Positions 1-64,000 of a DNA stretch of 64,000 bases are shown in pieces. The DNA is from Candidatus Nanoarchaeia archaeon (GTDB lineage Archaea > Nanobdellota > Nanobdellia > Jingweiarchaeales > Jingweiarchaeaceae). Made by a program: the position numbers and the translations under genes. Positions within the stretch are counted from its first letter, which is position 1. Each line of letters begins with the position of its first letter. The stretch lies in NCBI GenBank assembly GCA_038874075.1, contig JAVZDD010000002.1:4605-68604 (forward strand), written 5' to 3'. The notes beneath the pieces are model-generated. The model ran no database searches. It was not told the origin of the DNA and worked only from the letters and a program-made list of their open reading frames with translations.

Positions 1-529
1 GGTTTCCGGTTGGCTCATCCGCCAAAACCAGTGATGGGTTGTTTGCCAGTGCTCTCGCAATTGCGACTCGCTGTCTTTCACCACCCGAAAGCTGCCTTGG
101 GTAACTATTCACCCTCTTCTCAAGACCGACGGTTCTCAACAAATCCAACGCTCTTCTCTTTCTTTCGTTTTCATTTACTCCAGCGAATATCATTGGAAGC
201 TCAACATTTTCAATTGATGTCAGATTCTCCTGCAAATAATAAAATTGAAAGACGAACCCTATCTCTTTGTTTCTTATTTCAGCCAGTTCATCATCACTTA
301 ACTTCGATACGTCTTTACCATTGATCAAGACTTTTCCACTTGTTGGAGTGTCCAAGCAACCAATTATATGAAGCATCGTTGATTTTCCACTACCACTTGG
401 CCCCATGATCGATACGAATTCACCTTTTTTTATTTCTAAATTAATACCATTCAATGCTTTTATTTGTACTTCACCAAGTCTATAGATTTTTGTTACATTT
501 TCAAGCTCCACAATTGTTTTAGCTTTCAC
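1..529 (-). CDS. ABC transporter ATP-binding protein, partial (C-terminus runs off window edge)
   Basis: Reverse-strand translation gives Walker A GPSGSGKST, ABC signature LSGGERQR and Walker B LADEPT; probable GTG start at 527-529 preceded by GGAG. Track ORF 10..324(+) is antisense to it. Confidence 0.8.
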   Translation of the reverse strand, partial: MKAKTIVELENVTKIYRLGEVQIKALNGINLEIKKGEFVSIMGPSGSGKSTMLHIIGCLDTPTSGKVLINGKDVSKLSDDELAEIRNKEIGFVFQFYYLQENLTSIENVELPMIFAGVNENERKRRALDLLRTVGLEKRVNSYPRQLSGGERQRVAIARALANNPSLVLADEPTGN

Positions 530-989
530 TTTCCAGCTCCTCCAATTTTCTCTTTGTTTCTATTAAAATTTTTTCCGCCCTAGTGATCTTTTCTTTATTC
601 ATTGATTTTATTTTATTCCTAATTTCTAAAAGTATCATGTCTATTTCTGCATTTGGTGTTTTGAATACATGTCTAAAAACCTCATTGAATTTGTAAAAAT
701 TTTTCATCCAACTTTCTCTTATCCTATCAATCCTTTTGATCAACATCTTACCCTTTTTAGTGATAGCATAACTTATTTTTCTTTTATCTTTGCCGTACCT
801 CCTTATCAGTTTTTTCTCCTCCATTCTTCTTAGTAATGGATAAATCGTTCCTGCGCTGGGCTTCCAGCAATGATGTGTCTTCTCTTTTATTTCGTTTATT
901 ATTTCGTAACCATGCATCTTTTTTTTGCTTAATAATTTGAGTACAAAAATACATAGCATACCAGGTATCACATCAAATTTCTTCTTCAT
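519..989 (-). CDS. PadR-family transcriptional regulator
   Basis: 156 aa; winged-helix region HGYEIINEIKEKT...GTIYPLLRRMEEKKLI typical of PadR; overlaps start of downstream ABC ATPase gene (operon). Confidence 0.65.
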   Translation of the reverse strand: MKKKFDVIPGMLCIFVLKLLSKKKMHGYEIINEIKEKTHHCWKPSAGTIYPLLRRMEEKKLIRRYGKDKRKISYAITKKGKMLIKRIDRIRESWMKNFYKFNEVFRHVFKTPNAEIDMILLEIRNKIKSMNKEKITRAEKILIETKRKLEELESES

Positions 990-1028
990 GCCTTATATCG
1001 TATACGATATAATTATATAAAACTTTTG

Positions 1029-2030
1029 TTACTGACTGTCGCATTCAATTACTTTTTTAATAAAATTTTCAACTTCACTTTTCAGAATTTTTGCCCCAGC
1101 AGCTTTTTTATGCCCACCACCACTCGAATTCAATTCCTTGCAAACTTCTCGAAAAATTTTACCTAAGTCAAAGTTATCGATCCTAGTTCTTCCTTCTACC
1201 ATTGCATAATCTTTTGTAGGTTCCTCGTTTATCACGATGCAAATTTTATCTTGGTTTAAATTTGCCAATGTTCCAGCCAAATAACTTTGTATCGGTAAAT
1301 TTGATCTAATCCTGACAAAAGTGAATTTATCGTGCTCAATTGCTATTTCTGAGAGCTTGCTTAACCAGTAATTTCTCTCGATTATTGACTTTCTTTTTAA
1401 TTCAACAAGCTTTTCTGAGTTTGGTGTTGATCCAAGAATAGTAGTGGGTAAACCACTTTCAGCTGCTTCAAGTAATGAATTTAATGCGTATCTAACTCCC
1501 TCTTCAGCAAGAATTCTCGCAGAGCTGATGAAATGGACCATCGTGTTCAAAACTTCTTCTGTTAATTCTTTGTTTCTTTGAATCGCGATTTCCTTCAATT
1601 CCTCGAACCCATTTAGGTCCTTATCTGCCAAACAACCAACGCAAGCAATCCAAGCATATTTTGAAAAGTTTAGATATGTGCTGCAAAATTTGAATGTTAA
1701 ATAAGATGAGCAGTGATTCTCATCAAAAATCATCTGTTTATGCTCAGTTTTTGGTGGATGATGATCGATGACCAAATAATCCCTTTCAAATTTATTTAAT
1801 TCACTGTTTGGTAAATCCAAAAAAACAATTAAGTCATAATCTTCATTTTTTAACTGTTGCATCACCTCAGTATCAACTTCAATATATTTTGGCGAAAAGA
1901 TAGATACTGGAAAATTGCCAAATTTTTTTAGTAAGCTAATAAAAAGTGCAGAAGAACATATACCATCCGCGTCATTGTGGTGTATGATAACGATCCGGCT
2001 CTTCTCCAATTTCTCTCTTTTAATCATCAT
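1029..2030 (-). CDS. DHH/DHHA1 family phosphoesterase (NrnA/RecJ-like)
   Basis: 333 aa; DHH motifs (IIHHNDADG, VIDHHP) and C-terminal DHHA1 GGGH motif (SSGGGHKKAAGA). Confidence 0.75.
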   Translation of the reverse strand: MMIKREKLEKSRIVIIHHNDADGICSSALFISLLKKFGNFPVSIFSPKYIEVDTEVMQQLKNEDYDLIVFLDLPNSELNKFERDYLVIDHHPPKTEHKQMIFDENHCSSYLTFKFCSTYLNFSKYAWIACVGCLADKDLNGFEELKEIAIQRNKELTEEVLNTMVHFISSARILAEEGVRYALNSLLEAAESGLPTTILGSTPNSEKLVELKRKSIIERNYWLSKLSEIAIEHDKFTFVRIRSNLPIQSYLAGTLANLNQDKICIVINEEPTKDYAMVEGRTRIDNFDLGKIFREVCKELNSSGGGHKKAAGAKILKSEVENFIKKVIECDSQ

Positions 2031-2075
2031 TCTCTAAACGCAATTGTTATATAAAAAAATTGTTTTAAAAATTGT

Positions 2076-2618
2076 ATGTTTTCAATCTATGAAATTTTTG
2101 AAATATTTATGACTATAATAGCACTAGGTTACATATTTTCAGACTATGTTGTGAGATTACCAATTAGACACCTTCATAAAAATTTGAGAGATGAAATTCT
2201 ACTTGCATCGATCATTGTTTCACCTTCCATTATATTTCATGAATTTGCTCACAAATTCGTTGCAGTTTACTTTGGTGGCGCTGCTAATTTTCACGCAAAC
2301 TTTTATGGATTGCTACTTGGCATAGCAATGAAAGCGCTTGGATTACCAATCATATTTATACCAGCTTATGTTTCGGTTAGGGGCTTATACACCACACCAA
2401 TCGTTTTTGGATTGATTGCCATTTCAGGACCGCTAGTCAACTTTGCGATTTTTTTAATTCTTTCGCTATTGTTAAAATTTAATAAAATAACTGGGGATAT
2501 GTACTTCTATGCGCTTGTGATCAAGGAAATGAATAAACTCCTCTTCCTTTTTAACATGCTTCCAATACCAAGTACTGATGGTTTTAATTTCTATCAAGCG
2601 CTTTTGAATTCCATATAA
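2076..2618 (+). CDS. Site-2 protease-like (M50 family) membrane metalloprotease, paralog 1
   Basis: 180 aa polytopic protein; HExxH (HEFAHKF) and C-terminal NMLPIPSTDG (LDG-type) motif. Confidence 0.55.
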   Translation: MFSIYEIFEIFMTIIALGYIFSDYVVRLPIRHLHKNLRDEILLASIIVSPSIIFHEFAHKFVAVYFGGAANFHANFYGLLLGIAMKALGLPIIFIPAYVSVRGLYTTPIVFGLIAISGPLVNFAIFLILSLLLKFNKITGDMYFYALVIKEMNKLLFLFNMLPIPSTDGFNFYQALLNSI

Positions 2619-2648
2619 TTTATAAATGAAGATTGTTAAATCTTAATT

Positions 2649-3344
2649 ATGCAGTTTGGACTTTCAAAGCAAGAGCTCAGAGACATCATCATTTCCGTTC
2701 TGGTCTTGGGATTTGTTTTTTCTTATAATAGATGGGAGACGATCAGTATAGGAATAAGAAATTTTTTTATTGCTGTTTTTGTGATTGGAATCGCATTCTT
2801 GGCGCATGAGCTAGCGCACAGGTATGTTGCAAGGAAATATGAATGTAAAGCAGAATATGTGATTTGGCCAGCCGGTCTATTGCTAGCGGTTGTATTAACA
2901 ATATTAAGTGGTGGAAATTTTATTTTCGCTGCCCCAGGCTTCGTAATGATTTCAACAGCATATGCAACGAGACTTGGTTTTCGCTATGTGAATCTGAGCA
3001 GAGAGGAAGTGGGAAAAATTGCACTTTCTGGTCCAATAACAGGTATCTTTTTGGCAATGCTATTCAAACTACTTCAACCATTATCAAAAGAGATATTTAC
3101 GTATGCGATATCAATAAACTTGTGGCTTGCAATTTTCAATCTTCTACCAATTCCTCCGCTTGATGGTAGTAAGGTTTTCGCCTGGAGCATAAGCATATGG
3201 GGATTTGCCATTGTAACTGCATCTGTACTTTTCATACTTTACACGATGCTCGAAATCAACTTCATCATTTCATTGATCATTCTCATCGCAGTTGGTCTAA
3301 TTTCATTTTTGTTGATGGAGACAAGAGTACCAACAATATTTTAG
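2649..3344 (+). CDS. Site-2 protease-like (M50 family) membrane metalloprotease, paralog 2
   Basis: 231 aa; HExxH (HELAHRY) and NLLPIPPLDG motif; same architecture as upstream neighbor. Track ORF 2864..3163 is an internal alternative frame. Confidence 0.6.
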   Translation: MQFGLSKQELRDIIISVLVLGFVFSYNRWETISIGIRNFFIAVFVIGIAFLAHELAHRYVARKYECKAEYVIWPAGLLLAVVLTILSGGNFIFAAPGFVMISTAYATRLGFRYVNLSREEVGKIALSGPITGIFLAMLFKLLQPLSKEIFTYAISINLWLAIFNLLPIPPLDGSKVFAWSISIWGFAIVTASVLFILYTMLEINFIISLIILIAVGLISFLLMETRVPTIF

Positions 3345-3394
3345 AAAAAATTTAAAAGTAACAAAATTCAATAATAAAGTGATGGGGTGGTAAA

Positions 3395-3661
3395 ATGGTA
3401 GAAAAAAGCGATAGGGTTTTTTCAAAGAACATACTTGGTAAGACAGTCGTCAGTAAGGCTGGAAAAAAGTTTGGGGAGGTTGGTGACATCATTTTCGAAA
3501 CGAGAACAGGTGAATTGATATATGTTGTACTGAAAAATTCAACGAGCTACGCATCACAATTTGAACTTGAGAAAGATGCAAATGGTAATTTTCAAGTTCC
3601 ATTTAATGCAGTTATAGCAGTTGGTGACTTTGTTGTTGTAGCAGAAGAAGATATCATATAA
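3395..3661 (+). CDS. PRC-barrel domain protein
   Basis: 88 aa; ILGKTVVSKAGKKFGEVGDIIFETRTGELIYVVL pattern typical of archaeal PRC barrel proteins; SD GGGGTGG upstream of ATG. Confidence 0.55.
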   Translation: MVEKSDRVFSKNILGKTVVSKAGKKFGEVGDIIFETRTGELIYVVLKNSTSYASQFELEKDANGNFQVPFNAVIAVGDFVVVAEEDII

Positions 3662-3751
3662 ACCCCAATCACCACGAATTTATCTTTGATTTAAAGAAAT
3701 TCTTGAAGTTTTATTGAATAAAATAATAAGAAATTAAAATAAGAACTAGAT

Positions 3752-3838
3752 TTACTCTTCTTCTTCCCATTCTTCCTCTTCTTCACCCTCGTCCCATTCT
3801 TCCTCTTCTTCACCCTCGTCCCATTCTTCCTCCTGCAT
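3752..3838 (-). CDS. Hyper-acidic 28-aa micro-protein (MQEEEWDEGEEEEEWDEGEEEEEWEEEE)
   Basis: ATG at 3836-3838 (minus) preceded by GGAGGTG 5 nt upstream; lies just downstream of the zinc-ribbon gene stop; built from 27-bp tandem repeats. Below the 60-aa ORF-track threshold as an independent ORF. Confidence 0.4.
   Translation of the reverse strand: MQEEEWDEGEEEEEWDEGEEEEEWEEEE
3766..3819. repeat. Two perfect 27-bp tandem direct repeats (cccattcttcctcttcttcaccctcgt) with partial flanking copies
   Basis: Directly visible in sequence 3752-3838; encodes EEEEEWDEG repeats on minus strand. Confidence 0.85.
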
Positions 3839-3858
3839 TTTGGCACCTCCAAAAAACA

Positions 3859-4068
3859 TTACTCCTCCCAGCCTTCGCTCTCGCCTTCCTCTGGCTCGTA
3901 CTCGTATTCCTCTTCGCCGTATGCTTCTTCTTCGTATGCCAAACAATCTTCGCAGAGACTTCTCTCCGGATCACCACAGTTAGCGCAGAACTTGCTGCCA
4001 CACTCTTTGCACGTGTATACTTCATCAACTTCATTTTCACATATTTCACATGCTGGCATTTTTAACAC
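3859..4068 (-). CDS. Small zinc-ribbon protein with acidic C-terminal tail
   Basis: 69 aa; CxxC...CxxC...CxxC...CxxC (CEICENEV..CKECGSKFCANCG..CEDC) followed by E/Y-rich tail. Confidence 0.6.
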   Translation of the reverse strand: MLKMPACEICENEVDEVYTCKECGSKFCANCGDPERSLCEDCLAYEEEAYGEEEYEYEPEEGESEGWEE

Positions 4069-4192
4069 CCTATTAAATCGATAAATAAAGTTTGTATTTA
4101 GTATTTAAGCTTTTTGGATTCCAAAAATTTGATTTTTCATGGATTTTTTATGTTAAAGTATTTATTTTTTGAAAATTATTAATTTATTTAAC

Positions 4193-4753
4193 ATGGTTTT
4201 CACAAAGACAAAGAAACTCTTGAGGAATTTTGCGAGGGGCATCACAGATGGCATTCTAACTTCTCTAGGTCTCCTCATCGGCACGTATTATAGTGGTAGT
4301 ACAAGAATAATGCTGACCGTTGTACTAGCTGGTGGATTAGCGAACAGCATCTCGAACTTTACAGGTGCATTCATTGGAGAAACAGCAGAACTTTATCGCA
4401 GGATACATCAAATAAAGAGAGACATTGGAAAAAATGATGAAAAAAGTTTGAAGATAATTGATTTTCTCAGAGCAGAGGTACTTGAAGAGGAAAGGGATAT
4501 TCATCATCGTGGAATCGTTGATGGAGTAGGTACATTCATCGGATCACTTTTTGTAATCTCTCCTGTGCTTTTCATTTCGAACATAAACAATTTATTACTT
4601 GCCTCGTTGATGATCTCATTCCTACTCCTTTCAACACTTGGTGGCGTTATTGCTTATCTATCGAAGGAAGATGTTCTGTCACTCAGTGCCAAAATGTGCA
4701 TCATTGGCCTCATCACATTGATACTCTGTTCTCTAATCTCTAAAATTGCTTAG
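4193..4753 (+). CDS. VIT1/CCC1-like membrane protein (putative metal transporter)
   Basis: GITDGILTSLGLLIG motif resembling VIT-family GxxDGLxS motif, central E-rich cytoplasmic helix, multiple TM segments; track start 4169 is TTG, ATG at 4193 preferred. Confidence 0.4.
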   Translation: MVFTKTKKLLRNFARGITDGILTSLGLLIGTYYSGSTRIMLTVVLAGGLANSISNFTGAFIGETAELYRRIHQIKRDIGKNDEKSLKIIDFLRAEVLEEERDIHHRGIVDGVGTFIGSLFVISPVLFISNINNLLLASLMISFLLLSTLGGVIAYLSKEDVLSLSAKMCIIGLITLILCSLISKIA

Positions 4754-4773
4754 ATAAATTTATCAATTTGAAG

Positions 4774-6156
4774 ATGATTATTTTAATTATGCAAGCAAAG
4801 CAGATATTCTCTTTGAGCTCGATTGTAATAGTAATTTTTTTAGTTGGTTGCATTGGTCAAACAACACAGATGTGCACAAATCCAGATATTTGCAGTGATG
4901 ATAATCGCTGCTGTTCTGGTTACATATGTTGTGATGGTGCATGTGTTAGAGCTGAGACCTGCGCTTGCACAGGAAACATTATTTTGAGCGAACAATTTTT
5001 GAAGAATTACACAGGTACAAATATCTCATCAGGTACAAATGTACAATTCACCATATGCGGACTTAATAAATACTGTGAAAATGAGACAGTCTACATTAAA
5101 GAATCAAATTGCGATGCTCCAGATTATTTAACTTCATTTAAACCAGTTTATAAAAGCTCTTGTAATAATTTCGGTGGTTCGCCTTCTTTTTTCCTTACAT
5201 ATGGTTCGCACACGATTTGTGCATGTATTGACATAAACAAAGATAATAAGTTTGATGGCGGGGAGAGGTCATGCAGAAGTTTCTTGATTTGTCATTCAAA
5301 TCTTTCAGAGACATGCTACTCGGATGCAATGTGCTGTGAGGGTAGATGTATGAATGGCAAATGTTGCTTAACAGAAAATCAAGTGTGTAGGAATAACGAA
5401 GAATGTTGTACGAACTTTTGTTCAAATGGCACATGTAAGGAAATACCAGTAACAACATGCGCTGGTCAGACAAAATTAGATTTACCATCCATTGTTTCTC
5501 CCCAAAGCCCGATTTCTGCAAAAATTTATGGTCTAAACTCACTCTGTGCTGGGCATAAAGTGTATCTTAAAAAACAAAATTGTACTGGCGAGATAATCAT
5601 AAGTACTACACTAGATAGCAACGGAAGTCGTTCATTCCAATTTTCCGCGCCTAGCATGCTCGGTACCCACACATATGCTGCTTGTGTTGATATTACAGGG
5701 AATGAAACATTTGATAAGCCAGAAGAGTACACAACGAAACAGGTTAGGGTATGTTATGGACTTGGGCAAAGATGTGAGAATGATAATGAATGTTGCTGTA
5801 ATATATGTGATTATGTTTGCGGGGCATGCGATGGCGATGTTAACCTATCTTTGAGTGCATACAATGTAACACCCAACGCAACGATCCTTGCAACGATTTC
5901 TGGTTTAAGCAACAGATGCTTGAACAGGACAATTGAACTTAGACAATCAAGTTGTGTGGGTGAATTAATAAAATCATGCAATGTTGAAATGTCTTTCTGT
6001 GAGGGTGATAGATGCACTTATGGTTGCCAATTCTCATTTAATGCACCAGCACAAAACGGAACGTATAGATACTTTGCCTTTTTAGATCTCGATCTAGACG
6101 GTTTCATATGCATAAGTGAAAAAGAGTACGGGTATGCGATTGTCAATGTTATCTAG
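4774..6156 (+). CDS. Cysteine-rich modular secreted/surface protein
   Basis: About 460 aa; N-terminal hydrophobic anchor ending LVGC, about 50 Cys, three about 80-aa repeats (x-GLN-x-C...GxHTYAAC-DI), Cys-rich linkers, many N-x-S/T sequons. Track start 4768 is TTG; ATG at 4774. Confidence 0.6.
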   Translation: MIILIMQAKQIFSLSSIVIVIFLVGCIGQTTQMCTNPDICSDDNRCCSGYICCDGACVRAETCACTGNIILSEQFLKNYTGTNISSGTNVQFTICGLNKYCENETVYIKESNCDAPDYLTSFKPVYKSSCNNFGGSPSFFLTYGSHTICACIDINKDNKFDGGERSCRSFLICHSNLSETCYSDAMCCEGRCMNGKCCLTENQVCRNNEECCTNFCSNGTCKEIPVTTCAGQTKLDLPSIVSPQSPISAKIYGLNSLCAGHKVYLKKQNCTGEIIISTTLDSNGSRSFQFSAPSMLGTHTYAACVDITGNETFDKPEEYTTKQVRVCYGLGQRCENDNECCCNICDYVCGACDGDVNLSLSAYNVTPNATILATISGLSNRCLNRTIELRQSSCVGELIKSCNVEMSFCEGDRCTYGCQFSFNAPAQNGTYRYFAFLDLDLDGFICISEKEYGYAIVNVI

Positions 6157-6574
6157 AACTTAATCTTTTTTGCAATGTTTTTATTTCTTCGTAAGCTTTG
6201 CGTGGCGATGAAAAATTTTTGACTAATCTTTCAAATGGACACTCTTGATCGCCACTTAAAATTCTTGGTACAAGATTTTCATATTCAAAATAAATACTCC
6301 TACTACTTAGCCACTTTTTTGCCTCTTTACTCATAATGGTCGCGAATACTGCATCAACTTTTGTATAGCTGCAAAGCATCGCTACCGCCTTTCCGACGAT
6401 TTTATCCGCCACCGAAGCACCATTCATCTTTTCCCCCAGATCGTCAATCGCTACGAGAAAGCCGCGTATTCCACTCAACCTTGATTTAAATATTATTTGA
6501 TGATTTTTTACAATTATTAAATTAAATCCCCTCTTCTTTAGTTCTTCTCTCGCAATTCTAACATCATCCATCAT
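6149..6574 (-). CDS. Conserved hypothetical protein
   Basis: 141 aa ORF, no confidently recognisable motif; overlaps stop of upstream gene (operon with 6571..7482). Confidence 0.4.
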   Translation of the reverse strand: MMDDVRIAREELKKRGFNLIIVKNHQIIFKSRLSGIRGFLVAIDDLGEKMNGASVADKIVGKAVAMLCSYTKVDAVFATIMSKEAKKWLSSRSIYFEYENLVPRILSGDQECPFERLVKNFSSPRKAYEEIKTLQKRLSSR

Positions 6575-7482
6575 TTTTCTTCTCTTAGCGAATTTATTTC
6601 TGCTCTGAGTTCAATGATCTGCTTTTCATAATCTCGCATTATTTCATTGAATGTTTTCTCCTCCATCTTTCCCTTGAAAAATTCTTTTTGTACCTCATCT
6701 TTTTTTCTTTTTATTTGCTCAATTTTTTGCTCCAATTCCCTTATCACTTCTTCTCTATCCGCCTTCGTTTTCTTAATTCTCTGAGTAATTCTTTTTAAAT
6801 CTTCACTGAAACTTTTAATATTGATTTGTTTTATTTTTTCACCTGATTTGTACAGAAATTTATTTAATAGTACAATTAGAAGTATGAAGAAAATCACTTG
6901 TAACATTATCGTAATCACATTCGATTTTCTCTTTAAATCAATCTGTACATGGAAAGGCACATTTTTTTCCAGATTCTTTGCAAAATCGATCACAATTTCA
7001 TTTTCAATCTTTAACCTGTACACAGCTGGATCAATTCGTTCTAATTCATAATCTTTAGGCAGAAAAATCCTGATTGAAAGATTTGAGACGTCTTCAGTAT
7101 TCAAGAAAACAAACTCAATTGAATTTACCCCATCCTTTTGTTTTACTATACCCATAAAATTTGCTTTTATGTTGTAGTTAATCTTTTCGCCTTGTTGTAT
7201 TGGTTTTGGGAAAAACACAATTATTTTTGAATCATCAACTTCATATCTCATCCTTTCGGATATAAATCCAAGCTTGGTTACTTCCACGTTGCTGAATGTT
7301 AAGTTGTAAAATGTGATTTCTTGCCTGTCAACTGTTCTCTGCGCAATGAACTCAACTAACAAATCAGCCTGCATATTACCATCTGATATATGTCGCAGTT
7401 CTAGAGCAATCCTACTGTCAGCATGAGCAAGATTTACCAAAAGTAGTGCAAATGAAATGAGTACATAATACCTAATTTTCAT
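6571..7482 (-). CDS. Signal-peptide membrane-anchored protein with C-terminal coiled coil
   Basis: 303 aa; N-terminal signal-like MKIRYYVLISFALLLVNLAHA, one TM (VITIMLQVIFFILLIVLL), K/E-rich heptad-like C-terminus. Confidence 0.5.
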   Translation of the reverse strand: MKIRYYVLISFALLLVNLAHADSRIALELRHISDGNMQADLLVEFIAQRTVDRQEITFYNLTFSNVEVTKLGFISERMRYEVDDSKIIVFFPKPIQQGEKINYNIKANFMGIVKQKDGVNSIEFVFLNTEDVSNLSIRIFLPKDYELERIDPAVYRLKIENEIVIDFAKNLEKNVPFHVQIDLKRKSNVITIMLQVIFFILLIVLLNKFLYKSGEKIKQINIKSFSEDLKRITQRIKKTKADREEVIRELEQKIEQIKRKKDEVQKEFFKGKMEEKTFNEIMRDYEKQIIELRAEINSLREEK

Positions 7483-7600
7483 AATTATTAGATAATTTTC
7501 TAGAAATAAAAGATTTGTTTTTTGATATTTAAATAAAAAATAAAAATTTCAGATCGCCCGTCATTAATCACAGATCATTGCTCATGAGCTTCATCATCAA

Positions 7601-7610
7601 AATTTTTATA
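7601..7610 (+). promoter_or_regulatory. Candidate TATA box (aatttttata) for a leaderless MBF1-like transcript
   Basis: A/T-rich TATA-like element about 27-30 nt upstream of ATG 7637; inference only. Confidence 0.3.
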
Positions 7611-7636
7611 TGTTTAACATTTATTTAAGTCTTTGT

Positions 7637-8092
7637 ATGGTAATTTGCGAACTTTGCGGTAAAGAAGTGGAAAAGACATTAGATGTCAGCATCGAAGGTT
7701 CTGTACTTAGGCTATGCGAGTCATGCTCGAAGTTTGGTAAGGTCATCAAAGAAAATAAAATTGTACCAAAAAAAGTTGAAAAAGAGGAGGAAGAGAAAGA
7801 AATAACAATTGTTGAAAACTATGCTGAAATTTTCAGAGAACTGAGAGAAAAGCTTGGATTAACGCAAGAAGAATTCGCTCGCAAGCTCAATGTGAAAGAA
7901 AGTGAAATAAAGAAAATTGAAAGTTCAAAGCTCGAACCTGACATCAATCTAGCACTAAAAATTGAAAAAATGTTTGGAGTTAAATTAATCGAGGAAGGAT
8001 TTAATGTTTTATACAATAAAAGAGAGGAGAAGATAGGCAACTTGACAATCGGGGACGTTATTAAACTTAAGAAAAAGAAGAATTTTCGTTAA
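7637..8092 (+). CDS. mbf1: Archaeal multiprotein bridging factor 1-like protein (zinc ribbon + HTH-XRE)
   Basis: N-terminal CELCG...CESC zinc ribbon, C-terminal helix-turn-helix LGLTQEEFARKLNVKESEIKKIE; second in-frame ATG chosen because the first ATG (7610) sits inside the TATA-like element. Confidence 0.65.
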   Translation: MVICELCGKEVEKTLDVSIEGSVLRLCESCSKFGKVIKENKIVPKKVEKEEEEKEITIVENYAEIFRELREKLGLTQEEFARKLNVKESEIKKIESSKLEPDINLALKIEKMFGVKLIEEGFNVLYNKREEKIGNLTIGDVIKLKKKKNFR

Positions 8093-8124
8093 GTTTAAAT
8101 TTAAAGTTATTTTAAATAAATCCA

Positions 8125-8526
8125 ATGAAGTCTCAAGTGGCCATTGAATACATGATATTAATTTCTTTAATTCTACTACTCTTAGTACCTATCTGGATCT
8201 ATCTTATGCTTTCAAGGATACAGCTTCAAGATGATCTTTCAATTTCATACGCCAAAGATGCGGTCAATCGAATAAAAGATGCAGCCGATTTGGTTTACAT
8301 CCAAGGAAGTCCGGCTCGAGTGAAAGTGAATATTTATATTCCAGAAAATGTGCACAGCATAAATTTTACTGATAGGACGATCATCATCAAATTAAGGACA
8401 AGTGCTGGTCTCGTTGACATTCATGCAGAAACATTAGCTAACATTACAGGACAGCTGCCTGTTCAAAGCGGATACTACGAAGTAATTGTTAAATCCGAAG
8501 TGGGTTATGTGAATGTCACGATCTAA
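8125..8526 (+). CDS. Prepilin-like protein (class III signal peptide-like N-terminus)
   Basis: MKS-QVAIEY then about 20 hydrophobic residues; Q at +1 and E at +5 relative to a putative K-S cleavage site; many N-x-S/T sequons. Confidence 0.5.
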   Translation: MKSQVAIEYMILISLILLLLVPIWIYLMLSRIQLQDDLSISYAKDAVNRIKDAADLVYIQGSPARVKVNIYIPENVHSINFTDRTIIIKLRTSAGLVDIHAETLANITGQLPVQSGYYEVIVKSEVGYVNVTI

Positions 8527-8905
8527 GTCTCAAATAATCGCGGAAACGCTTTTTGTATATGCAATCTTATTTGCATTTTCAATGATCATGATAATCTACA
8601 TATTCGATCAAAATACACAAATGTTGGAAGAAAGAAAAAGGGCAGAAGCAAATAGAATTTCTTCAGATATTGTGGATGCAATAAATACAGCTGTGATTGA
8701 GGGTGATGGCTTCTCAATTACCTTCACAACACCACCAGACATATTGGGGACGAACTACACGCTAAACATCGATGATGGGGCATTATTGGTTGAATGGAGC
8801 AATCATACGTTAAGTAAAACAATTCTCACCAAGAATGTGTATGGTACATTAAAAAAAGGCACAAATACTGTGAGAAATGAAAATGGGCAGATTTTTATTG
8901 AATAA
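8513..8905 (+). CDS. Prepilin-like protein (class III signal peptide-like N-terminus)
   Basis: MSRSKS-QIIAETLFVYAILFAF; overlaps upstream gene by 14 nt. Confidence 0.5.
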   Translation: MSRSKSQIIAETLFVYAILFAFSMIMIIYIFDQNTQMLEERKRAEANRISSDIVDAINTAVIEGDGFSITFTTPPDILGTNYTLNIDDGALLVEWSNHTLSKTILTKNVYGTLKKGTNTVRNENGQIFIE

Positions 8906-9410
8906 AAAAGCACAAGTATTATCTGCTGATTTAGTGGTAAGCATTTTCATATTCACAATTATCATCTCTTTGTTTTTTATTTTTTGGAGAAATGTATATA
9001 ACAACCTGACAATGCAGGAAAAGTTTTTAGAATTACAATATTCGGCAATAAGAATCTCAAATATGCTCGTGAAGACAACCGGTTATCCAAGCAATTGGAA
9101 TTCAACCAATGTTGTTCAGATTGGGCTTGCATCAGAGGCAAATGTACTCTCAATTGAAAAGTTAAGAGTTTTCTTGGATATTAATTACGCTGAAATCAAG
9201 AGAATAATGAAAATAAGTGAGGATTTTAGGGTAAGAGTGAAATACAGAAATGGTAGTACGATTTTGGATAATCTTGGCTTGCCATTAGAAAAGGGATTGG
9301 AACCATCTCCAAGCGCCAAGATAATCGTTCCCATAGAAAGACCATGTCTATTAAAATTAGAAAATGTAACTGTAATTTGTATCTTTGAGTTTAAGTTGTG
9401 GTCAACATGA
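8877..9410 (+). CDS. Prepilin-like protein (class III signal peptide-like N-terminus)
   Basis: MKMGRFLLNKKA-QVLSADLVVSIFIFTII; overlaps upstream gene by 29 nt. Confidence 0.45.
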   Translation: MKMGRFLLNKKAQVLSADLVVSIFIFTIIISLFFIFWRNVYNNLTMQEKFLELQYSAIRISNMLVKTTGYPSNWNSTNVVQIGLASEANVLSIEKLRVFLDINYAEIKRIMKISEDFRVRVKYRNGSTILDNLGLPLEKGLEPSPSAKIIVPIERPCLLKLENVTVICIFEFKLWST

Positions 9411-12175
9411 AAAAAGGTTTTGTAATTCCACTTGATATGACAATCGCGATTATCATATTACTATTTACCTCAACCATATTCACATTCTTTCAGTATGGGC
9501 TTGAGACACCGGGAATAATCTATGAGCTTTCATATCAAAGGGCTGAAGATACGCTCACGATCTTGCAAAAAACAAAGATTGCTTATGTAACAGATGATCC
9601 CGTCGTAACACAATACATCAATCAAGGGATGATCACAGAAGAAGACATGAATAAAACGATATTGGACTTGATTGGTACATTTTGGTCCGAGGGAAAGGTT
9701 GATTTGGCCGTCAATTTATCAAAGAGTATTTTTGATTCACTATTACCACCAGAAGTTGGTTACGAAATTGTAATAGGGAACGACACTATTTATAGTCGAC
9801 CAGGTGTATTGGGTAGTATTTTCAGAGTGAGGACAGTTGTCTCTGGTTTCAAAACCGGAGAAGCACCACTAGGTTGCATCGCAAGCGCCTACATAGAAAA
9901 AATTAAAGGAAAACGAACCGCATCTTACTATTACTTTGGTGGTTTTACTGGTCAGGGAAATTTAACCTTTTATATTTATGATATTCCAAGCGATGCAATC
10001 ATAGAAAGCATCTATCTAGAACTCAGCACCGTGGCAAATGCCACTTTATACATAAATGGAAATTTTTGTCAATCATTAAATAAGAAATATCCAAATTACA
10101 CCGTTGAAAATTGGACAATATTTGATCAAAATTGCATCAATAACATCAGCAAGGGAGTGGCAAACCTATTCACCATTAACTTCTCTTCCCCAGTTACGAG
10201 TGCATACATTGGTGGCGGTTACATAAAGATCACGTATGATACTGCACAGATGAATGTTCCTCTGGGCAATGTGATGCAATACAACTTCACAGGAATTTCT
10301 GGTGTTATCAACCTGTATGATTCATTTTATATTCCAGGAAATTTAACATCGATGGAGATGCATTTGGAATTTTTAAGTAACTATTCAACTTTTTTCAATA
10401 TTGGTAACAAAACAATTTTTGAGAATAATGGAAGTAATACTACACAAATCATTGATTTCAATGATTCGTATCTATCACAAATTTTGAATTACAGTGAGAT
10501 AAGCTTGGAAACAATTCCATTGCGCTTCGGTATGAAGGCATTTAACATCACGATTCAACAGAATGCTGATGTCATTTTGATCACAGATTTATCTGGAAGT
10601 ATGGATTGGAGATTAGATAGCGAAAATACAGGAATAGCCAGAAATTGTACTGATCCTTTATTGAATAGTTCAAATACAAAAAGAATAAGCTTAGCAAAAT
10701 GTTTGGACAAGGAATTCGTTGATATCATATTAAATACTTCTGGAAATAGGGTTGGATTGGTTGGATTTTATAGTGACAATTCACCACCATACAAAGGAAG
10801 AACAATCATTCACGATTTATCCGATAATAAGACAAGCTTATACAATGCAATCGACAGCTATTTTATCCAGGGTGGAACATGTATCTGCTGTGGTATAAAC
10901 AGGGCTTATAACATTTTGAGTGCGCAGAGCAATGCATCAAGGAAAAAATTCATCGTTGTAATGTCAGATGGAATACCAACACACCAATGTGGCTCAAGTG
11001 GTACAGATGAGTGTCAAGGGATTAGAGATGGTTCTCCGGCAAATGAGGGTTTGTGGTTAGGTTGGGGGGCCGGATGTTATGGTGGAGGAGACGATTGTAA
11101 TACGACCGATTGCTTGTGTGCGATGCAAAATGCGAATTGGTCTTCATGCAGGTCATACAATAATTTGAATGCGACCGTATATTCAATTGGATTCGGACCT
11201 GTTGCAAGCTGTTGGAGTGCAAATTGGACATTGAGATCAATTGCTGATTGTGGACATGGCAGTTACTATGCAAGCAGCGATGCAGATGAACTCAAACAAA
11301 TTTACAGAAGTATCGCAGAATCGATCTTGAATGCATCTTACACCACACAATTGATAGAGGTAACAAATGTAACAAACACAATATTATATCCATCTTCTTA
11401 CATTAAATTTAATTACACACCCATTGTACCGCAATATGGTTACTCTGAAATATCTATAAAAGGTGATACAAAACCTTTCAGCGGTTGCAATGGAAGTTTT
11501 TTTGTTCCAGGTCAATTACAAATTGATGACGTTCAAGTTACATCTTACTCATTTGATTATTGGACGGATAAAATATTTGTGAATAATAGCATTACAAATG
11601 GTAGTTTGATCAATGTCTTTAATCTTTCAAAGTTTGGTAGTGATTATAAAAAACTTGGTGATCCATATGCGATCAAATTTCCAGCTTACTTCATTGGATC
11701 AAACGAGACTAATTACATTAACATTCTGCTTGCCCTGAGTCCGACAAATCAAAGCACAAATTGTTCAGCTGGTGATAGGGTCATTTACACTGGTAGAATT
11801 AGAACACCAATTATCTACTCAAATGTCCTACCATTTTGCAAAGGAAGCAATGTGAGCGTTTGCTTTGATAAAGATCACGATGGCTATGCAGATGGTTGTT
11901 CATACATTGCAATCGGTAAAAATCTTCCGAATTTCAATGCCACACCAAAAACCGTGGAGGATTTGAATCCAAATGAAAACGCAGTAGATCAAGTTTTCCT
12001 ACAACTTTTAGATGCATTAAACTTTGTTACAATACCAGCGAACACTGGTAGATCAGGAAATTTCACGAATCCGATTGACATAGAACTCGTTTCGGAACTG
12101 AATTTTGATACTGTTGATACAGCAAACGTACCATCTCTTTGGCAACCCGTATCAATTGAGGTGAGAATTTCATGA
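9407..12175 (+). CDS. Large prepilin-like surface protein with von Willebrand factor A domain
   Basis: MKKG-FVIPLD N-terminus plus hydrophobic helix; MIDAS motif DLSGSMD, GGT and VVMSDG motifs (vWA), Cys-rich insert, very high N-x-S/T density. Track start 9398 is GTG; ATG 9407 overlaps upstream stop (ATGA). Confidence 0.65.
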   Translation: MKKGFVIPLDMTIAIIILLFTSTIFTFFQYGLETPGIIYELSYQRAEDTLTILQKTKIAYVTDDPVVTQYINQGMITEEDMNKTILDLIGTFWSEGKVDLAVNLSKSIFDSLLPPEVGYEIVIGNDTIYSRPGVLGSIFRVRTVVSGFKTGEAPLGCIASAYIEKIKGKRTASYYYFGGFTGQGNLTFYIYDIPSDAIIESIYLELSTVANATLYINGNFCQSLNKKYPNYTVENWTIFDQNCINNISKGVANLFTINFSSPVTSAYIGGGYIKITYDTAQMNVPLGNVMQYNFTGISGVINLYDSFYIPGNLTSMEMHLEFLSNYSTFFNIGNKTIFENNGSNTTQIIDFNDSYLSQILNYSEISLETIPLRFGMKAFNITIQQNADVILITDLSGSMDWRLDSENTGIARNCTDPLLNSSNTKRISLAKCLDKEFVDIILNTSGNRVGLVGFYSDNSPPYKGRTIIHDLSDNKTSLYNAIDSYFIQGGTCICCGINRAYNILSAQSNASRKKFIVVMSDGIPTHQCGSSGTDECQGIRDGSPANEGLWLGWGAGCYGGGDDCNTTDCLCAMQNANWSSCRSYNNLNATVYSIGFGPVASCWSANWTLRSIADCGHGSYYASSDADELKQIYRSIAESILNASYTTQLIEVTNVTNTILYPSSYIKFNYTPIVPQYGYSEISIKGDTKPFSGCNGSFFVPGQLQIDDVQVTSYSFDYWTDKIFVNNSITNGSLINVFNLSKFGSDYKKLGDPYAIKFPAYFIGSNETNYINILLALSPTNQSTNCSAGDRVIYTGRIRTPIIYSNVLPFCKGSNVSVCFDKDHDGYADGCSYIAIGKNLPNFNATPKTVEDLNPNENAVDQVFLQLLDALNFVTIPANTGRSGNFTNPIDIELVSELNFDTVDTANVPSLWQPVSIEVRIS

Positions 12176-13407
12176 AAAGAGGCATAAGTTTCAGCATCAT
12201 CACATTCTTGTTTCTGATACCAATACTCACGTTCATAATCACATACTCAGAATCAATGCAATCAATCAGGAGGGAAAGCATAAAAAAGATTCTATCTGAT
12301 CAAAATATCTTCTTTTCTAAAACTTTGCTTAATGACCTAGAGAAAATGATATGGATAACGGGGAAACGAGCGATAATTTCAGCAATACAAAGAGTGATTA
12401 AGTATGGTACACCACTGAACGATTCCATTTCCGTTATAAAAGAGCTGATGCAAAACGGTACGATTTTTGGTGTAAATGAAACCCTAATGCAAAACAACAC
12501 AATCGGTTACTGGATAAACTTAATCCAATTGGAACAAAATGTATCTGCTTTCAATTTTTCAATCGCTTATTCAAATTTAGAGGTTGATTGGGAATCATTT
12601 AATTGCATTTTTAATGTTTCATTCTCAATTAATGTTTCTGACATTTCAAATACAACCAGGTCCACGAGGATTGGAAATATCTCAATTCTTGTTTCAATCG
12701 AAAAGATGGAAGATCCGATTTATCCACTATACACGAATGGATTGTTTAGAAAAAGTATAAAAATTTGTAATTCAACACTTCCCGAGGTTCGTAGTTTGGC
12801 TTTTGGTACAATCGCGAGTAAAAATGTCACAGGTATATCAGTCATTGGCCTCTCATCAAATTTAACTTACATTCAATCAATTCAAAACAAATCAGATAAA
12901 ATACTCGTCACAGATAACCTGACGATCATAGGTTCTGCCTTAATAAATGCATTTAAAGGAGTCGTTGCGGATCATAGCGATTTACCAGCAGGTATTACAG
13001 TACCATATATCATAAACACAACAAATGCAACAACATCCATACCAGACGCACGTTTAATATATTTGGACGAAATCACGAAGAAAGTTTGGGACATTGAAAA
13101 ATTTGAAGATACAATAAATACTGGTTGTTACCATATTTCATTGAATGGTTCAAACATTTTTGGTAGGTTAGAGGGAAAATTGAATTCTACGGGGAATAAA
13201 TCAGGCATTGAAAGTTTCGTTGATGTTAGAAAATTAATTTCAATGGATATACCAGTGAAAGAAAACCAAACACTTATTGATTATCTCTATTTTAGTAACA
13301 ACTCTCATCCAGGATGTAAAGTAAGGGGCATCAATGAAACGTGGTTTAGAATTGATCCCTGGAATGCTGAAAGATACGGAGTAGGAGAGATTTTAGATTG
13401 TAGTTAG
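12172..13407 (+). CDS. Membrane-anchored extracellular protein, last gene of the prepilin-like operon
   Basis: MKRGISFSIITFLFLIPILTFII N-terminus; SD GAGGTGAG upstream; start overlaps upstream stop; many sequons. Confidence 0.5.
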   Translation: MKRGISFSIITFLFLIPILTFIITYSESMQSIRRESIKKILSDQNIFFSKTLLNDLEKMIWITGKRAIISAIQRVIKYGTPLNDSISVIKELMQNGTIFGVNETLMQNNTIGYWINLIQLEQNVSAFNFSIAYSNLEVDWESFNCIFNVSFSINVSDISNTTRSTRIGNISILVSIEKMEDPIYPLYTNGLFRKSIKICNSTLPEVRSLAFGTIASKNVTGISVIGLSSNLTYIQSIQNKSDKILVTDNLTIIGSALINAFKGVVADHSDLPAGITVPYIINTTNATTSIPDARLIYLDEITKKVWDIEKFEDTINTGCYHISLNGSNIFGRLEGKLNSTGNKSGIESFVDVRKLISMDIPVKENQTLIDYLYFSNNSHPGCKVRGINETWFRIDPWNAERYGVGEILDCS

Positions 13408-14462
13408 CTTGGACATCTTGGACATGAGATACAATTGTATGAGTTATTAATAAAAACATTTCCGGTGAGAGATGGATCAGCGTTGATGCAATATACGCCA
13501 ATCACATTTTGTTCAATAATATTATTAGAAATTTGTATATTTGATTCTGTTATGATGCCAATGTGGTTTCTATAAATTCTACTATTACTTATAATTGTGT
13601 TGCTTCTCGGAATAAATAAACCCTGTCCCCACAATTCTGTGGAATTAAAACCACATCCACTCAGTTCTGAGTTATTGATTTGTAATGTTGCACCAGGTCG
13701 AACCTCAAAAAAGAAATTTGCATCTTCAAAATCACCATTTGTAATCTTTGAATTTAAGACATAAAGTGCACCCATATCTCCAACTTGAATGCCGTATTCA
13801 CCATCATAACTCGAATTTATACGCAAGGTCACATTGTGAAGGAATAATGCCGTAGAGAAAGGTAGGAGTGGATAGGTGATTTCACCACCAGTTCGAATCG
13901 TCAAATTTCCATTCAAATTTATAATTGTGTCACCGCAATATGTTGACTTATTAACAATCCATTCGCCAAATGTTGGGAACTCACACGGGGCTAGGTAAAT
14001 GTACCCATCAGATGGTGTGGCTTCTGAAGATGGAACCGTAAATTCAAATACAAATGAACCACCAGAAGGAAGTATAGCAATTAATTTTATCGTGTGGTTT
14101 TTTTCTGCTTCAAGCGGAGGCACAAATGTGATCGTTATTGATTCATTCGGCTTTAAATTGACCTCAATCTCATCTACCAATCTATCATCAACAAAAACCT
14201 TTATTTTTTCTATCTCCTCGGTTCCGGTGTTCTCTATTATCGTTTGATTTCCCTTGACTTCCTTGAAGCTGATTTCTACTTCTTTTTTGGGTTCTTGAGT
14301 ATGAGTAGATCCAGTCTTTGTTATTTGATAGTAAATCATCGCAATTAAAACAATTGCCACCAAGAGAATAGGAATCAATTTTTTTAGGAGATCACTTTTT
14401 TTATGAACCTCTTTTTCCTTCTTCACGACTGTTTGCTTGTCCTTAACTTCTCTCTTTTTCAT
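13404..14462 (-). CDS. Membrane-anchored protein with right-handed parallel beta-helix repeats
   Basis: K-rich N-terminus plus TM (LIPILLVAIVLIAMIYY); C-terminal repeats SNSRIYRNHIGIITESNIQISNNIIEQNVIGVY typical of PbH1 beta-helix repeats; ends CISCPRCPS. Confidence 0.55.
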   Translation of the reverse strand: MKKREVKDKQTVVKKEKEVHKKSDLLKKLIPILLVAIVLIAMIYYQITKTGSTHTQEPKKEVEISFKEVKGNQTIIENTGTEEIEKIKVFVDDRLVDEIEVNLKPNESITITFVPPLEAEKNHTIKLIAILPSGGSFVFEFTVPSSEATPSDGYIYLAPCEFPTFGEWIVNKSTYCGDTIINLNGNLTIRTGGEITYPLLPFSTALFLHNVTLRINSSYDGEYGIQVGDMGALYVLNSKITNGDFEDANFFFEVRPGATLQINNSELSGCGFNSTELWGQGLFIPRSNTIISNSRIYRNHIGIITESNIQISNNIIEQNVIGVYCINADPSLTGNVFINNSYNCISCPRCPS

Positions 14463-14495
14463 TGAATAATTAAAAAAGAATCCAAACTTAAAAAA

Positions 14496-14627
14496 CTATC
14501 GTGTTTTTCGCTCGAGATTGGGATATTCGGCAAATTCTAAAATTTCATTACATTTTTTACAGAGATGCATATCTTCCCTTTCTTCAACGTTGAGCTTGCT
14601 ACCGCACAATTCACATTTCGCTTCCAT
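14496..14627 (-). CDS. Small zinc-ribbon protein (43 aa), not in ORF track
   Basis: MEAKCELCGSKLNVEEREDMHLCKKCNEILEFAEYPNLERKTR with CxxC...CxxC; A/T-rich TATA-like sequence about 25-30 nt upstream suggests leaderless expression. Confidence 0.4.
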   Translation of the reverse strand: MEAKCELCGSKLNVEEREDMHLCKKCNEILEFAEYPNLERKTR

Positions 14628-14726
14628 TATATGATATTGTATTACTAAGTATTATTTAAATTTTATGAATTACCCCACAGTGAAAATACAACAAAAAATA
14701 AAAGATATTATACAATATTTAATTCA

Positions 14727-15845
14727 ATGGAAAAATATTTTGTTGCATTCAAGTATGGATTACCCAATATATTTGCGCATTTATTGGCAATGCAACAAAT
14801 AAAGGAATTCTATTCTCTTTTGCCGAATTATGAAGGTAAAGATATAGAGCTGGACATTATTAAAAGACATGAGACAAGGCCACCAGCTTGGTTGAGGAAC
14901 CAGGCGTTTGTGATATGGAGCGGCAATCAAGGTTATTTCAGTATCTTTAGTAAAAAAGCGATGAAGACAGCCATCGCATACACGATTGCTTTCTATGCTG
15001 CAGATCTAAAGGATGAATTGTGTGATAAGTATTTAATCCCAATACTTTGTTCAAAAAAATTTCAGAGTTACAATGAAAATAAAATTTTGAATTTGATTTT
15101 GAACACGAACATTCAAAAATTGAATAATTCAGTTAAGAAAGAAGCGCTCGTGCTTGAAAATGCGTCTGATAACTTATTACAACTTACTTCTTTAAAATTT
15201 ATTGAGCTTGGGAGGGAAGCGTATTTACTGTATAAAAAAGGGATGATGCGCGCATTTAAAGGACAAGCAATGGATGTTTGGATTTCTACTAAACTAAAAA
15301 CAAATAAGTTAAATGAAATAAAGAGGAAGTTTCATACCAAGGATTATTTAAAAAAAATAGTAAGCGTCGCCGAAGAGAAACTTGGTTGTATTGGGGAATA
15401 CGCAGCCAAAATCACATATCGATTGAGCAACGGTAGTGACAAAAAAATTGAAAATGCACTCTGTACTTGGTACAAGAATGCAACCACTCTTTTACAAATC
15501 ACATATGATGATATGAGGGAGATATTGGATAACTTAAGAGAACGAGAAACGAATCCGTTTATACTTGCGATGATATGTAATGATTACAAGCATCTGAGTA
15601 AGGAGAACTTAAAAATTTTTCTTGAACACAATCCAGAGCTAATTAATAATATGATTTCACCATTAATTGAAGGCATAAAAGAAAGTCTAAAAAAGTTGGA
15701 AGATTTTAATTTCCACGACCACCTCCTAGCCACAAATATGATCATGAAAATTGTAGACAAGGAGATTGATAGTTTCGAGAAGAAAATTGGTGTAAAAGTA
15801 ATAAGACCAAAATTAACCGATGTAAGAAGCAATATCTCGTTCTAA
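14727..15845 (+). CDS. Hypothetical protein
   Basis: 372 aa ORF, predicted helical, no recognisable motif. Confidence 0.45.
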   Translation: MEKYFVAFKYGLPNIFAHLLAMQQIKEFYSLLPNYEGKDIELDIIKRHETRPPAWLRNQAFVIWSGNQGYFSIFSKKAMKTAIAYTIAFYAADLKDELCDKYLIPILCSKKFQSYNENKILNLILNTNIQKLNNSVKKEALVLENASDNLLQLTSLKFIELGREAYLLYKKGMMRAFKGQAMDVWISTKLKTNKLNEIKRKFHTKDYLKKIVSVAEEKLGCIGEYAAKITYRLSNGSDKKIENALCTWYKNATTLLQITYDDMREILDNLRERETNPFILAMICNDYKHLSKENLKIFLEHNPELINNMISPLIEGIKESLKKLEDFNFHDHLLATNMIMKIVDKEIDSFEKKIGVKVIRPKLTDVRSNISF

Positions 15846-15994
15846 TTCTGCTTTCTTTTTCTTGCTTTTTTTATATACAACGGGTGGAATGAAAAATTCG
15901 TCATCTATCTCTGGTTCGATCGTATGTTCGATATCAAATTCTGGTTTCATGAGATAAACTAAAAATTCTTAACTTAAAAATTTTTTGTAAAGAA

Positions 15995-17110
15995 TTAATC
16001 CTTTAATAGAAATTTTTCAACTAAATCTCTTGCCTTTTCCCTCTTTCTTTGATGTTCAGAGATAAATTTTTCAATTTTTTCAGCAAGTATTTTTTTACAC
16101 TCCCCACAGATTATTTCTCCTTTTCTACATTTTTCGTTTAATTCAAATATTTTTTGATCGTCTTCTTCAAATAAGAAGTAGTAATATTGATAAATTGAAC
16201 ATATATCTGGATTTCCACCATATTTCCGTTGCAGCTCTGCCGTTTCTCTCCCACCGGTAAACGCATTCATTACTTTTTTTCTTACAATGTCTGGTGCATC
16301 GGTAGTGAAAATACAGGTTGATGGTTCGCTTGAACTCATCTTACCTTCCTTACCCAAGCCAGGCATTATTTTGCACTGTATGGATGCAGGCTTGTAAAAG
16401 CCCAATTTTGGTAAAATATCTCGTGCAATCCTGAAATGAGGATCTTGATCGATGCCATGAGGAATTAAGCAGGGTATGTTCCTCTTTTCCTTGACTGATT
16501 CTAAAAAAGCCGGAACAGCTTGCATGCTTGTAAAAAATATTGATCCCACATTCGTTTCATTCGTAAATCCAAAGACGGCCTTTACCGTTGAAAAGGTAAG
16601 TTTCTTGGCAACTTTTATTGCTTCCCTATACATTGTTTTTGCATAAGCAAGATCGGAGATTATCCTTGTTTTCCTTGGATCGAATCCAAGTGCAATTATA
16701 TCAAGCATATTCTCGTAAGTAAATTTCTCAACTTCTTCCAATTTGAGATTCTCTTTAAAAAGAAATTTTTCATCATCCGTCAATTGAATTAGATACTTCA
16801 CATCAAATGCATCTTGTAATTGTTTTGCAAAGATAAAGGAAATTAAGTGACCAATGTGTGTATTTCCAGATGGACCTCTACCATTATACAAATAAAATTT
16901 ATTTCCCTTCTCATATTCATCTAGGATAAATCCAAGGTCTCGATGCGCAAAGAATATTTTTCTTGTAATAAACTTGTTCCTACCTAAATACCTTTCAAGT
17001 CTTTTGATGAGTCGATCATCTATCAAATTTAAACCAAATTCCTTTACTAATTTCTCATAATCTATCCTTCCCTTAACTTCCCAAGGCGTCACAACAAATT
17101 CTTTGACCAT
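15995..17110 (-). CDS. trpS: Tryptophan--tRNA ligase (archaeal/eukaryotic type)
   Basis: VTPWEV N-terminal signature, HIGH motif (NTHIGHL), KMSKS-type motif (KMSSS), class I aaRS length. Confidence 0.85.
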   Translation of the reverse strand: MVKEFVVTPWEVKGRIDYEKLVKEFGLNLIDDRLIKRLERYLGRNKFITRKIFFAHRDLGFILDEYEKGNKFYLYNGRGPSGNTHIGHLISFIFAKQLQDAFDVKYLIQLTDDEKFLFKENLKLEEVEKFTYENMLDIIALGFDPRKTRIISDLAYAKTMYREAIKVAKKLTFSTVKAVFGFTNETNVGSIFFTSMQAVPAFLESVKEKRNIPCLIPHGIDQDPHFRIARDILPKLGFYKPASIQCKIMPGLGKEGKMSSSEPSTCIFTTDAPDIVRKKVMNAFTGGRETAELQRKYGGNPDICSIYQYYYFLFEEDDQKIFELNEKCRKGEIICGECKKILAEKIEKFISEHQRKREKARDLVEKFLLKD

Positions 17111-17197
17111 TATTCATCCAAATCAATTTAATTTTATAAGATTATTGGGTAAAATTACGGATTAAACTTTTTATTGAGGGCTTTACTAAAATTATTT

Positions 17198-17560
17198 ATG
17201 AATCCTTTGTATACAAAAATTTTAACGATATTACTAATATTTATGGGAGAATCGATTGCAATTTATTCTGAAATGATCGCGGCAAAAACTAATTTCTCGA
17301 GCCCACAAACTTTTTTACACATTTTTCTTAAGATGTTCGTTATTATTATCATAGCAGGCGGATTCTTGATTGCCGGTTACATGCTTGGTTTTAGTGCTTT
17401 CAATGACATCTGGATTGTCAGTGTCGCATCTATCACTTCAATCCTAATAATGGAACCAATACTTGCTTACACAATTTTTCGACAGATACCAACAAAAGGG
17501 GCAATTATAGGTTTAGTATTTGGTTTTTTAGGTTTCGTTTCTGCATTGTTCCTAAGATAG
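17198..17560 (+). CDS. Small integral membrane protein
   Basis: Four predicted hydrophobic helices; track start 17174 is TTG, ATG at 17198. Confidence 0.4.
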   Translation: MNPLYTKILTILLIFMGESIAIYSEMIAAKTNFSSPQTFLHIFLKMFVIIIIAGGFLIAGYMLGFSAFNDIWIVSVASITSILIMEPILAYTIFRQIPTKGAIIGLVFGFLGFVSALFLR

Positions 17561-17676
17561 AAACAGAGGATGGGGGCATCATCGCCATGCTCAGTATCGT
17601 CCAGATTGCACCTCTGCTTGTATTTAATTATTAAATGATTGCTTATAAACAAGGAGATAAAATTTCCAGTTTTCCA

Positions 17677-18990
17677 CTATTCTTCTTCAGAAATCGCAAT
17701 TGGTTCTTCTCCACCATGCCAACTTGTTCTTGGTCTTACTTGGATTGGATATATCCTTTCTTGAGTGTCATCAAGCGCGATCGCAGCACCCTTCAATCTT
17801 GGTAATTCTGAAATATATCTTTCAAGTGCGTATGGCAAATAACTCTGCATGATGTTGTTTAGTGCATTTATGTCTTCCTTTGATGTTACTCGGTGGGAAA
17901 TTACCAGATCACACTGAGAAATCACATCCCCGCTTAATTTACCTGGCTGTTGCGATGCTAACACAAGTGAAACTCCAGGTTGCCTACCTTCCCTGATCAC
18001 TTGTACGAGTGCATCAGTGGCTAATGTCTTTCCTTTTGCTGGAATAAATTCATGAGCCTCGTCTAGAAAAATCCAAACAAGAGGTACTTCTTTTTTTGCT
18101 TGCTCCTTGTATCTCTTTCCAAAAGCTGTGAATCCACCCTCTATCTCACTCAATTCCTCAATCTTTCTAGCGATTGTTCTGTGTTCTAATATTTTTTTTG
18201 TTATAATTCCTATTACGAGTGCTCTCAGGTTAAATCCACCCATTACCTGAGTATAATAAGAAATATCAAGTACTGTGATCTTACCCCTTTCCAACAAATT
18301 ATCCACTTTCGTCCCTTCCTTTTCAAAGAGACCCCATTCCTTGATCATGTCTAATTTATTTATCAATGCTAGTTTTGTTTGGTTATCAGCCTTTTCATCA
18401 GCTTCGACTGCTTGTATCACTTCATCAATACCAAATGCACCTTGTTTTTTCATCTTAGTTATTACTCGTTCAACCAATATGCCAATTGGGTCCGTTGACT
18501 CAACACCCATCAGAACACACCAATCTGATGGATTGAGCTCTGAAGTAGCAATCGAAAAAGGTCTGTCCACAGGCACATTTTGTGCCCTAAGTTTCTCAAA
18601 GAAACCATATGGTACATACACGATACATCTATCCGAGTAGTCCTTTGCTTCGAGCCCCCATTGCTCAAGTAATTTAAAATCTCTTCTATTTGGAAACTTT
18701 AATGTCCAATATATTCCCATCGTATCAAGAATAAGAGATGCAATGTTCTCTGATACTTCTGGAGGTAGGTTTGTCATTCCCTCTGCAATTACACCCATCG
18801 TGTAGCTCTTACCTTCACCTCTTTTTCCAGCAATTAATATCACATGTGGCCTGGATACATCAAGAAGCACCGGGTTAGCCAAGCTCTTTACCTTTTCCAT
18901 TGTTACATAATGTTTTGCCAAGAAAATAGTGCCTTTCGTGCCGTATTTATCCAAGTCTTTTTGTCTTCTACCCAAGATTATTTCATACAT
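17677..18990 (-). CDS. HerA/FtsK-superfamily P-loop ATPase (DUF87-like)
   Basis: Walker A HVILIAGKRGEGKSYT and Walker B VWIFLDEAHEFIP (hhhhDEAH type). Confidence 0.5.
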   Translation of the reverse strand: MYEIILGRRQKDLDKYGTKGTIFLAKHYVTMEKVKSLANPVLLDVSRPHVILIAGKRGEGKSYTMGVIAEGMTNLPPEVSENIASLILDTMGIYWTLKFPNRRDFKLLEQWGLEAKDYSDRCIVYVPYGFFEKLRAQNVPVDRPFSIATSELNPSDWCVLMGVESTDPIGILVERVITKMKKQGAFGIDEVIQAVEADEKADNQTKLALINKLDMIKEWGLFEKEGTKVDNLLERGKITVLDISYYTQVMGGFNLRALVIGIITKKILEHRTIARKIEELSEIEGGFTAFGKRYKEQAKKEVPLVWIFLDEAHEFIPAKGKTLATDALVQVIREGRQPGVSLVLASQQPGKLSGDVISQCDLVISHRVTSKEDINALNNIMQSYLPYALERYISELPRLKGAAIALDDTQERIYPIQVRPRTSWHGGEEPIAISEEE

Positions 18991-19051
18991 AATTAAATTA
19001 TAGAATTGTACATATTAAAATTTATTTATATAAGATGTATTAATCATTTAT

Positions 19052-19135
19052 GCCAGGTTGGCTGAGCGGTTAAAGCGCTAGCCTCGAAAGCTAGTGGAGC
19101 TTTGCTCCTCGCAGGTTCGAATCCTGCACCTGGCG
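19052..19135 (+). tRNA. tRNA-Ser (anticodon CGA)
   Basis: Acceptor stem GCCAGGT/ACCTGGC, anticodon arm CTAGC-CTCGAAA-GCTAG, long variable arm, T-arm GCAGG-TTCGAAT-CCTGC, discriminator G. Confidence 0.8.
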
Positions 19136-19163
19136 GTACTAAAAATTAAAAGAAATCAGATGA

Positions 19164-19526
19164 CTAATCTAAAACAATTTTTAATAATAGATCTTCTACG
19201 GCTGCTTTGAATTTTTTTAAATCTCCTTCTAAAAATGCTTTATCTATGTTTTCAAAGGTACTTTCGTAGTATCTGCTAAGTATATTATCTGGATTTGTTG
19301 GGTCATAGTAATATTTGTTCCTTTGCATTTTTTTAATAACGAGATATACTTTATCCATGTTTTTCTTTGTGATTTTAACTGGATGTATCTCGCCCAATCC
19401 TAATTTCGAGCCCCACCATTCTTTTCCAGTTATTGCGTGATAAACACTCCATTTCCCGAGCGTATCTTTCTCCAATGCTTCGTCAAGTAGTGTTTCTAAC
19501 TTACTTTTTTTGACCATTATCATCAC
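19164..19526 (-). CDS. Hypothetical protein
   Basis: 120 aa ORF; no recognisable motif. Confidence 0.4.
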   Translation of the reverse strand: MMIMVKKSKLETLLDEALEKDTLGKWSVYHAITGKEWWGSKLGLGEIHPVKITKKNMDKVYLVIKKMQRNKYYYDPTNPDNILSRYYESTFENIDKAFLEGDLKKFKAAVEDLLLKIVLD

Positions 19527-19622
19527 CTTTTATAATGAATGTCCATTTATTTATAAATTTTACTACTTATAAATAACAACTATTTTTATTATAAACCTAT
19601 TGTTCTTAACTAATTAGAGAAA

Positions 19623-20495
19623 ATGGAGAAAAATTCACTAATCACTGTTATTTCTGAAGAATGTTTGAAACATGAGAACCCATACGAACCAAGTAGTCGA
19701 TTAATACCGATTTATGAATCGAGAAATAGATTTGAATACAAAGAAGCAAAAGAATACGAAGAACAAATACTAAACTTAGTACATTCAAAAAAATACATTC
19801 AAGGAATCAAGGACATGAGAATTGATTCGAGTTCTGATACACCCATTAACCTTCACACATATAACAGTGCGTTATGGGCAGCAAGAGGAGCAGTAACAGC
19901 AGCCGAACTCTTGGATGAGTACAAACATTCATTTGCATTGATAAGACCACCCGGACACCATGCCAGCTTTTCTGGTAGCGTCATTTACCAAATCCCATGG
20001 GGATTTTGTTACTTCAATAATATTGCAATTGCAACAAAATATCTAATCAAAAACAAGAAGGCAGATAGAATTGCAATTTTAGACATGGACTTTCATTATG
20101 GTGAAGGAACTCAAAGTATTTTTAAGGATAATGACAACGTAAGATGCTTCTCAATACATGGAAGAACACACTTTCCTCCAGTCAAAGCATTTTCAGCCGG
20201 AAATTTAAAGAGCTTCACCATCCCAATTGAGAGCACAATTTACATAAAAACACTCAAAAAAGTTTTAGAAGAGATTTTAGAATTCAAACCAGACAGGATT
20301 GGAATTTCAATCGGTCTTGATACACATAAGAGAGATATGTTCGCTGGTAGTATTGGCGAAGGTCTAGAAACGAAAGATTATTATAATATTTTTAATCTGA
20401 TTGACAAATTAGACATAGGATGTTACTGGATATTGGAAGGCGGTTACAATGCCCAAGTGATTAAGGAGGTATTCCTTAATATTTTAAGTGAATGA
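19623..20495 (+). CDS. Histone deacetylase-family (HDAC/AcuC/acetylpolyamine amidohydrolase-like) protein
   Basis: RPPGHHA and DMDFHYGEGTQ motifs of the arginase/deacetylase superfamily. Confidence 0.75.
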   Translation: MEKNSLITVISEECLKHENPYEPSSRLIPIYESRNRFEYKEAKEYEEQILNLVHSKKYIQGIKDMRIDSSSDTPINLHTYNSALWAARGAVTAAELLDEYKHSFALIRPPGHHASFSGSVIYQIPWGFCYFNNIAIATKYLIKNKKADRIAILDMDFHYGEGTQSIFKDNDNVRCFSIHGRTHFPPVKAFSAGNLKSFTIPIESTIYIKTLKKVLEEILEFKPDRIGISIGLDTHKRDMFAGSIGEGLETKDYYNIFNLIDKLDIGCYWILEGGYNAQVIKEVFLNILSE

Positions 20496-20899
20496 AAATG
20501 AAAAAAGAAGTACAAACAGTCACATCTCTTTTAAAGTATAAGAATAAAATTTTATTATTAAAAAGATCACAAAGAGTTGGTTTCTATGCAGGTAAGTGGG
20601 CAGGAGTGAGTGGTTTCTTAGAAGAGGGTGAGATTCCTGAGGAAAGAGCTAAGATAGAAATTTTTGAAGAGACTGGATTAAAAGGAAAAATTTTGAAAAA
20701 AGGAAAAGTGATTAAAGTATTTGATAAAGAACTAAATGCTAACGTAGTAATACATCTCTTTTTATTTGAAGTTAAGAAACAAAAAGTAAAGCTAAATTGG
20801 GAGCATGATGATTATGTTTGGATTAAACCAGAAGAGATAAATAAATATGATACAGTTCCAATTTTGAATAGAATATTTAAGATATTATTAAAAAATTAA
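20492..20899 (+). CDS. Nudix hydrolase
   Basis: Nudix-box-like GVSGFLEEGEIPEERAKIEIFEETGL; start overlaps HDAC-like stop (ATGA). Confidence 0.55.
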   Translation: MKMKKEVQTVTSLLKYKNKILLLKRSQRVGFYAGKWAGVSGFLEEGEIPEERAKIEIFEETGLKGKILKKGKVIKVFDKELNANVVIHLFLFEVKKQKVKLNWEHDDYVWIKPEEINKYDTVPILNRIFKILLKN

Positions 20900-22083
20900 T
20901 TTTTGTAATTTTTAAGGAATTCAGCAATTTTCTTAATTCCCTCATTTATCCTTTCTTCATTTTCAGATACGAATGTCAATCTAAAATAACCTTCGTCCTT
21001 TCTCATCCCAAATGCGCTTCCTTGCACAATTGCGACTTTTTTAGTATCCAAAAGCTCACTTACAAATTTAGCATCATCTTTGATTCCTGGGATTCTTACA
21101 AAATAGTAAAATGCTCCATCTGGTTTTACGAAATCAGCTTCCGGTAAATGTTCCTCTAGACTTTTACCCATTGCCTCCATCCTCTTTTTATAAGTTTCAA
21201 CTACGTACTTCGTGTATGCTTCTCTTTTCGCCCTGTTCTCTTCCTTTAAAAATTCTATGATCAATTTTTGTGAAACAACATTTGGACAAATGATATCGTA
21301 TTGATTTGCCTTTATCATTGCATCAATGATATCTTTATTTGCATAGTTATAACCAATCCTCCATTGTGGAGCTGAAGCAGTCTTAGAAAAACTTCTTATA
21401 CCAACCAAATTATCCATGAATTCATTGAATGGTTCAAATTTACCATTGTATGTAATTAAGTAATAAGCTTCATCGCTCAAGATTGCCATCCCATTTTCCT
21501 TTGCAATCTCACCAATTGCACGAACTTCTTTTTTGTTGAGTATTCTTCCTGTTGGATTGTCTGGAGAAATCACGATAATTGCTTTTGTTTTTCCTTTATT
21601 CACTTTTTCATTAAGCTCATCGATGTCAATCCTGAAATTGTTTTCAATACCTGTTCTTATTTCAACCATCTTTGCATTGTTCAATTGAATAAGTCCCGGA
21701 TAGGCAACGTAAGTTGGTAAGATTGTAATTACTTCATCACCTGGATTTATTAATGATTTGAATGCAACACTGATCCCATTGGATGCAGCATTTGTGATTA
21801 ATATGTTTTCCAATGTTAGTTCGAATCCCTCTTCTTTCATACATTCCGCAATTCTTTGTCTGAGTTTTTTAAAACCAGCAGTAGCACAGTAACCCTTGGA
21901 ATTTTTGAGTATCTCACCTGCTTTTTCAAGTAGAAAATCTGGTGGATCTAGACTTGGCTCACCACCACCAAGACCTATGAGCTCTGGATCCTCTTTCAAT
22001 ATCTCAAGTTTTGTAGCGATTTCCCTTATAGGGGAAGCTTTAAGCGAAGAAATAGAGGAAGAAATCGTTGGTTTCATAATCAA
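20896..22083 (-). CDS. PLP-dependent aminotransferase (class I/II, aspartate aminotransferase-like)
   Basis: 395 aa; PLP-lysine region SFSKTASAPQWRIGY, typical fold-type I length. Confidence 0.75.
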   Translation of the reverse strand: MIMKPTISSSISSLKASPIREIATKLEILKEDPELIGLGGGEPSLDPPDFLLEKAGEILKNSKGYCATAGFKKLRQRIAECMKEEGFELTLENILITNAASNGISVAFKSLINPGDEVITILPTYVAYPGLIQLNNAKMVEIRTGIENNFRIDIDELNEKVNKGKTKAIIVISPDNPTGRILNKKEVRAIGEIAKENGMAILSDEAYYLITYNGKFEPFNEFMDNLVGIRSFSKTASAPQWRIGYNYANKDIIDAMIKANQYDIICPNVVSQKLIIEFLKEENRAKREAYTKYVVETYKKRMEAMGKSLEEHLPEADFVKPDGAFYYFVRIPGIKDDAKFVSELLDTKKVAIVQGSAFGMRKDEGYFRLTFVSENEERINEGIKKIAEFLKNYKN

Positions 22084-22129
22084 ACATATTTGAACTCATT
22101 TTATAAATCTTTCTATCACTGTTTAGTAA

Positions 22130-22597
22130 CTATTTTCTTTTAATTTTATTGAGTATCTTTTTAATGAATCTTTTATAGATGACGTCTCTTTCTAATGTTT
22201 CCCAAAAATCAAAAAAGAAGAGATAATTTAGAAAAATTAATACAACATATGTAATCACATCATATGTAATCCTTTCCCAATAATTACCCAATGTGATCAA
22301 TAACCCGATTTCATCAATTATTATACCGAGACCGATGCCATATAGCACTGCGCAAAGTCTTGTGAAGTGTTTTCCGTGATAATGGAGCGTTAAACCACCC
22401 GATAAAATGATTATAAAAATACCAAGGAAAAAGTGATGAATGTGATAACCTCTCCATATTAAGTTAATGTTTGGAAACAACAATACAAATGTTCTTGCAG
22501 CTGCAAAACTTATGAAAAGTGAGACAAAAACGATGAAAGGTATCTCCTTTCTCCTTTTATCCAATTCCTCTTTTATAATTGAGAGTACCCACTGCAT
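22130..22597 (-). CDS. Integral membrane protein
   Basis: 155 aa with about four hydrophobic helices. Confidence 0.4.
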   Translation of the reverse strand: MQWVLSIIKEELDKRRKEIPFIVFVSLFISFAAARTFVLLFPNINLIWRGYHIHHFFLGIFIIILSGGLTLHYHGKHFTRLCAVLYGIGLGIIIDEIGLLITLGNYWERITYDVITYVVLIFLNYLFFFDFWETLERDVIYKRFIKKILNKIKRK

Positions 22598-22720
22598 ATT
22601 AATATTAAGAAATAATCAGTTTAATTATTTTTTTAATTAGAATATATGTGTTTAAACATGAAACGTTATATTTAAAAAGATTTAAATCTTATTAATAGCG
22701 ATATTTTATAGGTAAGCAAA

Positions 22721-23194
22721 ATGCCAGAGGAAAAGAAGATAATCAGAATTGCAGGCACTGACTTAGATGGGAATTTAAAGATAGAGCGAGCGCTTTGGAA
22801 GATTAAGGGCATAGGTAATATGTTCGCGAGAGCAATAAGAACTGCTGGAGGATGGCCTCCAGATAAAAAACTTGGAGAGCTGGATGATAATGAAATAGAG
22901 AAATTAAAAGAGATGATAAGAGATCCGGCTAAATTTGGGATAAAACCATGGCTGCTAAACAGGAGAAGGGACATCGAGACAGGTAAAGACATGCATCTCG
23001 TTTCCTCGGAACTTGAATTTGCCCAAAAAAGTGATATAGAATTCTTAAAGAAAATAAAAGCGAGAAGGGGAATAAGACATATGTTGGGATTGAAGGTTAG
23101 AGGACAGAGAACAAGAAATACAGGGAGAAAAGGTCCTGCTGTTGGTGTTTCAAGAAAAAAGGTACAGCCTGCTAAAGCTTCTAAAAAAGAGTGA
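22721..23194 (+). CDS. rps13: 30S ribosomal protein S13 (uS13)
   Basis: RIAGTDLDGN...KGIGNMFARAI...RGIRHMLGLKVRGQRT signature. Confidence 0.9.
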   Translation: MPEEKKIIRIAGTDLDGNLKIERALWKIKGIGNMFARAIRTAGGWPPDKKLGELDDNEIEKLKEMIRDPAKFGIKPWLLNRRRDIETGKDMHLVSSELEFAQKSDIEFLKKIKARRGIRHMLGLKVRGQRTRNTGRKGPAVGVSRKKVQPAKASKKE

Positions 23195-23199
23195 GTTAA

Positions 23200-23727
23200 A
23201 TGGGTGATCCAAGGACAAGATTAAAAAAGAAGTATGAAAAACCAAAACAAAGATGGCAGAAATTAAGGATTGATAAAGAAGCTGATTTGATTAAAAAGTA
23301 TGGTTTCGTGAATAAGCGAGAAATATGGAAAATGCAGTCTATATTAAGGAAATGGAGACAGCAGGCAAGAAAATTGATTGCCTCAAAAGGTGATCAGGCT
23401 AGAATAGAGAAAGAGCAATTGATATCAAAACTTTCAAAACTAGGTTTGGTAAAAAAGGACGCAAAGCTTGATGATGTACTTGGTTTGGAAATAAATAACT
23501 TATGTGATAGAAGATTGCAAACGATTGTCTTTAATAAAGGACTTGCAAATTCAATAAAACAAGCTAGACAATTCATTGTTCATGGTCACATATCAATCAA
23601 AGATAAAAAAATCAAGTCACCAAATTATCTAGTTCCGATCGATGAGGAAGGATTAGTCATGTTTTCCAAGGGGTCAAAGATAGCCCAAGAACAGCTGAAG
23701 AAAAGTGGTGAAAAAGTTGGAGCCTAA
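23200..23727 (+). CDS. rps4: 30S ribosomal protein S4 (uS4)
   Basis: S4 domain [29 protein letters not shown]; follows rps13. Confidence 0.9.
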
Positions 23728-24244
23728 TAAAGAAGAGGAGAAGAAGACCGATGAGAAAATAATTGAAAGTGAAAATAAATCAAATGAAGAAAAAATAGAG
23801 GTAAAGGAGAAAGAAGAGACTAAAAAAGAAGAGAAAAAAGCTGAGAGAAAAAAAGAAAAAATTAGGTGGGGTGTTGCCCACATATATGCAAGTTACAATA
23901 ATACAATAATTCATATCACCGACATTACTGGTTCTGAAACATTTGCATTTGCAACAGGAGGTCAAATGGTAAAGGCGGATCGGTTAGGTTCATCTCCAGC
24001 TGCGGCAATGATGGCTGCTAAGAAAGCCGCTGAAATCGCAATGGAGAAAGGTATAAATGCAATCCATATAAAAGTTCGAGCACCTGGAGGCCATGAAGGT
24101 CCAAAGAATCCTGGTCCAGGTACACAAGCAGCGATTAGAGCACTCGCAAGATGTGGATTGAAAATAGGATTCATCGAGGATGTTACACCAATTCCACATG
24201 ACGGATGTAGAAAATCTGGAGGTAAAAGGGGAAGAAGAATGTGA
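23705..24244 (+). CDS. rps11: 30S ribosomal protein S11 (uS11) with K/E-rich N-terminal extension
   Basis: Core [20 protein letters not shown]...[15 protein letters not shown]; only in-frame starts are GTG/TTG at 23705-23719, giving about 50-aa KE-rich extension. Confidence 0.8.
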
Positions 24245-24250
24245 TCAAAA

Positions 24251-25048
24251 ATGAAAATAAAAATATTGGAAGAGAATAATGAAAGATTGAAGTTTATTAT
24301 CGATGGACTCAATATCGAGCTTTTAAATTCATTAAGAAGGATATGTATGTCGGAAGTTCCTGTGATGGCAATAAAAGAGGTTGAATTTAGAAAAAATTCG
24401 AGTGCTTTGTATGACGAAATAATTGCACATCGGCTTGGTTTGATTCCATTGAAAACAGATCTAAAAAGTTATAATTTTGTTAGTGAATGTTCGTGTAAAG
24501 GGAAGACATGTGCAAAGTGTTCAGTTAAACTTTCATTAAAAGAGGTTGGTCCAAAAACAGTTTATGCCAGTGATATGAAATCAACTGATCCTGAAATAAA
24601 ACCAGTTTTTCCAAAGATGCCAATTGTTAAACTTTTGGAAGGACAGGAACTTGAATTCACAGCAATCGCAATTCTTGGAAGGGGAATTGAACACGCTAAG
24701 TTTTCACCTTGTCTTGCCACATATCGCTACTATCCTAAAATTGAAATAGATTCGAAGGCTTGCAATCAGTGTAAAAAATGTGTTGATGCTTGTCCCAAGG
24801 GCATTCTAAGCATTTCTGGCAAAGAAATTGTAATAAACGAAAAAACACTATTGGATTGTGACCTTTGTAGAGCTTGTGAAGATGCTTGCAAACCTAAGGC
24901 AATTAAGCTGATAGATAATCCAAACAAAGTAATATTCGAAATTGAAAGCTGGGGTCAATTAAAGCCAAAAGAGATATTTATAAATGCGATAAGGATAATG
25001 GAAGAGAAACTCAAAGAATTTTCAAGCGCTATTAAAGAAAAGGCTTAA
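24251..25048 (+). CDS. rpoD: DNA-directed RNA polymerase subunit D (Rpo3) with 4Fe-4S motifs
   Basis: Conserved RpoD N-terminus (ELLNSLRRICMSEVPVMAI), ferredoxin-like Cys clusters CNQCKKCVDACP and CDLCRACEDAC. Confidence 0.85.
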   Translation: MKIKILEENNERLKFIIDGLNIELLNSLRRICMSEVPVMAIKEVEFRKNSSALYDEIIAHRLGLIPLKTDLKSYNFVSECSCKGKTCAKCSVKLSLKEVGPKTVYASDMKSTDPEIKPVFPKMPIVKLLEGQELEFTAIAILGRGIEHAKFSPCLATYRYYPKIEIDSKACNQCKKCVDACPKGILSISGKEIVINEKTLLDCDLCRACEDACKPKAIKLIDNPNKVIFEIESWGQLKPKEIFINAIRIMEEKLKEFSSAIKEKA

Positions 25049-25050
25049 TT

Positions 25051-25173
25051 GCGGGGGTAGCGAAGCTAGGTCCAACGCGCAGGACTTAAGTTTAATTACT
25101 TAAGTGATGAGGTCACAATGATATGAAATCCTGTGGCTTAGTGCCCGCGTGGGTTCAAATCCCACCCCCCGCA
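25051..25173 (+). tRNA. tRNA-Leu (anticodon TAA) with about 37-nt intron
   Basis: Acceptor GCGGGGG/CCCCCGC, discriminator A, long variable arm, T-arm GTGGG-TTCAAAT-CCCAC; anticodon stem CAGGA...TCCTG interrupted by about 37 nt (25091-25127 if at canonical 37/38 site). Confidence 0.65.
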
Positions 25174-25253
25174 TATGTCATGAATTCTGTTTTTCAAAAT
25201 AATCGAAAATTTATTTAATCTAGATTAGTGAAGTAATAATTCGAGTGAGTGAT

Positions 25254-26165
25254 ATGCCAACTTTTAGAGAAGTAATGAGTGAAATCAAGAAAATTGACAC
25301 GGACGATGATTGGGACGGGATAGGATCAGCAGCGCAGATAGTCCGTCATTTTAATGGAATAGAAGTAAGCATCAACCATGAAAAAGGTGTTCCTTCTGAT
25401 TCTCACACATTGATATTGGACAAGGATACAGTGGGTGATGGTTGGGTGATAGATCACCATCCAACAAACAAGTCAAGGAATATTTTAATCCTTTGTAAAG
25501 AAGGAAATAAACCCACTGCTACGCTCGTTTACGAAGCACTTCCTAAAAAAGATAAAACAGATCTTTTTATTGCTGCTACTGCTGAAATTACAGATAGCTT
25601 ACATAATATATGCTTAGAAAAAATAAAGAAAGAAAATAAAGATTTGTTCAAAGCGTCTAATTATAAGAACCAATATATGAGAGAGGAGGAAATATTTTCC
25701 ATTGCCTCAGTTTTGGCTTTTTTAAGTAAGCGATATCCATATAAAACATTAGAAATTTCAAAAAATCTTAATCCAAATAAAATAGACAGTGTTGATTCGT
25801 TGATTAATTTATTGAATAATCAAGAGAAAAGTGATGTTAAAAGGTTTTTAAGTTACATGGAGAATTTTAATCCAAGATTTGATTTGATAAGCATAGGAAA
25901 TTATGAGGTTAAAGTTGCAGATGAAAAATGGTTTGAATTCCCAATGTCATCGCTTGAGAGGATGTTGACTGAGAACCCCGGTAATTATGTTTTTTTGAAA
26001 GGTGATAGAGTCAGTATAAGATCCAATGATATTAACTTTATTAATGAAGTTCTTCGAAGATTTCAACCAATAACAGAAAGTTATGGCGGTAGGGTAAACC
26101 AGTTTGGAATAAAGTTGAAAAAGACATTAAACTACGACTCATTCTTAAAGATATTGAATAAATAA
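25254..26165 (+). CDS. DHH-superfamily phosphoesterase-like protein (divergent)
   Basis: DTDDDWDG and VIDHHP motifs resemble DHH motifs I and III; track start 25245 is GTG. Confidence 0.4.
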   Translation: MPTFREVMSEIKKIDTDDDWDGIGSAAQIVRHFNGIEVSINHEKGVPSDSHTLILDKDTVGDGWVIDHHPTNKSRNILILCKEGNKPTATLVYEALPKKDKTDLFIAATAEITDSLHNICLEKIKKENKDLFKASNYKNQYMREEEIFSIASVLAFLSKRYPYKTLEISKNLNPNKIDSVDSLINLLNNQEKSDVKRFLSYMENFNPRFDLISIGNYEVKVADEKWFEFPMSSLERMLTENPGNYVFLKGDRVSIRSNDINFINEVLRRFQPITESYGGRVNQFGIKLKKTLNYDSFLKILNK

Positions 26166-26219
26166 AATTATCTGGAAAATTTTAATACTAATATTGCTTA
26201 ATTATTAATTAGAACTCAG

Positions 26220-27887
26220 ATGAATAATGAAGAATTCCAAAAGCAAAAAATCGCTTATTTTTCAATGGAGATAGCACTAAAAAATGATATTTTTACATAC
26301 GCTGGTGGTTTGGGGGTTTTAGCCGGAGATACGATTAGATCAAGCGCTGATTTGAACATACCTCTAGTCGCGGTTTCTTTGATAAGCAAGAAAGGATATT
26401 TCAAGCAAGAAATAACAGAAGACGGTAGACAAATTGAATATCCGCAAGAATGGGATCCATCAAAATATATGAAACTCTTACCTGAAACAATTGAGGTAAA
26501 AATAAAAAATGAAAAAGTTAAGGTTAAAGCTTGGCTTTACGAATGGCGCAGTTTGATTGGTGGTGTTGTTCCAGTACTTTTCCTTGATACGGATGTGGAC
26601 GGAAATTCTGAAGAAAATCGCGCGATAACACATTACCTTTATGGAGGTGATGAGAAGTATAGATTAAAACAAGAAATCGTGCTTGGTATTGGTGGAGTTA
26701 GAATGTTGGAAGCGCTTGGATTTAGGATCAAGAAATACCACATGAACGAGGGTCACTGTGCACTTTTAGCTCTTGAATTGTTATATAAGAATGGAACAGA
26801 TGTGGATAAAGTAAGGGAATCTTGTATTTTTACTACACATACACCTGTGGAAGCTGCACATGATAAATTTTCATACGAACTCATCAGCGAATTGTTAGGG
26901 GAAGCCGATTTAAGTCTATTAAAGAAATATGGAGGACAGGATAAATTCAACATGACGCTTTTTGCTTTAAATATGAGCAATTATGTTAATGGTGTGGCTC
27001 AGAAACATCGAGAAGTGGTTGGTGGAATGTTTCCAGGTTACACTGTACATGCAATTACAAATGGTGTACATTCTTACACATGGACTTGTGATAGTTTCAA
27101 AAGAATATTTAATAAGTATTTACCTGGATGGGCAAATGAACCAGATTTTTTAGTGAGAGTGGATGTGATACCAGAAGAGGAAATCTGGCATGCACATCAA
27201 GAGGCAAAGAAAAATTTGATTGATTATGTGAACAATGTTACTAACATTAATATGGATTACAATACTTTCACAATGGGTTTTGCTAGGAGAGCAACAGGAT
27301 ATAAAAGAGCAACATTTCTTTTTTCAGATCCAGAAAGATTAAAAAAAATAAATCGTAGGTATAAAATGCAATTAATATTTGCTGGAAAAGCACATCCAAA
27401 GGATGATTCAGGTAAGAGAATAATCGCTGAAATATTCGATCATATAAAAAAATTGAAGGATGAAATTAAAATTGTTTATCTACCGAATTATGACCTTGAC
27501 TTGGCACTCAAATTTGTTTCTGGCGTTGATGTTTGGTTGAATACACCATTGAGACCGTTGGAAGCGTCAGGTACTAGCGGGATGAAAGCAGCACACAATG
27601 GTGTAATAAACTTCAGTGTTTTAGATGGTTGGTGGGTAGAAGGCTGCATTGAAAATGTTACTGGTTGGGCTATTGGTCCCCATCCAAATGAAAACCTTTC
27701 TTCTTGGGATACTTACATAAGAGAAAAGGATGATTTGTACAATAAATTGGAGTATGTGATCCTTCCAATGTTTTACAATCAAAGAGATGCATGGATTCAA
27801 ATGATGAAAAATTCGATTGGTAAAATTGCATATTACTTCAACAGTCACCGAATGATGCGTAGATATGTGACAGAAGCGTACCTCTAA
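26220..27887 (+). CDS. glgP: Alpha-glucan (glycogen/maltodextrin) phosphorylase, short GT35 type
   Basis: 555 aa; PLP-site motif EASGTSGMKAAHNG, N-terminal AYFSMEIAL...YAGGLGVLAGD. Confidence 0.8.
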   Translation: MNNEEFQKQKIAYFSMEIALKNDIFTYAGGLGVLAGDTIRSSADLNIPLVAVSLISKKGYFKQEITEDGRQIEYPQEWDPSKYMKLLPETIEVKIKNEKVKVKAWLYEWRSLIGGVVPVLFLDTDVDGNSEENRAITHYLYGGDEKYRLKQEIVLGIGGVRMLEALGFRIKKYHMNEGHCALLALELLYKNGTDVDKVRESCIFTTHTPVEAAHDKFSYELISELLGEADLSLLKKYGGQDKFNMTLFALNMSNYVNGVAQKHREVVGGMFPGYTVHAITNGVHSYTWTCDSFKRIFNKYLPGWANEPDFLVRVDVIPEEEIWHAHQEAKKNLIDYVNNVTNINMDYNTFTMGFARRATGYKRATFLFSDPERLKKINRRYKMQLIFAGKAHPKDDSGKRIIAEIFDHIKKLKDEIKIVYLPNYDLDLALKFVSGVDVWLNTPLRPLEASGTSGMKAAHNGVINFSVLDGWWVEGCIENVTGWAIGPHPNENLSSWDTYIREKDDLYNKLEYVILPMFYNQRDAWIQMMKNSIGKIAYYFNSHRMMRRYVTEAYL

Positions 27888-27889
27888 AT

Positions 27890-28204
27890 TTATTTTCTCT
27901 TCTTAATCTCGATCAGTTGCTTTTCAAATCTCTTCATTATTTCTCTCTTTCTTCTTTCTCTTTCATTTATCACTTCTTTTTTTCCTATCATATAACCAAT
28001 CACTAGTAAGAATATACCAATGAAGATAAAAGGAATAAATGAAATCGCAAAGAAAATAGCTACCTGGAAAGTATTTATCATTGGGTAACGTGTCATAAGA
28101 AACATTATTAAAAATAAGATGATTACTATGGGCATAAATATGATGAAAACTCCTATTCCTTTGAGAATGTCAGAAATTGCCTCAATAGATATCTCATCCA
28201 GCAT
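27890..28204 (-). CDS. Small membrane protein
   Basis: 104 aa, two hydrophobic helices and basic C-terminus. Confidence 0.4.
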   Translation of the reverse strand: MLDEISIEAISDILKGIGVFIIFMPIVIILFLIMFLMTRYPMINTFQVAIFFAISFIPFIFIGIFLLVIGYMIGKKEVINERERRKREIMKRFEKQLIEIKKRK

Positions 28205-28235
28205 AAGTAAATAATAATTTATAAAAATTTAAATC

Positions 28236-28324
28236 TGCCTGGGGTGGGATTTGAACCCACGATTGCAGCGTATCTTAGCAAAGCTCATGAGCGCTGCGTT
28301 CTAGCCAGACTAAACTACCCAGGC
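28236..28324 (-). tRNA. tRNA-Met/Ile2 (anticodon CAT) with about 14-nt intron
   Basis: Reverse complement: acceptor GCCTGGG/CCCAGGC, anticodon stem CAGCG...CGCTG with loop CTCATG + 14-nt insert, T-arm GTGGG-TTCAAAT-CCCAC, discriminator A. Track ORF 28244..28459(+) is spurious. Confidence 0.65.
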
Positions 28325-28325
28325 A

Positions 28326-28808
28326 TTAAAGTTTGTATCCAATCTTTCTTAAAAAAACCTTCCTATCTTTTATCTCTTCCTCTCCTTCAATACCCTTGCT
28401 CTTCATACCATCCACAACACCAAGAATTCCCCTTCCTTGCTCTGTCTCAGCGATTATAATTTGTAATGGGTTCGCAGTTGCAGCAATTATATTACAAACC
28501 TCAGGTACTTCTTTTATTCTATTTAATACGTTTATTGGGTATCCATTTTTTAAGAAAATGATGAAACAATGTCCACATCCGATCTCCAGCGCTTTTTCTG
28601 CAGCTAATTTTCTAAGTTGTTCATCATTGCCACTATGTCTTACAAGGCAAGGACCGCTTGATTCACAGAAACCGATACCAAATTTTATGATGGGAGATGA
28701 ATTCACGATTGCTTCATGTAAATCCTCAACTGTTTTAATAAAATGACTCTGTCCAAGTATCAAATTACATCCTTCAGGTACTTCTATCTTAACAATTTTG
28801 ATTTCCAT
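28326..28808 (-). CDS. Conserved hypothetical protein
   Basis: 160 aa ORF ending 1 nt before the tRNA 5' end on the same strand. Confidence 0.45.
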
Positions 28809-28940
28809 AATCTCACGAGAGGAGAATAGTAATTAATAATTTTAATTTCTTTCTATTCCAATATGCAAATTTTATTATCAAAATTTTTTATCACTATAAA
28901 ATAGTAAAATTTATAAGTAACATCATTCACAATTAACTTT

Positions 28941-29726
28941 ATGAAAATACCAGCTGATATAGAAAGGATACTGGACAAGACAGTTAAGTGTTTACCAAAC
29001 ACATACTATTGTAAGGATATGAAATTTTCAAAGGACGATCTAGCAAGAAGAACATGTAAAGAAGTAAGATGTGATGCTGTGGCTTTAATGCCAACTTACA
29101 ACACATATACGAGAGGTAAACCTGGGTATTGGCATGACAATGTTGGAAATGTCTTAGAAGATCTTCTTAGCATAAAGGAGCACTTCCTAAAAGATTCACT
29201 GAAAAAAATAATCGTCGTAAATGATGGTAGTACTGATAAAACAAATGAAGTTCTGGAAGAATTAGTTAGGAGAGAATCAAAGACAATAGATGTAATAAAC
29301 ATACCTGAGAACCTAGGATTCAATTATGCGGTACTTGCTGGTTATGAGAAAGCGCTTAAAAATAATCCTAAAATTATTGTTAAGATGGATTCTGATGGTG
29401 AAACCCCACCAATTTTCATCACAGAATTGTTAGATAAGATGGTTAAACTTGATGCTGACCACATTCACTACGGTACACCATTTTCTAGTGAGATGTCAAC
29501 TGGGTTTTTTGGTTTTAGAGCAACGAGATCAAACATCATTAAGGATTTACTCCCATTCTTCAAATCGCTCTTTATCTATCCTGGCTCAGAGGTGGCTGGA
29601 AGAAGCATAGATGAAGTGCTGACAAGTGTGTTGACTAATCCATTCTCACCGTATAGGATCGTGAATAAAGAAATAAAAGTGTATAGAATATTTGAAGAAG
29701 ACGGCGAAACAATTCGATTAGCTTGA
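28941..29726 (+). CDS. Glycosyltransferase family 2
   Basis: AVALMPTYN, VVNDGSTDKT and MDSDGE (DxD) motifs. Confidence 0.65.
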   Translation: MKIPADIERILDKTVKCLPNTYYCKDMKFSKDDLARRTCKEVRCDAVALMPTYNTYTRGKPGYWHDNVGNVLEDLLSIKEHFLKDSLKKIIVVNDGSTDKTNEVLEELVRRESKTIDVINIPENLGFNYAVLAGYEKALKNNPKIIVKMDSDGETPPIFITELLDKMVKLDADHIHYGTPFSSEMSTGFFGFRATRSNIIKDLLPFFKSLFIYPGSEVAGRSIDEVLTSVLTNPFSPYRIVNKEIKVYRIFEEDGETIRLA

Positions 29727-29728
29727 AA

Positions 29729-30991
29729 TCATAAATTTCTTAACCAATTTAATTTTGTCAAAACTGCTGGTTTTAGAACTGGGTATTTTTTAATTATTTC
29801 ATTTGTAATGTAGCTGATATCCCAAATCATTTTATTTTCATCGTCTGGCGATGGAAACTGAAGTAATCCTTCAATTTCCATTTGAAATAATTCATTTTGT
29901 TCATGCGTACAGCGATCTATTAGCACACAGTATGAATTTTTAGTAATTTCATTCTCTACCAAAAAATATTTTCTTTTTCTGTAAATTGTTTTTAAGGGTA
30001 ATTGCAATATAGATGCAGTGAAGGAATCCTTTTCTTCACTTCGCTTAACAATGCAATTCAATCCGAAAGGATCATTCAAAATTTCTACATTACTTTTGCG
30101 AGTGATTCTCTTTGATTTACCTTTTGTACTTATCCTTAAAAATTCATTTTGATTTAATAAATAATGATCCAATTCGCCTGTTTCCAAAACATATGGAAAT
30201 TTGTTTAAAACTGAAAAACCATTTATACCCCCGCTTTCAAAATCCTTCTTAATTTGGTGGAAAACAAATTGGTCTGCTCCGTCTAAAATTAATTTTGCTT
30301 CGATCTCAATGTTAGCATTCGGAACATAATATTTATGCTTATCTCGCAAATGTTTACTTAAGAAATTGTAAGCCATATCTTTCTTGGAAATTACTGGTTC
30401 GGCTTCAAAATTGATTAATGTTTCCCGAATTCTCTGAACATTTTTAGAATTGGTTTTATCCGGATGTATTTTAATTTCTACTCGAGCGTAATCTTCGTTC
30501 CCGATCTTAATCCCATTAAATTCTTTGTCAAAAAAGAAATAATCGATCTGATCATCAATCGTGATCCTGAATTCATTTTCTTTAGATACATAATGCGCTC
30601 TTCTATAGCTATCTGCTACGTAGGGCTGAAGTTTAAGTTGGATTGGCATTCCATTTATCCTTAAAACTTCATCTAAAATCTTTTTAAGACTAAGGTTTTT
30701 CCTTTCTTTTTCTTTTAGTCTTAACGCGCTACTCGCCTGGTCTTTTTTGATTTCAAATATCCATTCATCATCTAAATTGAGCTTCCCATCGAATGGAGAG
30801 CTTGAATATCTTCTAGCCTTAACTGAAATTTCGAATGGAACTTCATGTTCGTTATTATTAAAATATAATGTATGATTATAATTTGTTGGAAAAACTTGAG
30901 GGGAAACGATTGACTCAATTTCTTTTAAAAATTTGTTAGAGTTAGATGCTTCAATTAAGTATCTTTCTTCTGTCCTCTTTATTAAATCCAT
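29729..30991 (-). CDS. CYTH-domain (triphosphate tunnel metalloenzyme)-like protein
   Basis: C-terminal half has ExExK-type motif NIEIEAKLILD followed by RISTKGKSKRITRK; N-terminal half of unknown nature. Confidence 0.35.
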   Translation of the reverse strand: MDLIKRTEERYLIEASNSNKFLKEIESIVSPQVFPTNYNHTLYFNNNEHEVPFEISVKARRYSSSPFDGKLNLDDEWIFEIKKDQASSALRLKEKERKNLSLKKILDEVLRINGMPIQLKLQPYVADSYRRAHYVSKENEFRITIDDQIDYFFFDKEFNGIKIGNEDYARVEIKIHPDKTNSKNVQRIRETLINFEAEPVISKKDMAYNFLSKHLRDKHKYYVPNANIEIEAKLILDGADQFVFHQIKKDFESGGINGFSVLNKFPYVLETGELDHYLLNQNEFLRISTKGKSKRITRKSNVEILNDPFGLNCIVKRSEEKDSFTASILQLPLKTIYRKRKYFLVENEITKNSYCVLIDRCTHEQNELFQMEIEGLLQFPSPDDENKMIWDISYITNEIIKKYPVLKPAVLTKLNWLRNL

Positions 30992-31038
30992 AACAAGATT
31001 TAAATATTACTGACTTATATACTATTCAGTGATAAAAA

Positions 31039-31416
31039 ATGTTAGAAAAGGAAACGGAAAAAAGAAAGATATTACAACATTTTATGCCTCACACAAAGAT
31101 TGCTATGGCAATAAGATTATCAGCATACAAAGCAAAAGATGAAGGTAAGCCATACCATGGCACAACAATAGCTGAACTAGAAAACATATTAGAAAAGCTC
31201 AAGGAATCAAATTTCGATTTTGGTATTTCTTCTGATAAACTTCCAGAAATTTTGAAATCTGCAGAGGAAAGTGGACGAATTTTTCCAACACTCAAATTTG
31301 ATGCTGAGAATCGTGCTATTAGAGCCTATGTTGTGGATCCGGTGGTCTCACATCTTTACGATGAAATGTTAGAAGAAGTTGGTTTATTAGAAACAAAAAT
31401 TAAGGTCAAAATTTAA
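31039..31416 (+). CDS. Hypothetical protein
   Basis: 125 aa ORF, no recognisable motif. Confidence 0.4.
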   Translation: MLEKETEKRKILQHFMPHTKIAMAIRLSAYKAKDEGKPYHGTTIAELENILEKLKESNFDFGISSDKLPEILKSAEESGRIFPTLKFDAENRAIRAYVVDPVVSHLYDEMLEEVGLLETKIKVKI

Positions 31417-31460
31417 ATAATTCTTTTTAAGACATATCTCGTTTTTAAAACTTTGTTGAA

Positions 31461-31532
31461 TGGACCGGAGGGGAATTGAACCCCTAGTCTCTCGCACGCC
31501 AAGCGAGCGCTTTACCATTAAGCTACCGGCCC
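31461..31532 (-). tRNA. tRNA-Ala (anticodon GGC)
   Basis: Reverse complement GGGCCGG...: G3:U70 pair in acceptor stem, anticodon arm CTCGC-TTGGCGT-GCGAG, T-arm GGGGTTCAATTCCCC, discriminator A. Confidence 0.8.
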
Positions 31533-31793
31533 ATACCTAAAATTAAACTCCAAATAATTTAAAGATTTTGTTTATAGAAATCTTTTATAGCCTAAACTTT
31601 TGGACTGTAATGTCTTTTGTCCAGTAATAAGTTAGTACAAAGAACCAAATTGAGATGGTAATTATAGCTATGATTTTCTCTTTCAATCTCCTTATTCGAG
31701 ATTTTGCCATCCTACATCACTAAATTTATTTTAATAGTTATGAAGGACAATAATTATTAAGTAATATCTAAATTTAAAGGTTTTGGATTCGTT

Positions 31794-32360
31794 TTATCCT
31801 ACAGTAATACAATTTATATTTTTAAACAAAATTCTATCAAGATTGTCTTCTTTAAGACCAATTTCAAGGTTTAGAACCTCACCGACTTTTTTATACTCTT
31901 CTGGTATTGCCAGCGTAAAGTTTAATTCTACGAGTTGGTTTGTCTTAAGTAAGTTAATTTTTTTCTCACCATGGGCAAGCAATCTATCTTCTTTGTACAC
32001 GTTAATAAAAATAACTGTATCAACGATATCATAAATTCCATCATTCATAATACTAAGTTTAAAATTATCCTCGGTTGAGTTTGAACACATAAAACCAGTA
32101 AGTGCTATTGAATATTTTTCTCTTAAAATTCCTCTCGATGTTGTGTTACTACATTTGTCTTGTAGGCATAGACCCATACAATAGATATCTGTACCATTCT
32201 CTTTGATGTCGGAGTACTGTACACCAATACATTCACAGATGGTGTCTATAGAACCTGCAACTCTACTCAAATTTCCGCATGGCTTTGGAAACAAGAAGAC
32301 AGCTATTCCCCAAACTATTAGAGAAGCAGCTAGCATATGTATTATCAGGTCAAGTTTCAT
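31794..32360 (-). CDS. Secreted/membrane-anchored cysteine-containing protein
   Basis: 188 aa; N-terminal hydrophobic signal-like helix, several Cys and N-x-S/T sequons. Confidence 0.4.
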   Translation of the reverse strand: MKLDLIIHMLAASLIVWGIAVFLFPKPCGNLSRVAGSIDTICECIGVQYSDIKENGTDIYCMGLCLQDKCSNTTSRGILREKYSIALTGFMCSNSTEDNFKLSIMNDGIYDIVDTVIFINVYKEDRLLAHGEKKINLLKTNQLVELNFTLAIPEEYKKVGEVLNLEIGLKEDNLDRILFKNINCITVG

Positions 32361-32455
32361 TCAATAAAAAATAACAGTCATAAGTTAAATTTTTTCTGCA
32401 TATCCAGATTAAAATAAACACTAAATTTTTAAATGTAAAATTTTTTACCAATTAT

Positions 32456-32689
32456 ATGGAAGAAGTTCTTAGGACGGATCAAGGAAAAATAGTAATATTC
32501 CTTCTAATCATAGGTGCTGTATTTTTCATTGCACTTACATTCTCACTACAACAAGGAATCGAAACATGTAACAATTGTTACATCATGGGTTTTGGCAATT
32601 ACTCAGATGTAATACTTATATTGTTGGCGATGGCTTTCCTAATGTTCGTTTTGATCAGGTTCTATACACAGTTTTCTCCATTAAAATAA
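32456..32689 (+). CDS. Small membrane protein
   Basis: 77 aa, two hydrophobic helices. Confidence 0.35.
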   Translation: MEEVLRTDQGKIVIFLLIIGAVFFIALTFSLQQGIETCNNCYIMGFGNYSDVILILLAMAFLMFVLIRFYTQFSPLK

Positions 32690-32729
32690 ATTCAAAATAT
32701 ATTTAAAATCACTATTATATAGTAAATAA

Positions 32730-33467
32730 ATGTTTCCAATAACAATAGAAAATTTAGTGGATAATATAAGAAACAAAGATTGTCCAAATTGGATAAAAAA
32801 AGAGAATGCGCTCTGTCTTTGCCAGGTTGTTTATGATGGAATGCTTGAACAAATGTTAGATCAACCATCTCTGCTTAATAAAACGTTTAAAGTAGCTTCA
32901 GAAGTATGTGCTAAATTTTACATTCCTGGTTACAATGCTAATGTTAATGAAAGAGACCTAGACTACATTAAAAAAACTACTAGGAAATTCAAGATCGACA
33001 TTAAATTTCGACCTCTGAATGGGAGCGAAGATTGTGTCAAGGACTTCATCCGAAGTGTTGTAAAGTATTATAAAGAGCATGAGAGACCAGATGTAATTAT
33101 TTCGATTGCAAGTGGTGGATTTGAACCAGCGTTGGTTCTTTCCAAGGTGTTAAATACACCACATACGACATTAAGGTTCTCACATCACTATAGAAATGAT
33201 GAAAATGTGAAATTGTTACCATTCCAAGAAATGGAACTTAAAGAAAAAATTCCAAATAGTAATGTTTTGTTAATTGATGATTGGATAGAAAGCGGTAGAA
33301 CAATCAATAAAGTAACTGATTTTTTAAATGAAAGTTATGCACCAAGAACGATTACTGTTGGCATTGTACTCAATAGTTACAATACAATATTTAATCCCGT
33401 TATGAAATTCCCTTTTAAAATAGTTAGGTACGAAGCAAATTTTCAAGACAAATTTTGCAGAATCTAA
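32730..33467 (+). CDS. Phosphoribosyltransferase-domain protein
   Basis: PRPP-binding type motif VLLIDDWIESGRTI preceded by IISIASGGFEPA. Confidence 0.45.
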   Translation: MFPITIENLVDNIRNKDCPNWIKKENALCLCQVVYDGMLEQMLDQPSLLNKTFKVASEVCAKFYIPGYNANVNERDLDYIKKTTRKFKIDIKFRPLNGSEDCVKDFIRSVVKYYKEHERPDVIISIASGGFEPALVLSKVLNTPHTTLRFSHHYRNDENVKLLPFQEMELKEKIPNSNVLLIDDWIESGRTINKVTDFLNESYAPRTITVGIVLNSYNTIFNPVMKFPFKIVRYEANFQDKFCRI

Positions 33468-33960
33468 ATTGTTTTTCTGGGCTTGAAGTACTCATGAAAC
33501 ACTCCTCAAATTCTTCTCCTTCATGGTCAAAGAGTCCTATTTGATGACCAAATTCATGAGTCAGTATTTTTACCAAATCATCCGTTGAGAGTGAAAATTC
33601 TGATATCACGCTTCGATTACCAAGCGTATGTCCTGAAAGAAGATCAATTTTACAGATTATTTTTCCATCGTATATCGTAATTTGCTTCCTATATATTGGT
33701 TCATTTAGTGCTAGAATCCATGGTTGGGTGTAATTCCAGCCAAGTCTCAGCACCTTATTCAGAGGAACCGCCAGGATTTCTCTATCCTCATAATTGATAA
33801 CATCTTCCATTCTTTTAATACGCTCCAGTTCACCCCTAACATTCCAATCCATTTTTTGTCTTCTTATTTTTTCAGGAAAAAATAAAAGTGCATTCTTGTA
33901 GATTTCATGAAGAGAAATATCAGGATTTTCTCTAAAGTCGATGAGTGTAACCACACTCAT
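33424..33960 (-). CDS. amzA: Archaemetzincin-like zinc metalloprotease
   Basis: HEFGHQIGLFDHEG followed by Cys-containing C-terminus (C...CKIC), about 180 aa. Confidence 0.65.
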   Translation of the reverse strand: MSVVTLIDFRENPDISLHEIYKNALLFFPEKIRRQKMDWNVRGELERIKRMEDVINYEDREILAVPLNKVLRLGWNYTQPWILALNEPIYRKQITIYDGKIICKIDLLSGHTLGNRSVISEFSLSTDDLVKILTHEFGHQIGLFDHEGEEFEECFMSTSSPEKQFRFCKICLENLLRT

Positions 33961-33999
33961 AAGTAGAAAGGTAACAAATGTTAAATAAATATTTTACTT

Positions 34000-34656
34000 T
34001 TAAGTAGTGTCTAATAAAGAAACCTCGATTCGCTGTTTTCCTTTTCCAGGTTTTTTGCCTTTATCTACCCTGATTTGACCTATCTCACTTGTGTTTTTAA
34101 CATGCGTCCCCAGGCAGTGCATCTTTGGAAATATCTCTATCTTCCAATACCAAATATCAGGATTGTCTGGTTCTCGTGCTCTCTCAATTTCATAATTCTT
34201 TGCGATTATTTGATTCGCCTTTTCTTCGACTGCCTTCAATTTCTCCGTATCGATCTCTTCTATCAAGTAATCATTCCTATCTTTTTTATCATCAACAATT
34301 CCAGGAGATGCAACTTTGCAATCAGGACCAAATATAGCTTGCATTACATAATAAACAATATGTGCTGCTGAATGTAATCGCATTATCTTGTATCTCCTTT
34401 CCCAATCGATTTTTCCATGAACAATGTCACCAACTTTGAAATTGGGCTCCCTTTCAAGTATGTGTATGACTTTGTCACCTTCTTTTATTGTGTTGACTAC
34501 CTTTATCCCATTTATTTCACCAGTATCACCCACTTGACCTCCACCCTGCGGATAAAAACAAGTCTGGTCAAGAACAACTTGGTTTCCATTGATTTCAATT
34601 ACCTTTGCATCAAATTCCTTCATATATACATCTTCGTAAAATAATTTTCTAGTCAT
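34000..34656 (-). CDS. alaX: Alanyl-tRNA editing protein AlaX-like
   Basis: FYPQGGGQVGDTG N-terminal motif, zinc-binding HSAAH and CLGTH motifs. Confidence 0.7.
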   Translation of the reverse strand: MTRKLFYEDVYMKEFDAKVIEINGNQVVLDQTCFYPQGGGQVGDTGEINGIKVVNTIKEGDKVIHILEREPNFKVGDIVHGKIDWERRYKIMRLHSAAHIVYYVMQAIFGPDCKVASPGIVDDKKDRNDYLIEEIDTEKLKAVEEKANQIIAKNYEIERAREPDNPDIWYWKIEIFPKMHCLGTHVKNTSEIGQIRVDKGKKPGKGKQRIEVSLLDTT

Positions 34657-34717
34657 AAGTTCAATTCAAAAATATTTAAGTTTATAAACTTTTTATATAT
34701 AACAGTGAGGTGGTGAA

Positions 34718-34954
34718 ATGCCCCAAGCAAAAAAAGTTTTAAACCAAGCTGCTTCAGCGATGGGTACAATAACCTTGTTAATAGTGACTGCCGTGATCCT
34801 AATCGTTATGGGACTAGTATTCTTTCTAGTAAATTTATGGATCATAAAATTTGCAGCGGTAGACATCCTTAAATTACAAGTTTCTGGCGAATGGATTGTT
34901 TTTTCAGCAGCAGTTCTGAGTGCAGCATCAATGATTGGCTCAAAGAGCAGATAA
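34718..34954 (+). CDS. Small membrane protein
   Basis: 78 aa, two TM helices; strong SD GAGGTGGTGA upstream of ATG; preferred over antisense ORF 34693..34962. Confidence 0.45.
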   Translation: MPQAKKVLNQAASAMGTITLLIVTAVILIVMGLVFFLVNLWIIKFAAVDILKLQVSGEWIVFSAAVLSAASMIGSKSR

Positions 34955-35026
34955 ATAATCATTATTTTTTTGTATTTACTATAAAGTAAAAATATTTAAG
35001 TAAGGGAAGATGTAATATCATTAAAA

Positions 35027-35497
35027 ATGAATAATTATAAAACCATGCCATTAAGAAAATGGTTTGAAGATAGGATTCGTTCTTCAACGAGTGTTGCTCA
35101 AGAATCACTAAAACAACAAATGAAAAAGCTTGAAGAAATTGGTTGGGACCTCGATAAACCTATTTTTGATAACATGCGTGAAACACTCAAAAAATTAGAT
35201 AAAGATCAGAGAGAAGCATACATTGTAAGCATTGCTTACTTGTGGACAAGTCCCGAATTCATTTCCAATAGCTTGTATGAGATTAAATATGAAGAATTAG
35301 AGAAATTTAAAGCAAACATTTTGGATGAAGCTGCTGAAGCAAAACAGTTTTTCAAAGACCTTGCAAGAGAATGCGATGTTGAAATTCCGGAGGATGCACT
35401 TGAGAAGATAGTTGAAATAAATAAACAGAATTCTTTGAGAATTGTGGATGAGCATATAAAAGGAAGAAAACCAGCATCATATGGTTTTATTGTTTAA
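35027..35497 (+). CDS. Hypothetical protein
   Basis: 156 aa soluble helical ORF. Confidence 0.4.
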   Translation: MNNYKTMPLRKWFEDRIRSSTSVAQESLKQQMKKLEEIGWDLDKPIFDNMRETLKKLDKDQREAYIVSIAYLWTSPEFISNSLYEIKYEELEKFKANILDEAAEAKQFFKDLARECDVEIPEDALEKIVEINKQNSLRIVDEHIKGRKPASYGFIV

Positions 35498-36096
35498 TAA
35501 AAATTAACAGTTGTGCCTCTAAGAAATAACTCAATGAAAGTTAGTGTGATCATAGCTGAAACAAGAATAATAGCCTTCCATTCTTTTAGTTTGTACAATA
35601 CGATTGGAGCAATGTACAACTGTATAACGAGAGACCAGAAACCAACGAATAGGGAGAAATAGGGAATAAAACCGCCCAACAAACATGGAGCAACGCCGTA
35701 GCAGACTGATTTCCAAGCATTCAAAAATGAGCCCTGCCCACCGGCAAGCTTGATAATTGCATGTAAAAAGAGAGTAGTACAAATAAGAATTAGAATTGCA
35801 AATATTGTGATCAAAAATGGTTCAATGAAATATGCGATTGGACCATACCTTGGAACAAAATAATTTCTAATCGCTCTATAACCCATTATTTGCGCCTGAT
35901 ATGCAGATGAAAAATCCGTGCTTTCTATTCCAAGATAATTTATGATTGAGGTCAAAATTGCAATCATAATTGTTATTTTTAGAAAGAATATAAATGGCTC
36001 TTTCCAACCTTCTTTCTCTGTCTTTTCAAAAAAAGTTCTTGGTTCTTCAAGTATCTCAAAAAATTTTTTTATCATTAAATCACCAATTACATACAT
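35494..36096 (-). CDS. Polytopic membrane protein (Yip1-like topology)
   Basis: 200 aa with about five hydrophobic helices. Confidence 0.4.
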   Translation of the reverse strand: MYVIGDLMIKKFFEILEEPRTFFEKTEKEGWKEPFIFFLKITIMIAILTSIINYLGIESTDFSSAYQAQIMGYRAIRNYFVPRYGPIAYFIEPFLITIFAILILICTTLFLHAIIKLAGGQGSFLNAWKSVCYGVAPCLLGGFIPYFSLFVGFWSLVIQLYIAPIVLYKLKEWKAIILVSAMITLTFIELFLRGTTVNFY

Positions 36097-36174
36097 TTTA
36101 TATAATATTAAATTAGATATAAAAGGGATTCGTTTGAATAAAAGTTTAAAAATACTTAAATATAGTTTCTATCT

Positions 36175-36762
36175 ATGTCCCTAAAAGATTTTTTTGAAAG
36201 CGAAAGAGTTTTAGGACAAGTAATTAGATTTGGTATCAGAAAAAGATTGAAAGATGAGAATGTTGCCGAGCATAGCTTTCATACCGCGTTATATGCGATG
36301 ATCTTGGCGGATATAGAACAGAAAAAGTTTGGTAATAAGGTAAACATGGAAAAGGTATTTAGGGGTGCACTTTTACATGATTTGGAAGAATGCATGACTG
36401 GTGATATCCTGTTCCATTTCAAACACAGCGATGAAAAATTGACTTCAGAAATAAAAAGAATTGGCACAAAGTTCTATGAAAAATTGATAAAGAATCTTCC
36501 GGCTAGCATGCAAAAAGATTATATGGAAGCGTGGTTGCACTGCAAAGACCCCAATACAATTGAGGGAAGAATTGTCTGGGCAGCTGACCGATTGGAAGCA
36601 CTTTTTTATGCATTGGATGAATTAAGACTTGGTAACAAGTCTTTTAGACTGGTTCTGATTGAAATAATGAATGATATAAAAAAAATAAAATTGAGAAGTT
36701 TAGATTTTGTTCTGAATGAAATAAAAAATGAGCTAAAAACTTGGAAAGTAAAGCCAAAATGA
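36175..36762 (+). CDS. HD-domain hydrolase (YfbR-like 5'-deoxynucleotidase family)
   Basis: HD motifs: AEHSFHTA, LLHDLEE, WAADRLEA. Confidence 0.65.
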   Translation: MSLKDFFESERVLGQVIRFGIRKRLKDENVAEHSFHTALYAMILADIEQKKFGNKVNMEKVFRGALLHDLEECMTGDILFHFKHSDEKLTSEIKRIGTKFYEKLIKNLPASMQKDYMEAWLHCKDPNTIEGRIVWAADRLEALFYALDELRLGNKSFRLVLIEIMNDIKKIKLRSLDFVLNEIKNELKTWKVKPK

Positions 36763-37079
36763 AAATAAGAATGATTGACATAACAAACATCAATCATGGT
36801 TTTAATAAATTTAGAAGGGCAATTAGAATTAGTGAAAATGTTTCAATTGATTACATAACAAAGAGACACGTTGCTTTTACTGTTTTTGATGATATAAAGA
36901 AAACAATTCATAGTGTCTTGTACAAGAGTGAGGAGAAACCACCATATGATTGGAGTTGTGATTGCAAGTGGTTCTCTACGAGAGGAGTAAGTACTGGTGT
37001 ATACTGCGCACATATAATTGCTGTTAACATAAAACTCTCACAAGACAAACAAATGTTACGTTATATAGAGAAAATATAA
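36741..37079 (+). CDS. SWIM zinc-finger protein
   Basis: CxCx(n)CxH pattern: CDCKWFSTRGVSTGVYCAH. Confidence 0.5.
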   Translation: MESKAKMKIRMIDITNINHGFNKFRRAIRISENVSIDYITKRHVAFTVFDDIKKTIHSVLYKSEEKPPYDWSCDCKWFSTRGVSTGVYCAHIIAVNIKLSQDKQMLRYIEKI

Positions 37080-37137
37080 TTTTTCAAAATTTATATTTGC
37101 GAAATGCTTAAAAGTATGGGGAGAGAAAATAATTTGT

Positions 37138-37210
37138 GCCCTGGTAGCTCAGCTGGTAGAGCGACTGCCTTGTAAGCAGTAGGTCGGGGGTTCGAGACCC
37201 TCCCAGGGCT
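37138..37210 (+). tRNA. tRNA-Thr (anticodon TGT)
   Basis: Acceptor GCCCTGG/CCAGGGC, D-arm GCTC-AGCTGGTA-GAGC, anticodon arm ACTGC-CTTGTAA-GCAGT, T-arm GGGGG-TTCGAGA-CCCTC, discriminator T. Confidence 0.8.
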
Positions 37211-37240
37211 TTTTTAAATTTTGATGTCGTAAGTTCTATC

Positions 37241-38167
37241 TTATATCAAGAAATAAGGTTTTCTTCTCAAATTTGCTTCTTTGAATATGTTTGTTAACTC
37301 ATCATCACTTGCGCCGTTTCGTATGGGAGTTAATATATCAACCAAGTTATCATTTTTCATCAAACAAGGTTTTAATTTACCATCGCTTGTTACTCGCAAT
37401 CTTGTACAATATTTGCAGAATTCTGTATTTTCAGTTGGTCCCACGATTTCAATGGTTACATTTGGTAAATGATAAACCGAACGATTTTGCATATATTTTC
37501 TGTTCTCCACTTTTATTGCTTTGTGTTTCAGTTTGTTCTCGTAATCTTCTAGTGACTTATGGTAATTTTCATAATATTTTTTATTTATATTCATTTGTTC
37601 GAGTTCAATTAACTGCAAAAAACCAGTTGTTTTGCTCGCAAAATTGATCATTTCGTCTACTTCCGTATCATTTATCCCTCGAAGTACGAGCATGTTAAGT
37701 TTAACTGGGTGAAGCCCAGCAGAAACAGCACTTTTTATTCCTTCAATTACATCTTCCAATTTACCTCCTGTCAATTTGTTGTAAACACTTTCATCAAGTG
37801 TGGGTAAATTTATGTTAACTCGCCTCAGGCCAGCATTTTTAAGTTCTTCAGCTAAATCAGCAAGCATCACTCCATTCGTTGTTATTGAGATATCTTCCAA
37901 TGTTTCAATCTTGGCGATTTCTCTGACGATCTTTACGATGTCTTTCCTAATCAGAGGCTCCCCACCCGTAAGCTTTATGCCGCGAATACCAAGAGATGAA
38001 CCCACCCTTGCAATACGAACAATCTCGTCAATACTCATTTCGGATAATTTATCTCCAACACTATCTTCACCTTCCCTATGACAATAAGAACACCTTAAGT
38101 TGCAACGCTGTGTGAGTGAAATACGCAGATTTAATAATGGTCTGCCATACAAATCAATCAACATCAT
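37241..38167 (-). CDS. moaA: GTP 3',8-cyclase MoaA (radical SAM)
   Basis: Radical-SAM motif CNLRCSYC, GTP-binding region, C-terminal CxxCx(n)C (CKYCTRLRVTSDGKLKPC). Confidence 0.85.
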   Translation of the reverse strand: MMLIDLYGRPLLNLRISLTQRCNLRCSYCHREGEDSVGDKLSEMSIDEIVRIARVGSSLGIRGIKLTGGEPLIRKDIVKIVREIAKIETLEDISITTNGVMLADLAEELKNAGLRRVNINLPTLDESVYNKLTGGKLEDVIEGIKSAVSAGLHPVKLNMLVLRGINDTEVDEMINFASKTTGFLQLIELEQMNINKKYYENYHKSLEDYENKLKHKAIKVENRKYMQNRSVYHLPNVTIEIVGPTENTEFCKYCTRLRVTSDGKLKPCLMKNDNLVDILTPIRNGASDDELTNIFKEANLRRKPYFLI

Positions 38168-38222
38168 TCTAATTTAAAGTAAGCACAATAATTTTAAATT
38201 CATTGGTTTCATATTGACTACT

Positions 38223-38540
38223 ATGAAAAAGACCCAAGCAGTAAAGAAAATAGATGAAGAGGAGATAAAATCTGGACTTGAGAACTTGGTCACAATTGAA
38301 CCTTTTCCAAAAGATTATTCTGGTGACTGGTCAACTTTATGGGATAATAAATGCCCAAGATGTAATGTTCCGGTTCAAATGAGATATTTGGGTTATGGTG
38401 TATTCGAAGATTCATTGATTGGAAAATGCTCATATTGTGGAAAAGAAATTGTATTCGCACATGATTCACCCAGGAGCGGACAGGAGGAAGAAGTCAGAAT
38501 TTGGTACGATGGAAGGCTGATTAGACGATTCAGAAACTAG
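38223..38540 (+). CDS. Small zinc-ribbon protein, hypothetical
   Basis: CPRC...CSYCG four-Cys pattern; track start 38214 is TTG, ATG at 38223. Confidence 0.4.
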   Translation: MKKTQAVKKIDEEEIKSGLENLVTIEPFPKDYSGDWSTLWDNKCPRCNVPVQMRYLGYGVFEDSLIGKCSYCGKEIVFAHDSPRSGQEEEVRIWYDGRLIRRFRN

Positions 38541-39933
38541 GCTGTTCCCATTCTTCCCACTTTTCGTAACTTTTTCTAAGAATGTGGAAAGATGGCAGTA
38601 AAAGTGTAAGACTGATGAACAATATAGATGGGTCCAGCATTGATAGGAATATCATAACTAACAGAATCGGGGAGATTGAGATCACATAAATCAAAAATAT
38701 TTTTGCATTGTACAAAAGAACATTTGGATAAAGACCTGTAAGATAAATTGTAATTGAAAGTGTATAAAATGAAATGGAAATGAGTGTAAGAAGTGCTGGA
38801 GCAAAGTAATTAAGCTCATTTCTCCAAATTGCTAATAGGAAAAGAATAAAAATAGATACGAGATTGATCATTGCATAGCTGTGAATTTTACTTTTCATCA
38901 CGGTTGAAACCTTAACTGGAAGGAACGAATAAGAGGTAAACAAATCAAATTCTGTAAGCCAGTTGTAAACGGATGAAGAGATCACACCAAGAAGTATAGA
39001 GAAAATAATCAAATAGTTTACCGGAACAAATTTTAGAAAGAAATAAAGCATTACCCAGATGATAGCAATCGGAAAGAGAAATGAGAATATTATCTTGCCC
39101 ACTCCACCTTCACTCCTGTCCAAATCTAAGAAATCCTTTGCGATGAAGACTGAATAGTTGCTAAACTTGAATCTATTCGACAAATCTTCAAGCCTGTCCT
39201 TGAATCTTCTCTTCTTTTCAGTGTATTCAACTTTCATAAACAAAATAGAGAGTCCTGATAGAACAAAAATAATCAGAAGGGAAAGAAAAACTTGGAATAC
39301 GGAGCGATTGTAAAAGAAGACTAAAGGAGGTAACAAAGCAAGTATATCAATTTTTAAGTAAATAGTAAAGAATGTGTTAAGTGTAATTAATGATAGGATA
39401 ATTGCAATGAGCAATTTTAATGAGTGTACATAAACCGTTGAGAGAAAAAAAGAAATTGATAAACCAATTAAAAATGAGAGTGTTAGTGTGATCAGAAATA
39501 ACAGTGCATAACTGATATCTACTGAGATGATTTGTGATGCAATTGCAAAACCAAATACAAATGGTAATATCCAAAGTAAAAAGTAATACACAATATCCTT
39601 TACATAAAAGTTTAGAAGTATTCTTTTATCAGAAATTGGCAGATTTCTAGAAGAATATGCGATCAGACTCGCATGTCCAAATCTCCTGTTCATTGCCTCC
39701 CTACCAAGAAGTCCAAAAGAACCGACACTGAGACCAAGTAAAACGAAGGAATAGTGTGCAATTAAAATGACTTGTTTCAAGGGCAGAATTTCAATAAATA
39801 TTGGTATGACTAGTGATCCTGCAAATGAAAAAAATAACAAAACGATTGGAAAGAGGGCAAACATAAAATTTCCAAAAATACTTGAATGTATCCTCCACTC
39901 TTCTTTCATCATATTCCAAAATATTTCAAACAT
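38530..39933 (-). CDS. ABC-2 type transporter permease (polytopic)
   Basis: 467 aa, more than 10 hydrophobic helices; directly downstream of ABC ATPase gene with 1-nt spacing. Confidence 0.55.
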   Translation of the reverse strand: MFEIFWNMMKEEWRIHSSIFGNFMFALFPIVLLFFSFAGSLVIPIFIEILPLKQVILIAHYSFVLLGLSVGSFGLLGREAMNRRFGHASLIAYSSRNLPISDKRILLNFYVKDIVYYFLLWILPFVFGFAIASQIISVDISYALLFLITLTLSFLIGLSISFFLSTVYVHSLKLLIAIILSLITLNTFFTIYLKIDILALLPPLVFFYNRSVFQVFLSLLIIFVLSGLSILFMKVEYTEKKRRFKDRLEDLSNRFKFSNYSVFIAKDFLDLDRSEGGVGKIIFSFLFPIAIIWVMLYFFLKFVPVNYLIIFSILLGVISSSVYNWLTEFDLFTSYSFLPVKVSTVMKSKIHSYAMINLVSIFILFLLAIWRNELNYFAPALLTLISISFYTLSITIYLTGLYPNVLLYNAKIFLIYVISISPILLVMIFLSMLDPSILFISLTLLLPSFHILRKSYEKWEEWEQPSF

Positions 39934-39934
39934 T

Positions 39935-40651
39935 TTAGCTCTCTTTTACCAATTTTATGAAAAATTGTTCAAGGTGCTGTCTTCTCTTCTTGAGCTCCTT
40001 TATTGGACCTTTGTAAATGATTTTGCCCTTATCTATGATTCCTATCGTCGTGCATATCTCTTCAGCTATCTCAAGTACGTGTGTTGAGAAAAATATTGTT
40101 CCACCCTTCTTTACAAATTCCATCAAGTAATCCTTAACTTTCCTTTGAATTATTGGGTCTAAATTTATCAATGGTTCATCGATGAAAGCAAGTGTAGGTT
40201 CATGAATGAATGCTTGTGCGAACATTAATTTTTGTCTTGTTCCTCTTGACAAATCCTTGCACAAAACATCCCTTTGATCCTCAAATTCCAAGAACTTGAA
40301 CCACTCTTCACACTTTTTCCTTATGTTATCTAATTTTCTTATTTTTGCTACAAAATATAGATACTCTTCTGCTGTGAGAAAGCTTGGTGGATTCTCCTGT
40401 TCGGGTATTATCCCAACAAGCTCCCTTATTTTTATTGGATCCTTAAGTATGCTGATCCCAAGTACCTTGGCGTCTCCTTTTGTTGGTCTAATTTGTCCAG
40501 TTAACAACTTAACAGTTGTCGTTTTACCAGATCCGTTTGGACCAAGGAGTCCGAACAACTCACCTCTCCTTATTTTTAAAGAATCAATGTTGACTGCGGT
40601 TAAATCGCCAAATTTTTTGACAAGATTTCTTACTTCTATGATGTTTTCCAT
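39935..40651 (-). CDS. ABC transporter ATP-binding protein
   Basis: Walker A GPNGSGKTT, signature LSRGTRQK, Walker B LAFIDEP. Confidence 0.85.
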   Translation of the reverse strand: MENIIEVRNLVKKFGDLTAVNIDSLKIRRGELFGLLGPNGSGKTTTVKLLTGQIRPTKGDAKVLGISILKDPIKIRELVGIIPEQENPPSFLTAEEYLYFVAKIRKLDNIRKKCEEWFKFLEFEDQRDVLCKDLSRGTRQKLMFAQAFIHEPTLAFIDEPLINLDPIIQRKVKDYLMEFVKKGGTIFFSTHVLEIAEEICTTIGIIDKGKIIYKGPIKELKKRRQHLEQFFIKLVKES

Positions 40652-40759
40652 ACTATATTATTGGGTTTCTAATCTTAAATAGATAATGACTCCAGATAAA
40701 AAATTTTTGAATTAACAATGAGAAAATTATATAAGTAAATTCAATTTAGTTAGAAATTT

Positions 40760-41293
40760 ATGAGCCTATGGAAGGATATACCAGTAGGAGATAAGCCACC
40801 AAAGATAGTAAATGCAATAATTGAAGTTATAAGTGGTTCAAGGGACAAATACGAGTATAATAGGGAATGGGATGCATTTGTGTTAGATCGAATCTTATTT
40901 TCCTCTGTTGTCTTCCCAATCGAATATGGTTTCATTCCACAAACATGGTATCACGACAATGACACGTTGGACATAATGGTCTTGAGTTACGAACCACTAG
41001 AAGTCGGGTGTGTGATAAAAGTAAGAGTAATTGGTGCATTACTAATGGAAGATGAATCTGGAGAAGATTCAAAAATCCTTGCGGTACCAGTAAATGATCC
41101 AAGATTTGATGGAATTAATGACATTAAAGATGTCCATCCACACAAACTAAAAGAAATACAGGAATTCATTGAAAGTTATAAAAGACTTGAACCAAATAAA
41201 TGGGTGAAGTTTAAGGGATGGGAGAATGCGAAGGAAGCAGAGAGGATCGTCCAAGATGCGATAGATCTCTATAAGAAGAAATTCAAGAAATAG
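40760..41293 (+). CDS. ppa: Inorganic pyrophosphatase (family I)
   Basis: DKYEY...DNDTLDIMVL...PVNDPRFDGINDI motifs, 177 aa. Confidence 0.85.
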   Translation: MSLWKDIPVGDKPPKIVNAIIEVISGSRDKYEYNREWDAFVLDRILFSSVVFPIEYGFIPQTWYHDNDTLDIMVLSYEPLEVGCVIKVRVIGALLMEDESGEDSKILAVPVNDPRFDGINDIKDVHPHKLKEIQEFIESYKRLEPNKWVKFKGWENAKEAERIVQDAIDLYKKKFKK

Positions 41294-41294
41294 T

Positions 41295-41675
41295 TCATCT
41301 CAATTCTTTTTCCAATTTACTTTCACAATCAAAACAATATTCTGTTTCCCTATTTGTTGTGACTTCCTTCTTACAACTTTTACATATAATTTTGTGTAAG
41401 AGCGAATCTTTCTTTTCCGACCTAACATATGATGTTTCTCTAGGTGGGAATATAATCGCATCGTTTGGACATAGATTTTCACAAGAAGAACAACCGTAGA
41501 TACAATTCAATGGATTTGCAACATAAGCTTTATTGTCCCTTATTTCTAGAACATTGTGTGGACAAAAGTTTACACATCTATAAGTACCCCCACAACCATC
41601 ACACTTATCAAGATATATGATTGGAAACCATGCTTGTTTACTCATTTTTTGTGAATTGATTAAAGCATTATTCAT
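41295..41675 (-). CDS. 4Fe-4S ferredoxin-domain protein with C-terminal zinc ribbon
   Basis: CDGCGGTYRCVNFCP and CIYGCSSCENLCP cluster motifs; C-terminal CKSC...CFDC. Confidence 0.65.
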   Translation of the reverse strand: MNNALINSQKMSKQAWFPIIYLDKCDGCGGTYRCVNFCPHNVLEIRDNKAYVANPLNCIYGCSSCENLCPNDAIIFPPRETSYVRSEKKDSLLHKIICKSCKKEVTTNRETEYCFDCESKLEKELR

Positions 41676-41684
41676 TTTAAAATT

Positions 41685-42692
41685 TTAATATCTCCAAGTA
41701 TCAACGTAAATGTAAGGTAAGGATAAAATTTCTTTTGGAACTTTGGCGTAAAAATTCGCTAAAAGCGCATTTTTATAATCCGGTGGTTCAATCTGTAAAA
41801 ATTTCCGACCCTCCTCCCAGAAATAATCATCAAGGTAATAAGGATCGATTCCTGAAACCTTAGAAACAATCTCAAAGCATCTTTTACATCTAAGTCTTAG
41901 TTCCAATTCCTCATCAAGATCTAAGAATTCCCTTCTCCTCACTTTATCAATTAACTCGTCTGACAAGATTGAAATCATTCCTGATTTTATTGCCACATTT
42001 TGCAGATGGTAGTCAATGGGTGGCGTCTTGTTTTCAGGATCTTCAAATTTCCATAAACCTCTCCTCTCCATCACTTTTGCCAAGAGATTTGCTTTTTTGA
42101 ATAGTGGTTTATCAGCATAACCTATGAACACTTCAAACCTTTGTAACAGTCCTCCTTTGTTTAAAGATGGTTCATCTATTTCATTTTCCAGAAGCTTATG
42201 TCCACTTTCTTCATAAATTTCATTTACACTTCTTTTTCTGTTGTTTAAAAGTTGACTTCCAAAAAATCTAGTTAAATATAACCTGTGCTTTCCTTTATCA
42301 TAGATTGGGATTTTTCCTGTATCATCTGCCAACCATTGAATATAATCTTCATCCTTAAGATTCGCGAGGTTATTCGGAGAAAAGAAATCAGGATTTTTAT
42401 TTAACATCTCAATTGATTTTTGCCAGAGATAAGATGCTCCTTTCACCAATTGACCATTTATCAGCCCATAATCCAATGAAATTGAACCGTCCCTATTCTT
42501 CTCCCAAAAATGGTGATCTATGTTTATCACAGCACCATAGAAATTTGAGACTAAATCGATTCCTAAACCAAGGGACGGATTTTCCTTTGGATCATTGAAT
42601 TGGTAGTAGAAATCTCTCTTGACTTGAGTAAGGTACTCACCAATCTGTCTGCAAACTTTTTCATTCACGAAAAACAAATCTGGCATTTTCAT
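41685..42692 (-). CDS. Hypothetical protein
   Basis: 335 aa soluble ORF; tightly spaced within the minus-strand cluster. Confidence 0.45.
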   Translation of the reverse strand: MKMPDLFFVNEKVCRQIGEYLTQVKRDFYYQFNDPKENPSLGLGIDLVSNFYGAVINIDHHFWEKNRDGSISLDYGLINGQLVKGASYLWQKSIEMLNKNPDFFSPNNLANLKDEDYIQWLADDTGKIPIYDKGKHRLYLTRFFGSQLLNNRKRSVNEIYEESGHKLLENEIDEPSLNKGGLLQRFEVFIGYADKPLFKKANLLAKVMERRGLWKFEDPENKTPPIDYHLQNVAIKSGMISILSDELIDKVRRREFLDLDEELELRLRCKRCFEIVSKVSGIDPYYLDDYFWEEGRKFLQIEPPDYKNALLANFYAKVPKEILSLPYIYVDTWRY

Positions 42693-42735
42693 TACTTAAA
42701 AATAGTGATTTATATTCTTTGTGATGAGAAATGTT

Positions 42736-43182
42736 TTATTCAGAATGTATAGTCCTGTGTGTTTCACATTTATTATTTATACATTTGCACTCAGTTGGCA
42801 AGCAATCAACTAACGGAACACAACTTTTTTGAAGCATATCATAATAAATTTTCATATACCTTGTTGCGTTTACGTTAATATTTACACAAATACCACAGCG
42901 CACATCAATAAGTATGCAATCTTCATCCATTTGGCAATTAAAATCCAATTTCTTGAATTCAATCGATTCTTGCTCCATCAACTCATCACATCCTTCTTGA
43001 CCAACCAAAGATAAATTTTGAGTAAATTCTTCTGTTTCGTTTCCTATGTTTTTGGTGGTTGTACCTATAGCCTGGATGTAGTAGGCACTGACTACAACAA
43101 TTAAAAATAATATTCCGATCATCAAATAAATTTTCTCCATAACATTAACTGGGAGTTGTAAAATATAAAATCTTTTCCTCAA
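42736..43182 (-). CDS. Small secreted/anchored cysteine-rich protein
   Basis: N-terminal hydrophobic helix (true start may be internal MEKIYLMIG), 10 Cys in C-terminal 90 aa. Confidence 0.4.
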   Translation of the reverse strand: MRKRFYILQLPVNVMEKIYLMIGILFLIVVVSAYYIQAIGTTTKNIGNETEEFTQNLSLVGQEGCDELMEQESIEFKKLDFNCQMDEDCILIDVRCGICVNINVNATRYMKIYYDMLQKSCVPLVDCLPTECKCINNKCETHRTIHSE

Positions 43183-43192
43183 ATATATCGAA

Positions 43193-43972
43193 TTACCGAT
43201 AAAAATCTTGCAATTTCTTCATTTGACCAAACACAGGTGTTAGTATGTAACCATTTTGCATGTTTCCTAAAACTTCACATTTCTCCGGATAATACCAGAC
43301 ATAATAAGCAATGTAAGCGCAGAATATCGCATCCAGTAAATCTTCGTATTCCTTCAGTGCATTGCCCTTCAATTTCTCGACATTTTTTTCTAGCACCTCA
43401 CTCGGTAAGAACATCCTTGGGTTTGCTTTCTCTAAACTTTTCAAGCAATTCTGGTACTTCCTGAATTCTCTGTATCTGAACTTGTAATCTCTCTTTGGCT
43501 TTGCTTTGTATTGAATGATTTTTTTAAGGTTAAATATAACAACCATCGAAGGATGTGGATAAACCTCAAAAAATTTTCTCGTCCTTTCAAATTTTTTTAT
43601 ACGTGGATCATGTCTGAACCCATATTTTTCCAATAACCTTGAAATTTCCTCCCCTCTAACCTTACCATCCCACTGGCTCAATCTCTTCCTATTTGTAGGA
43701 TGCGCTCCAGCATCGTATTCTCTAAATAATAAACCAACAAGCTTCTCAGCGATTCTTCTACCTTCTTTATTTGGAACGATCAATGGTGCATCAATTGCAA
43801 TCAAAGCATTTTCCTTTCCAACTTTTTCATTGATATAACCAACAATTTCCATATCAGTACTCAAATTTGTCTTAAAATCGATGAGCTCAGCCTTCTCTTC
43901 ATCTCCTTTCGATATTGCAACTGCGGTTCCGTTCTTCGGTGACCACGCTAGATCAACACCGACGAAGAGCAT
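43193..43972 (-). CDS. DUF429-like protein (predicted RNase H-fold nuclease)
   Basis: N-terminal GVDLAWS...AIDAPL pattern characteristic of DUF429. Confidence 0.5.
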   Translation of the reverse strand: MLFVGVDLAWSPKNGTAVAISKGDEEKAELIDFKTNLSTDMEIVGYINEKVGKENALIAIDAPLIVPNKEGRRIAEKLVGLLFREYDAGAHPTNRKRLSQWDGKVRGEEISRLLEKYGFRHDPRIKKFERTRKFFEVYPHPSMVVIFNLKKIIQYKAKPKRDYKFRYREFRKYQNCLKSLEKANPRMFLPSEVLEKNVEKLKGNALKEYEDLLDAIFCAYIAYYVWYYPEKCEVLGNMQNGYILTPVFGQMKKLQDFYR

Positions 43973-44014
43973 AATTAGTTATAGGTTCCATTGCTTAAAT
44001 AAATTTGTAGAACA

Positions 44015-45139
44015 CTATCTCCTTGGAGGTATGCTGATTGGTCTTATATGCTTGATTTCTCTTCTTCTTGCCTCATCGTAAGATTCAATGATTTCCCTCG
44101 TTTCTCTTGGTGATCTATATGTGAATTCGGCATATTCTTCCAAAAAGTTACGAGAGCCACTTCTCAATTCCTGGAGAAAAATTTCTGTAATCCAATTTTC
44201 ACCAATCTTTAAATTTTCACCGTCAGTGAGCAAACCATCCAATGTCCTGTTGTCGACTATTTCACCCAAGAAATCTGCAGTTACATTCACATTTCTGAAA
44301 AATTTTTCATACCTCCCATCAATCCTTCCAATCAATTTAGCAAGATTTTCTGGTTCTGCCCACTTTGGCAAGTCTGATTCACCATTAACAAATTCAATAT
44401 TGTGATATCCATTAAGATTCCAAAAATCTGACATCCTGATGTTCGTTGTAAAAAATCTTTTAACTTGTGCAAGTGCACCATCTACCCACGAATACATTAA
44501 TGGTTCAATTTTATCTATTCTCTTTTGAATTTCCCTTGGTATTTTGAGAACGAGAGCATGTGGTGTGTGTGGTAAACCATTTTCCAACATTAGATTCTCA
44601 TTCACGACTTCCTCGTTTAGTGCGTCATCCAAACTAACTGCACCCAAAGGGGTTCCATTCATGTATTCTATTCTTGTTATGTGCGCATCAGTAATTAAAA
44701 AGCGTCCTTTATTCATAATTCCAATCATTTCTAGATTGCCGGTACCCTTGCAGTTGAGGATATTGAAGTAATATTTAACCCCATGATATTCAGTCTCAAA
44801 AGTTGGTATGATAATATCGGAAGTTCTGCCACCATTGTACATCATTAACAATTCTTCATTTTGTTTAACTGTGTGTGGGTCAAGGTAAATACTCGGTATC
44901 CAAAGGCTGAAAAGGAGTTTTTGTAGTGATTTGTTTGCTTTACTTAAAATCCAATCATTTTTCCAAACGATGTCTTGCTCATCCTCTATTGGCAAAAGCG
45001 TGATCCTAATGAATTCGTTTGGTATGCGAACGATTGTATTGTCAACTATCTTGTAAAGTGGTTTTGATTTGCGATCTTTTGATTTCGAAGGATATCTAGG
45101 TAACATATTACTACTTAATAGTGAATAATTTAAAAACAT
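44015..45139 (-). CDS. Hypothetical protein
   Basis: 374 aa ORF; start overlaps stop of upstream NDT-like gene (translational coupling). Confidence 0.45.
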   Translation of the reverse strand: MFLNYSLLSSNMLPRYPSKSKDRKSKPLYKIVDNTIVRIPNEFIRITLLPIEDEQDIVWKNDWILSKANKSLQKLLFSLWIPSIYLDPHTVKQNEELLMMYNGGRTSDIIIPTFETEYHGVKYYFNILNCKGTGNLEMIGIMNKGRFLITDAHITRIEYMNGTPLGAVSLDDALNEEVVNENLMLENGLPHTPHALVLKIPREIQKRIDKIEPLMYSWVDGALAQVKRFFTTNIRMSDFWNLNGYHNIEFVNGESDLPKWAEPENLAKLIGRIDGRYEKFFRNVNVTADFLGEIVDNRTLDGLLTDGENLKIGENWITEIFLQELRSGSRNFLEEYAEFTYRSPRETREIIESYDEARRREIKHIRPISIPPRR

Positions 45140-45519
45140 TTCTGTTTCTTCTTATGTTTTGAATCAAGCGCGAGAAGCACGTTCTTGAAACTTTTTCTTG
45201 GTGTTGGTTTAATCCTGTCTTTATTTATCAGAATGATTGGTTTGTTTGCCATGAATGCCATACCAAGGTCAAATCTACTACCTTCACTTTCATCATCCCA
45301 ATAAACATGAACCTCATCAGCCTCCATAACCGCTTTTTTATTTGCTGAACAGATCCTTATTCCAATTGGATCGTCCTGCTTTGTATCTCTAGGTGGATAA
45401 TAAACCTTGTGACCATTGGACTCTAGTTTGGAAACATATTCTTCCAGCTCTTTAATCTCACATTCCTTGGCTCCCCTTACTGGACATATAATAAATATTT
45501 TTTTTCTTTTAACTGGCAT
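45130..45519 (-). CDS. Nucleoside 2-deoxyribosyltransferase-like (NDT/DNPH1 superfamily) protein
   Basis: IFIICPVRG N-terminal and HVYWDDESEGSRFDLGMAFMANKPIILI motifs resembling the NDT fold. Confidence 0.45.
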   Translation of the reverse strand: MPVKRKKIFIICPVRGAKECEIKELEEYVSKLESNGHKVYYPPRDTKQDDPIGIRICSANKKAVMEADEVHVYWDDESEGSRFDLGMAFMANKPIILINKDRIKPTPRKSFKNVLLALDSKHKKKQKCF

Positions 45520-45582
45520 ACAATTGATGAAATAAATCTAAAGTTTTATATCTTTTGGATTTTTATAATAAATTGATCAAAA

Positions 45583-45789
45583 TTGAAAATTTCAATTATA
45601 ACAATTTTAACATTGATATTGGAAATTGTGTTTTTGATCCTTTGGGTTGCATTGCTTACTGAAAGCACATTAATATCAATTTCGAAAGAAGACATTTTTT
45701 TCTTCGGAACGATACTATTGGTTCTATTAATTATAATAGACTTTATTGAAGTACTCTTATCTTATTTTGAAATAAAAAGGAAAGTTTAA
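45583..45789 (+). CDS. Small membrane protein
   Basis: 68 aa, two hydrophobic helices. Confidence 0.35.
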   Translation: MKISIITILTLILEIVFLILWVALLTESTLISISKEDIFFFGTILLVLLIIIDFIEVLLSYFEIKRKV

Positions 45790-45791
45790 AG

Positions 45792-46367
45792 ATGAACTAT
45801 AGAAAACACTCAAGCATTGCAGGAAGGAATGAAAGCATCCTTTTGATCATTGATGTTCAAGATAAGCTTTATGATAAGATTGTTGAAAAAGAGAAGCTAC
45901 TTTCAAACATAAAAAAACTTGTTAGTGTTGCAAAAATACTTGGCATCCCAATCATAGTTACTGAGCAAGAAAGGCTTGGGGATACAATTGAACTGTTAAA
46001 GAAAGTTTTAGGAAATGATTATTCTTCGATAAAAAAAATCAGTTTTAGTTGTATGGATAATGAAGAGTTTAGAAAAAAGATTAAGGAGCTTTGTAAGAAA
46101 CGATTTTACAATACATTCATTGTCGTCGGGATAGAAGCACATATATGTGTTGAGCAAACAGCGCTTGATTTATTGGCGAATGATTATAAAGTTCACGTGG
46201 TTAAAGATGCAATCTCCTCAAGAAGGAAAGAAGATGTTGAAACGGCGATAAGTAAGATGGAAAAGAACGGTATTATTGTTACGAGTACTGAGATGGTCAT
46301 ATATGAGCTATTGGGAAGCGCTGGGAACGAAGATTTCAAGAAAGTTTTAAAAATAATCAAATCATGA
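45792..46367 (+). CDS. Isochorismatase-family cysteine hydrolase
   Basis: ILLIIDVQ and VVGIEAHICVEQTALD (catalytic Cys) motifs. Confidence 0.7.
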   Translation: MNYRKHSSIAGRNESILLIIDVQDKLYDKIVEKEKLLSNIKKLVSVAKILGIPIIVTEQERLGDTIELLKKVLGNDYSSIKKISFSCMDNEEFRKKIKELCKKRFYNTFIVVGIEAHICVEQTALDLLANDYKVHVVKDAISSRRKEDVETAISKMEKNGIIVTSTEMVIYELLGSAGNEDFKKVLKIIKS

Positions 46368-46380
46368 AGGTCGAGAGACT

Positions 46381-46986
46381 ATGATAGAGGTCTGGGATAA
46401 AATGATAAAAACAGAGAAAAATTGGAATAGAAGGTATTACAAATGGAATTTTAGATCTTTATTGTTACCGTATATTTCAAGGAGTAAAAGGCACTTAGAT
46501 TTCGGATGTGGATTTGGATTTTTAACTTATATCCTTGCAAAGGAGTATCCAAGGACAATGTTTTATGGGATTGACATAGATAAGGAGCGAATAAAAATTG
46601 GTAGAAAAAGATATTCAAGAGTAAATCTAAAACTTCGATGTTCTAATAAAATAATTGGTAAATTTGATTCTATGTCTATGTGCTTTGTCATCCACCATCT
46701 TGGAAATATGACCAAACAATACTTGAAAGAACTATACAAACACCTAAATCCAAATGGGAAGATCATTGTATTCGATTTCAGAAAAGTCTCAAAATCAAGA
46801 TATAAGAAATGGTATGATAAAAAGGTCAAGGAAGGAGAATACGAGGACAGCTTCGAAAAATCATATCAAACCCACAATAGATGGACGATAAAAGAATTTT
46901 CGTCGTTGATGGAAAAAATAGGCTTCAAGACTATATTAACTAAACCCATCGGGGATTTAAGATTTCTCTATGTTGGAGAAAAGTGA
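46381..46986 (+). CDS. Class I SAM-dependent methyltransferase
   Basis: Motif I HLDFGCGFGFLT and motif post-II GKIIVFDF. Confidence 0.7.
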   Translation: MIEVWDKMIKTEKNWNRRYYKWNFRSLLLPYISRSKRHLDFGCGFGFLTYILAKEYPRTMFYGIDIDKERIKIGRKRYSRVNLKLRCSNKIIGKFDSMSMCFVIHHLGNMTKQYLKELYKHLNPNGKIIVFDFRKVSKSRYKKWYDKKVKEGEYEDSFEKSYQTHNRWTIKEFSSLMEKIGFKTILTKPIGDLRFLYVGEK

Positions 46987-47070
46987 TGTTTATTTTGATT
47001 ATCCAATAGTAAAAAGCAAAAAGTAAATTTATTAAATATGGAAGACATGAGAAATTAACGGTGAAGTTTT

Positions 47071-49017
47071 ATGGTAATAGAGGATGTTGAAGCGCTATTA
47101 AGGGAAAAGCGCGTTTTCGAACCTTCTGTATCATTCAAAGAGCAAGCGAACATAAAGAATGAGGATGTTTATAAGAAAGCAAGCGAAGATCTTGAATCAT
47201 TTTGGGCTGAGAACGCTGAGAAACTTCATTGGTATAAAAAATGGGACAAGGTACTTGAATGGAATCTACCATATGCAAAATGGTTCTTGAATGGTAAAAT
47301 AAATGCCTGTTACAATTGTGTTGATAGGCACATAAAGGAGAAAGGGAACAAGGCAGCAATCATATGGGAAGGTGAGCTCGGTGAGACCAGGGTTCTAACT
47401 TATATTGATCTATATCGAGAAGTGAACAAATTTGCCAATGTTCTAAGATCAATCGGAGTAACAAGAAATGATGTGGTCACTATTTACATGCCAATGATTC
47501 CTGAGCTCGTAATAGCAATGCTTGCTTGCGCAAGAATTGGTGTACCTCATAGTGTTGTTTTCTCAGGTTTTAGTGCCAGCGCATTGCAGGTCAGAATAAA
47601 CGATGCTGGCTCAAAATTTCTCATCACCGTTGATGGCTATTATCGAAGAGGAAATGTTGTAAATGCAAAAGATACAGTTGATGAAGCGTTGAAAAATACA
47701 AATGTAGAGAAAGTAATCGTTTACAAAAGAGTTGGAAACCAAATCAATCTCGTTGAGAACAGGGATTTATGGTGGCATGAACTAATGAAAGATGTTCCAC
47801 TCTACTGTGAGCCTGTACAAGCAGACAGTGAGGATCTTCTTTTTATTATGTATACCAGTGGAACAACTGGAAAGCCAAAAGGTGTAATGCACACAACTGG
47901 TGGGTATATGGTCGGGGTAAATACAACGACAAGATACATATTTGACATAAAAGATAATGATATTTTCTGGTGTACGGCAGATATAGGGTGGATAACAGGA
48001 CATAGTTACATTGTTTACGGCCCTCTTTCTAATTGCGCAACGATACTCATGTACGAGGGAGCCCCTGATTATCCATCATTTGATCGATTTTGGGAAATTA
48101 TAGAAAAATATAAGGTCACCATCTTCTACACAGCCCCAACTGCAATAAGGACATTCATGAAATGGGGTGATGAATGGGTAAAAAAGCATGATTTGAGTAG
48201 TTTGCGTTTATTAGGTACAGTGGGGGAACCAATAAATCCAGATGTTTGGGTGTGGTATTATAACACAATCGGAAATGGAAAGTGTCCGATTGTTGATACT
48301 TGGTGGCAAACAGAAACTGGAATGGTGTTGATCACACCCTTGCCAGGAATAACAAAGTTAAAGCCCGGTTCTGCAACATTTCCATTTCCTGGTATAGTTG
48401 CAGACGTCTATGATGATAATGGAAATCCAATGCCACCAAACGAAAAGGGAAATTTAGTAATAAAAACACCTTGGCCTTCAATGCTGAGAGGATTGTATAA
48501 AGACCCAGAAAGATATGTTGAAACTTATTGGAGTAGATACAAAGATGCTTATTTGACTGGTGATGGTGCTGCAAAAGATGAAGATGGCTACTTCTGGCTC
48601 ATGGGAAGGATGGATGATGTGTTGAAGGTTTCTGGACACAGGATTGGAACAATGGAAGTTGAAAGTGCGATCGTATCACATGAAAAAGTAGCAGAAGCAG
48701 CTGTTGTTGGAATGCCACATGAAATTAAAGGTGAGTCAATATTTGCATATGTGATATTAAAAGAAGGCATACAACCATCAAAAGAACTTGAAGACGATAT
48801 AAAAGAACATGTTAAAAAAACGATGGGACCAATTGCAAGGCCTGATAACATTGTTTTTGTGAGTGACTTACCAAAAACGAGAAGTGGAAAAATAATGAGA
48901 AGAATACTCAGGAGTCTGTTAACTGGTGGTGAATTAGGTGATGTAACGACATTAAGAGATCCAAGTATCGTTGATGAATTGAAAGAAAAAGTTAAAGAAA
49001 AACTTGGAAAAACATAA
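47071..49017 (+). CDS. acs: Acetyl-CoA synthetase (AMP-forming)
   Basis: 648 aa; YTSGTTGKPKGV AMP-binding motif, WWQTETG, C-terminal SGKIMRR. Confidence 0.9.
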   Translation: MVIEDVEALLREKRVFEPSVSFKEQANIKNEDVYKKASEDLESFWAENAEKLHWYKKWDKVLEWNLPYAKWFLNGKINACYNCVDRHIKEKGNKAAIIWEGELGETRVLTYIDLYREVNKFANVLRSIGVTRNDVVTIYMPMIPELVIAMLACARIGVPHSVVFSGFSASALQVRINDAGSKFLITVDGYYRRGNVVNAKDTVDEALKNTNVEKVIVYKRVGNQINLVENRDLWWHELMKDVPLYCEPVQADSEDLLFIMYTSGTTGKPKGVMHTTGGYMVGVNTTTRYIFDIKDNDIFWCTADIGWITGHSYIVYGPLSNCATILMYEGAPDYPSFDRFWEIIEKYKVTIFYTAPTAIRTFMKWGDEWVKKHDLSSLRLLGTVGEPINPDVWVWYYNTIGNGKCPIVDTWWQTETGMVLITPLPGITKLKPGSATFPFPGIVADVYDDNGNPMPPNEKGNLVIKTPWPSMLRGLYKDPERYVETYWSRYKDAYLTGDGAAKDEDGYFWLMGRMDDVLKVSGHRIGTMEVESAIVSHEKVAEAAVVGMPHEIKGESIFAYVILKEGIQPSKELEDDIKEHVKKTMGPIARPDNIVFVSDLPKTRSGKIMRRILRSLLTGGELGDVTTLRDPSIVDELKEKVKEKLGKT

Positions 49018-49064
49018 ATAAATAAAAGAAAAAACGTTTTAATTGCTTCTTTTAGAACTTGTAT

Positions 49065-49199
49065 CTAAAATTTTCTTCTTTTTGCATAACACTCTCTACA
49101 ATATACAGGCCTTCCTTCTTGTGGTTTGAAAGGAACTTCGCATTCCTTACCACAATCAGCACATATGGCCTTGTACATTTTCCTTTCGCCAAAAGCCAT
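49065..49199 (-). CDS. Small zinc-ribbon protein (44 aa), not in ORF track
   Basis: MAFGERKMYKAICADCGKECEVPFKPQEGRPVYCRECYAKRRKF with CxxC...CxxC; strong SD GGAGGA 5 nt upstream of ATG. Confidence 0.5.
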   Translation of the reverse strand: MAFGERKMYKAICADCGKECEVPFKPQEGRPVYCRECYAKRRKF

Positions 49200-49626
49200 T
49201 TTTATCCTCCTACCAAACATACAAAAGAACTAGCTTGACTAGTCTTTTATATGTTCTTTTAATCTTACTGATTGCTCTCTTTATAAACATTTCTAATCGT
49301 GTTCCATCACTTCCACTAATGCTTCACCTAATATTGACACTTTAAAAGCAGTGATTTGGAAGAAACGTAAGGCTGTGAAATACGGTCAAGGATGGCAATT
49401 ATAGGAATAAAAATTAACCCTTTCAAGATCCGAAATAGATTATCTCCTAATTTTTGATAGTTCACTAGCTGCCTTCAATATTAGATATATAATGAGTGCT
49501 GCTGCGATTATGTATTGAATCAACTTTACTATAGAAGTAATCATTGTTGTATACTGTGTTATATCAACGTATTCTGCGCCATTCATTTTTGTGAATTATT
49601 TTTTATTAGAATAAAAAGTTTGTGAA

Positions 49627-50919
49627 TCAGTTTTTAGCTCTTTCAACATCTTCCTTGGATATAAGAACCTTGTTTATGTACGTTGAATTTGGTGGAATGC
49701 ATAAAGATGGATAAATCCTCGTGCTTATTATCCTACAACCTTCACCTATCTTTACATCATTTCCAATCACACTCACTTTATCTATTTCTGTTGGTTTTTT
49801 ATCGCTTGATTCAATTACGACATTTCTACCGATTATACTCTCCTTTATTTTTGAAGAATCTCCAACTGAAGATGAGTCCATAATTGCAGCGTTTTCTACC
49901 TGAACATTCCTACCAATTATACAATAATTGTCTATGTTTGAGTCAGTTATTTTTGTACCATCACCTATCCTACAGTGTCTGCCTATTAGGGCTGATCCAT
50001 TTATTATTAGTCTTCCTTCCTTGCACTCTTTGATGATTTTTTCTCTCAATTTAACTGATTCCCTACTAAAGCCTTGAACCCAAACATTTCTTCCTGGAAA
50101 AATTCTTTCTTCTTTTATTCTCATATCAAGCGCACCATTCAAAATTTCGCGCATTGCTTTAAGATACCCTTCCGGCGTTCCTACATCATACCATCTTTTC
50201 TTCATTTCATATCCATATACTGGAAAATTATGGTCTACGATGTGTGGAATAAAATCTAGGCCAAAGTCCAGTCTATTACGTGCTTTCTTGATTTCTTTAA
50301 CTTCTTTACTTTCTAACACGTCCTTTATGTCTGGGGAAATCAAGTAAATACCTGTATTGGCCCATCTACTTGGCGCTTCTTCTGTCCTTGGTTTCTCAAC
50401 AAATTTTCTAATTCTTCTATTTGAATCCATATCTGCTATTCCATATTCCTCTGTTCTATCCACTTTTGTTAATACTATTGTCATGAATGCATCCTTCTTC
50501 TCATGCTCATTTATTAAATCAACTAAATCAATATCAAAAACATTGTCCCCTTGGACGCAAAGTATTGGTGCATTAATATTATAATAGTTCAAATTTAATC
50601 TTAGGGAATCAGCGCTTCCAACATCATTCAAATTTGGTTGGTATTTTATGTGTATCCTTGGACTAATTTGATATTTTGCTGAGAACCCAACCCCTTCACC
50701 AAATTGATCAAACAAATTCCTGTAATTTGTTCCTCCCTTGACTCCAAAAATGAAATTTTTTATTCCTTGCTCTGCTAATGTAGCTAGTGAAAACTCAATG
50801 ATTGGTCTGTTCAATAGTCTTACGCAGGCCTTTGATACATCTTGTGTTAGCGGTTTTAGTCTCTTCGCTTCTCCGCCGACCGGAAAAAATGCAACAATTT
50901 CTTCTAGATTCATTCTCAT
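49627..50919 (-). CDS. Sugar-phosphate nucleotidyltransferase with C-terminal left-handed beta-helix
   Basis: N-terminal FPVGGEAKRLKPLT NTP-transferase motif; C-terminal hexapeptide repeats. Confidence 0.7.
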   Translation of the reverse strand: MRMNLEEIVAFFPVGGEAKRLKPLTQDVSKACVRLLNRPIIEFSLATLAEQGIKNFIFGVKGGTNYRNLFDQFGEGVGFSAKYQISPRIHIKYQPNLNDVGSADSLRLNLNYYNINAPILCVQGDNVFDIDLVDLINEHEKKDAFMTIVLTKVDRTEEYGIADMDSNRRIRKFVEKPRTEEAPSRWANTGIYLISPDIKDVLESKEVKEIKKARNRLDFGLDFIPHIVDHNFPVYGYEMKKRWYDVGTPEGYLKAMREILNGALDMRIKEERIFPGRNVWVQGFSRESVKLREKIIKECKEGRLIINGSALIGRHCRIGDGTKITDSNIDNYCIIGRNVQVENAAIMDSSSVGDSSKIKESIIGRNVVIESSDKKPTEIDKVSVIGNDVKIGEGCRIISTRIYPSLCIPPNSTYINKVLISKEDVERAKN

Positions 50920-50987
50920 CCCCAGATTAAAAATGAGTTAATTTTGTCACTACTATAAAAATACATCAATTTATTAACTTTTCGAAT

Positions 50988-52142
50988 TTATATCTCTTGT
51001 ATTTCGGCCTTATCAATTGCATCCTTCATTAATTTCTTTATCTTTATTCTCCTCTCAAATTCTTTTACGATTTCAATTCTTGCCTGCGCTGTTGGATGTT
51101 TTGGCGTGAACAACGTACAACAATCTTCCTGCGGTTGTACTGAGATTTCGTATGTTCCAATCTTTTTAGCGATTTTTATTATTTCTAATTTGTCCATACC
51201 AATCAAGGGCCTCAGTATTGGTATTTGCGTCACTTCTTCTATCACAGCGATGTTATCTAGTGTTTGGGATGATACTTGGGCTAGACTTTCCCCAGTGATC
51301 AATGCCTTCGCACCCTCTTTTCTTGCTATTTCTTCGCAAATCCTTAGCATAAACCTACGATAGAAAATTATCCTATATTTCGTGGGTATCATCGCTTTTA
51401 TTGTAAGTTGAATATTGGCAAATGGGATTAAATATAGTTTTATTTTATCTTGATATTCGCGAAGCACTTGGAGCAATTTCTTCGTTTTTTCAATGCTCTT
51501 CTTTGATACTAGTGGAAAACTGTGAAAATGTACAAATATCACATTACACCCTCTTTTCATCGCGAGCAATGAGGCGATGGGTGAATCAATGCCTCCAGAA
51601 ATTAAGGAAATGACTTTTCCAGAAACGCCAACGGGTAAACCACCTAGTCCTTTTATCTTTTTGAAATAAATATAAGTGTCATTTTCTCTCACTTCGACAA
51701 AAATTCTTTTATCTGGATTCGCCAAATCTACTTTTCTTTTTATCACGCTACCAATCTCGCGTGCCAATTCCTGGCTTGAGTAATTGTGTTTACCAACTCT
51801 CTTCACTTCAACTGCAAATTTTTCATCCTTTCCCACTATTTTGTTGTAATTCTGTTTAAAAAATTCAAGTATCTCTCTCTTTTCCGAAGTTTCCAAGTGT
51901 AGGCATGGTGAAAATGAAACGATGCCAAAGACTTTTTTTAAGATTTTGCAAACTTTTGCAATTTTCTTTGTTTTAATAAAAATTCTTCCTCTTTTTTGAT
52001 AGATGCTAAAATCAATCCCTGTCTTGATAATTCTTGATTTTATGTTTTCGATTAATCTTCTTTCAAAAAGTTGCATAACTGGCTCTGATTTGAGAAATAT
52101 TTCCCCGTATCTTACGAGTATCTCATTATATTCCATTTTCAT
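50988..52142 (-). CDS. thiI: tRNA 4-thiouridine synthase / sulfurtransferase ThiI
   Basis: PP-loop SGGIDS within ISLISGGIDSPIAS, N-terminal THUMP-like region, 384 aa. Confidence 0.8.
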   Translation of the reverse strand: MKMEYNEILVRYGEIFLKSEPVMQLFERRLIENIKSRIIKTGIDFSIYQKRGRIFIKTKKIAKVCKILKKVFGIVSFSPCLHLETSEKREILEFFKQNYNKIVGKDEKFAVEVKRVGKHNYSSQELAREIGSVIKRKVDLANPDKRIFVEVRENDTYIYFKKIKGLGGLPVGVSGKVISLISGGIDSPIASLLAMKRGCNVIFVHFHSFPLVSKKSIEKTKKLLQVLREYQDKIKLYLIPFANIQLTIKAMIPTKYRIIFYRRFMLRICEEIARKEGAKALITGESLAQVSSQTLDNIAVIEEVTQIPILRPLIGMDKLEIIKIAKKIGTYEISVQPQEDCCTLFTPKHPTAQARIEIVKEFERRIKIKKLMKDAIDKAEIQEI

Positions 52143-52546
52143 TGAATTAAATACTCATCTAACTTTTTGAATGCTTCTTCTAAATTTTTATATGTTATTA
52201 AAATTATGTTTTTATTTCCTTCAATCATCGCGGATAACTTTTTGCGCTTTCGCGTATTGAACAAACAAATTATTTTCTTCTCCATTTCTTCGGCCTTTGC
52301 AATTTCATAGCCTACACCTAAACTTGGAAAGGTAACTTCTGCGACTACGATATCCGCTTCTCTCAACCACTTTATGTCCCTTTCATAGATTCTTTTACTT
52401 TCCAATTTCTCTCCTTTGCATGAAAGTCTATTACAAATGTGTTCAGTCAAAACTACTCCAAATTTTTTGAGATGTTCAATTATTTTGGCGTATGTCTTTC
52501 TTCCTCTTCTTCCACCCCTAATCGAACCAGCAAAATATATTTTCAT
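52139..52546 (-). CDS. 2'-deoxynucleoside 5'-phosphate N-hydrolase (DNPH1/Rcl)-like protein
   Basis: IYFAGSIRGGR and DIVVAEVTFPSLGVGYEIAKA motifs; true ATG at 52544-52546, since the 27-codon track extension overlaps the tRNA. Confidence 0.6.
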   Translation of the reverse strand: MKIYFAGSIRGGRRGRKTYAKIIEHLKKFGVVLTEHICNRLSCKGEKLESKRIYERDIKWLREADIVVAEVTFPSLGVGYEIAKAEEMEKKIICLFNTRKRKKLSAMIEGNKNIILITYKNLEEAFKKLDEYLIQ

Positions 52547-52549
52547 AAA

Positions 52550-52633
52550 TGCAGGGGCTGGGATTCGAACCCAGGAAGGCACTAAGCCACTAGGTCCTAA
52601 GCCTAGCTCTTTAGACCGCTCAGACACCCCTGC
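52550..52633 (-). tRNA. tRNA-Leu (anticodon TAG)
   Basis: Reverse complement: acceptor GCAGGGG/CCCCTGC, anticodon arm CTAGG-CTTAGGA-CCTAG, long variable arm, T-arm CTGGG-TTCGAAT-CCCAG, discriminator A. Confidence 0.8.
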
Positions 52634-52696
52634 AATTTAACAAATAATTGTTTTGTTTAATAAATTTTCCCCAAATCTGCTGCCTAATATATAAGT

Positions 52697-53539
52697 ATGG
52701 GGTTAAGTGGAAGATGTAAGTGTGGAAGCTCAAACTTTCAATACGACTTAAAAAGAGCAGAAAAATTTTGCACCAATTGTGGTTTAATAATAGAAGATAA
52801 TTTATTTTCAGAATTTGAGATAAAGAATAATGGGAGTATGAAAAGTAGAGAGATCAAGCCAAGATTTCCGAATGTTTTGAGAACACCGAGAGAAAGAGTA
52901 ATGAAAAACGCAAGAGATGAGCTCTGGTATCTTTGTGATGTTCTCCAAATAAAAAGTCAACAAATTAAAAATGAAATTTTGAAGCTTTATATGAAGCTCT
53001 ATGAAATTGATTTTACTGAACGAGTGAGCAGGGAATGTATAATTGGTGCATTGATTTATCTTATTTGTTGCAGGGAGAAGCACAATTATCTCACACTATT
53101 TGACATCAGCAAGTTTACAAATCGCTCGCCAGAAGAAATCTGGGAAATGGTCAATATGATATGTGATGAGCTTGAAATTAAATTTATTCCTCCTGATCCC
53201 GAGAATGGAATAATAAAATTTGGGATAGAACTTTTTATGGAACCGTATGAAATTACATTAGCAATGCAAATTATGGAAGAAGCTAGATTAAATGGAATAA
53301 TAGAAGAGTATGCAGATGTGCTTGATGTGATAACAAGCCTTTATTTATCATCTCTCATATGCGCTAAGATAAAGAATAAGAACGTCATAAAAATTGATGA
53401 CATCCTGAAACAATTCTGTTGGATTGATAAAAATGACCTTATAAAAAATATTACAGTCTGGAAAAGGTATATTAGTCCAGAAAAAATTATGAAGTGGAAA
53501 TTAATCAAAGAAATAAAAAATTATAGATTTAAAAACTGA
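52697..53539 (+). CDS. Transcription initiation factor IIB (TFB)-family protein
   Basis: TFIIB-type zinc ribbon CKCGSSNFQYDLKRAEKFCTNCGLIIEDN followed by about 250 aa consistent in length with two cyclin folds. Confidence 0.55.
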   Translation: MGLSGRCKCGSSNFQYDLKRAEKFCTNCGLIIEDNLFSEFEIKNNGSMKSREIKPRFPNVLRTPRERVMKNARDELWYLCDVLQIKSQQIKNEILKLYMKLYEIDFTERVSRECIIGALIYLICCREKHNYLTLFDISKFTNRSPEEIWEMVNMICDELEIKFIPPDPENGIIKFGIELFMEPYEITLAMQIMEEARLNGIIEEYADVLDVITSLYLSSLICAKIKNKNVIKIDDILKQFCWIDKNDLIKNITVWKRYISPEKIMKWKLIKEIKNYRFKN

Positions 53540-54264
53540 AATTGCTTTGCATTTTTCCACATATAAATATTGTTAAACAAACAATAAACTTCCTTCACAC
53601 TCCTTTTTATTTCATTTATTTTTTTTAATAGGGATTCCAAATCTTTTCTTGTGTACTTGTAGCTGTACATTCGCTTTCCAGGTGGGGAACCATGTAAGCG
53701 AAAGTAAGCGATCTTCTTCTTACTGAAAAAGGTTGGTTGTCTAGCAAAGGGGTCGCATACGTCTATCAAATCAAATACCTTGCATACCTCCTCGATGCCT
53801 TTATCGCTCCAACCTCTCAATTCAATCGCAATTGAGATTTCATCTCTCTTAATTGAAGAGAAAAATTTTTTCATATTTTTTTTATTCTCCTCATTTTCTT
53901 TGAAAGAAGACGGTAATTGTATCAAACAAATTTTCGATTTCAATGTCTTACAAACTTGTAATGTTTCATTCCAGAAACTCAGAACTTCACTTGTTGGCCT
54001 CAAAAATCCAACTTTGTCTGACAATCGTTTTATTTCATTTTCATTAAGACCACTTCTTTTCCAAGTAGGACTATTTGTTGGATGCGAGATTCCTTGAAAG
54101 CATTTAATTGTAAATTCAAAATCAGTCGGAACAATATTTCTCCATTTCTCAACTGTTTTTATCAGTGGTAACTTGTAGAATGTTGATTGTACCTCAACAA
54201 GTTTAAATTGTTTTGCATATTTCTCAATTGCTTTTGGAAATCCACAACAACCAATTTTTATCAT
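53521..54264 (-). CDS. DUF72-family protein
   Basis: N-terminal MIKIGCCGFPK resembling the DUF72 IGTSGWSY start. Confidence 0.5.
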   Translation of the reverse strand: MIKIGCCGFPKAIEKYAKQFKLVEVQSTFYKLPLIKTVEKWRNIVPTDFEFTIKCFQGISHPTNSPTWKRSGLNENEIKRLSDKVGFLRPTSEVLSFWNETLQVCKTLKSKICLIQLPSSFKENEENKKNMKKFFSSIKRDEISIAIELRGWSDKGIEEVCKVFDLIDVCDPFARQPTFFSKKKIAYFRLHGSPPGKRMYSYKYTRKDLESLLKKINEIKRSVKEVYCLFNNIYMWKNAKQFQFLNL

Positions 54265-54310
54265 AAGTTACACACAGAAAATTAAATTTTTATAATTTAT
54301 TATTAAACTT

Positions 54311-55126
54311 TCATTCATCAATATTCCTCTCGATCCAGAGTAACCTAGCAACTGCCATTGTAGCATAGCCAAATATCGCAATTAAGAATGCATCTTCGAA
54401 TCTGCCAATACCATAAAGGAGATACCTGCCGACTAAGAAAAGGTATGAAAGAAAAACTAATGCTGGTAACGGAATTATGTTTATCCGTTTCCAAACACAA
54501 GGTTTTTGTTCATTCATTAGCATATGCAAATCTCTCCTACTCTTCAGTTCTCCAAGTTCACTTGCAATTTTATAATCTTTACAAAGTTGAAATATTACAC
54601 CAGGAATTCCCTCTGATTTCGTTGCAATCAAATTTATTACTTGAGCTCTTGTTTCGTTGCCTAGTAATCGCATCGCCATTTGTTTACTTTCATGCCATTT
54701 CAATGGTACCAATTCTATTTTCTCCCTAAAATTTAATCTCACATCTTTCTCAGAAGTTGCGATGAGAATTACGATTGATAAAATTTTATTTAAGATTTTT
54801 CTTGTTTCAGTTGTAATTTCATCAAAATCATCGATCAGAAAGATTAATTTTTCCCTCCTCTTCCTCAATTCACTTAATATTTTTTCCATTTGCTCTCTCC
54901 TACTTCTCTTGTGCTCAATTCTCAAAAAATTTGAAATGTCACTCAGTAGCTCCCTCGGAGTAATTGGTGTTTGGATAAGTAATGTTCGATGAAAATATTT
55001 TTTTCTTATTTCTTTTAGTAATCTCGTCTTTCCGATACCTTTAATCCCGTAGATTAAGCAATGGTGCTCGTGTCTAATGTATCTCTCAATTTTCTCCATC
55101 TCAAAATTTCTTCCAATCAGTTCCAT
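54311..55126 (-). CDS. P-loop NTPase (AAA-like) with C-terminal transmembrane helices
   Basis: Walker A GIKGIGKT, Walker B LIFLIDDFDE, two C-terminal hydrophobic helices. Confidence 0.5.
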   Translation of the reverse strand: MELIGRNFEMEKIERYIRHEHHCLIYGIKGIGKTRLLKEIRKKYFHRTLLIQTPITPRELLSDISNFLRIEHKRSRREQMEKILSELRKRREKLIFLIDDFDEITTETRKILNKILSIVILIATSEKDVRLNFREKIELVPLKWHESKQMAMRLLGNETRAQVINLIATKSEGIPGVIFQLCKDYKIASELGELKSRRDLHMLMNEQKPCVWKRINIIPLPALVFLSYLFLVGRYLLYGIGRFEDAFLIAIFGYATMAVARLLWIERNIDE

Positions 55127-55132
55127 TTTCCA

Positions 55133-55573
55133 TCAAATCAAAAAATAAATCATCCAAGATGAAATTGCAATCAAATAATCAAGGGAACTCCCAGTTATCA
55201 CAGGACCGTCAAATATCACGAATCTGTAATTTAATGGCCAAAGTAACTTTGTTCCAGTATATGTGAGCATATCCAGGAAGACATGTGAAAACAGCGCTAT
55301 GATAACATAAATCACATAGTCAGGAAAGAGAATGAAGAATAGCAACGAACTTATTCCGAGGAACAGAAAGGAATGGGTAATGCTCCTATGCCCAAAATGT
55401 TCCTCTAACTCGTAACTTATTGGTCTAAAAATGAATCCAATTTCGGAATTATTTATATCGATGTCTGGAAAAATACTAAAGAAAATCAATATAATTGTAC
55501 TCGCCAAAGAAGGACTAAGTTTGAGAAATTTTGTTAAAAGCATTGCGATTCCAATGTGTGTAATGCTTATCAT
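55133..55573 (-). CDS. Membrane-bound metal-dependent hydrolase (YdjM/DUF457-like)
   Basis: 146 aa polytopic; His-rich motifs HIGIAML, GHRSITHS, SHVFLDM. Confidence 0.45.
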   Translation of the reverse strand: MISITHIGIAMLLTKFLKLSPSLASTIILIFFSIFPDIDINNSEIGFIFRPISYELEEHFGHRSITHSFLFLGISSLLFFILFPDYVIYVIIALFSHVFLDMLTYTGTKLLWPLNYRFVIFDGPVITGSSLDYLIAISSWMIYFLI

Positions 55574-55668
55574 ACTATTACTTAGGCCGCAGATTTATGA
55601 GTAAAAATTTTAAAATTTTTGAAATATAGATAATATCAAATCGCGTTAGGATTCAGTGGTGATCTCAA

Positions 55669-56103
55669 ATGTTGTCTCCAAAAAAAACAAAAAAAGATGT
55701 TTACAAGATAGTAATTGAAAGGGAAATGATGTGGGCACCCGGTCATTTTGCACCAATGAAAGTCACACATTTCTACATTCCAAGCGATAAAATCGTGATT
55801 ACAAAGTTGGAAAATTATTTTATTGAAAGAGACAAACAAATATTGGCAGAGTTGGATAGAGAACTTAATAAACCAAGCAATTCAACAAAAATTGAAAAAA
55901 TAGAGATTGAGCAAAGCAGTTTAGAAAATATAATAAATGAGTTTTCTATGTTGCAAGCAGCTGAAAGGGAATTAGAAGAAAAAAGGAAAAGGTTTAACAA
56001 CTTCTGCGGTGTTGTATTCGGCGAATTAGAAACAAAGTACAGATTGACTGAAGAAGGAAAGAATGTATTTACCTGTATCCTTCGCAATGAATCTTTGCCA
56101 TAA
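55669..56103 (+). CDS. Hypothetical protein
   Basis: 144 aa ORF with coiled-coil-like central region. Confidence 0.4.
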   Translation: MLSPKKTKKDVYKIVIEREMMWAPGHFAPMKVTHFYIPSDKIVITKLENYFIERDKQILAELDRELNKPSNSTKIEKIEIEQSSLENIINEFSMLQAAERELEEKRKRFNNFCGVVFGELETKYRLTEEGKNVFTCILRNESLP

Positions 56104-56156
56104 CATCCCTGAAGCACTGGAAAAAATTTAAAGTAAGCCAATAACATAAATTAATT

Positions 56157-56891
56157 ATGCTGAAGAAAAAAATGAAGATTTTGAGAGAGTATTTAAGACC
56201 TGACTCAAAAAAAATAATTTTAGCATCAATTTTGACGGTATTAATACCTTGTTTATATAACTACATAATAAACTTTTCTCAATTGCAAAATTTTCCATAT
56301 TTTCCAATAAGACCAATAAACGCGATCATCATATGGTTGTTTTTTTATTTTATTGCACATAAAGAAAAATTAAGGTGGAGTAAAATAGTGCAGATCTTCA
56401 TTTTTACCATAATCGCTATTTTTTGGATGGCCATCTTCAAAAATGCAAACTCTTTTCATATGGAAAACTTTGTACTGTTTTTCCTACTGGCTGCACCTTT
56501 TGTTTTTTCAACAATTATTACTTACCTCGTTCTAAAGGAGCGTAAAAAGATTGGATTCCAAAGAATTGGTATAGCCGCTGGCGGAGTATTAAGTCTATTC
56601 TTTTCAAGTCTACTTTGGATTGTTAGTATTCTGTTCTATAATTTTTTTATTGACAAAGCATGGCTCATCATTTCATTACCATTGGTGTTCTTCCTAATTG
56701 CATTATTCTTTGGTTCTGTTTATGGTTGGCTTTACAAAAAATATTTATACAAAAGGAGAGAAATAAAGAGTATATCACGCGCCATGCTTAACATCCTTCT
56801 CTGGCTTGTGCTTTTGCTAATTCCTTGGATTTTTGATTACTTAATAAAAGTTTATCATTTAGAAAAGAAATTATCTAGGGAAGTTGGATGA
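56157..56891 (+). CDS. Polytopic membrane protein
   Basis: 244 aa with about six hydrophobic helices; overlaps start of downstream radical SAM gene. Confidence 0.45.
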   Translation: MLKKKMKILREYLRPDSKKIILASILTVLIPCLYNYIINFSQLQNFPYFPIRPINAIIIWLFFYFIAHKEKLRWSKIVQIFIFTIIAIFWMAIFKNANSFHMENFVLFFLLAAPFVFSTIITYLVLKERKKIGFQRIGIAAGGVLSLFFSSLLWIVSILFYNFFIDKAWLIISLPLVFFLIALFFGSVYGWLYKKYLYKRREIKSISRAMLNILLWLVLLLIPWIFDYLIKVYHLEKKLSREVG

Positions 56892-58336
56892 AGGTATTAT
56901 TCCTTGCGAAGAACATTGAATATGAAGGTCCAATCGGGATTATGTATCTGTCAGCAATTTTAAAGCAACATGGACATGAAACAAAATTAATTGAAACAGA
57001 AAGTGGTAATTTGTGTGAGCAAATCGAACACTTTTCCCCTGACCTAATTGCCTATAGCGTAACAACCGGTTTGCATAAGTATTATTTAAAATTGAATAGG
57101 AAGATAAAAAGTAAATTCAAAATCACATCAGTATTTGGTGGTCCTCACCCAACATATTTTCCTGAAATGATAAAGGAGGAAGGGGTCGATGTGATTTGCA
57201 TTGGAGAGGGTGAACTTGCATTCGCAGAACTTGCAGACAAGATGGAAAAAGGCGAAGATATCACAAGAATTAAGAACTTGTGGGTCAAAAAGAACAATAA
57301 AATTTTCAAGAATAGTGTGAGACCCTTAATTGCCGATCTAGATGCGATTCCATTCGCAGATAGAGAACTTTTGTATGAATTCAATCCAAAATTTAAGAGT
57401 TATCCAATCACATTTTTTCTTGCAAGCAGAGGTTGCCCTTATGCTTGTCCTTATTGTTTCAATCCAACACTCGCAAAGCTATACAAAAACAAAGGTTGGA
57501 AGATCAGAAGGAGAAGTGTTGATAATTTAATTGAAGAAATTGAATTAGTTAGAAGGAAGCAGGCACTTCAGTTTATCCAATTTGTGGATAGTATTTTCAT
57601 CACAGATGAAAAATGGCTTGAAGAATTCACTGAAAAATACTCGAAAAAAATTGGAATTCCTTTTTATTGTCATGTAAGAGCAAATTTAGTGAATTGGAAA
57701 GTCGTGAAATTATTAAAAAAAGCCAATTGTGCAAGTGTTGGAATGGGTATTGAGTGCGGAGATGATAAAATCAGGAACAAAGTACTCAGGAGAAATATGA
57801 GTAAGAAACAGATAATAGATGCGTGTAAATTAATTAAAAAAGCTGGAATAAGGATATCATCACAAAACATGTTCGGTCTACCTGGTGGCTCCATCGAATC
57901 TGACATTGAAACAATAAAATTAAACATTCAATGTGGGGTCGACTATCCGGTAATTATGCTTTGGCAACCATATCCAAGAACAGAGCTTGCAGAGTATGCG
58001 ATTCAGAATGGATATTTTGATGGTGATTATGAAAGGATAGATTTCAGCTACTACTCTAATTCTGTAATCAAATTCAAAAAGGGTGAAAAGGAAAAAATTG
58101 AAAATTTACAAAAATTGGGTGCAATTGCAGTTGAGGCACCATTCCTATTACCAGTTATTTTGAAACTAATAAAATTACCAAAAAATACATTTTTTGACTC
58201 TATCTTCAGGGCATGGTACAGTTATTGCTGTGAAACAAGAATTACCCCCCATCAACTTTCATTTGAAGAGATGATACAAAAAATAAGACCATTGTTTGGG
58301 TTGCATCACATAAAAGGAGGTAAATTGGATGTCTAA
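56888..58336 (+). CDS. B12-binding domain radical SAM protein
   Basis: N-terminal B12-binding-like region (IMYLSAILKQHGHE), radical-SAM CxxxCxxC (SRGCPYACPYC). Confidence 0.65.
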   Translation: MKVLFLAKNIEYEGPIGIMYLSAILKQHGHETKLIETESGNLCEQIEHFSPDLIAYSVTTGLHKYYLKLNRKIKSKFKITSVFGGPHPTYFPEMIKEEGVDVICIGEGELAFAELADKMEKGEDITRIKNLWVKKNNKIFKNSVRPLIADLDAIPFADRELLYEFNPKFKSYPITFFLASRGCPYACPYCFNPTLAKLYKNKGWKIRRRSVDNLIEEIELVRRKQALQFIQFVDSIFITDEKWLEEFTEKYSKKIGIPFYCHVRANLVNWKVVKLLKKANCASVGMGIECGDDKIRNKVLRRNMSKKQIIDACKLIKKAGIRISSQNMFGLPGGSIESDIETIKLNIQCGVDYPVIMLWQPYPRTELAEYAIQNGYFDGDYERIDFSYYSNSVIKFKKGEKEKIENLQKLGAIAVEAPFLLPVILKLIKLPKNTFFDSIFRAWYSYCCETRITPHQLSFEEMIQKIRPLFGLHHIKGGKLDV

Positions 58337-58475
58337 GGATGGATTTAAAATTTTGCAAGAGTTAAGGAAGAAAATCGTGCTCGTTCTAGTTATTTTATTC
58401 GCGCTGTTAATCGCACTTTGGCTTTACTTGAGCAGATATGCCAATAAAGCGACGATGCACACACCATACGAGTAG
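58329..58475 (+). CDS. Putative 48-aa single-TM micro-protein
   Basis: ATG overlapping the radical SAM stop; SD AGGAGGT 7 nt upstream; one hydrophobic helix. Not in ORF track. Confidence 0.3.
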   Translation: MSKDGFKILQELRKKIVLVLVILFALLIALWLYLSRYANKATMHTPYE

Positions 58476-58510
58476 TTAAGTATATAAATACTACTTTTTT
58501 GTAGTAGTAG

Positions 58511-58831
58511 ATGAAAATGTCAGAAAATGAGAACCCATACATTGAAACAATAAAAAACATGCTTCCTTATTTAGAAGTACTCAAAATCGAAGAGGATGAA
58601 GACTCAAAGAGGGTAGTGTATAGCGAAAAATTGGAAAATCGTGGTGTCGCATTAGAATTGAAAAAGGAAGATGACACTGTTAATACTGTGTTATTTTACA
58701 TCGCCAGTGTTGACAAAAAAGGAAATTTTTTCTCCATACCAAAACCAGTAATATCAAAAACATTGCCTGGAAAATTGTTAGACATGGATCCAAATTCACT
58801 ACTAAGATTATTATTAGAAGAATGGTTTTAA
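58511..58831 (+). CDS. Hypothetical protein
   Basis: 106 aa ORF, no recognisable motif. Confidence 0.4.
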   Translation: MKMSENENPYIETIKNMLPYLEVLKIEEDEDSKRVVYSEKLENRGVALELKKEDDTVNTVLFYIASVDKKGNFFSIPKPVISKTLPGKLLDMDPNSLLRLLLEEWF

Positions 58832-59023
58832 CTTTTTCTTAAATAAAAAAATGAACCACAAAACAAAAGATTTAAATAAAATAAAAACCGAAAAATATAA
58901 ATATAAGCAAAGCTAAAAGAGGTAGTGATGTTGTGCTTAAAGTTGCTATTTAGAGGTAAGAATGCTCCGATTTCTGATGAGGAATTTAAAATTAAAATTT
59001 TGAAAAACTAGTTGAGAAAATGT

Positions 59024-59233
59024 GGGCCCGTAGCTCAGTCTGGAAGAGCATCTGTTGGAGGCAGAGAAAAATGTTTAATACATGTATTATTCCAATTACA
59101 CTTAAGATAAATTTCTTCTCTTCTCCATTCTTCAATCATTCTCTCATTCCTTCTCCAATTTCATTCTCAATTTCTCTGCCTTCAGATGTTGCTTTTAACC
59201 AGGTGGTCGCGGGTTCAAATCCCGTCGGGCCCA
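59024..59233 (+). tRNA. Intron-containing tRNA gene (about 136-nt intron); preferred reading tRNA-Lys(TTT), alternative tRNA-Ser(GGA)
   Basis: 5' half GGGCCCG-TA-GCTC-AGTCTGGAA-GAGC and 3' half CTTTTAA-CCAGG-TGGTC-GCGGG-TTCAAAT-CCCGT-CGGGCCC-A are separated by a CT-rich insert; 10-bp helix GGAGGCAGAG/CTCTGCCTTC inside insert. Track ORF 59020..59241 is spurious. Confidence 0.6.
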
Positions 59234-59245
59234 CTAGGTGAGAAA

Positions 59246-59491
59246 ATGGAAAAAAAGAAATTAGATTTATTTGCGCACATATGGGTGCCTAAGCACCGGA
59301 TAATGAGTGAAGAAGAAAAAGAAGAATTACTTAAAAAGTACAACATCACATTACAACAGCTCCCAAGAATTCTTGTGAATGATCCGATCTGTAAGGAGTT
59401 AAAGGCAAAGGTTGGAGATGTAATAGAAATCGAAAGAGATTCACCAACTGCTGGAAAAGCAATGTACTATCGTGTTGTTGTGCTTGAATAG
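59246..59491 (+). CDS. rpoH: DNA-directed RNA polymerase subunit H (Rpo5)
   Basis: [22 protein letters not shown]...[14 protein letters not shown]...[22 protein letters not shown]; SD AGGTGAG 4 nt upstream of ATG; track extension upstream is tRNA sequence. Confidence 0.9.
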
Positions 59492-59496
59492 GTGAA

Positions 59497-61002
59497 ATGA
59501 TGGATAAAGAAAAGATAATTTTGGATGCATATTTCAAGGATAGAAGCATTATCATTCACAACATCGAATCATTTAACAAGTTCATTGACAAGGGAATGCA
59601 AAGAGTTGTTGATGAAATTGGTGGGATCTCTTCTGATATTCTTCCAGAAGATATTCAAAGCTTGAAGATAAAGTTTGGTAAAATCACAGTAGAAAAACCA
59701 CACACACAAGAAGCAGAAGGCATCGCTGAAGAAATAACACCGATGCAAGCAAGATTGAGAAACATCACATATGAATCACCAATAATTTTGGAAATGGTGA
59801 TGGAGAAAGATGGTGTAGAGATAGAGAGAAACAACATACGCATTGGTAGTATACCTATTATGTTAAAATCAAAATATTGTGTGTTGAACGGAAAAACGGA
59901 GGAAGAGTTGATTGAATACGGTGAAGATCCAAATGACCCTGGTGGTTACTTTATCATAAATGGTACTGAAAGGATTATTGTCATTATTGAAGACCTAGCA
60001 CCGAATAAAGTCTTTACTGAGACAGATAAGACGGGCCCATTCCCAACAATTGCAAAAATATTCTCAGAAGACACACAATATAGAATTCCTCATGTGCTTG
60101 AGAGATCTAAGGACGGGATTATATACGTAAGTTTTGCAAGAGCAAATAAAGTACCATTTGCGATTTTGATGAAAGCGCTCGGGATCACAAATGAGAAAGC
60201 AATTGTGAGCGCAGTTTCTGATGATGAAAAACTTTTCAGTGACTTGTATATCAATCTTTATGAAACAAGTGAAATAAAGAGTGAGGAAGATGCGCTTGAT
60301 TTCATTGGAAGAAAACTTGGTGTTACATACTCAAAACCAAAAAGAGTTGAAAGAGCATGTGAAGTAATAGATAAATTCCTTTTCCCTCACATAGGTCATT
60401 CAGAATATGATCGACTTCCAAAGGCTTATTTCCTTGCAAAAACAATTAAGAAATTATTGCTTGTCTCCCAGGGAGTATTTCCAGAAGATGACAAGGATCA
60501 TTATTCAAATAAAAGATTAAGGCTCTGTGGAGACATGCTAGAAACATTGTTCAGGTTCTCCTTCAGAATGCTCGTCGGAGACATGAAATATAATTTAGAG
60601 AGATTATTAAAAAGAGGAAGACTTCCAACACTCCAAGCAATAACTAGAGCGCAATTATTAACATCAAGAATAAGAAGTGCATTGGCAACTGGAGAATGGA
60701 TTGGTGAAAGACATGGTATAAGTCAGCACATTGACCGATTGAATCATTTTGCCACGCTTTCACATCTAAGAAGAGTTGTTTCCTTACTCACCGCAAGTAG
60801 AGAAAATTTCGAAGCAAGAGATTTGCACCCAACGCAATGGGGAAGACTTTGTTCTCATGAAAGTCCAGAAGGTCCTGGCATTGGATTAAGAAAAAATCTT
60901 GCAATCACATGTGAGATTTCGACCGAATGTAGCATAAGCGATGAAGAATTGATTCAGCAGTTAAAAAATTTTGGTTTGAATGAGATTGGTGGGAAAAAAT
61001 GA
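59497..61002 (+). CDS. rpoB2: DNA-directed RNA polymerase subunit B'' (N-terminal half of split Rpo2)
   Basis: 501 aa with conserved RpoB N-terminal blocks (GGYFIINGTERIIV, HLRRV); start overlaps following gene. Confidence 0.9.
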   Translation: MMDKEKIILDAYFKDRSIIIHNIESFNKFIDKGMQRVVDEIGGISSDILPEDIQSLKIKFGKITVEKPHTQEAEGIAEEITPMQARLRNITYESPIILEMVMEKDGVEIERNNIRIGSIPIMLKSKYCVLNGKTEEELIEYGEDPNDPGGYFIINGTERIIVIIEDLAPNKVFTETDKTGPFPTIAKIFSEDTQYRIPHVLERSKDGIIYVSFARANKVPFAILMKALGITNEKAIVSAVSDDEKLFSDLYINLYETSEIKSEEDALDFIGRKLGVTYSKPKRVERACEVIDKFLFPHIGHSEYDRLPKAYFLAKTIKKLLLVSQGVFPEDDKDHYSNKRLRLCGDMLETLFRFSFRMLVGDMKYNLERLLKRGRLPTLQAITRAQLLTSRIRSALATGEWIGERHGISQHIDRLNHFATLSHLRRVVSLLTASRENFEARDLHPTQWGRLCSHESPEGPGIGLRKNLAITCEISTECSISDEELIQQLKNFGLNEIGGKK

Positions 61003-62798
61003 GTGATGTTTTTTTAAATGGTAAGTTTGTTGGAGAAGTAAAAGAACCAGAAAAGTTTGTTCAGAAAATAAGAGAAAACAGGAGAAACGGTGTCTTACCA
61101 AATGAAATAAATGTTTCTTACCATGAAGAGCGAGATGAAGTTTACATAAGCACCGAAAAGGGGAGAGCAAGGAGACCGCTTATTGTTGTTGAAAATGGAA
61201 AGCCAAAATTAACAAAGGAGCACCTTGAAAAATTACAAAAAGGAGAGATCAGATGGTCTGACTTGGTTAAGGAAGGCGTGATTGAATATTTGGATGCAGA
61301 TGAGGAGGAAAATTGTTATATTGCAATTAACGAAAATGAATTGACAAAGGAACATACTCATCTTGAAATTTCACCGCTTGTAATCCTTGGTTCTCAAGCA
61401 GCGATGATACCCTACGCTGAGCACAATCTAAGTGTAAGGATCCTCATTGGTGCTAAAGTAATAAAGCAAAGTTTGGGTATATATGCTGCAAATTTCTTAC
61501 TTAGAATGGATACTGATTCCTCAATTTTACACTACCCGCAACGTCCGATTGTTAAGACAAAAATCTATGACACAATAAATTATGATTCGCATCCAGCAGC
61601 TCAGAATATTGTTGTAGCAATCATGTCTTTTGAAGGATATAACATGGAAGATGCGATTATTATGAATAAAGCAAGTATAGAAAGGGGTCTTTACAGATCG
61701 ACATACTATAGACCATACAAAACAGAAGAACTAAGATACTCTGGTGGTCAAGTAGACAAGATAAAAATCCCTGAAAAGGATATCAAAGGCTATAGAACAG
61801 AAGAGGCATATCGTTATTTGGAAGAAGATGGTATTATATATCCCGAGGCAGAAGTGAAGGCTGGGGATGTATTGATTGGAAAAACATCACCACCAAGATT
61901 TTTAACCAGTTTAGAGGAATTCAAAGTAGGTCTGGAATCAAGAAGAGAGACATCCGTGCCTGTGAGACACGGTGAAAAAGGCATCGTTGAAAGTGTTATA
62001 TTGACGGAAAGCGAAGAAGGAAATAGATTTGTAAAGGTAAAAGTGAGAGATTTAAGAGTACCTGAACTTGGTGATAAGTTTGCAAATAGACACGGACAAA
62101 AAGGGGTTGTTGGCTTGATCGTACCTCAGGAGGACATGCCTTTTTCTGCTTCTGGTGTGATTCCCGATATCATTTTCTCACCACATTCAATTCCATCAAG
62201 GATGACTGTGGGACACTTGATTGAATTAATTGGTGGAAAAGTTGGAGCACTGGGTGGAAAGTACATTGATGGTACTGCGTGGAGTGGGCAAGATGAATTC
62301 GAATTGAGAAAGCAGCTCAAGCAACTTGGATTTAGGGAAGATGGAAGTGAAACACTTTATGACGGTGCAACTGGCAAGAAATACAAAGCGAGGATATTCA
62401 TTGGAGAAATGTATTATTCCAAACTTAGACACATGGTTGCAAATAAGATACATGCAAGATCAAGAGGTCCTGTCCAACTTTTAACGAGACAGCCAACTGA
62501 AGGCAGAAGTAAGGAGGGAGGTCTCAGGTTAGGAGAAATGGAAAAAGATTGTTTTGTTGCGCATGGTGCAAGTTTACTCCTAAAAGAAAGATTTGATTCT
62601 GATAAGACGGTTGTACCAATCTGTAAGAAATGTGGCTTAGTCGCAATCTACAATAAGTACCGAGACAAAGGAAGATGTCCTGTTTGTGGTGAAGATGCTC
62701 CAATTGTTTTCATCGAAATGAGTTATGCATTCAAATTGCTGTTAGATGAACTGAAAAGCTTGTGTATTTATCCAAAATTGATTGTGAGGTTTAAATAG
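60999..62798 (+). CDS. rpoB1: DNA-directed RNA polymerase subunit B' (C-terminal half of split Rpo2)
   Basis: 599 aa with RpoB C-terminal blocks (NRHGQKGV, GEMEKDCFVAHGA) and C-terminal zinc ribbon CKKCG...CPVCG. Confidence 0.9.
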   Translation: MSDVFLNGKFVGEVKEPEKFVQKIRENRRNGVLPNEINVSYHEERDEVYISTEKGRARRPLIVVENGKPKLTKEHLEKLQKGEIRWSDLVKEGVIEYLDADEEENCYIAINENELTKEHTHLEISPLVILGSQAAMIPYAEHNLSVRILIGAKVIKQSLGIYAANFLLRMDTDSSILHYPQRPIVKTKIYDTINYDSHPAAQNIVVAIMSFEGYNMEDAIIMNKASIERGLYRSTYYRPYKTEELRYSGGQVDKIKIPEKDIKGYRTEEAYRYLEEDGIIYPEAEVKAGDVLIGKTSPPRFLTSLEEFKVGLESRRETSVPVRHGEKGIVESVILTESEEGNRFVKVKVRDLRVPELGDKFANRHGQKGVVGLIVPQEDMPFSASGVIPDIIFSPHSIPSRMTVGHLIELIGGKVGALGGKYIDGTAWSGQDEFELRKQLKQLGFREDGSETLYDGATGKKYKARIFIGEMYYSKLRHMVANKIHARSRGPVQLLTRQPTEGRSKEGGLRLGEMEKDCFVAHGASLLLKERFDSDKTVVPICKKCGLVAIYNKYRDKGRCPVCGEDAPIVFIEMSYAFKLLLDELKSLCIYPKLIVRFK

Positions 62799-62807
62799 GT
62801 GTGTCAA

Positions 62808-64000
62808 ATGGCACAAGTAATAAAGGAAAAGATTGATGCGATTGAATTTAGGATTCTTTCACCAGCAATAATTAGAAAGATGGGTGTTGTGAAGATAATT
62901 ACTCCAGATCTTTACGATGCGGATGGTTACCCAATTGAAGGAGGTTTGATGGATTTAAGAATGGGTGTTGTTGATCCTGGTTTGAGGTGTAGGACCTGTG
63001 GTGGGAGGGTAAAGGAATGTCCAGGGCATTTTGGTTACATTGAATTGGCAAGACCAGTTATACACATTAAATATATTCCATGGATTTATGATTTCTTGAG
63101 GTGCACTTGTAGTGATTGTGGTAAAATTTTGCTCGAAGAGAAAGAAATTGAGAAATGGAAAAAGAGACTCGATAAAATAAAGAAAACAAAAGGAGAACTT
63201 GCAAAGTGGAATGTAATTAAACTAATTTCTCAGAAAGCAAAAAATGCAAAGGTTTGCCCGCACTGTGATGCTAAGAAAAAGAAGATAAGATATGAAAAAC
63301 CGCTAACTTTCATCGAAGGTGAAACTAAACTTACACCAATTGATATAAGGGAAAGACTTGAAAAAATTCCAGATGAGCATTCTGAGCTGCTTGGTTTGGA
63401 TCCACAAGCAGGAAGACCTGAATGGATGGTCCTAACATTGCTTCCTGTTCCACCTGTAACTGTTAGACCAAGCATTACATTGGAAAGCGGACAAAGAAGT
63501 GAAGATGACTTGACACACAAACTTGGTGACATTATAAGAACAAATCAAAGGTTGTTCGAGAATTTAAATGCTGGGGCACCAGAGATAATCATTGAGGACC
63601 TTTGGGATTTGTTGCAGTATCACATCACAACATTTTTTACAAACAATGTTTCACAGATACCTCCAGCAAGGCATAGATCAGGTAGACCATTAAAAACGCT
63701 AGCTCAAAGAATAAGGAGTAAGGAAGGTAGATTCAGGAGGAATTTGGCAGGTAAAAGGGTGAATTTCTCTGCAAGAACTGTAATATCCCCCGACGCAAGG
63801 ATAAAAATAGATGAAGTTGGCATTCCAATTGATATTGCAAAGGAACTTACAATACCAGAGAGAGTAAATGAATGGAACATAGACTGGTTAAAAGAATTCA
63901 TAAAGAGAGGACCAAATGAGCATCCGGGTGCGAATTATGTAATTACGCCTGAAGGGAAAAGAAAAAGGATTACAGACGAAACAAAAAAACAAATAATAGA
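62808..64000 (+). CDS. rpoA1: DNA-directed RNA polymerase subunit A' (Rpo1 N-terminal part), partial at window end
   Basis: ATG 62808; translation MAQVIKEKIDAIEFRILSPAIIRKMGVV...RCRTCGGRVKECPGHFGYIELARPV (zinc-binding clamp N-terminus); no stop before window end. Confidence 0.9.
   Translation, partial: MAQVIKEKIDAIEFRILSPAIIRKMGVVKIITPDLYDADGYPIEGGLMDLRMGVVDPGLRCRTCGGRVKECPGHFGYIELARPVIHIKYIPWIYDFLRCTCSDCGKILLEEKEIEKWKKRLDKIKKTKGELAKWNVIKLISQKAKNAKVCPHCDAKKKKIRYEKPLTFIEGETKLTPIDIRERLEKIPDEHSELLGLDPQAGRPEWMVLTLLPVPPVTVRPSITLESGQRSEDDLTHKLGDIIRTNQRLFENLNAGAPEIIIEDLWDLLQYHITTFFTNNVSQIPPARHRSGRPLKTLAQRIRSKEGRFRRNLAGKRVNFSARTVISPDARIKIDEVGIPIDIAKELTIPERVNEWNIDWLKEFIKRGPNEHPGANYVITPEGKRKRITDETKKQII

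Follow-up and report, generated by a model that had tools for sequence, protein, structure and literature searches.

How can an archaeal initiation factor function if the segment that opens the DNA is missing from it? TFB (TFIIB) is the universal initiation factor of archaea and eukaryotes; in the canonical protein the B-reader and B-linker extend into the cleft of the polymerase, melt the promoter and fix the start site, two steps for which they are considered indispensable. The locus described here lies in a 64-kb window (the whole stretch of DNA that was analyzed) from Candidatus Jingweiarchaeum tengchongense, a DPANN archaeon from hot springs, and carries the gene for a short TFB-like protein (Table 1). 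The original prediction for this DNA had seen a TFIIB-type zinc ribbon followed by a “divergent core” and had proposed either the sole TFB of the genome or a regulatory paralog. We describe a reduced architecture (ribbon, short tether and two cyclin-like repeats) that is a new variant of TFB, and its bearer is probably an accessory TFB paralog without reader and linker.

Table 1. Features of the short TFB gene and its surroundings (positions within the 64-kb window)
Feature	Position	Strand	Remarks
tRNA-Leu(UAG)	52549..52634	-	immediately upstream of the short TFB gene
A/T-rich TATA-like box TTTAATAAATTTT	52656..52668	+	41 to 29 nt upstream of the ATG
Promoter-proximal element AAATCTGCTGCCTAA	52673..52687	+	10-24 nt upstream of the short TFB ATG
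Short TFB-like gene	52697..53539	+	280 aa plus stop; matches NCBI proteins
TFB-type zinc ribbon	52715..52795	+	residues 7-33; CxC...CxxC, three beta strands
Short linker	52796..52867	+	residues 34-57 (24 residues); largely predicted disordered
Internal ATG (M48)	52838..52840	+	start codon in some NCBI annotations
First cyclin-like repeat	52868..53173	+	residues about 58-159
Second cyclin-like repeat	53198..53470	+	residues 168-258, including the helix-turn-helix position
Extra C-terminal helix	53477..53533	+	residues 261-279; also in the closest relative, P0002
DUF72 gene	53521..54264	-	convergent; 19-nt overlap with the short TFB 3' end
AAA/STAND-type ATPase gene	54311..55126	-	hydrophobic membrane anchor at the C-terminus; same orientation as YdjM; conserved neighbor
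YdjM/DUF457 membrane hydrolase-family gene	55133..55573	-	neighbor of the short TFB, kept in L010 and PWPM01
Element copy 2 AAATCTGCGGCCTAA	55582..55596	-	9-23 nt upstream of the YdjM start codon

The gene in its source organism

The reading frame is intact, and the gene was present and identical in all of the MAG contigs of the species that we inspected; indeed, the DNA of all loci fetched from the species MAGs was 100% identical. Despite this, the NCBI annotation is uneven, ranging from “hypothetical protein” to starts that give 233 or 280 aa: OH319_02235 is the identical protein called at 280 aa, OH354_04590 is the same protein begun at the internal start (233 aa), and P0142 is the identical 280-aa protein as called at full length in other MAGs of the species. 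A start at M48 would yield a predicted isoform without the ribbon, beginning just where the ribbon-less relatives described below begin. Given this uneven annotation, the gene merits a proper name. The host is a thermophile (habitat 53-63 C) with a genome of roughly 1 Mb and 34% GC, of which the window covers about 6%. MAGs of the species, such as GCA_025920685.1, GCA_025920645.1 and GCA_025920765.1, are rated in the source study as 100% complete by 48 single-copy genes and 90-95% complete by CheckM2.

A TFB zinc ribbon and a divergent but recognizable core

The zinc ribbon had been described correctly: the N-terminus reads C7-K-C9-G-S ... C25-T-N-C28-G-L-I-I-E-D-N, with all four ligand cysteines (C7, C9, C25 and C28) in place, and Pfam PF08271 (Zn_Ribbon_TF) recognizes it at 29.4 bits (E 5.9e-7) against a gathering score of 29. 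A custom HMM built for canonical TFBs gives the ribbon domain 30.9 bits, and the AlphaFold model places its strands at residues 14-17, 22-25 and 31-33 with pLDDT of 73-78. To judge by this sequence, the ribbon, with which TFB docks on RNA polymerase, looks functional.

The claim that little of the cyclin-repeat signature is left in the core was right for some profiles and wrong for others. Single-domain Pfam searches did poorly (PF00382 gave repeat 1 only 19.6 bits, below its gathering score of 23.6, and did not report repeat 2), and the NCBIfam TFB model NF001658 scored the whole protein at 61.8 bits, where the curated cut-off is 384, so that no clear canonical signature emerged from that profile. 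Profiles spanning the full length nevertheless bring out both repeats: NF001658 itself still has an E-value of 5.6e-17, the custom canonical-TFB HMM gives 121.5 bits, and profile-profile alignment with canonical TFB (hhalign) covers both repeats with a probability of 100% and an E-value of 2.4e-57. Structure prediction, one of the checks that had been proposed, is in line with these profiles. The AlphaFold model (overall pLDDT 80) folds residues 64-159 and 168-258 into two five-helix repeats at pLDDT 85-95, and its top Foldseek matches are structures of TFIIB, TFB and the Brf proteins Brf1 and Brf2, including 1d3u_B (TM 0.66, rmsd 4.2 A over 195 columns). On these sequence profiles and the predicted fold, the protein is a member of the TFB/TFIIB superfamily (PF08271 plus PF00382 repeats; arCOG01981) with two tandem cyclin repeats, even though its PF00382 score stays below the gathering score.

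The helix-turn-helix (HTH) of the second repeat is modeled at its expected place, with helices at 233-239 and 245-258. The residues that contact the BRE in canonical TFBs (TxVTIRNRYKE) are another matter: the nearly invariant T-V-T-R-R-Y-K aligns to D-N-D-I-N-I-T, and by this alignment the basic and polar residues with which a canonical HTH reads the BRE are replaced.

The B-reader and B-linker are missing

The more decisive departure lies between ribbon and core, where a canonical TFB has roughly 60 residues of B-reader and B-linker (domain limits as in PMC13502027) and the short TFB has a linker of 24 residues. From the last ribbon cysteine to the core we count 39 residues, as against 73-90 in about 90 canonical TFBs. 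In the custom canonical HMM, in which the ribbon matches positions 13-44 and the core positions 112-278, about 22 residues span the 67 positions between them, and hhalign deletes about 40 canonical columns there, leaving the nearly invariant E-W-R, G, T and R of canonical TFB unmatched. The motifs GPEWRAF, HDKGLST and RLRKWQ were looked for between ribbon and core and are absent; the short TFB thus shows neither the E-W-R helix, loop and strand of a B-reader nor the strand and helix (HDxGLxT ... RLRKWQ) of a B-linker, and residues 38-57 are predicted to be disordered. Judged from the sequence, then, the chief peculiarity of the protein is the deletion of reader and linker, rather than a “divergent core”: it is this deletion, together with the loss of the BRE residues, that is decisive and that the original prediction had missed.

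In the TFBs that have been tested, changes in reader and linker, be they deletions or substitutions, abolish opening and transcription (PMC13502027, PMC3025549). An accessory regulator is therefore the most likely identity for the short TFB, and not a housekeeping factor, because the segment that opens the DNA is absent.

A sparse and diverse family of short TFB-like proteins

Comparison with its relatives places the short TFB in a thinly populated and highly diverse family of TFB-like proteins, all short at about 200-290 aa, in which (alignment A1) the ribbon-to-core spacing is 38-44 residues or the ribbon is absent, and a motif of the (Y/F)PNxLxTxxER type leads into the core. This is an ad hoc grouping of members that are mutually 30-40% identical, not a curated family. 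The short TFB, with its spacing of 39 residues and its motif FPNVLRTPRER, scores 302 bits on the family HMM, whose alignment includes the short TFB itself. Among 1.84 billion cluster representatives, 11 matched at E<=1e-10 and a single cluster at E<=1e-30. A narrow family alignment, scanned against genome and metagenome collections, brought up no further relatives and passed over even the locus in the window, a sign that this DNA may be masked or lacking there.

In P0002 and P0003, its nearest relatives at 54% and 40% identity, the zinc ribbon is missing altogether; the closest of all carries the generic JGI COG name “TFIIIB Brf1 subunit / TFIIB.” As their sequences stand, these ribbon-less proteins could not recruit RNA polymerase and therefore cannot be sole TFBs. 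The family keeps both end modules of TFB (one that binds the polymerase dock, one that binds TBP-DNA) with the catalytic middle lost, a natural dissection of TFB function; in some members the ribbon has gone too. Its hosts are DPANN archaea with reduced genomes and few regulators.

Gene neighborhood

The neighbors of the gene in the window are ordinary cellular genes (Table 1), among which the YdjM gene and the membrane-anchored AAA ATPase gene recur elsewhere. The L010 locus has homologs of these two neighbors (identities of 30% and 39%), and in the related MAG PWPM01, known to us from published annotation tables, a TFB-like gene stands beside YdjM and a membrane-anchored AAA ATPase. The best KO of that gene is Brf1 (K15196; 86.4, below the threshold of 201.2), and the synteny, the weak TFB score and this KO suggest that it, too, has the short-tether architecture. 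The DUF72 gene lies outside the conserved neighborhood in other genomes. The linkage of YdjM and ATPase was absent from the two closest relatives and four other family members, and a scan with YdjM brought up a Woesearchaeota MAG with the YdjM-ATPase pair and no TFB-like gene; because of this last locus, the three-gene linkage is not universal. PADLOC returned only weak, generic AAA matches for the neighborhood, and a reading of it as a defense system was rejected.

Could the gene have come from a mobile element or virus, where it once redirected or shut down host transcription, and only later have become chromosomal? Other family members do have neighbors of the accessory or defense type (type I R-M and Mrr, Shedu SduA_C, PIN, integrase), along with other TFB-module genes; there is a viral TFB-like family, PHROG 20431, that matches at 37.5 bits; a Saccharolobus rod-shaped virus has a 270-aa putative TFB; and the short TFB gene abuts a tRNA gene. 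The similarity to viral families is, however, no higher than that to cellular TFB, and the ordinary cellular setting of the gene speaks against such an origin. A search for an att-like repeat of the adjacent tRNA-Leu found none, and nothing therefore points to an integrated element; with an integrase and a compositional anomaly likewise absent around the gene, an integrated element was rejected. We consider a mobile or viral origin highly improbable.

A probable canonical TFB elsewhere in the genome

If the short TFB is an accessory factor, a second, canonical TFB should carry out housekeeping initiation. The opposite possibility, that it is the sole, highly derived housekeeping TFB of a lineage that has dispensed with B-reader and B-linker, had been one of the two options first proposed, and several observations would fit it. 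A six-frame search with the custom canonical-TFB HMM found no TFB in the 64-kb window beyond the short one, and the 10 kb beyond its left edge, to which a hint of long-range synteny had pointed, hold no TFB either (the genes there are for ABC transporters, a radical SAM protein and a Na/H exchanger). A word-index search with P0011, a canonical DPANN TFB, had no Jingweiarchaeum protein among the 120 of 1,901 matches listed, where the named matches were all of the Woesearchaeota/Nanoarchaeia type, and the clusters of ten compositionally similar canonical TFB representatives had no Jingweiarchaeum member. The gene is, as noted, identical in every MAG contig of the species that was inspected.

Against this stands, first, the small share of the genome that the window represents. 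Second, relatives of the same class have retained canonical TFBs: those of Nanoarchaeia and Woesearchaeota score 305, 400 and 417 bits on NF001658 in one end-to-end stretch, and since they keep such scores, lineage-wide drift does not explain the 62 bits of the short TFB. Third, PWPM01, with its syntenic TFB-like gene, also encodes a canonical TFB elsewhere, beside TRM1 (K03124; 345 bits, with the threshold at 162), and other related MAGs of the same study have K03124-positive TFBs that likewise adjoin TRM1. In PWPM01 and on NODE_1_length_169668, L35Ae is also close by. Fourth, the ribbon is missing from the orthologs P0002 and P0003 (54% and 40% identity), and orthologs of a housekeeping factor should turn up across the order, not in one cluster at the stricter E-value. 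We infer that housekeeping initiation in Jingweiarchaeum is the task of a further, canonical TFB and give the sole-TFB reading very little credence, while the regulatory paralog of the original prediction is favored by the gap between 305-417 and 62 bits, the ribbon-less relatives and the coexistence in PWPM01. The ordinary housekeeping factor that would have refuted the original prediction, with a clear canonical signature and no second TFB beside it, is not seen on the first count and is unlikely on the second. Should the short TFB, against expectation, prove to be the only one in Jingweiarchaeum, the view that reader and linker are indispensable would be overturned.

Promoter elements and a proposed role

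The TATA-like box upstream of the gene was identified by reading the sequence and from a histogram of where TATA-like hexamers fall in the window. Between it and the start codon lies a 15-nt element, AAATCTGCTGCCTAA, which recurs exactly in front of the YdjM-ATPase operon: two copies, in one genome. The element has a GC-rich core exactly where promoter melting must start.

As an accessory paralog, the short TFB would modulate initiation, not drive it. Its ribbon, which docks on the polymerase, is joined directly by a short flexible tether of ~24 residues to the cyclin repeats that form the TBP-DNA module. Most likely, it would occupy TBP-promoter complexes while its ribbon takes the polymerase dock; such complexes would open DNA poorly or not at all, and competition with the canonical TFB would make the short TFB a brake or poising factor. 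Its regulon may be small, comprising its own gene and the neighboring YdjM-ATPase operon. If it is such a competitive brake, it would be a repressor derived from a basal factor, analogous to TFS4, the inhibitor derived from TFS.

A positive role must also be reckoned with, because TFB2 of P. furiosus, with divergent reader and linker, still supports transcription. The short TFB might then be an alternative factor in the manner of sigma, whose ribbon brings RNA polymerase to specific promoters (for example, those with AAATCTGCNGCCTAA downstream of TATA), with opening supplied not by the B-linker but by TFE, high temperature (53-63 C) and an AT-rich genome. The well-conserved ribbon, at the Pfam gathering score, is consistent with this, as are the element shared by two promoters and the thermophilic host with its 34% GC; with its changed HTH the factor might have a different promoter specificity; and TFB2 works despite its divergent reader and linker when aided by TFE-alpha or pre-melted DNA (PMC13502027). 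In the short TFB, however, reader and linker are deleted, which goes beyond mere divergence, and such losses abolish opening in tested TFBs (PMC13502027, PMC3025549); the closest relatives, lacking a ribbon, would be unable to recruit RNA polymerase; and a GC-rich core at the point where melting begins is ill matched to a factor that lacks an opening module. We regard this alternative as unlikely.

More speculatively, and with a distinctly lower probability, a signal-responsive module might unite the short TFB with the membrane-anchored ATPase and YdjM, as an archaeal counterpart of an alternative sigma factor whose anti-sigma and protease are bound to the membrane. In such a module, ATPase and YdjM would hold the reader/linker-less TFB at the membrane or release it, and once freed it would reprogram or throttle initiation in competition with the canonical TFB. 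Autoregulation would run through AAATCTGCNGCCTAA before its own gene and the partner operon, and the ribbon-less relatives, possibly together with the M48 isoform, would be pure blockers of TBP-promoter complexes.

Comparison with known systems

The accessory paralog that we favor shares ribbon and two cyclin repeats, in the same order, with the canonical archaeal TFB (arCOG01981 / COG1405; NF001658; P. furiosus TFB1; P. woesei TFBc, PDB 1AIS and 1D3U). It differs in being about 40 residues shorter from ribbon to core, with neither the helix, loop and strand of the reader nor the strand and helix of the linker, in its replaced BRE-reading HTH residues and in its extra C-terminal helix.

Shorter spacing is also found elsewhere in the TFIIB superfamily, in Brf1/Brf2 (TFIIIB) and in viral TFIIB-like proteins; in Brf-like matches it is 46-63 residues. 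Those Brf-like proteins have about 570-725 aa, whereas the short TFB has 280, ends about 20 residues past repeat 2 without the long C-terminal extension specific to Brf, and occurs in an archaeal context with a single RNA polymerase. A K15196 score above threshold, which would mark a Brf1, is likewise lacking, the KO score being that of the PWPM01 homolog.

Two archaeal paralogs come closer. TFB2 of P. furiosus is likewise a paralog in which the conserved reader and linker sequence has not been maintained, and it opens promoters poorly, a defect that TFE-alpha or pre-melted templates relieve in part (PMC13502027). In TFB2, as described there, reader and linker are divergent, whereas in the short TFB they are deleted down to the tether of ~24 residues, and the HTH is altered too. 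TFB3 of Sulfolobus is likewise an accessory TFB paralog of reduced architecture; it cannot replace canonical TFB and is a regulator, an activator responsive to DNA damage (PMC7289017, PMC6101594). TFB3 consists of ribbon and coiled coil without the C-terminal HTH/core (PMC6101594), and the short TFB, with its full two-repeat core, is not of that type. The truncations are complementary: TFB3 has no core, the short TFB has ribbon and core without reader and linker, and its closest relatives have the core only. The family would add, beside TFB2 of P. furiosus and TFB3 of Sulfolobus, a third kind of reduced TFB paralog.

Results

A TFB-family protein with a two-cyclin core

The short TFB gene lies among archaeal genes: the window encodes ribosomal proteins of archaeal type and RNAP subunits, rpoB being split, and its GC content is 33-35%. 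Exact protein matches assign it to Candidatus Jingweiarchaeum tengchongense, a Tengchong hot-spring archaeon of the DPANN group (GTDB Nanoarchaeota, class Nanoarchaeia; order DTBS01, for which the name Jingweiarchaeales is proposed) whose MAGs measure about 0.9-1.1 Mb at 34% GC. Every fetched locus of this species has the same DNA sequence (100% identity), and the NCBI calls on it disagree, giving 280 aa (OH319_02235) or 233 aa from M48 (OH354_04590), with the product name “hypothetical protein” in every case. The M48 form lacks the zinc ribbon; a second TATA-like stretch, TAATATATAAG, could, speculatively, drive a transcript giving only that form, mirroring the ribbon-less relatives. The gene overlaps its convergent neighbor at the 3′ end, and overlapping genes make up a high fraction in these MAGs according to the source study (PMC10134863).

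Coordinates of the short TFB gene, associated elements and other features (window positions unless a fetched locus is named)
Feature	Position	Strand	Remarks
Short TFB gene	52697-53539	+	Intact ORF, 280 aa
M48 start	52838	+	Form without ribbon
TAATATATAAG	52686-52696		Immediately precedes first ATG
15-mer AAATCTGC(T/G)GCCTAA, copy 1	52673-52687	+	10-24 nt upstream of short-TFB ATG
15-mer AAATCTGC(T/G)GCCTAA, copy 2	55582-55596	-	9-23 nt upstream of YdjM ATG
Convergent DUF72 gene, overlap	53521-53539		19 nt shared with 3′ end of short-TFB gene
AAA/STAND-type ATPase	54311-55126	-	About 270 aa, conserved C-terminal membrane anchor
Same, locus L010	2339-3163		
Same, locus L014	1321-2127		
TFB-module genes near P0006	L005 6971-10864		Also in L006 and L007
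tRNA, 123 nt	25051-25173	+	Rfam match missed by ARAGORN; presumably intron-containing
tRNA	28235-28325	-	ARAGORN “tRNA-???” with 4-base anticodon, bona fide by Rfam; probably intron-containing
Gene run	8125-13407	+	Hydrophobic N-termini like class III signal peptides, then 922-aa protein; resembles a type IV filament or pilin-like cluster of archaea

The N-terminus reads C7-K-C9-G-S ... C25-T-N-C28-G-L-I-I-E-D-N, the TFIIB-type ribbon of the original prediction, and the Pfam zinc ribbon scores 29.4 bits (GA 29, E 5.9e-7). That prediction also saw little cyclin signature in the core. The first Pfam TFIIB repeat indeed reaches only 19.6 bits, under its GA of 23.6, but the description is valid for single-domain Pfam scoring alone, since whole-length profiles and structure both match: the NCBIfam whole-length TFB model gives E 5.6e-17, the score on a custom HMM of 36 canonical TFBs is 121.5 bits, and profile-profile alignment (hhalign) of the short family with 24 canonical TFBs gives 100% probability (E 2.4e-57, 262 columns). 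In the AlphaFold model, computed from a 15-sequence alignment (mean pLDDT 80.4), a ribbon of three strands is followed by two repeats of five helices each (helices 64-159 and 168-258, at a pLDDT of about 85-95), and an additional helix lies at the C-terminus (261-279); Foldseek matches of the model in the PDB are TFIIB, Brf1, Brf2 and P. woesei TFBc (1d3u_B: TM 0.66, rmsd 4.2 Å, 195 columns). On profile and model, membership in the TFB/TFIIB superfamily is secure.

A missing reader and linker

The real anomaly, as alignments and model indicate, is a deletion between ribbon and core. The canonical HMM aligns its positions 13-44 with the ribbon and 112-278 with the core; the 67 positions between them are covered by about 22 residues. 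In a comparison of 130 retrieved proteins, the spacing between the final Cys of the ribbon and the “ERN” at the core start is 39 residues in the window protein versus 73-90 in canonical TFBs, whose GPEWRAF, HDKGLST and RLRKWQ motifs it lacks entirely. By hhalign, about 40 canonical columns are deleted and nothing corresponds to the near-invariant reader/linker residues E-W-R, G, T and R; AlphaFold predicts residues 38-57 to be disordered. The HTH fold of repeat 2 is retained, with the near-invariant T-x-V-T-x-R-x-R-Y-K aligning to D-x-N-D-x-I-x-N-I-T, and because these residues are replaced, canonical BRE reading is unlikely. The protein fails four features that define canonical TFB: curated score, B-reader, B-linker and BRE-contact residues.

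Lineage-wide drift does not explain this divergence. Woesearchaeota and Nanoarchaeia MAGs, which belong to this class, encode canonical TFBs that reach 305, 400 and 417 bits against NF001658 (cut-off 384) in a single end-to-end stretch and 127-162 bits against Pfam TFIIB, where the window protein has 61.8 and 19.6 bits.

A sparse family

Searched exhaustively with HMMER, 1.84 billion cluster representatives yielded 129 matches at E<=1e-3, of which 11 reached E<=1e-10 and one, the protein itself, E<=1e-30, pointing to a sparse, diverse family. About a dozen share a 38-44-residue tether and enter the core through a (Y/F)PNxLxTxxER-type motif (among them P0004, P0005, P0007, P0008, P0029, P0096, P0014, P0066, P0075 and P0023, from an Aenigmarchaeota MAG), with pairwise identities of only 30-40%. 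The RNR-type HTH is kept in some (P0004, P0075) and absent from the window protein and its two closest relatives, P0002 (54% identity, JGI metagenome) and P0003 (40%). These two have no zinc ribbon: they start a few residues ahead of the FPNVL motif, near the M48 position, with in-frame stops immediately upstream and no CxxC motifs in the upstream ORFs.

A scan with the peptide pattern FPNVLRTPRE, an exact match to the window protein, returned neither the window's own locus (genome collection) nor the JGI contig of P0002 (metagenome collection); both stretches are apparently masked or missing in the scanned collections. Another relative, P0006, adjoins genes for a stand-alone zinc ribbon of TFB type (86 aa) and a VIT-VWA-TFIIB fusion (753 aa), with a phage-type integrase about 7 kb away; these form a TFB-module cluster that may lie within a mobile region.

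Neighborhood and promoter

The window gene neighbors YdjM, ATPase and DUF72 genes, and the order at L010, around P0004, is ATPase, YdjM, short TFB. These neighbors are true homologs (ATPases 30% identity, E 2e-27; YdjM 39%, E 9e-30), at identities comparable to that of the two TFB-like proteins (31-35%). Members of the YdjM family are integral membrane proteins, and every ATPase homolog has a C-terminal hydrophobic anchor. The ATPase follows a YdjM/DUF457 gene in all three distant Nanoarchaeia genomes (window, L010, L014), an uncharacterized two-gene membrane module. Its linkage to the TFB is not universal: a Woesearchaeota MAG carries the pair without a TFB-like gene, and P0002, P0003, P0007, P0008, P0014 and P0023 have other neighbors, often accessory-type (R-M, Mrr, Shedu SduA_C, PIN). 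We see no sign that the window gene sits in an integrated element.

The short TFB and YdjM genes share an exactly matching upstream 15-mer, GC-rich in its core against a 24% GC background, each copy preceded by an A/T-rich TATA-like box. The window holds no third copy at up to 2 mismatches, and in a control comparison only 4 of 2,628 upstream-region pairs reached 14/15 matches. The 15-mer is suggestive of co-regulation with the YdjM-ATPase operon and may be a common operator.

Discussion

The original prediction left two options, a sole divergent TFB or a regulatory paralog, and indirect evidence from relatives favors the latter. No second TFB occurs in the 64-kb window or in the 10 kb past its left edge, and our searches retrieved no canonical TFB from the Jingweiarchaeum genome, as a sole TFB would have it. 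Ribbon-less orthologs, by their sequence, could not recruit RNAP and so could not be sole TFBs. In the arCOG and KEGG supplementary tables of the Jingweiarchaeum paper, the related MAG PWPM01 (probably the soda-lake Nanoarchaeia MAG CSSed10_416R3) encodes a genuine TFB, PWPM01000023.1_4, adjoining TRM1 and L35Ae (55% identical to a reference TFB across 294 aa; K03124 344.9 bits, threshold 162.2), as well as a weak TFB-like protein, PWPM01000038.1_4 (arCOG01981 E 2.5e-15; best KO Brf1, 86.4 bits, under the threshold of 201.2), whose gene comes after those for a K06921 ATPase (_1) and YdjM/DUF457 (_2); another MAG of that study has a K03124-positive TFB also beside TRM1 (PMC10134863). A third, very weak TFB-like gene of PWPM01, PWPM01000020.1_5 (K15196, 25.6 bits), lies beside pelota (PMC10134863). 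Given the ribbon-less orthologs, the coexistence in PWPM01, the shared neighborhood and the TRM1-linked TFB, a canonical TFB very probably exists elsewhere in the Jingweiarchaeum genome.

Canonical TFBs use the ribbon to contact the dock domain of RNAP and the core to contact TBP-DNA; DNA opening and placement of the template strand fall to the reader/linker (PMC7289017; PMC13502027; PMC3025549). In the short TFB a short flexible tether joins the ribbon module to a two-cyclin core, the reader/linker is missing and the HTH is altered. The protein would most likely still bridge TBP-promoter complexes and RNAP, or occupy at least one, without being able to drive promoter opening. As a competitor of canonical TFB it would be a brake or poising factor, possibly limited to a small regulon carrying the shared 15-mer. 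A role exerted by sitting on TBP-promoter complexes suits the ribbon-less relatives. The chief rival reading is a specialized positive factor whose opening defect is made up for by TFE, heat and AT-rich DNA. Such compensation is partly seen for P. furiosus TFB2; point mutations and deletions in the reader/linker abolish promoter opening and transcription (PMC13502027; PMC3025549).

Our searches of the open-access literature turned up no DPANN family of TFBs lacking the reader/linker; relative to that literature, the short TFB would be a new variant architecture. Its likeness to Brf ends at the short spacing. The reader/linker of P. furiosus TFB2 is described as divergent, not deleted as here (PMC13502027), and Sulfolobus TFB3, with a ribbon and coiled coil but no core, is the architectural complement of the short TFB (PMC7289017; PMC6101594).

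What the first reader, a model, noticed from the sequence alone, without database searches (positions are those of the whole stretch)
59024..59233. tRNA gene split by an about 136-nt CT-rich intron immediately upstream of rpoH
Canonical tRNA 5' (acceptor and D-arm) and 3' (anticodon loop CTTTTAA, 3' anticodon stem, variable loop, T-arm, acceptor) halves are separated by about 136 nt. With a splice at 30/31 the mature product is a standard class I tRNA-Lys(UUU); a canonical 37/38 splice would instead give anticodon GGA with an abnormally long variable region. Exon 1 CATCTG pairs with intron-distal CAGATG, and the intron contains a 10-bp helix (GGAGGCAGAG/CTCTGCCTTC) and reiterated CATTCT motifs. 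The gene ends 12 nt before the rpoH start, implying co-transcription with the RNAP operon.
Basis: partly seen in the sequence, partly recalled or inferred. Interest (0 to 1): 0.7.

Follow-up and report, generated by a model that had tools for sequence, protein, structure and literature searches.

The report
Long non-canonical intron in tRNA-Lys
This is a real archaeal lysine tRNA gene interrupted after position 30 by an unusually long (136-nt) protein-spliced intron, sitting 12 nt upstream of the RNA polymerase operon; it is a well-known kind of feature that standard tRNA finders miss, so it is solid but not revolutionary.

Summary
Window 59024-59233 (+) is a tRNA-Lys(UUU) gene. Exon 1 is 59024-59054, the 136-nt intron is 59055-59190, and exon 2 is 59191-59233.

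A cloverleaf-plus-splice-motif scan gives one solution, a splice at 30/31. The junctions lie in a strict bulge-helix-bulge (hBHBh') motif with helices of 5, 4 and 14 bp. The spliced 74-mer aligns without gaps to intronless tRNA-Lys(UUU) genes at the same place in other archaea.

A relative (RpoH 89% identical) has the same intron. Its exons and helix-forming ends are conserved and its interior has diverged (about 45% identity). Six Woesearchaeota/Nanoarchaeia loci also interrupt this tRNA at 30/31, with a compensatory change in the central helix.

Position 30/31 is also where the split tRNA-Lys(CUU) genes of Nanoarchaeum and Staphylothermus join. The intron is longer than any in a 2011 survey of 90 genomes (maximum 129 nt). 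It has no C/D boxes, no oligo-T terminator and no above-background promoter, so one continuous transcript running into rpoH is most likely.

Verdict: a new member of a known kind, in a DPANN ('Parvarchaeota') MAG. Splicing, the endonuclease type and co-transcription remain untested.

The parts
58871..58878 (+). Perfect archaeal TATA consensus TTTAAATA, 153 nt upstream of the tRNA; candidate distal promoter of the tRNA-Lys/rpoH unit
   Evidence: It is the only 0-mismatch box in 58840-59245. It is conserved, together with the following AAAAACCGAAAA, in L084. The stretch from here to the tRNA is 72% identical between window and L084, against about 45% for the intron interior. Promoter function is inferred, not shown.
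58985..58992 (+). TATA-like box TTTAAAAT at -39/-32 from the mature tRNA 5' end; candidate proximal tRNA promoter
   Evidence: The free-standing tRNAs of the window have TATA-like boxes at about -28 to -39. This box has 2 mismatches to the consensus, which is background quality.
59024..59054 (+). Exon 1 of tRNA-Lys(UUU): acceptor 5' strand, D-arm, position 26, and anticodon-stem positions 27-30 (31 nt, with one extra D-loop nucleotide)
   Evidence: It is 31/31 identical in L084.
59044..59048 (+). BHB outer helix, 5' strand (AAGAG); pairs with CTTTT at 59192-59196
   Evidence: The pairing uses D-loop/D-stem nucleotides, so the BHB requires an alternative fold of the precursor.
59049..59052 (+). 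BHB central 4-bp helix, 5' strand (CATC, tRNA positions 25-28); pairs with GATG at 59185-59188
   Evidence: It is paired in all 7 distinct DPANN sequences, with a C-G<->U-A compensatory change at tRNA position 27.
59053..59055 (+). 5' bulge TG|T; predicted cleavage between 59054 and 59055
   Evidence: That cleavage falls after the second bulge nucleotide is the established BHB rule. I take it from general knowledge and it was not tested here.
59055..59190 (+). Intron, 136 nt (T 57, A 36, C 31, G 12), inserted between tRNA positions 30 and 31
   Evidence: It folds as a 15-bp closing stem around an open CU-rich loop (z = -4.1). It has no C/D boxes, no Rfam family, and no T-run longer than 3.
59056..59069 (+). 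BHB inner helix h', 5' strand (TGGAGGCAGAGAAA); pairs with 59171-59184
   Evidence: 14 bp including one G-U. 14/15 identical in L084.
59076..59089 (.). 14-nt perfect palindrome TAATACATGTATTA inside the intron
   Evidence: Self-hit. It is not conserved in L084, so it is probably without function.
59136..59174 (+). Weak degenerate 12-nt tandem array (consensus TCATTCTCAATT, 3.2 copies) that contains the CATTCT reiterations
   Evidence: score 41, below the usual threshold of 50. CATTCT is not enriched window-wide. It suggests the intron lengthened by slippage; this is inference.
59171..59184 (+). BHB inner helix h', 3' strand (TTTCTCTGCCTTCA)
   Evidence: The intron 3' end is 19/20 identical in L084.
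59185..59188 (+). BHB central helix, 3' strand (GATG)
59189..59191 (+). 3' bulge TT|G; predicted cleavage between 59190 and 59191
59191..59233 (+). Exon 2: position 31, anticodon loop CTTTTAA (anticodon TTT at 59194-59196), 3' anticodon stem, 5-nt variable loop, T-arm, acceptor 3' strand, discriminator A; CCA is not encoded
   Evidence: 42/43 identical in L084.
59234..59245 (+). 12-nt spacer CTAGGTGAGAAA with a Shine-Dalgarno-like GGTGA (59237-59241)
   Evidence: There is no T>=5 run from the tRNA 5' end until 61009.
59246..59491 (+). rpoH (RNA polymerase subunit H/Rpb5 C-terminal domain, 81 aa), followed by split rpoB'' (59497-61002) and rpoB' (60999-62798)
   Evidence: (PF01191; Rpb2 domains).

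Best explanation
Window 59024-59233 is a functional tRNA-Lys(UUU) gene of a DPANN archaeon (MAG labelled 'Candidatus Parvarchaeota'). It carries one 136-nt protein-spliced (bulge-helix-bulge) intron at the non-canonical position 30/31.

Proposed mechanism:
- The gene is transcribed as one precursor from a promoter upstream of the tRNA. The same transcript most likely continues into rpoH-rpoB''-rpoB'.
- In the precursor, D-loop/D-stem nucleotides pair with the anticodon loop (AAGAG/CTTTT). tRNA positions 25-28 pair with the intron 3' end (CATC/GATG). The two intron ends form a 14-bp helix.
- This creates a strict hBHBh' motif whose two 3-nt bulges (TG|T and TT|G) present the splice sites.
- The archaeal splicing endonuclease EndA cuts both bulges and an RtcB-type ligase joins the exons, probably also circularising the intron. 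RNase P trims the 5' end.
- A 3' endonuclease such as RNase Z would release the tRNA and leave an rpoH mRNA with a 12-nt leader carrying GGTGA.

The intron interior is an unconstrained, CU-rich, unstructured loop that avoids oligo-U terminators.

Shown here: the anatomy, the uniqueness of the solution, and conservation and covariation. Inferred: cleavage, ligation, the transcript boundaries and co-transcription.
For: 1. A unique solution: full cloverleaf (7/4/5/5 bp) and a strict BHB (central 4, outer 5, inner 14 bp) only for a 136-nt intron after position 30.
2. ARAGORN calls the spliced 74-mer tRNA-Lys(ttt). It aligns without gaps to intronless tRNA-Lys(UUU) genes that occupy the same place upstream of rpoH, 58-66/74 identical. 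The slid alternative junctions all need gaps.
3. A BHB at that junction arises in 3/20,000 intron shuffles, and in 0 with an inner helix of 4 bp or more.
4. L084 (RpoH 89% identical) has a 124-nt intron at the same site. Exons are 31/31 and 42/43 identical, helix-forming ends 14/15 and 19/20, and the interior 45/101 with an indel. That is the signature of constraint on the exons and the splice motif only.
5. Six Woesearchaeota/Nanoarchaeia loci interrupt the rpoH-linked tRNA-Lys(UUU) at 30/31, plus a second intron at 37/38. The central helix is paired in 7/7 distinct sequences, with C-G<->U-A and C-G->U-G changes. Pairing is 80% in register against 55% or less when slid.
6. The locus is identical in independent assemblies and Logan reads.
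7. Two other tRNAs in the window have BHB-like introns at 37/38, so the organism splices tRNAs.
8. For one continuous transcript: the intron is 42% T but its longest T-run is 3 (4.8% of shuffles; 66% of shuffles have T>=5). There is no T>=5 run before 61009, whereas 4 of the 6 other tRNAs have one in their trailer.
9. TATA-like boxes in the intron are at background density and quality.
10. tRNA-to-rpoH spacers of 1-33 nt recur in many archaea. Other tRNAs in this window abut ORFs within 1-2 nt.
Against: - There are no RNA data, so neither splicing nor the junction has been observed.
- EndA and RtcB are not encoded in the window (Pfam scans of 50 ORFs). The enzyme type is therefore unknown.
- The BHB needs the D-stem to unfold. 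Four slid BHB registers have near-equal computed energies: -41.2 to -46.0 kcal/mol, with the correct register at -44.1 and the tRNA-body fold at -44.4. Thermodynamics alone does not pick the productive register, and the unconstrained MFE (-62.0) does not show a BHB.
- L084 has a U29-C41 mismatch in the anticodon stem. That contig has only 1.5x coverage.
- Whether the genome has another tRNA-Lys(UUU) could not be checked.
- Weak (2-mismatch) TATA-like boxes do exist in the 5' half of the intron.
Confidence: 0.85

Rival explanations
1. Adjacent split tRNA halves. [quoted passage not shown] They anneal through the 14-bp helix and are trans-spliced, as shown for Aeropyrum pernix tRNA-Asp. The internal promoter could at the same time be the rpoH operon promoter.
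For: [quoted passage not shown] AT-rich TATA-like 8-mers with 2 mismatches occur at 59073, 59075 and 59102.
Against: The boxes in the intron are no better or denser than background (2.6 per 100 nt) and are not positionally conserved in L084. None lies 45-55 nt upstream of the intron 3' end, where the A. pernix promoter placement would predict one. The intron has no oligo-T run to terminate a 5'-half transcript, and that absence is itself unlikely by chance at 4.8%. A cis precursor must therefore be made anyway.
Confidence: 0.08
2. A tRNA-Lys pseudogene that was broken by an insertion and is no longer used.
For: Standard tRNA finders do not call it. The presence of another tRNA-Lys(UUU) in the genome could not be excluded.
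Against: The insertion is flanked by an exact BHB at the only junction that restores a perfect cloverleaf. In L084 the exons and BHB-forming ends are conserved while the interior has decayed to about 45% identity. The same interruption site with a compensatory change is kept in six other lineages. The locus also holds the conserved syntenic position of tRNA-Lys(UUU) before rpoH.
Confidence: 0.04
3. A tRNA-Ser(GGA) with a 121-nt intron at the canonical 37/38 position, as ARAGORN reports when introns are allowed.
For: ARAGORN -i output 'tRNA-Ser (gga) i(38,121)'.
Against: No BHB exists at those junctions, and my cloverleaf scan, which allowed long variable arms, does not return this model. The exons are 58-66/74 identical, without gaps, to tRNA-Lys(UUU) orthologues. 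ARAGORN's intron model only allows anticodon-loop introns and was shown to be permissive.
Confidence: 0.01
4. A self-splicing (group I or group II) intron, or a mobile-element insertion, in the tRNA.
For: Group I introns do occur in bacterial tRNA genes, including those of ultrasmall Patescibacteria (PMC13011429, listed).
Against: At 136 nt it is too short. It is mostly an unstructured CU-rich loop. No Rfam intron family matches even at E <= 10. No copy or similar sequence exists elsewhere in the window. The host is an archaeon with other BHB introns.
Confidence: 0.01

Closest known systems
Archaeal BHB-type tRNA introns at non-canonical positions (catalogued with SPLITS/tRNAscan-SE; reviewed in PMC4033280 and PMC4090602)
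   Same: The intron interrupts a tRNA outside 37/38. The splice sites lie in two 3-nt bulges separated by a 4-bp helix (hBHBh'), and forming the motif needs an alternative fold of the precursor. Standard finders miss it.
   Different: Length: 136 nt, against a published range of 11-129 nt (median 15) for all archaeal tRNA introns and 14-36 nt for tRNA-Lys(UUU) in 90 genomes (PMC3218864 main text and Table S1). The host is a DPANN MAG rather than a crenarchaeon.
Trans-spliced split tRNA-Lys(CUU) of Nanoarchaeum equitans and Staphylothermus marinus/hellenicus (PMC3218864)
   Same: Same isoacceptor family, same join position 30/31, and a canonical hBHBh' motif followed by a long helix (13 nt there, 14 bp here). 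Exon sizes of 31 and 43 nt are identical to the 'mature' sizes listed for Staphylothermus.
   Different: Here the two halves are 136 nt apart on one strand, with no terminator between them, so the arrangement is most likely cis. The anticodon is UUU, not CUU. The gene is linked to rpoH.
Aeropyrum pernix tRNA-Asp(GUC) adjacent split halves (the former '121-nt intron')
   Same: An intervening sequence over 100 nt without a C/D-box sRNA, an hBHBh' motif plus a 14-bp stem, and both halves on the same strand.
   Different: A. pernix has a strong BRE/TATA in the middle of the spacer, and northern blots show separate halves. Here there is no above-background promoter signal, oligo-T runs are avoided, and the position is 30/31 rather than 37/38.
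Long tRNA-Trp introns that carry a C/D-box sRNA (Haloferax type)
   Same: A BHB intron of about 100 nt or more.
   Different: There is no C box (RUGAUGA, up to 1 mismatch) or D box (CUGA) in the window or L084 intron. The interior is not conserved.
Disrupted tRNA genes of DPANN archaea and their EndA variants (epsilon2 in ARMAN-2; alpha4 with the L3 loop in other DPANN; PMC3239211, PMC5829648)
   Same: A DPANN host. Three of the seven tRNA genes in 64 kb carry introns. It is a hidden tRNA of the kind those authors predicted remains to be found.
   Different: The motif here is strict, not relaxed (hBH/HBh'), so it does not by itself require a broad-specificity enzyme. The EndA of this MAG was not found in the window.

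Membership tests
Archaeal protein-spliced (BHB) tRNA intron | Removing the intervening sequence restores a complete tRNA cloverleaf with a normal anticodon arm | tested here: met
   The 74-nt product has 7/4/5/5-bp stems, loop CTTTTAA and a 5-nt variable loop. It aligns without gaps to intronless orthologues.
Archaeal protein-spliced (BHB) tRNA intron | Both splice sites lie in 3-nt bulges on opposite strands, separated by a 4-bp helix and flanked by helices (hBHBh') | tested here: met
   AAGAG-CATC-[TG|T]-TGGAGGCAGAGAAA ... TTTCTCTGCCTTCA-GATG-[TT|G]-CTTTT. This arises in 3/20,000 shuffles. Caveat: slid registers have similar energy.
Archaeal protein-spliced (BHB) tRNA intron | The motif is maintained in evolution while the intron interior is free to vary | tested here: met
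   L084: helix-forming ends 33/35 identical, interior 45/101. Across 7 distinct sequences the central helix is 100% paired, with one compensatory and one wobble change.
Archaeal protein-spliced (BHB) tRNA intron | Cleavage by the splicing endonuclease EndA and ligation by RtcB; the spliced tRNA is detectable | not testable with these tools
   There are no RNA data. No PF01974/PF02778 (EndA) or RtcB hit among the 50 window ORFs scanned.
Split (trans-spliced) tRNA gene | The halves are separate transcription units: a promoter in front of the 3' half and termination after the 5' half | tested here: not met
   Only background-quality TATA-like boxes occur in the spacer, and they are not conserved in L084. 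No T-run longer than 3 lies between the halves. A sequence-only test cannot fully exclude a weak internal start.
Split (trans-spliced) tRNA gene | Join site with a BHB followed by a long complementary helix | tested here: met
   A 14-bp inner helix at join position 30/31, as in the N. equitans and Staphylothermus tRNA-Lys. This feature is shared with cis introns, so it does not discriminate between the two.
C/D-box sRNA-bearing tRNA intron | C (RUGAUGA) and D (CUGA) boxes with guide sequences inside the intron | tested here: not met
   No box in either the window or the L084 intron. No snoRNA family above noise.
Group I / group II self-splicing intron | A conserved catalytic core detectable by a covariance model; size of about 200 nt or more | tested here: not met
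   The intron is 136 nt. There is no Rfam hit at gathering score or at E <= 10. The fold is one stem plus an open loop.

The most novel reading that the evidence does not exclude
The 30/31 interruption of tRNA-Lys is an old, shared trait of the Nanoarchaeota-related DPANN lineages: Parvarchaeota-labelled MAGs, Woesearchaeota, Nanoarchaeia, and N. equitans in split form. On this reading, the unusually long cis intron with its 14-bp clamp helix is the living intermediate from which trans-spliced split tRNA-Lys genes arise. Its fixed position directly in front of rpoH would mean that tRNA processing (RNase Z and possibly splicing) creates the 5' end of the RNA polymerase operon mRNA, coupling polymerase expression to tRNA maturation.
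Probability: 0.25. Interest if true: 0.55.

Novelty: new member of a known kind. Interest (0 to 1): 0.38.

Why it matters
There are four reasons it matters, none of them large.

1. Annotation. tRNA-Lys(UUU) decodes AAA, a very frequent codon in a 34% GC genome. ARAGORN and Rfam both miss the gene here, so genome-completeness and tRNA-set estimates for DPANN MAGs are affected. Kaneta et al. 2018 (PMC5829648) explicitly expected such hidden disrupted tRNAs.

2. Size. At 136 nt without a C/D-box sRNA, it exceeds every tRNA intron in the 2011 survey of 90 genomes. In that survey, the only intron over 100 nt outside tRNA-Trp turned out to be a split gene.

3. tRNA gene evolution. Position 30/31 in tRNA-Lys is now seen as a cis intron in several DPANN lineages and as a split site in N. 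equitans and Staphylothermus. This supports a recurrent or inherited hot spot and the route from intron to split gene.

4. Gene expression. The widespread linkage of tRNA-Lys (or tRNA-Asp) to rpoH, with spacers of 1-33 nt, points to a conserved tRNA-mRNA co-transcript for the archaeal RNA polymerase operon. I did not find this described in the searchable literature.

Tried and rejected
- **Blind junction enumeration with ARAGORN as judge.** ARAGORN accepted far too many junctions, so I replaced it with a strict cloverleaf + BHB scan.
- **C/D-box or k-turn idea** for the conserved 'GGTGAA' / 'GATGATGA' at the 3' end of the Woesearchaeota introns (note). It is fully explained as the BHB complement of tRNA positions 25-28 plus the 2-nt bulge. 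No C/D boxes occur in the window or L084 introns.
- **The CU-rich intron as a cis-antisense masking the purine-rich rpoH ribosome-binding site**, prompted by a weak miRNA-like Rfam hit. Duplex energy of -16.6 kcal/mol equals the mean of dinucleotide shuffles (p = 0.42; L084 p = 0.50), and many other genes' start regions pair better. Rejected.
- **Intron as a repeated or mobile sequence.** There is no similar copy in the window.
- **A hammerhead-like reading of CTGATGAGGAA...GAAA upstream of the tRNA.** Stem III cannot form and there is no Rfam hit. Dropped.
- **A 27-aa ORF (58928-59011) in the conserved leader.** All 9 differences from L084 are non-synonymous or change the stop codon, so it is probably not coding.
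- **Searching for EndA/RtcB in the window.** Absent.
- **Metagenome scan with RpoB''.** It gave only one locus, which is intronless.
- **Four further RpoH-anchored contigs.** These added no tRNA-Lys intron.
- **Nanopusillus locus L083.** No tRNA half lies next to rpoH.
Full report
**1. What is in the sequence**

- A tRNA 5' part, GGGCCCG-TA-GCTC-AGTCTGGAA-GAGC-A-TCTG, occupies 59024-59054.
- A tRNA 3' part, G-CTTTTAA-CCAGG-TGGTC-GCGGG-TTCAAAT-CCCGT-CGGGCCC-A, occupies 59191-59233.
- The 136 nt between them are T-rich and G-poor (T 57, A 36, C 31, G 12).
- rpoH starts at 59246, 12 nt after the discriminator base, preceded by GGTGA. Split rpoB''/rpoB' genes follow.

ARAGORN with default settings and Rfam at gathering threshold find six other tRNAs in the window but not this one. 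A permissive Rfam search of 58900-59300 returns only noise. ARAGORN calls the 30/31-spliced 74-mer tRNA-Lys(ttt).

**2. Is the 30/31 splice the right one, and is it more than chance?**

I wrote a scanner that requires two things. The first is a full class I or class II cloverleaf after removal of one intervening sequence. The second is a strict bulge-helix-bulge motif at the junctions: a 4-bp central helix, two 3-nt bulges cut after their second nucleotide, and flanking helices.

For this locus there is one solution:
- Exon 1 ends at tRNA position 30 and the intron is 136 nt.
- The stems are 7/4/5/5 bp and the anticodon loop is CTTTTAA.
- The BHB reads AAGAG-CATC-[TG|T]-TGGAGGCAGAGAAA ... TTTCTCTGCCTTCA-GATG-[TT|G]-CTTTT, with an outer helix of 5 bp, a central helix of 4 bp and an inner helix of 14 bp.

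Run over the whole window on both strands, the scan finds no other hidden interrupted tRNA. Shuffling the intron produces a BHB at the cloverleaf-compatible junction in 3 of 20,000 trials, and never with an inner helix of 4 bp or more.

There is one caveat. Because the outer and inner helices share one register and the central helix could extend to 7 bp, four slid BHBs (a = 30-33) can be drawn. Their computed energies are within 5 kcal/mol of each other. The productive register scores -44.1, the others -41.2 to -46.0, and the tRNA-body fold -44.4. Only the 136-nt version gives a 5-bp anticodon stem with a 7-nt loop. Only that product aligns without gaps to intronless orthologues (58-66 of 74 identical), whereas the slid versions need 2-5 gap positions.

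**3. Source organism and comparison**

The RpoH protein is found on nine contigs, including GCA_025920685.1 (JAPDLL010000002.1). NCBI labels the protein 'Candidatus Parvarchaeota archaeon', a DPANN lineage. The tRNA region is identical in three of these contigs.

A relative with 89% identical RpoH (L084) carries a 124-nt intron at the same position.
- The exons are 31/31 and 42/43 identical.
- The helix-forming intron ends are 14/15 and 19/20 identical.
- The 101-nt interior is only 45/101 identical and carries a 12-nt indel.

This is the pattern expected when only the exons and the splice motif are under selection. More distant relatives (L085, RpoH 68%; L086, RpoB'' 63%) have an intronless tRNA-Lys(UUU) before rpoH. 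The intron is therefore lineage-specific.

**4. A wider pattern**

I fetched 80 rpoH loci from one-genome-per-species archaeal genomes. A tRNA-Lys(UUU) directly upstream of rpoH, often preceded by tRNA-Asp, turns up in Methanosarcinales, Methanocellales, Methanomicrobiales, Thermoplasmatota, Woesearchaeota, Nanoarchaeia and others. A strict pattern finds it in at least 22 of the 80 loci, and in 10 of those the spacer is 17-33 nt. In L085 the spacer is 1 nt.

This tRNA is an intron hot spot:
- Canonical 37/38 introns of 16-99 nt occur in several lineages.
- D-loop introns occur in L019, L044 and L061.
- L020 has three interruptions.

Most relevant here, six Woesearchaeota/Nanoarchaeia loci (L021, L022, L023, L025, L030, L069) each give a unique two-intron solution. 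Intron 1 lies after position 30 (16-67 nt). A 7-nt micro-exon covers positions 31-37. Intron 2 lies at 37/38 (12-21 nt).

I aligned the splice cores of these six with the window and L084.
- The central helix is paired in all 7 distinct sequences.
- It shows a compensatory C-G<->U-A change at tRNA position 27 and a C-G->U-G change at position 28.
- 80% of cells pair in register, against 55% or less when the 3' partners are slid.

**5. Relation to the literature**

Chan et al. 2011 (PMC3218864) report that the trans-spliced split tRNA-Lys(CUU) genes of Nanoarchaeum equitans and of Staphylothermus join at exactly 30/31. Those junctions have a canonical hBHBh' motif followed by a 13-nt helix, and the Staphylothermus halves have mature sizes of 31 and 43 nt. 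The window locus has the same architecture, but in cis.

The same paper states that archaeal tRNA introns range from 11 to 129 nt with a median of 15. Apart from tRNA-Trp introns that carry a C/D-box sRNA, only one exceeded 100 nt. That one, A. pernix tRNA-Asp at 121 nt, proved to be two adjacent, separately transcribed halves. Its Table S1 gives 14-36 nt for tRNA-Lys(UUU) introns. The 136-nt intron here is thus exceptionally long by that survey.

Fujishima et al. 2011 (PMC3239211) and Kaneta et al. 2018 (PMC5829648) document disrupted tRNA genes and diverse EndA types in DPANN. The 2018 paper expects further undetected disrupted tRNAs there. Non-canonical BHB introns in DPANN are therefore an established kind of feature.

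**6. Cis intron or adjacent split halves?**

Given the A. pernix precedent I tested this rival explicitly.
- Neither the window nor the L084 intron has a C box or a D box.
- TATA-like 8-mers inside the introns all have 2 mismatches. They occur at background density (2.6 per 100 nt) and are not positionally conserved.
- The only perfect TATA box (TTTAAATA, 58871-58878) lies 153 nt upstream of the tRNA. It is conserved in L084.
- The intron is 42% T but has no T-run longer than 3. Two-thirds of composition-matched shuffles contain a T>=5 run, and only 4.8% are as run-free.
- No T>=5 run occurs from the tRNA 5' end until 61009. Four of the six other tRNAs in the window have one in their trailer.

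A transcript started upstream of the tRNA should therefore read through the intron and on into rpoH. The avoidance of oligo-T also gives a simple reason for the 'CT-rich' look, because the T-runs are broken by C. I put the split-halves rival at about 8%.

**7. The intron interior**

The intron folds as a 15-bp closing stem (z = -4.1 against shuffles) around an open loop. The hexamer is not enriched in the window. No similar sequence exists elsewhere in the window.

I tested whether the CU-rich loop might mask the purine-rich rpoH start region. Shuffles pair equally well (p = 0.42 and 0.50), so I rejected that idea. The interior is best seen as unconstrained spacer, possibly lengthened by slippage. 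The slippage origin is inference.

**8. Context**

Three of the seven tRNA genes in this 64-kb window have introns.
- tRNA-Leu(UAA) at 25051-25173 has a 37-nt intron at 37/38.
- tRNA-Met(CAU) at 28236-28324 (- strand) has a 14-nt intron at 37/38.
- Each of these two has a BHB-like motif with 3 of 4 central pairs.

tRNA-Leu starts 2 nt after the rpoD stop codon, and tRNA-Met starts 1 nt after the stop of an adenosine-kinase-family ORF. Tight tRNA-mRNA packing is therefore normal in this genome. Pfam scans of 50 window ORFs found no EndA or RtcB, so the endonuclease type could not be determined. Because the motif is strict, no special broad-specificity enzyme is implied.

**9. Verdict**

This is a functional-looking tRNA-Lys(UUU) gene with a strict-BHB intron at 30/31. 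It is a new member of a well-known class. Three things make it notable:
- its record-class length without an embedded sRNA;
- the coincidence of its position with the known split site of tRNA-Lys;
- its place in a widely conserved tRNA-rpoH arrangement.

Splicing, the exact junction, the enzyme and co-transcription are inferred and need RNA data.

Noticed in passing
L004-L083, upstream of rpoH (for example L014, L025, L034, L044, L061, L069; also L085 443-516): A tRNA-Lys(UUU), or in Aenigmarchaeota-like loci a tRNA-Asp, lies directly 5' of rpoH in many archaeal phyla, with spacers of 1-33 nt. I did not find this linkage described in the searchable literature. It suggests a conserved tRNA-mRNA co-transcript for the RNA polymerase operon. 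In L085 the tRNA ends 1 nt before the called ATG, which would give a leaderless mRNA after 3' processing.
   Followed up: partly
L021 517-633, L022 299-433, L023 460-565, L025 541-684, L030 491-643, L069 311-452 (coordinates within the 700-nt upstream slices): In Woesearchaeota/Nanoarchaeia, tRNA-Lys(UUU) genes have two introns (30/31 and 37/38) that leave a 7-nt micro-exon carrying the whole anticodon loop except position 38. ARAGORN mislabels them as Val, Phe, Tyr, Stop and so on.
   Followed up: yes
L020 (about 2340-2500), L019, L044, L061: L020 tRNA-Lys(UUU) appears to have three interruptions (near 30/31, near 37/38, and in the T-loop). L019 (Woesearchaeota) and L044/L061 (Methanosarcinales) have an intron in the D-loop of the same tRNA.
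   Followed up: partly
window 25051-25173 (+): tRNA-Leu(UAA) with a 37-nt intron at 37/38 and a BHB with 3 of 4 central pairs. It begins 2 nt after the stop codon of rpoD (24251-25048). Rfam finds it but ARAGORN with default settings does not.
   Followed up: partly
window 28236-28324 (-): tRNA-Met(CAU) with a 14-nt intron at 37/38. ARAGORN reports it as 'tRNA-??? (catg)'. After splicing the loop is CTCATGA, so position 37 is G, which is unusual for a CAU anticodon. The gene starts 1 nt after the stop of the adenosine-kinase-family ORF 28326-28808.
   Followed up: partly
window 58871-59023 (+): The stretch from a perfect, conserved TATA box (58871-58878) to the tRNA is 72% identical to L084, far more than the intron interior. 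It includes a near-invariant block TTGCTATTTAGAGGTAA..ATGCTCCGATTTCTGATGAGGAATT (about 58943-58986). A 27-aa ORF (58928-59011) with an SD-like AGAGGT lies here, but its differences from L084 are all non-synonymous. This could be a leader, an sRNA or a regulatory site. No Rfam match.
   Followed up: partly
window 59049-59058 and 59185-59192: The BHB can be drawn in four slid registers of nearly equal computed energy because the central helix could extend to 7 bp. The motif TGTTG occurs at both intron boundaries. How the endonuclease would pick the productive register is unclear.
   Followed up: partly
L087 about 1045-1117: In this relative (RpoH 71% identical over 85% of the query), the tRNA directly before rpoH is tRNA-Asp(GUC), apparently with a short D-loop insertion. 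It is preceded by what looks by eye like a 5S rRNA and by an intron-containing tRNA-Tyr. The RpoH gene call reads into the tRNA 3' half ('MTRVQIPS...').
   Followed up: no
window 2076-2618 and 2649-3344 (+): Two adjacent ORFs match the N-terminal and C-terminal parts of Peptidase_M50 (site-2 protease). This may be a split or frameshifted gene.
   Followed up: no
window 59020-59241 and 59186-59491 (+); L002 5790-5894 (-): Mechanical ORFs run through the tRNA and its intron. One assembly's gene caller placed a 34-aa gene antisense to the intron. These are very likely spurious calls caused by the unannotated tRNA.
   Followed up: no
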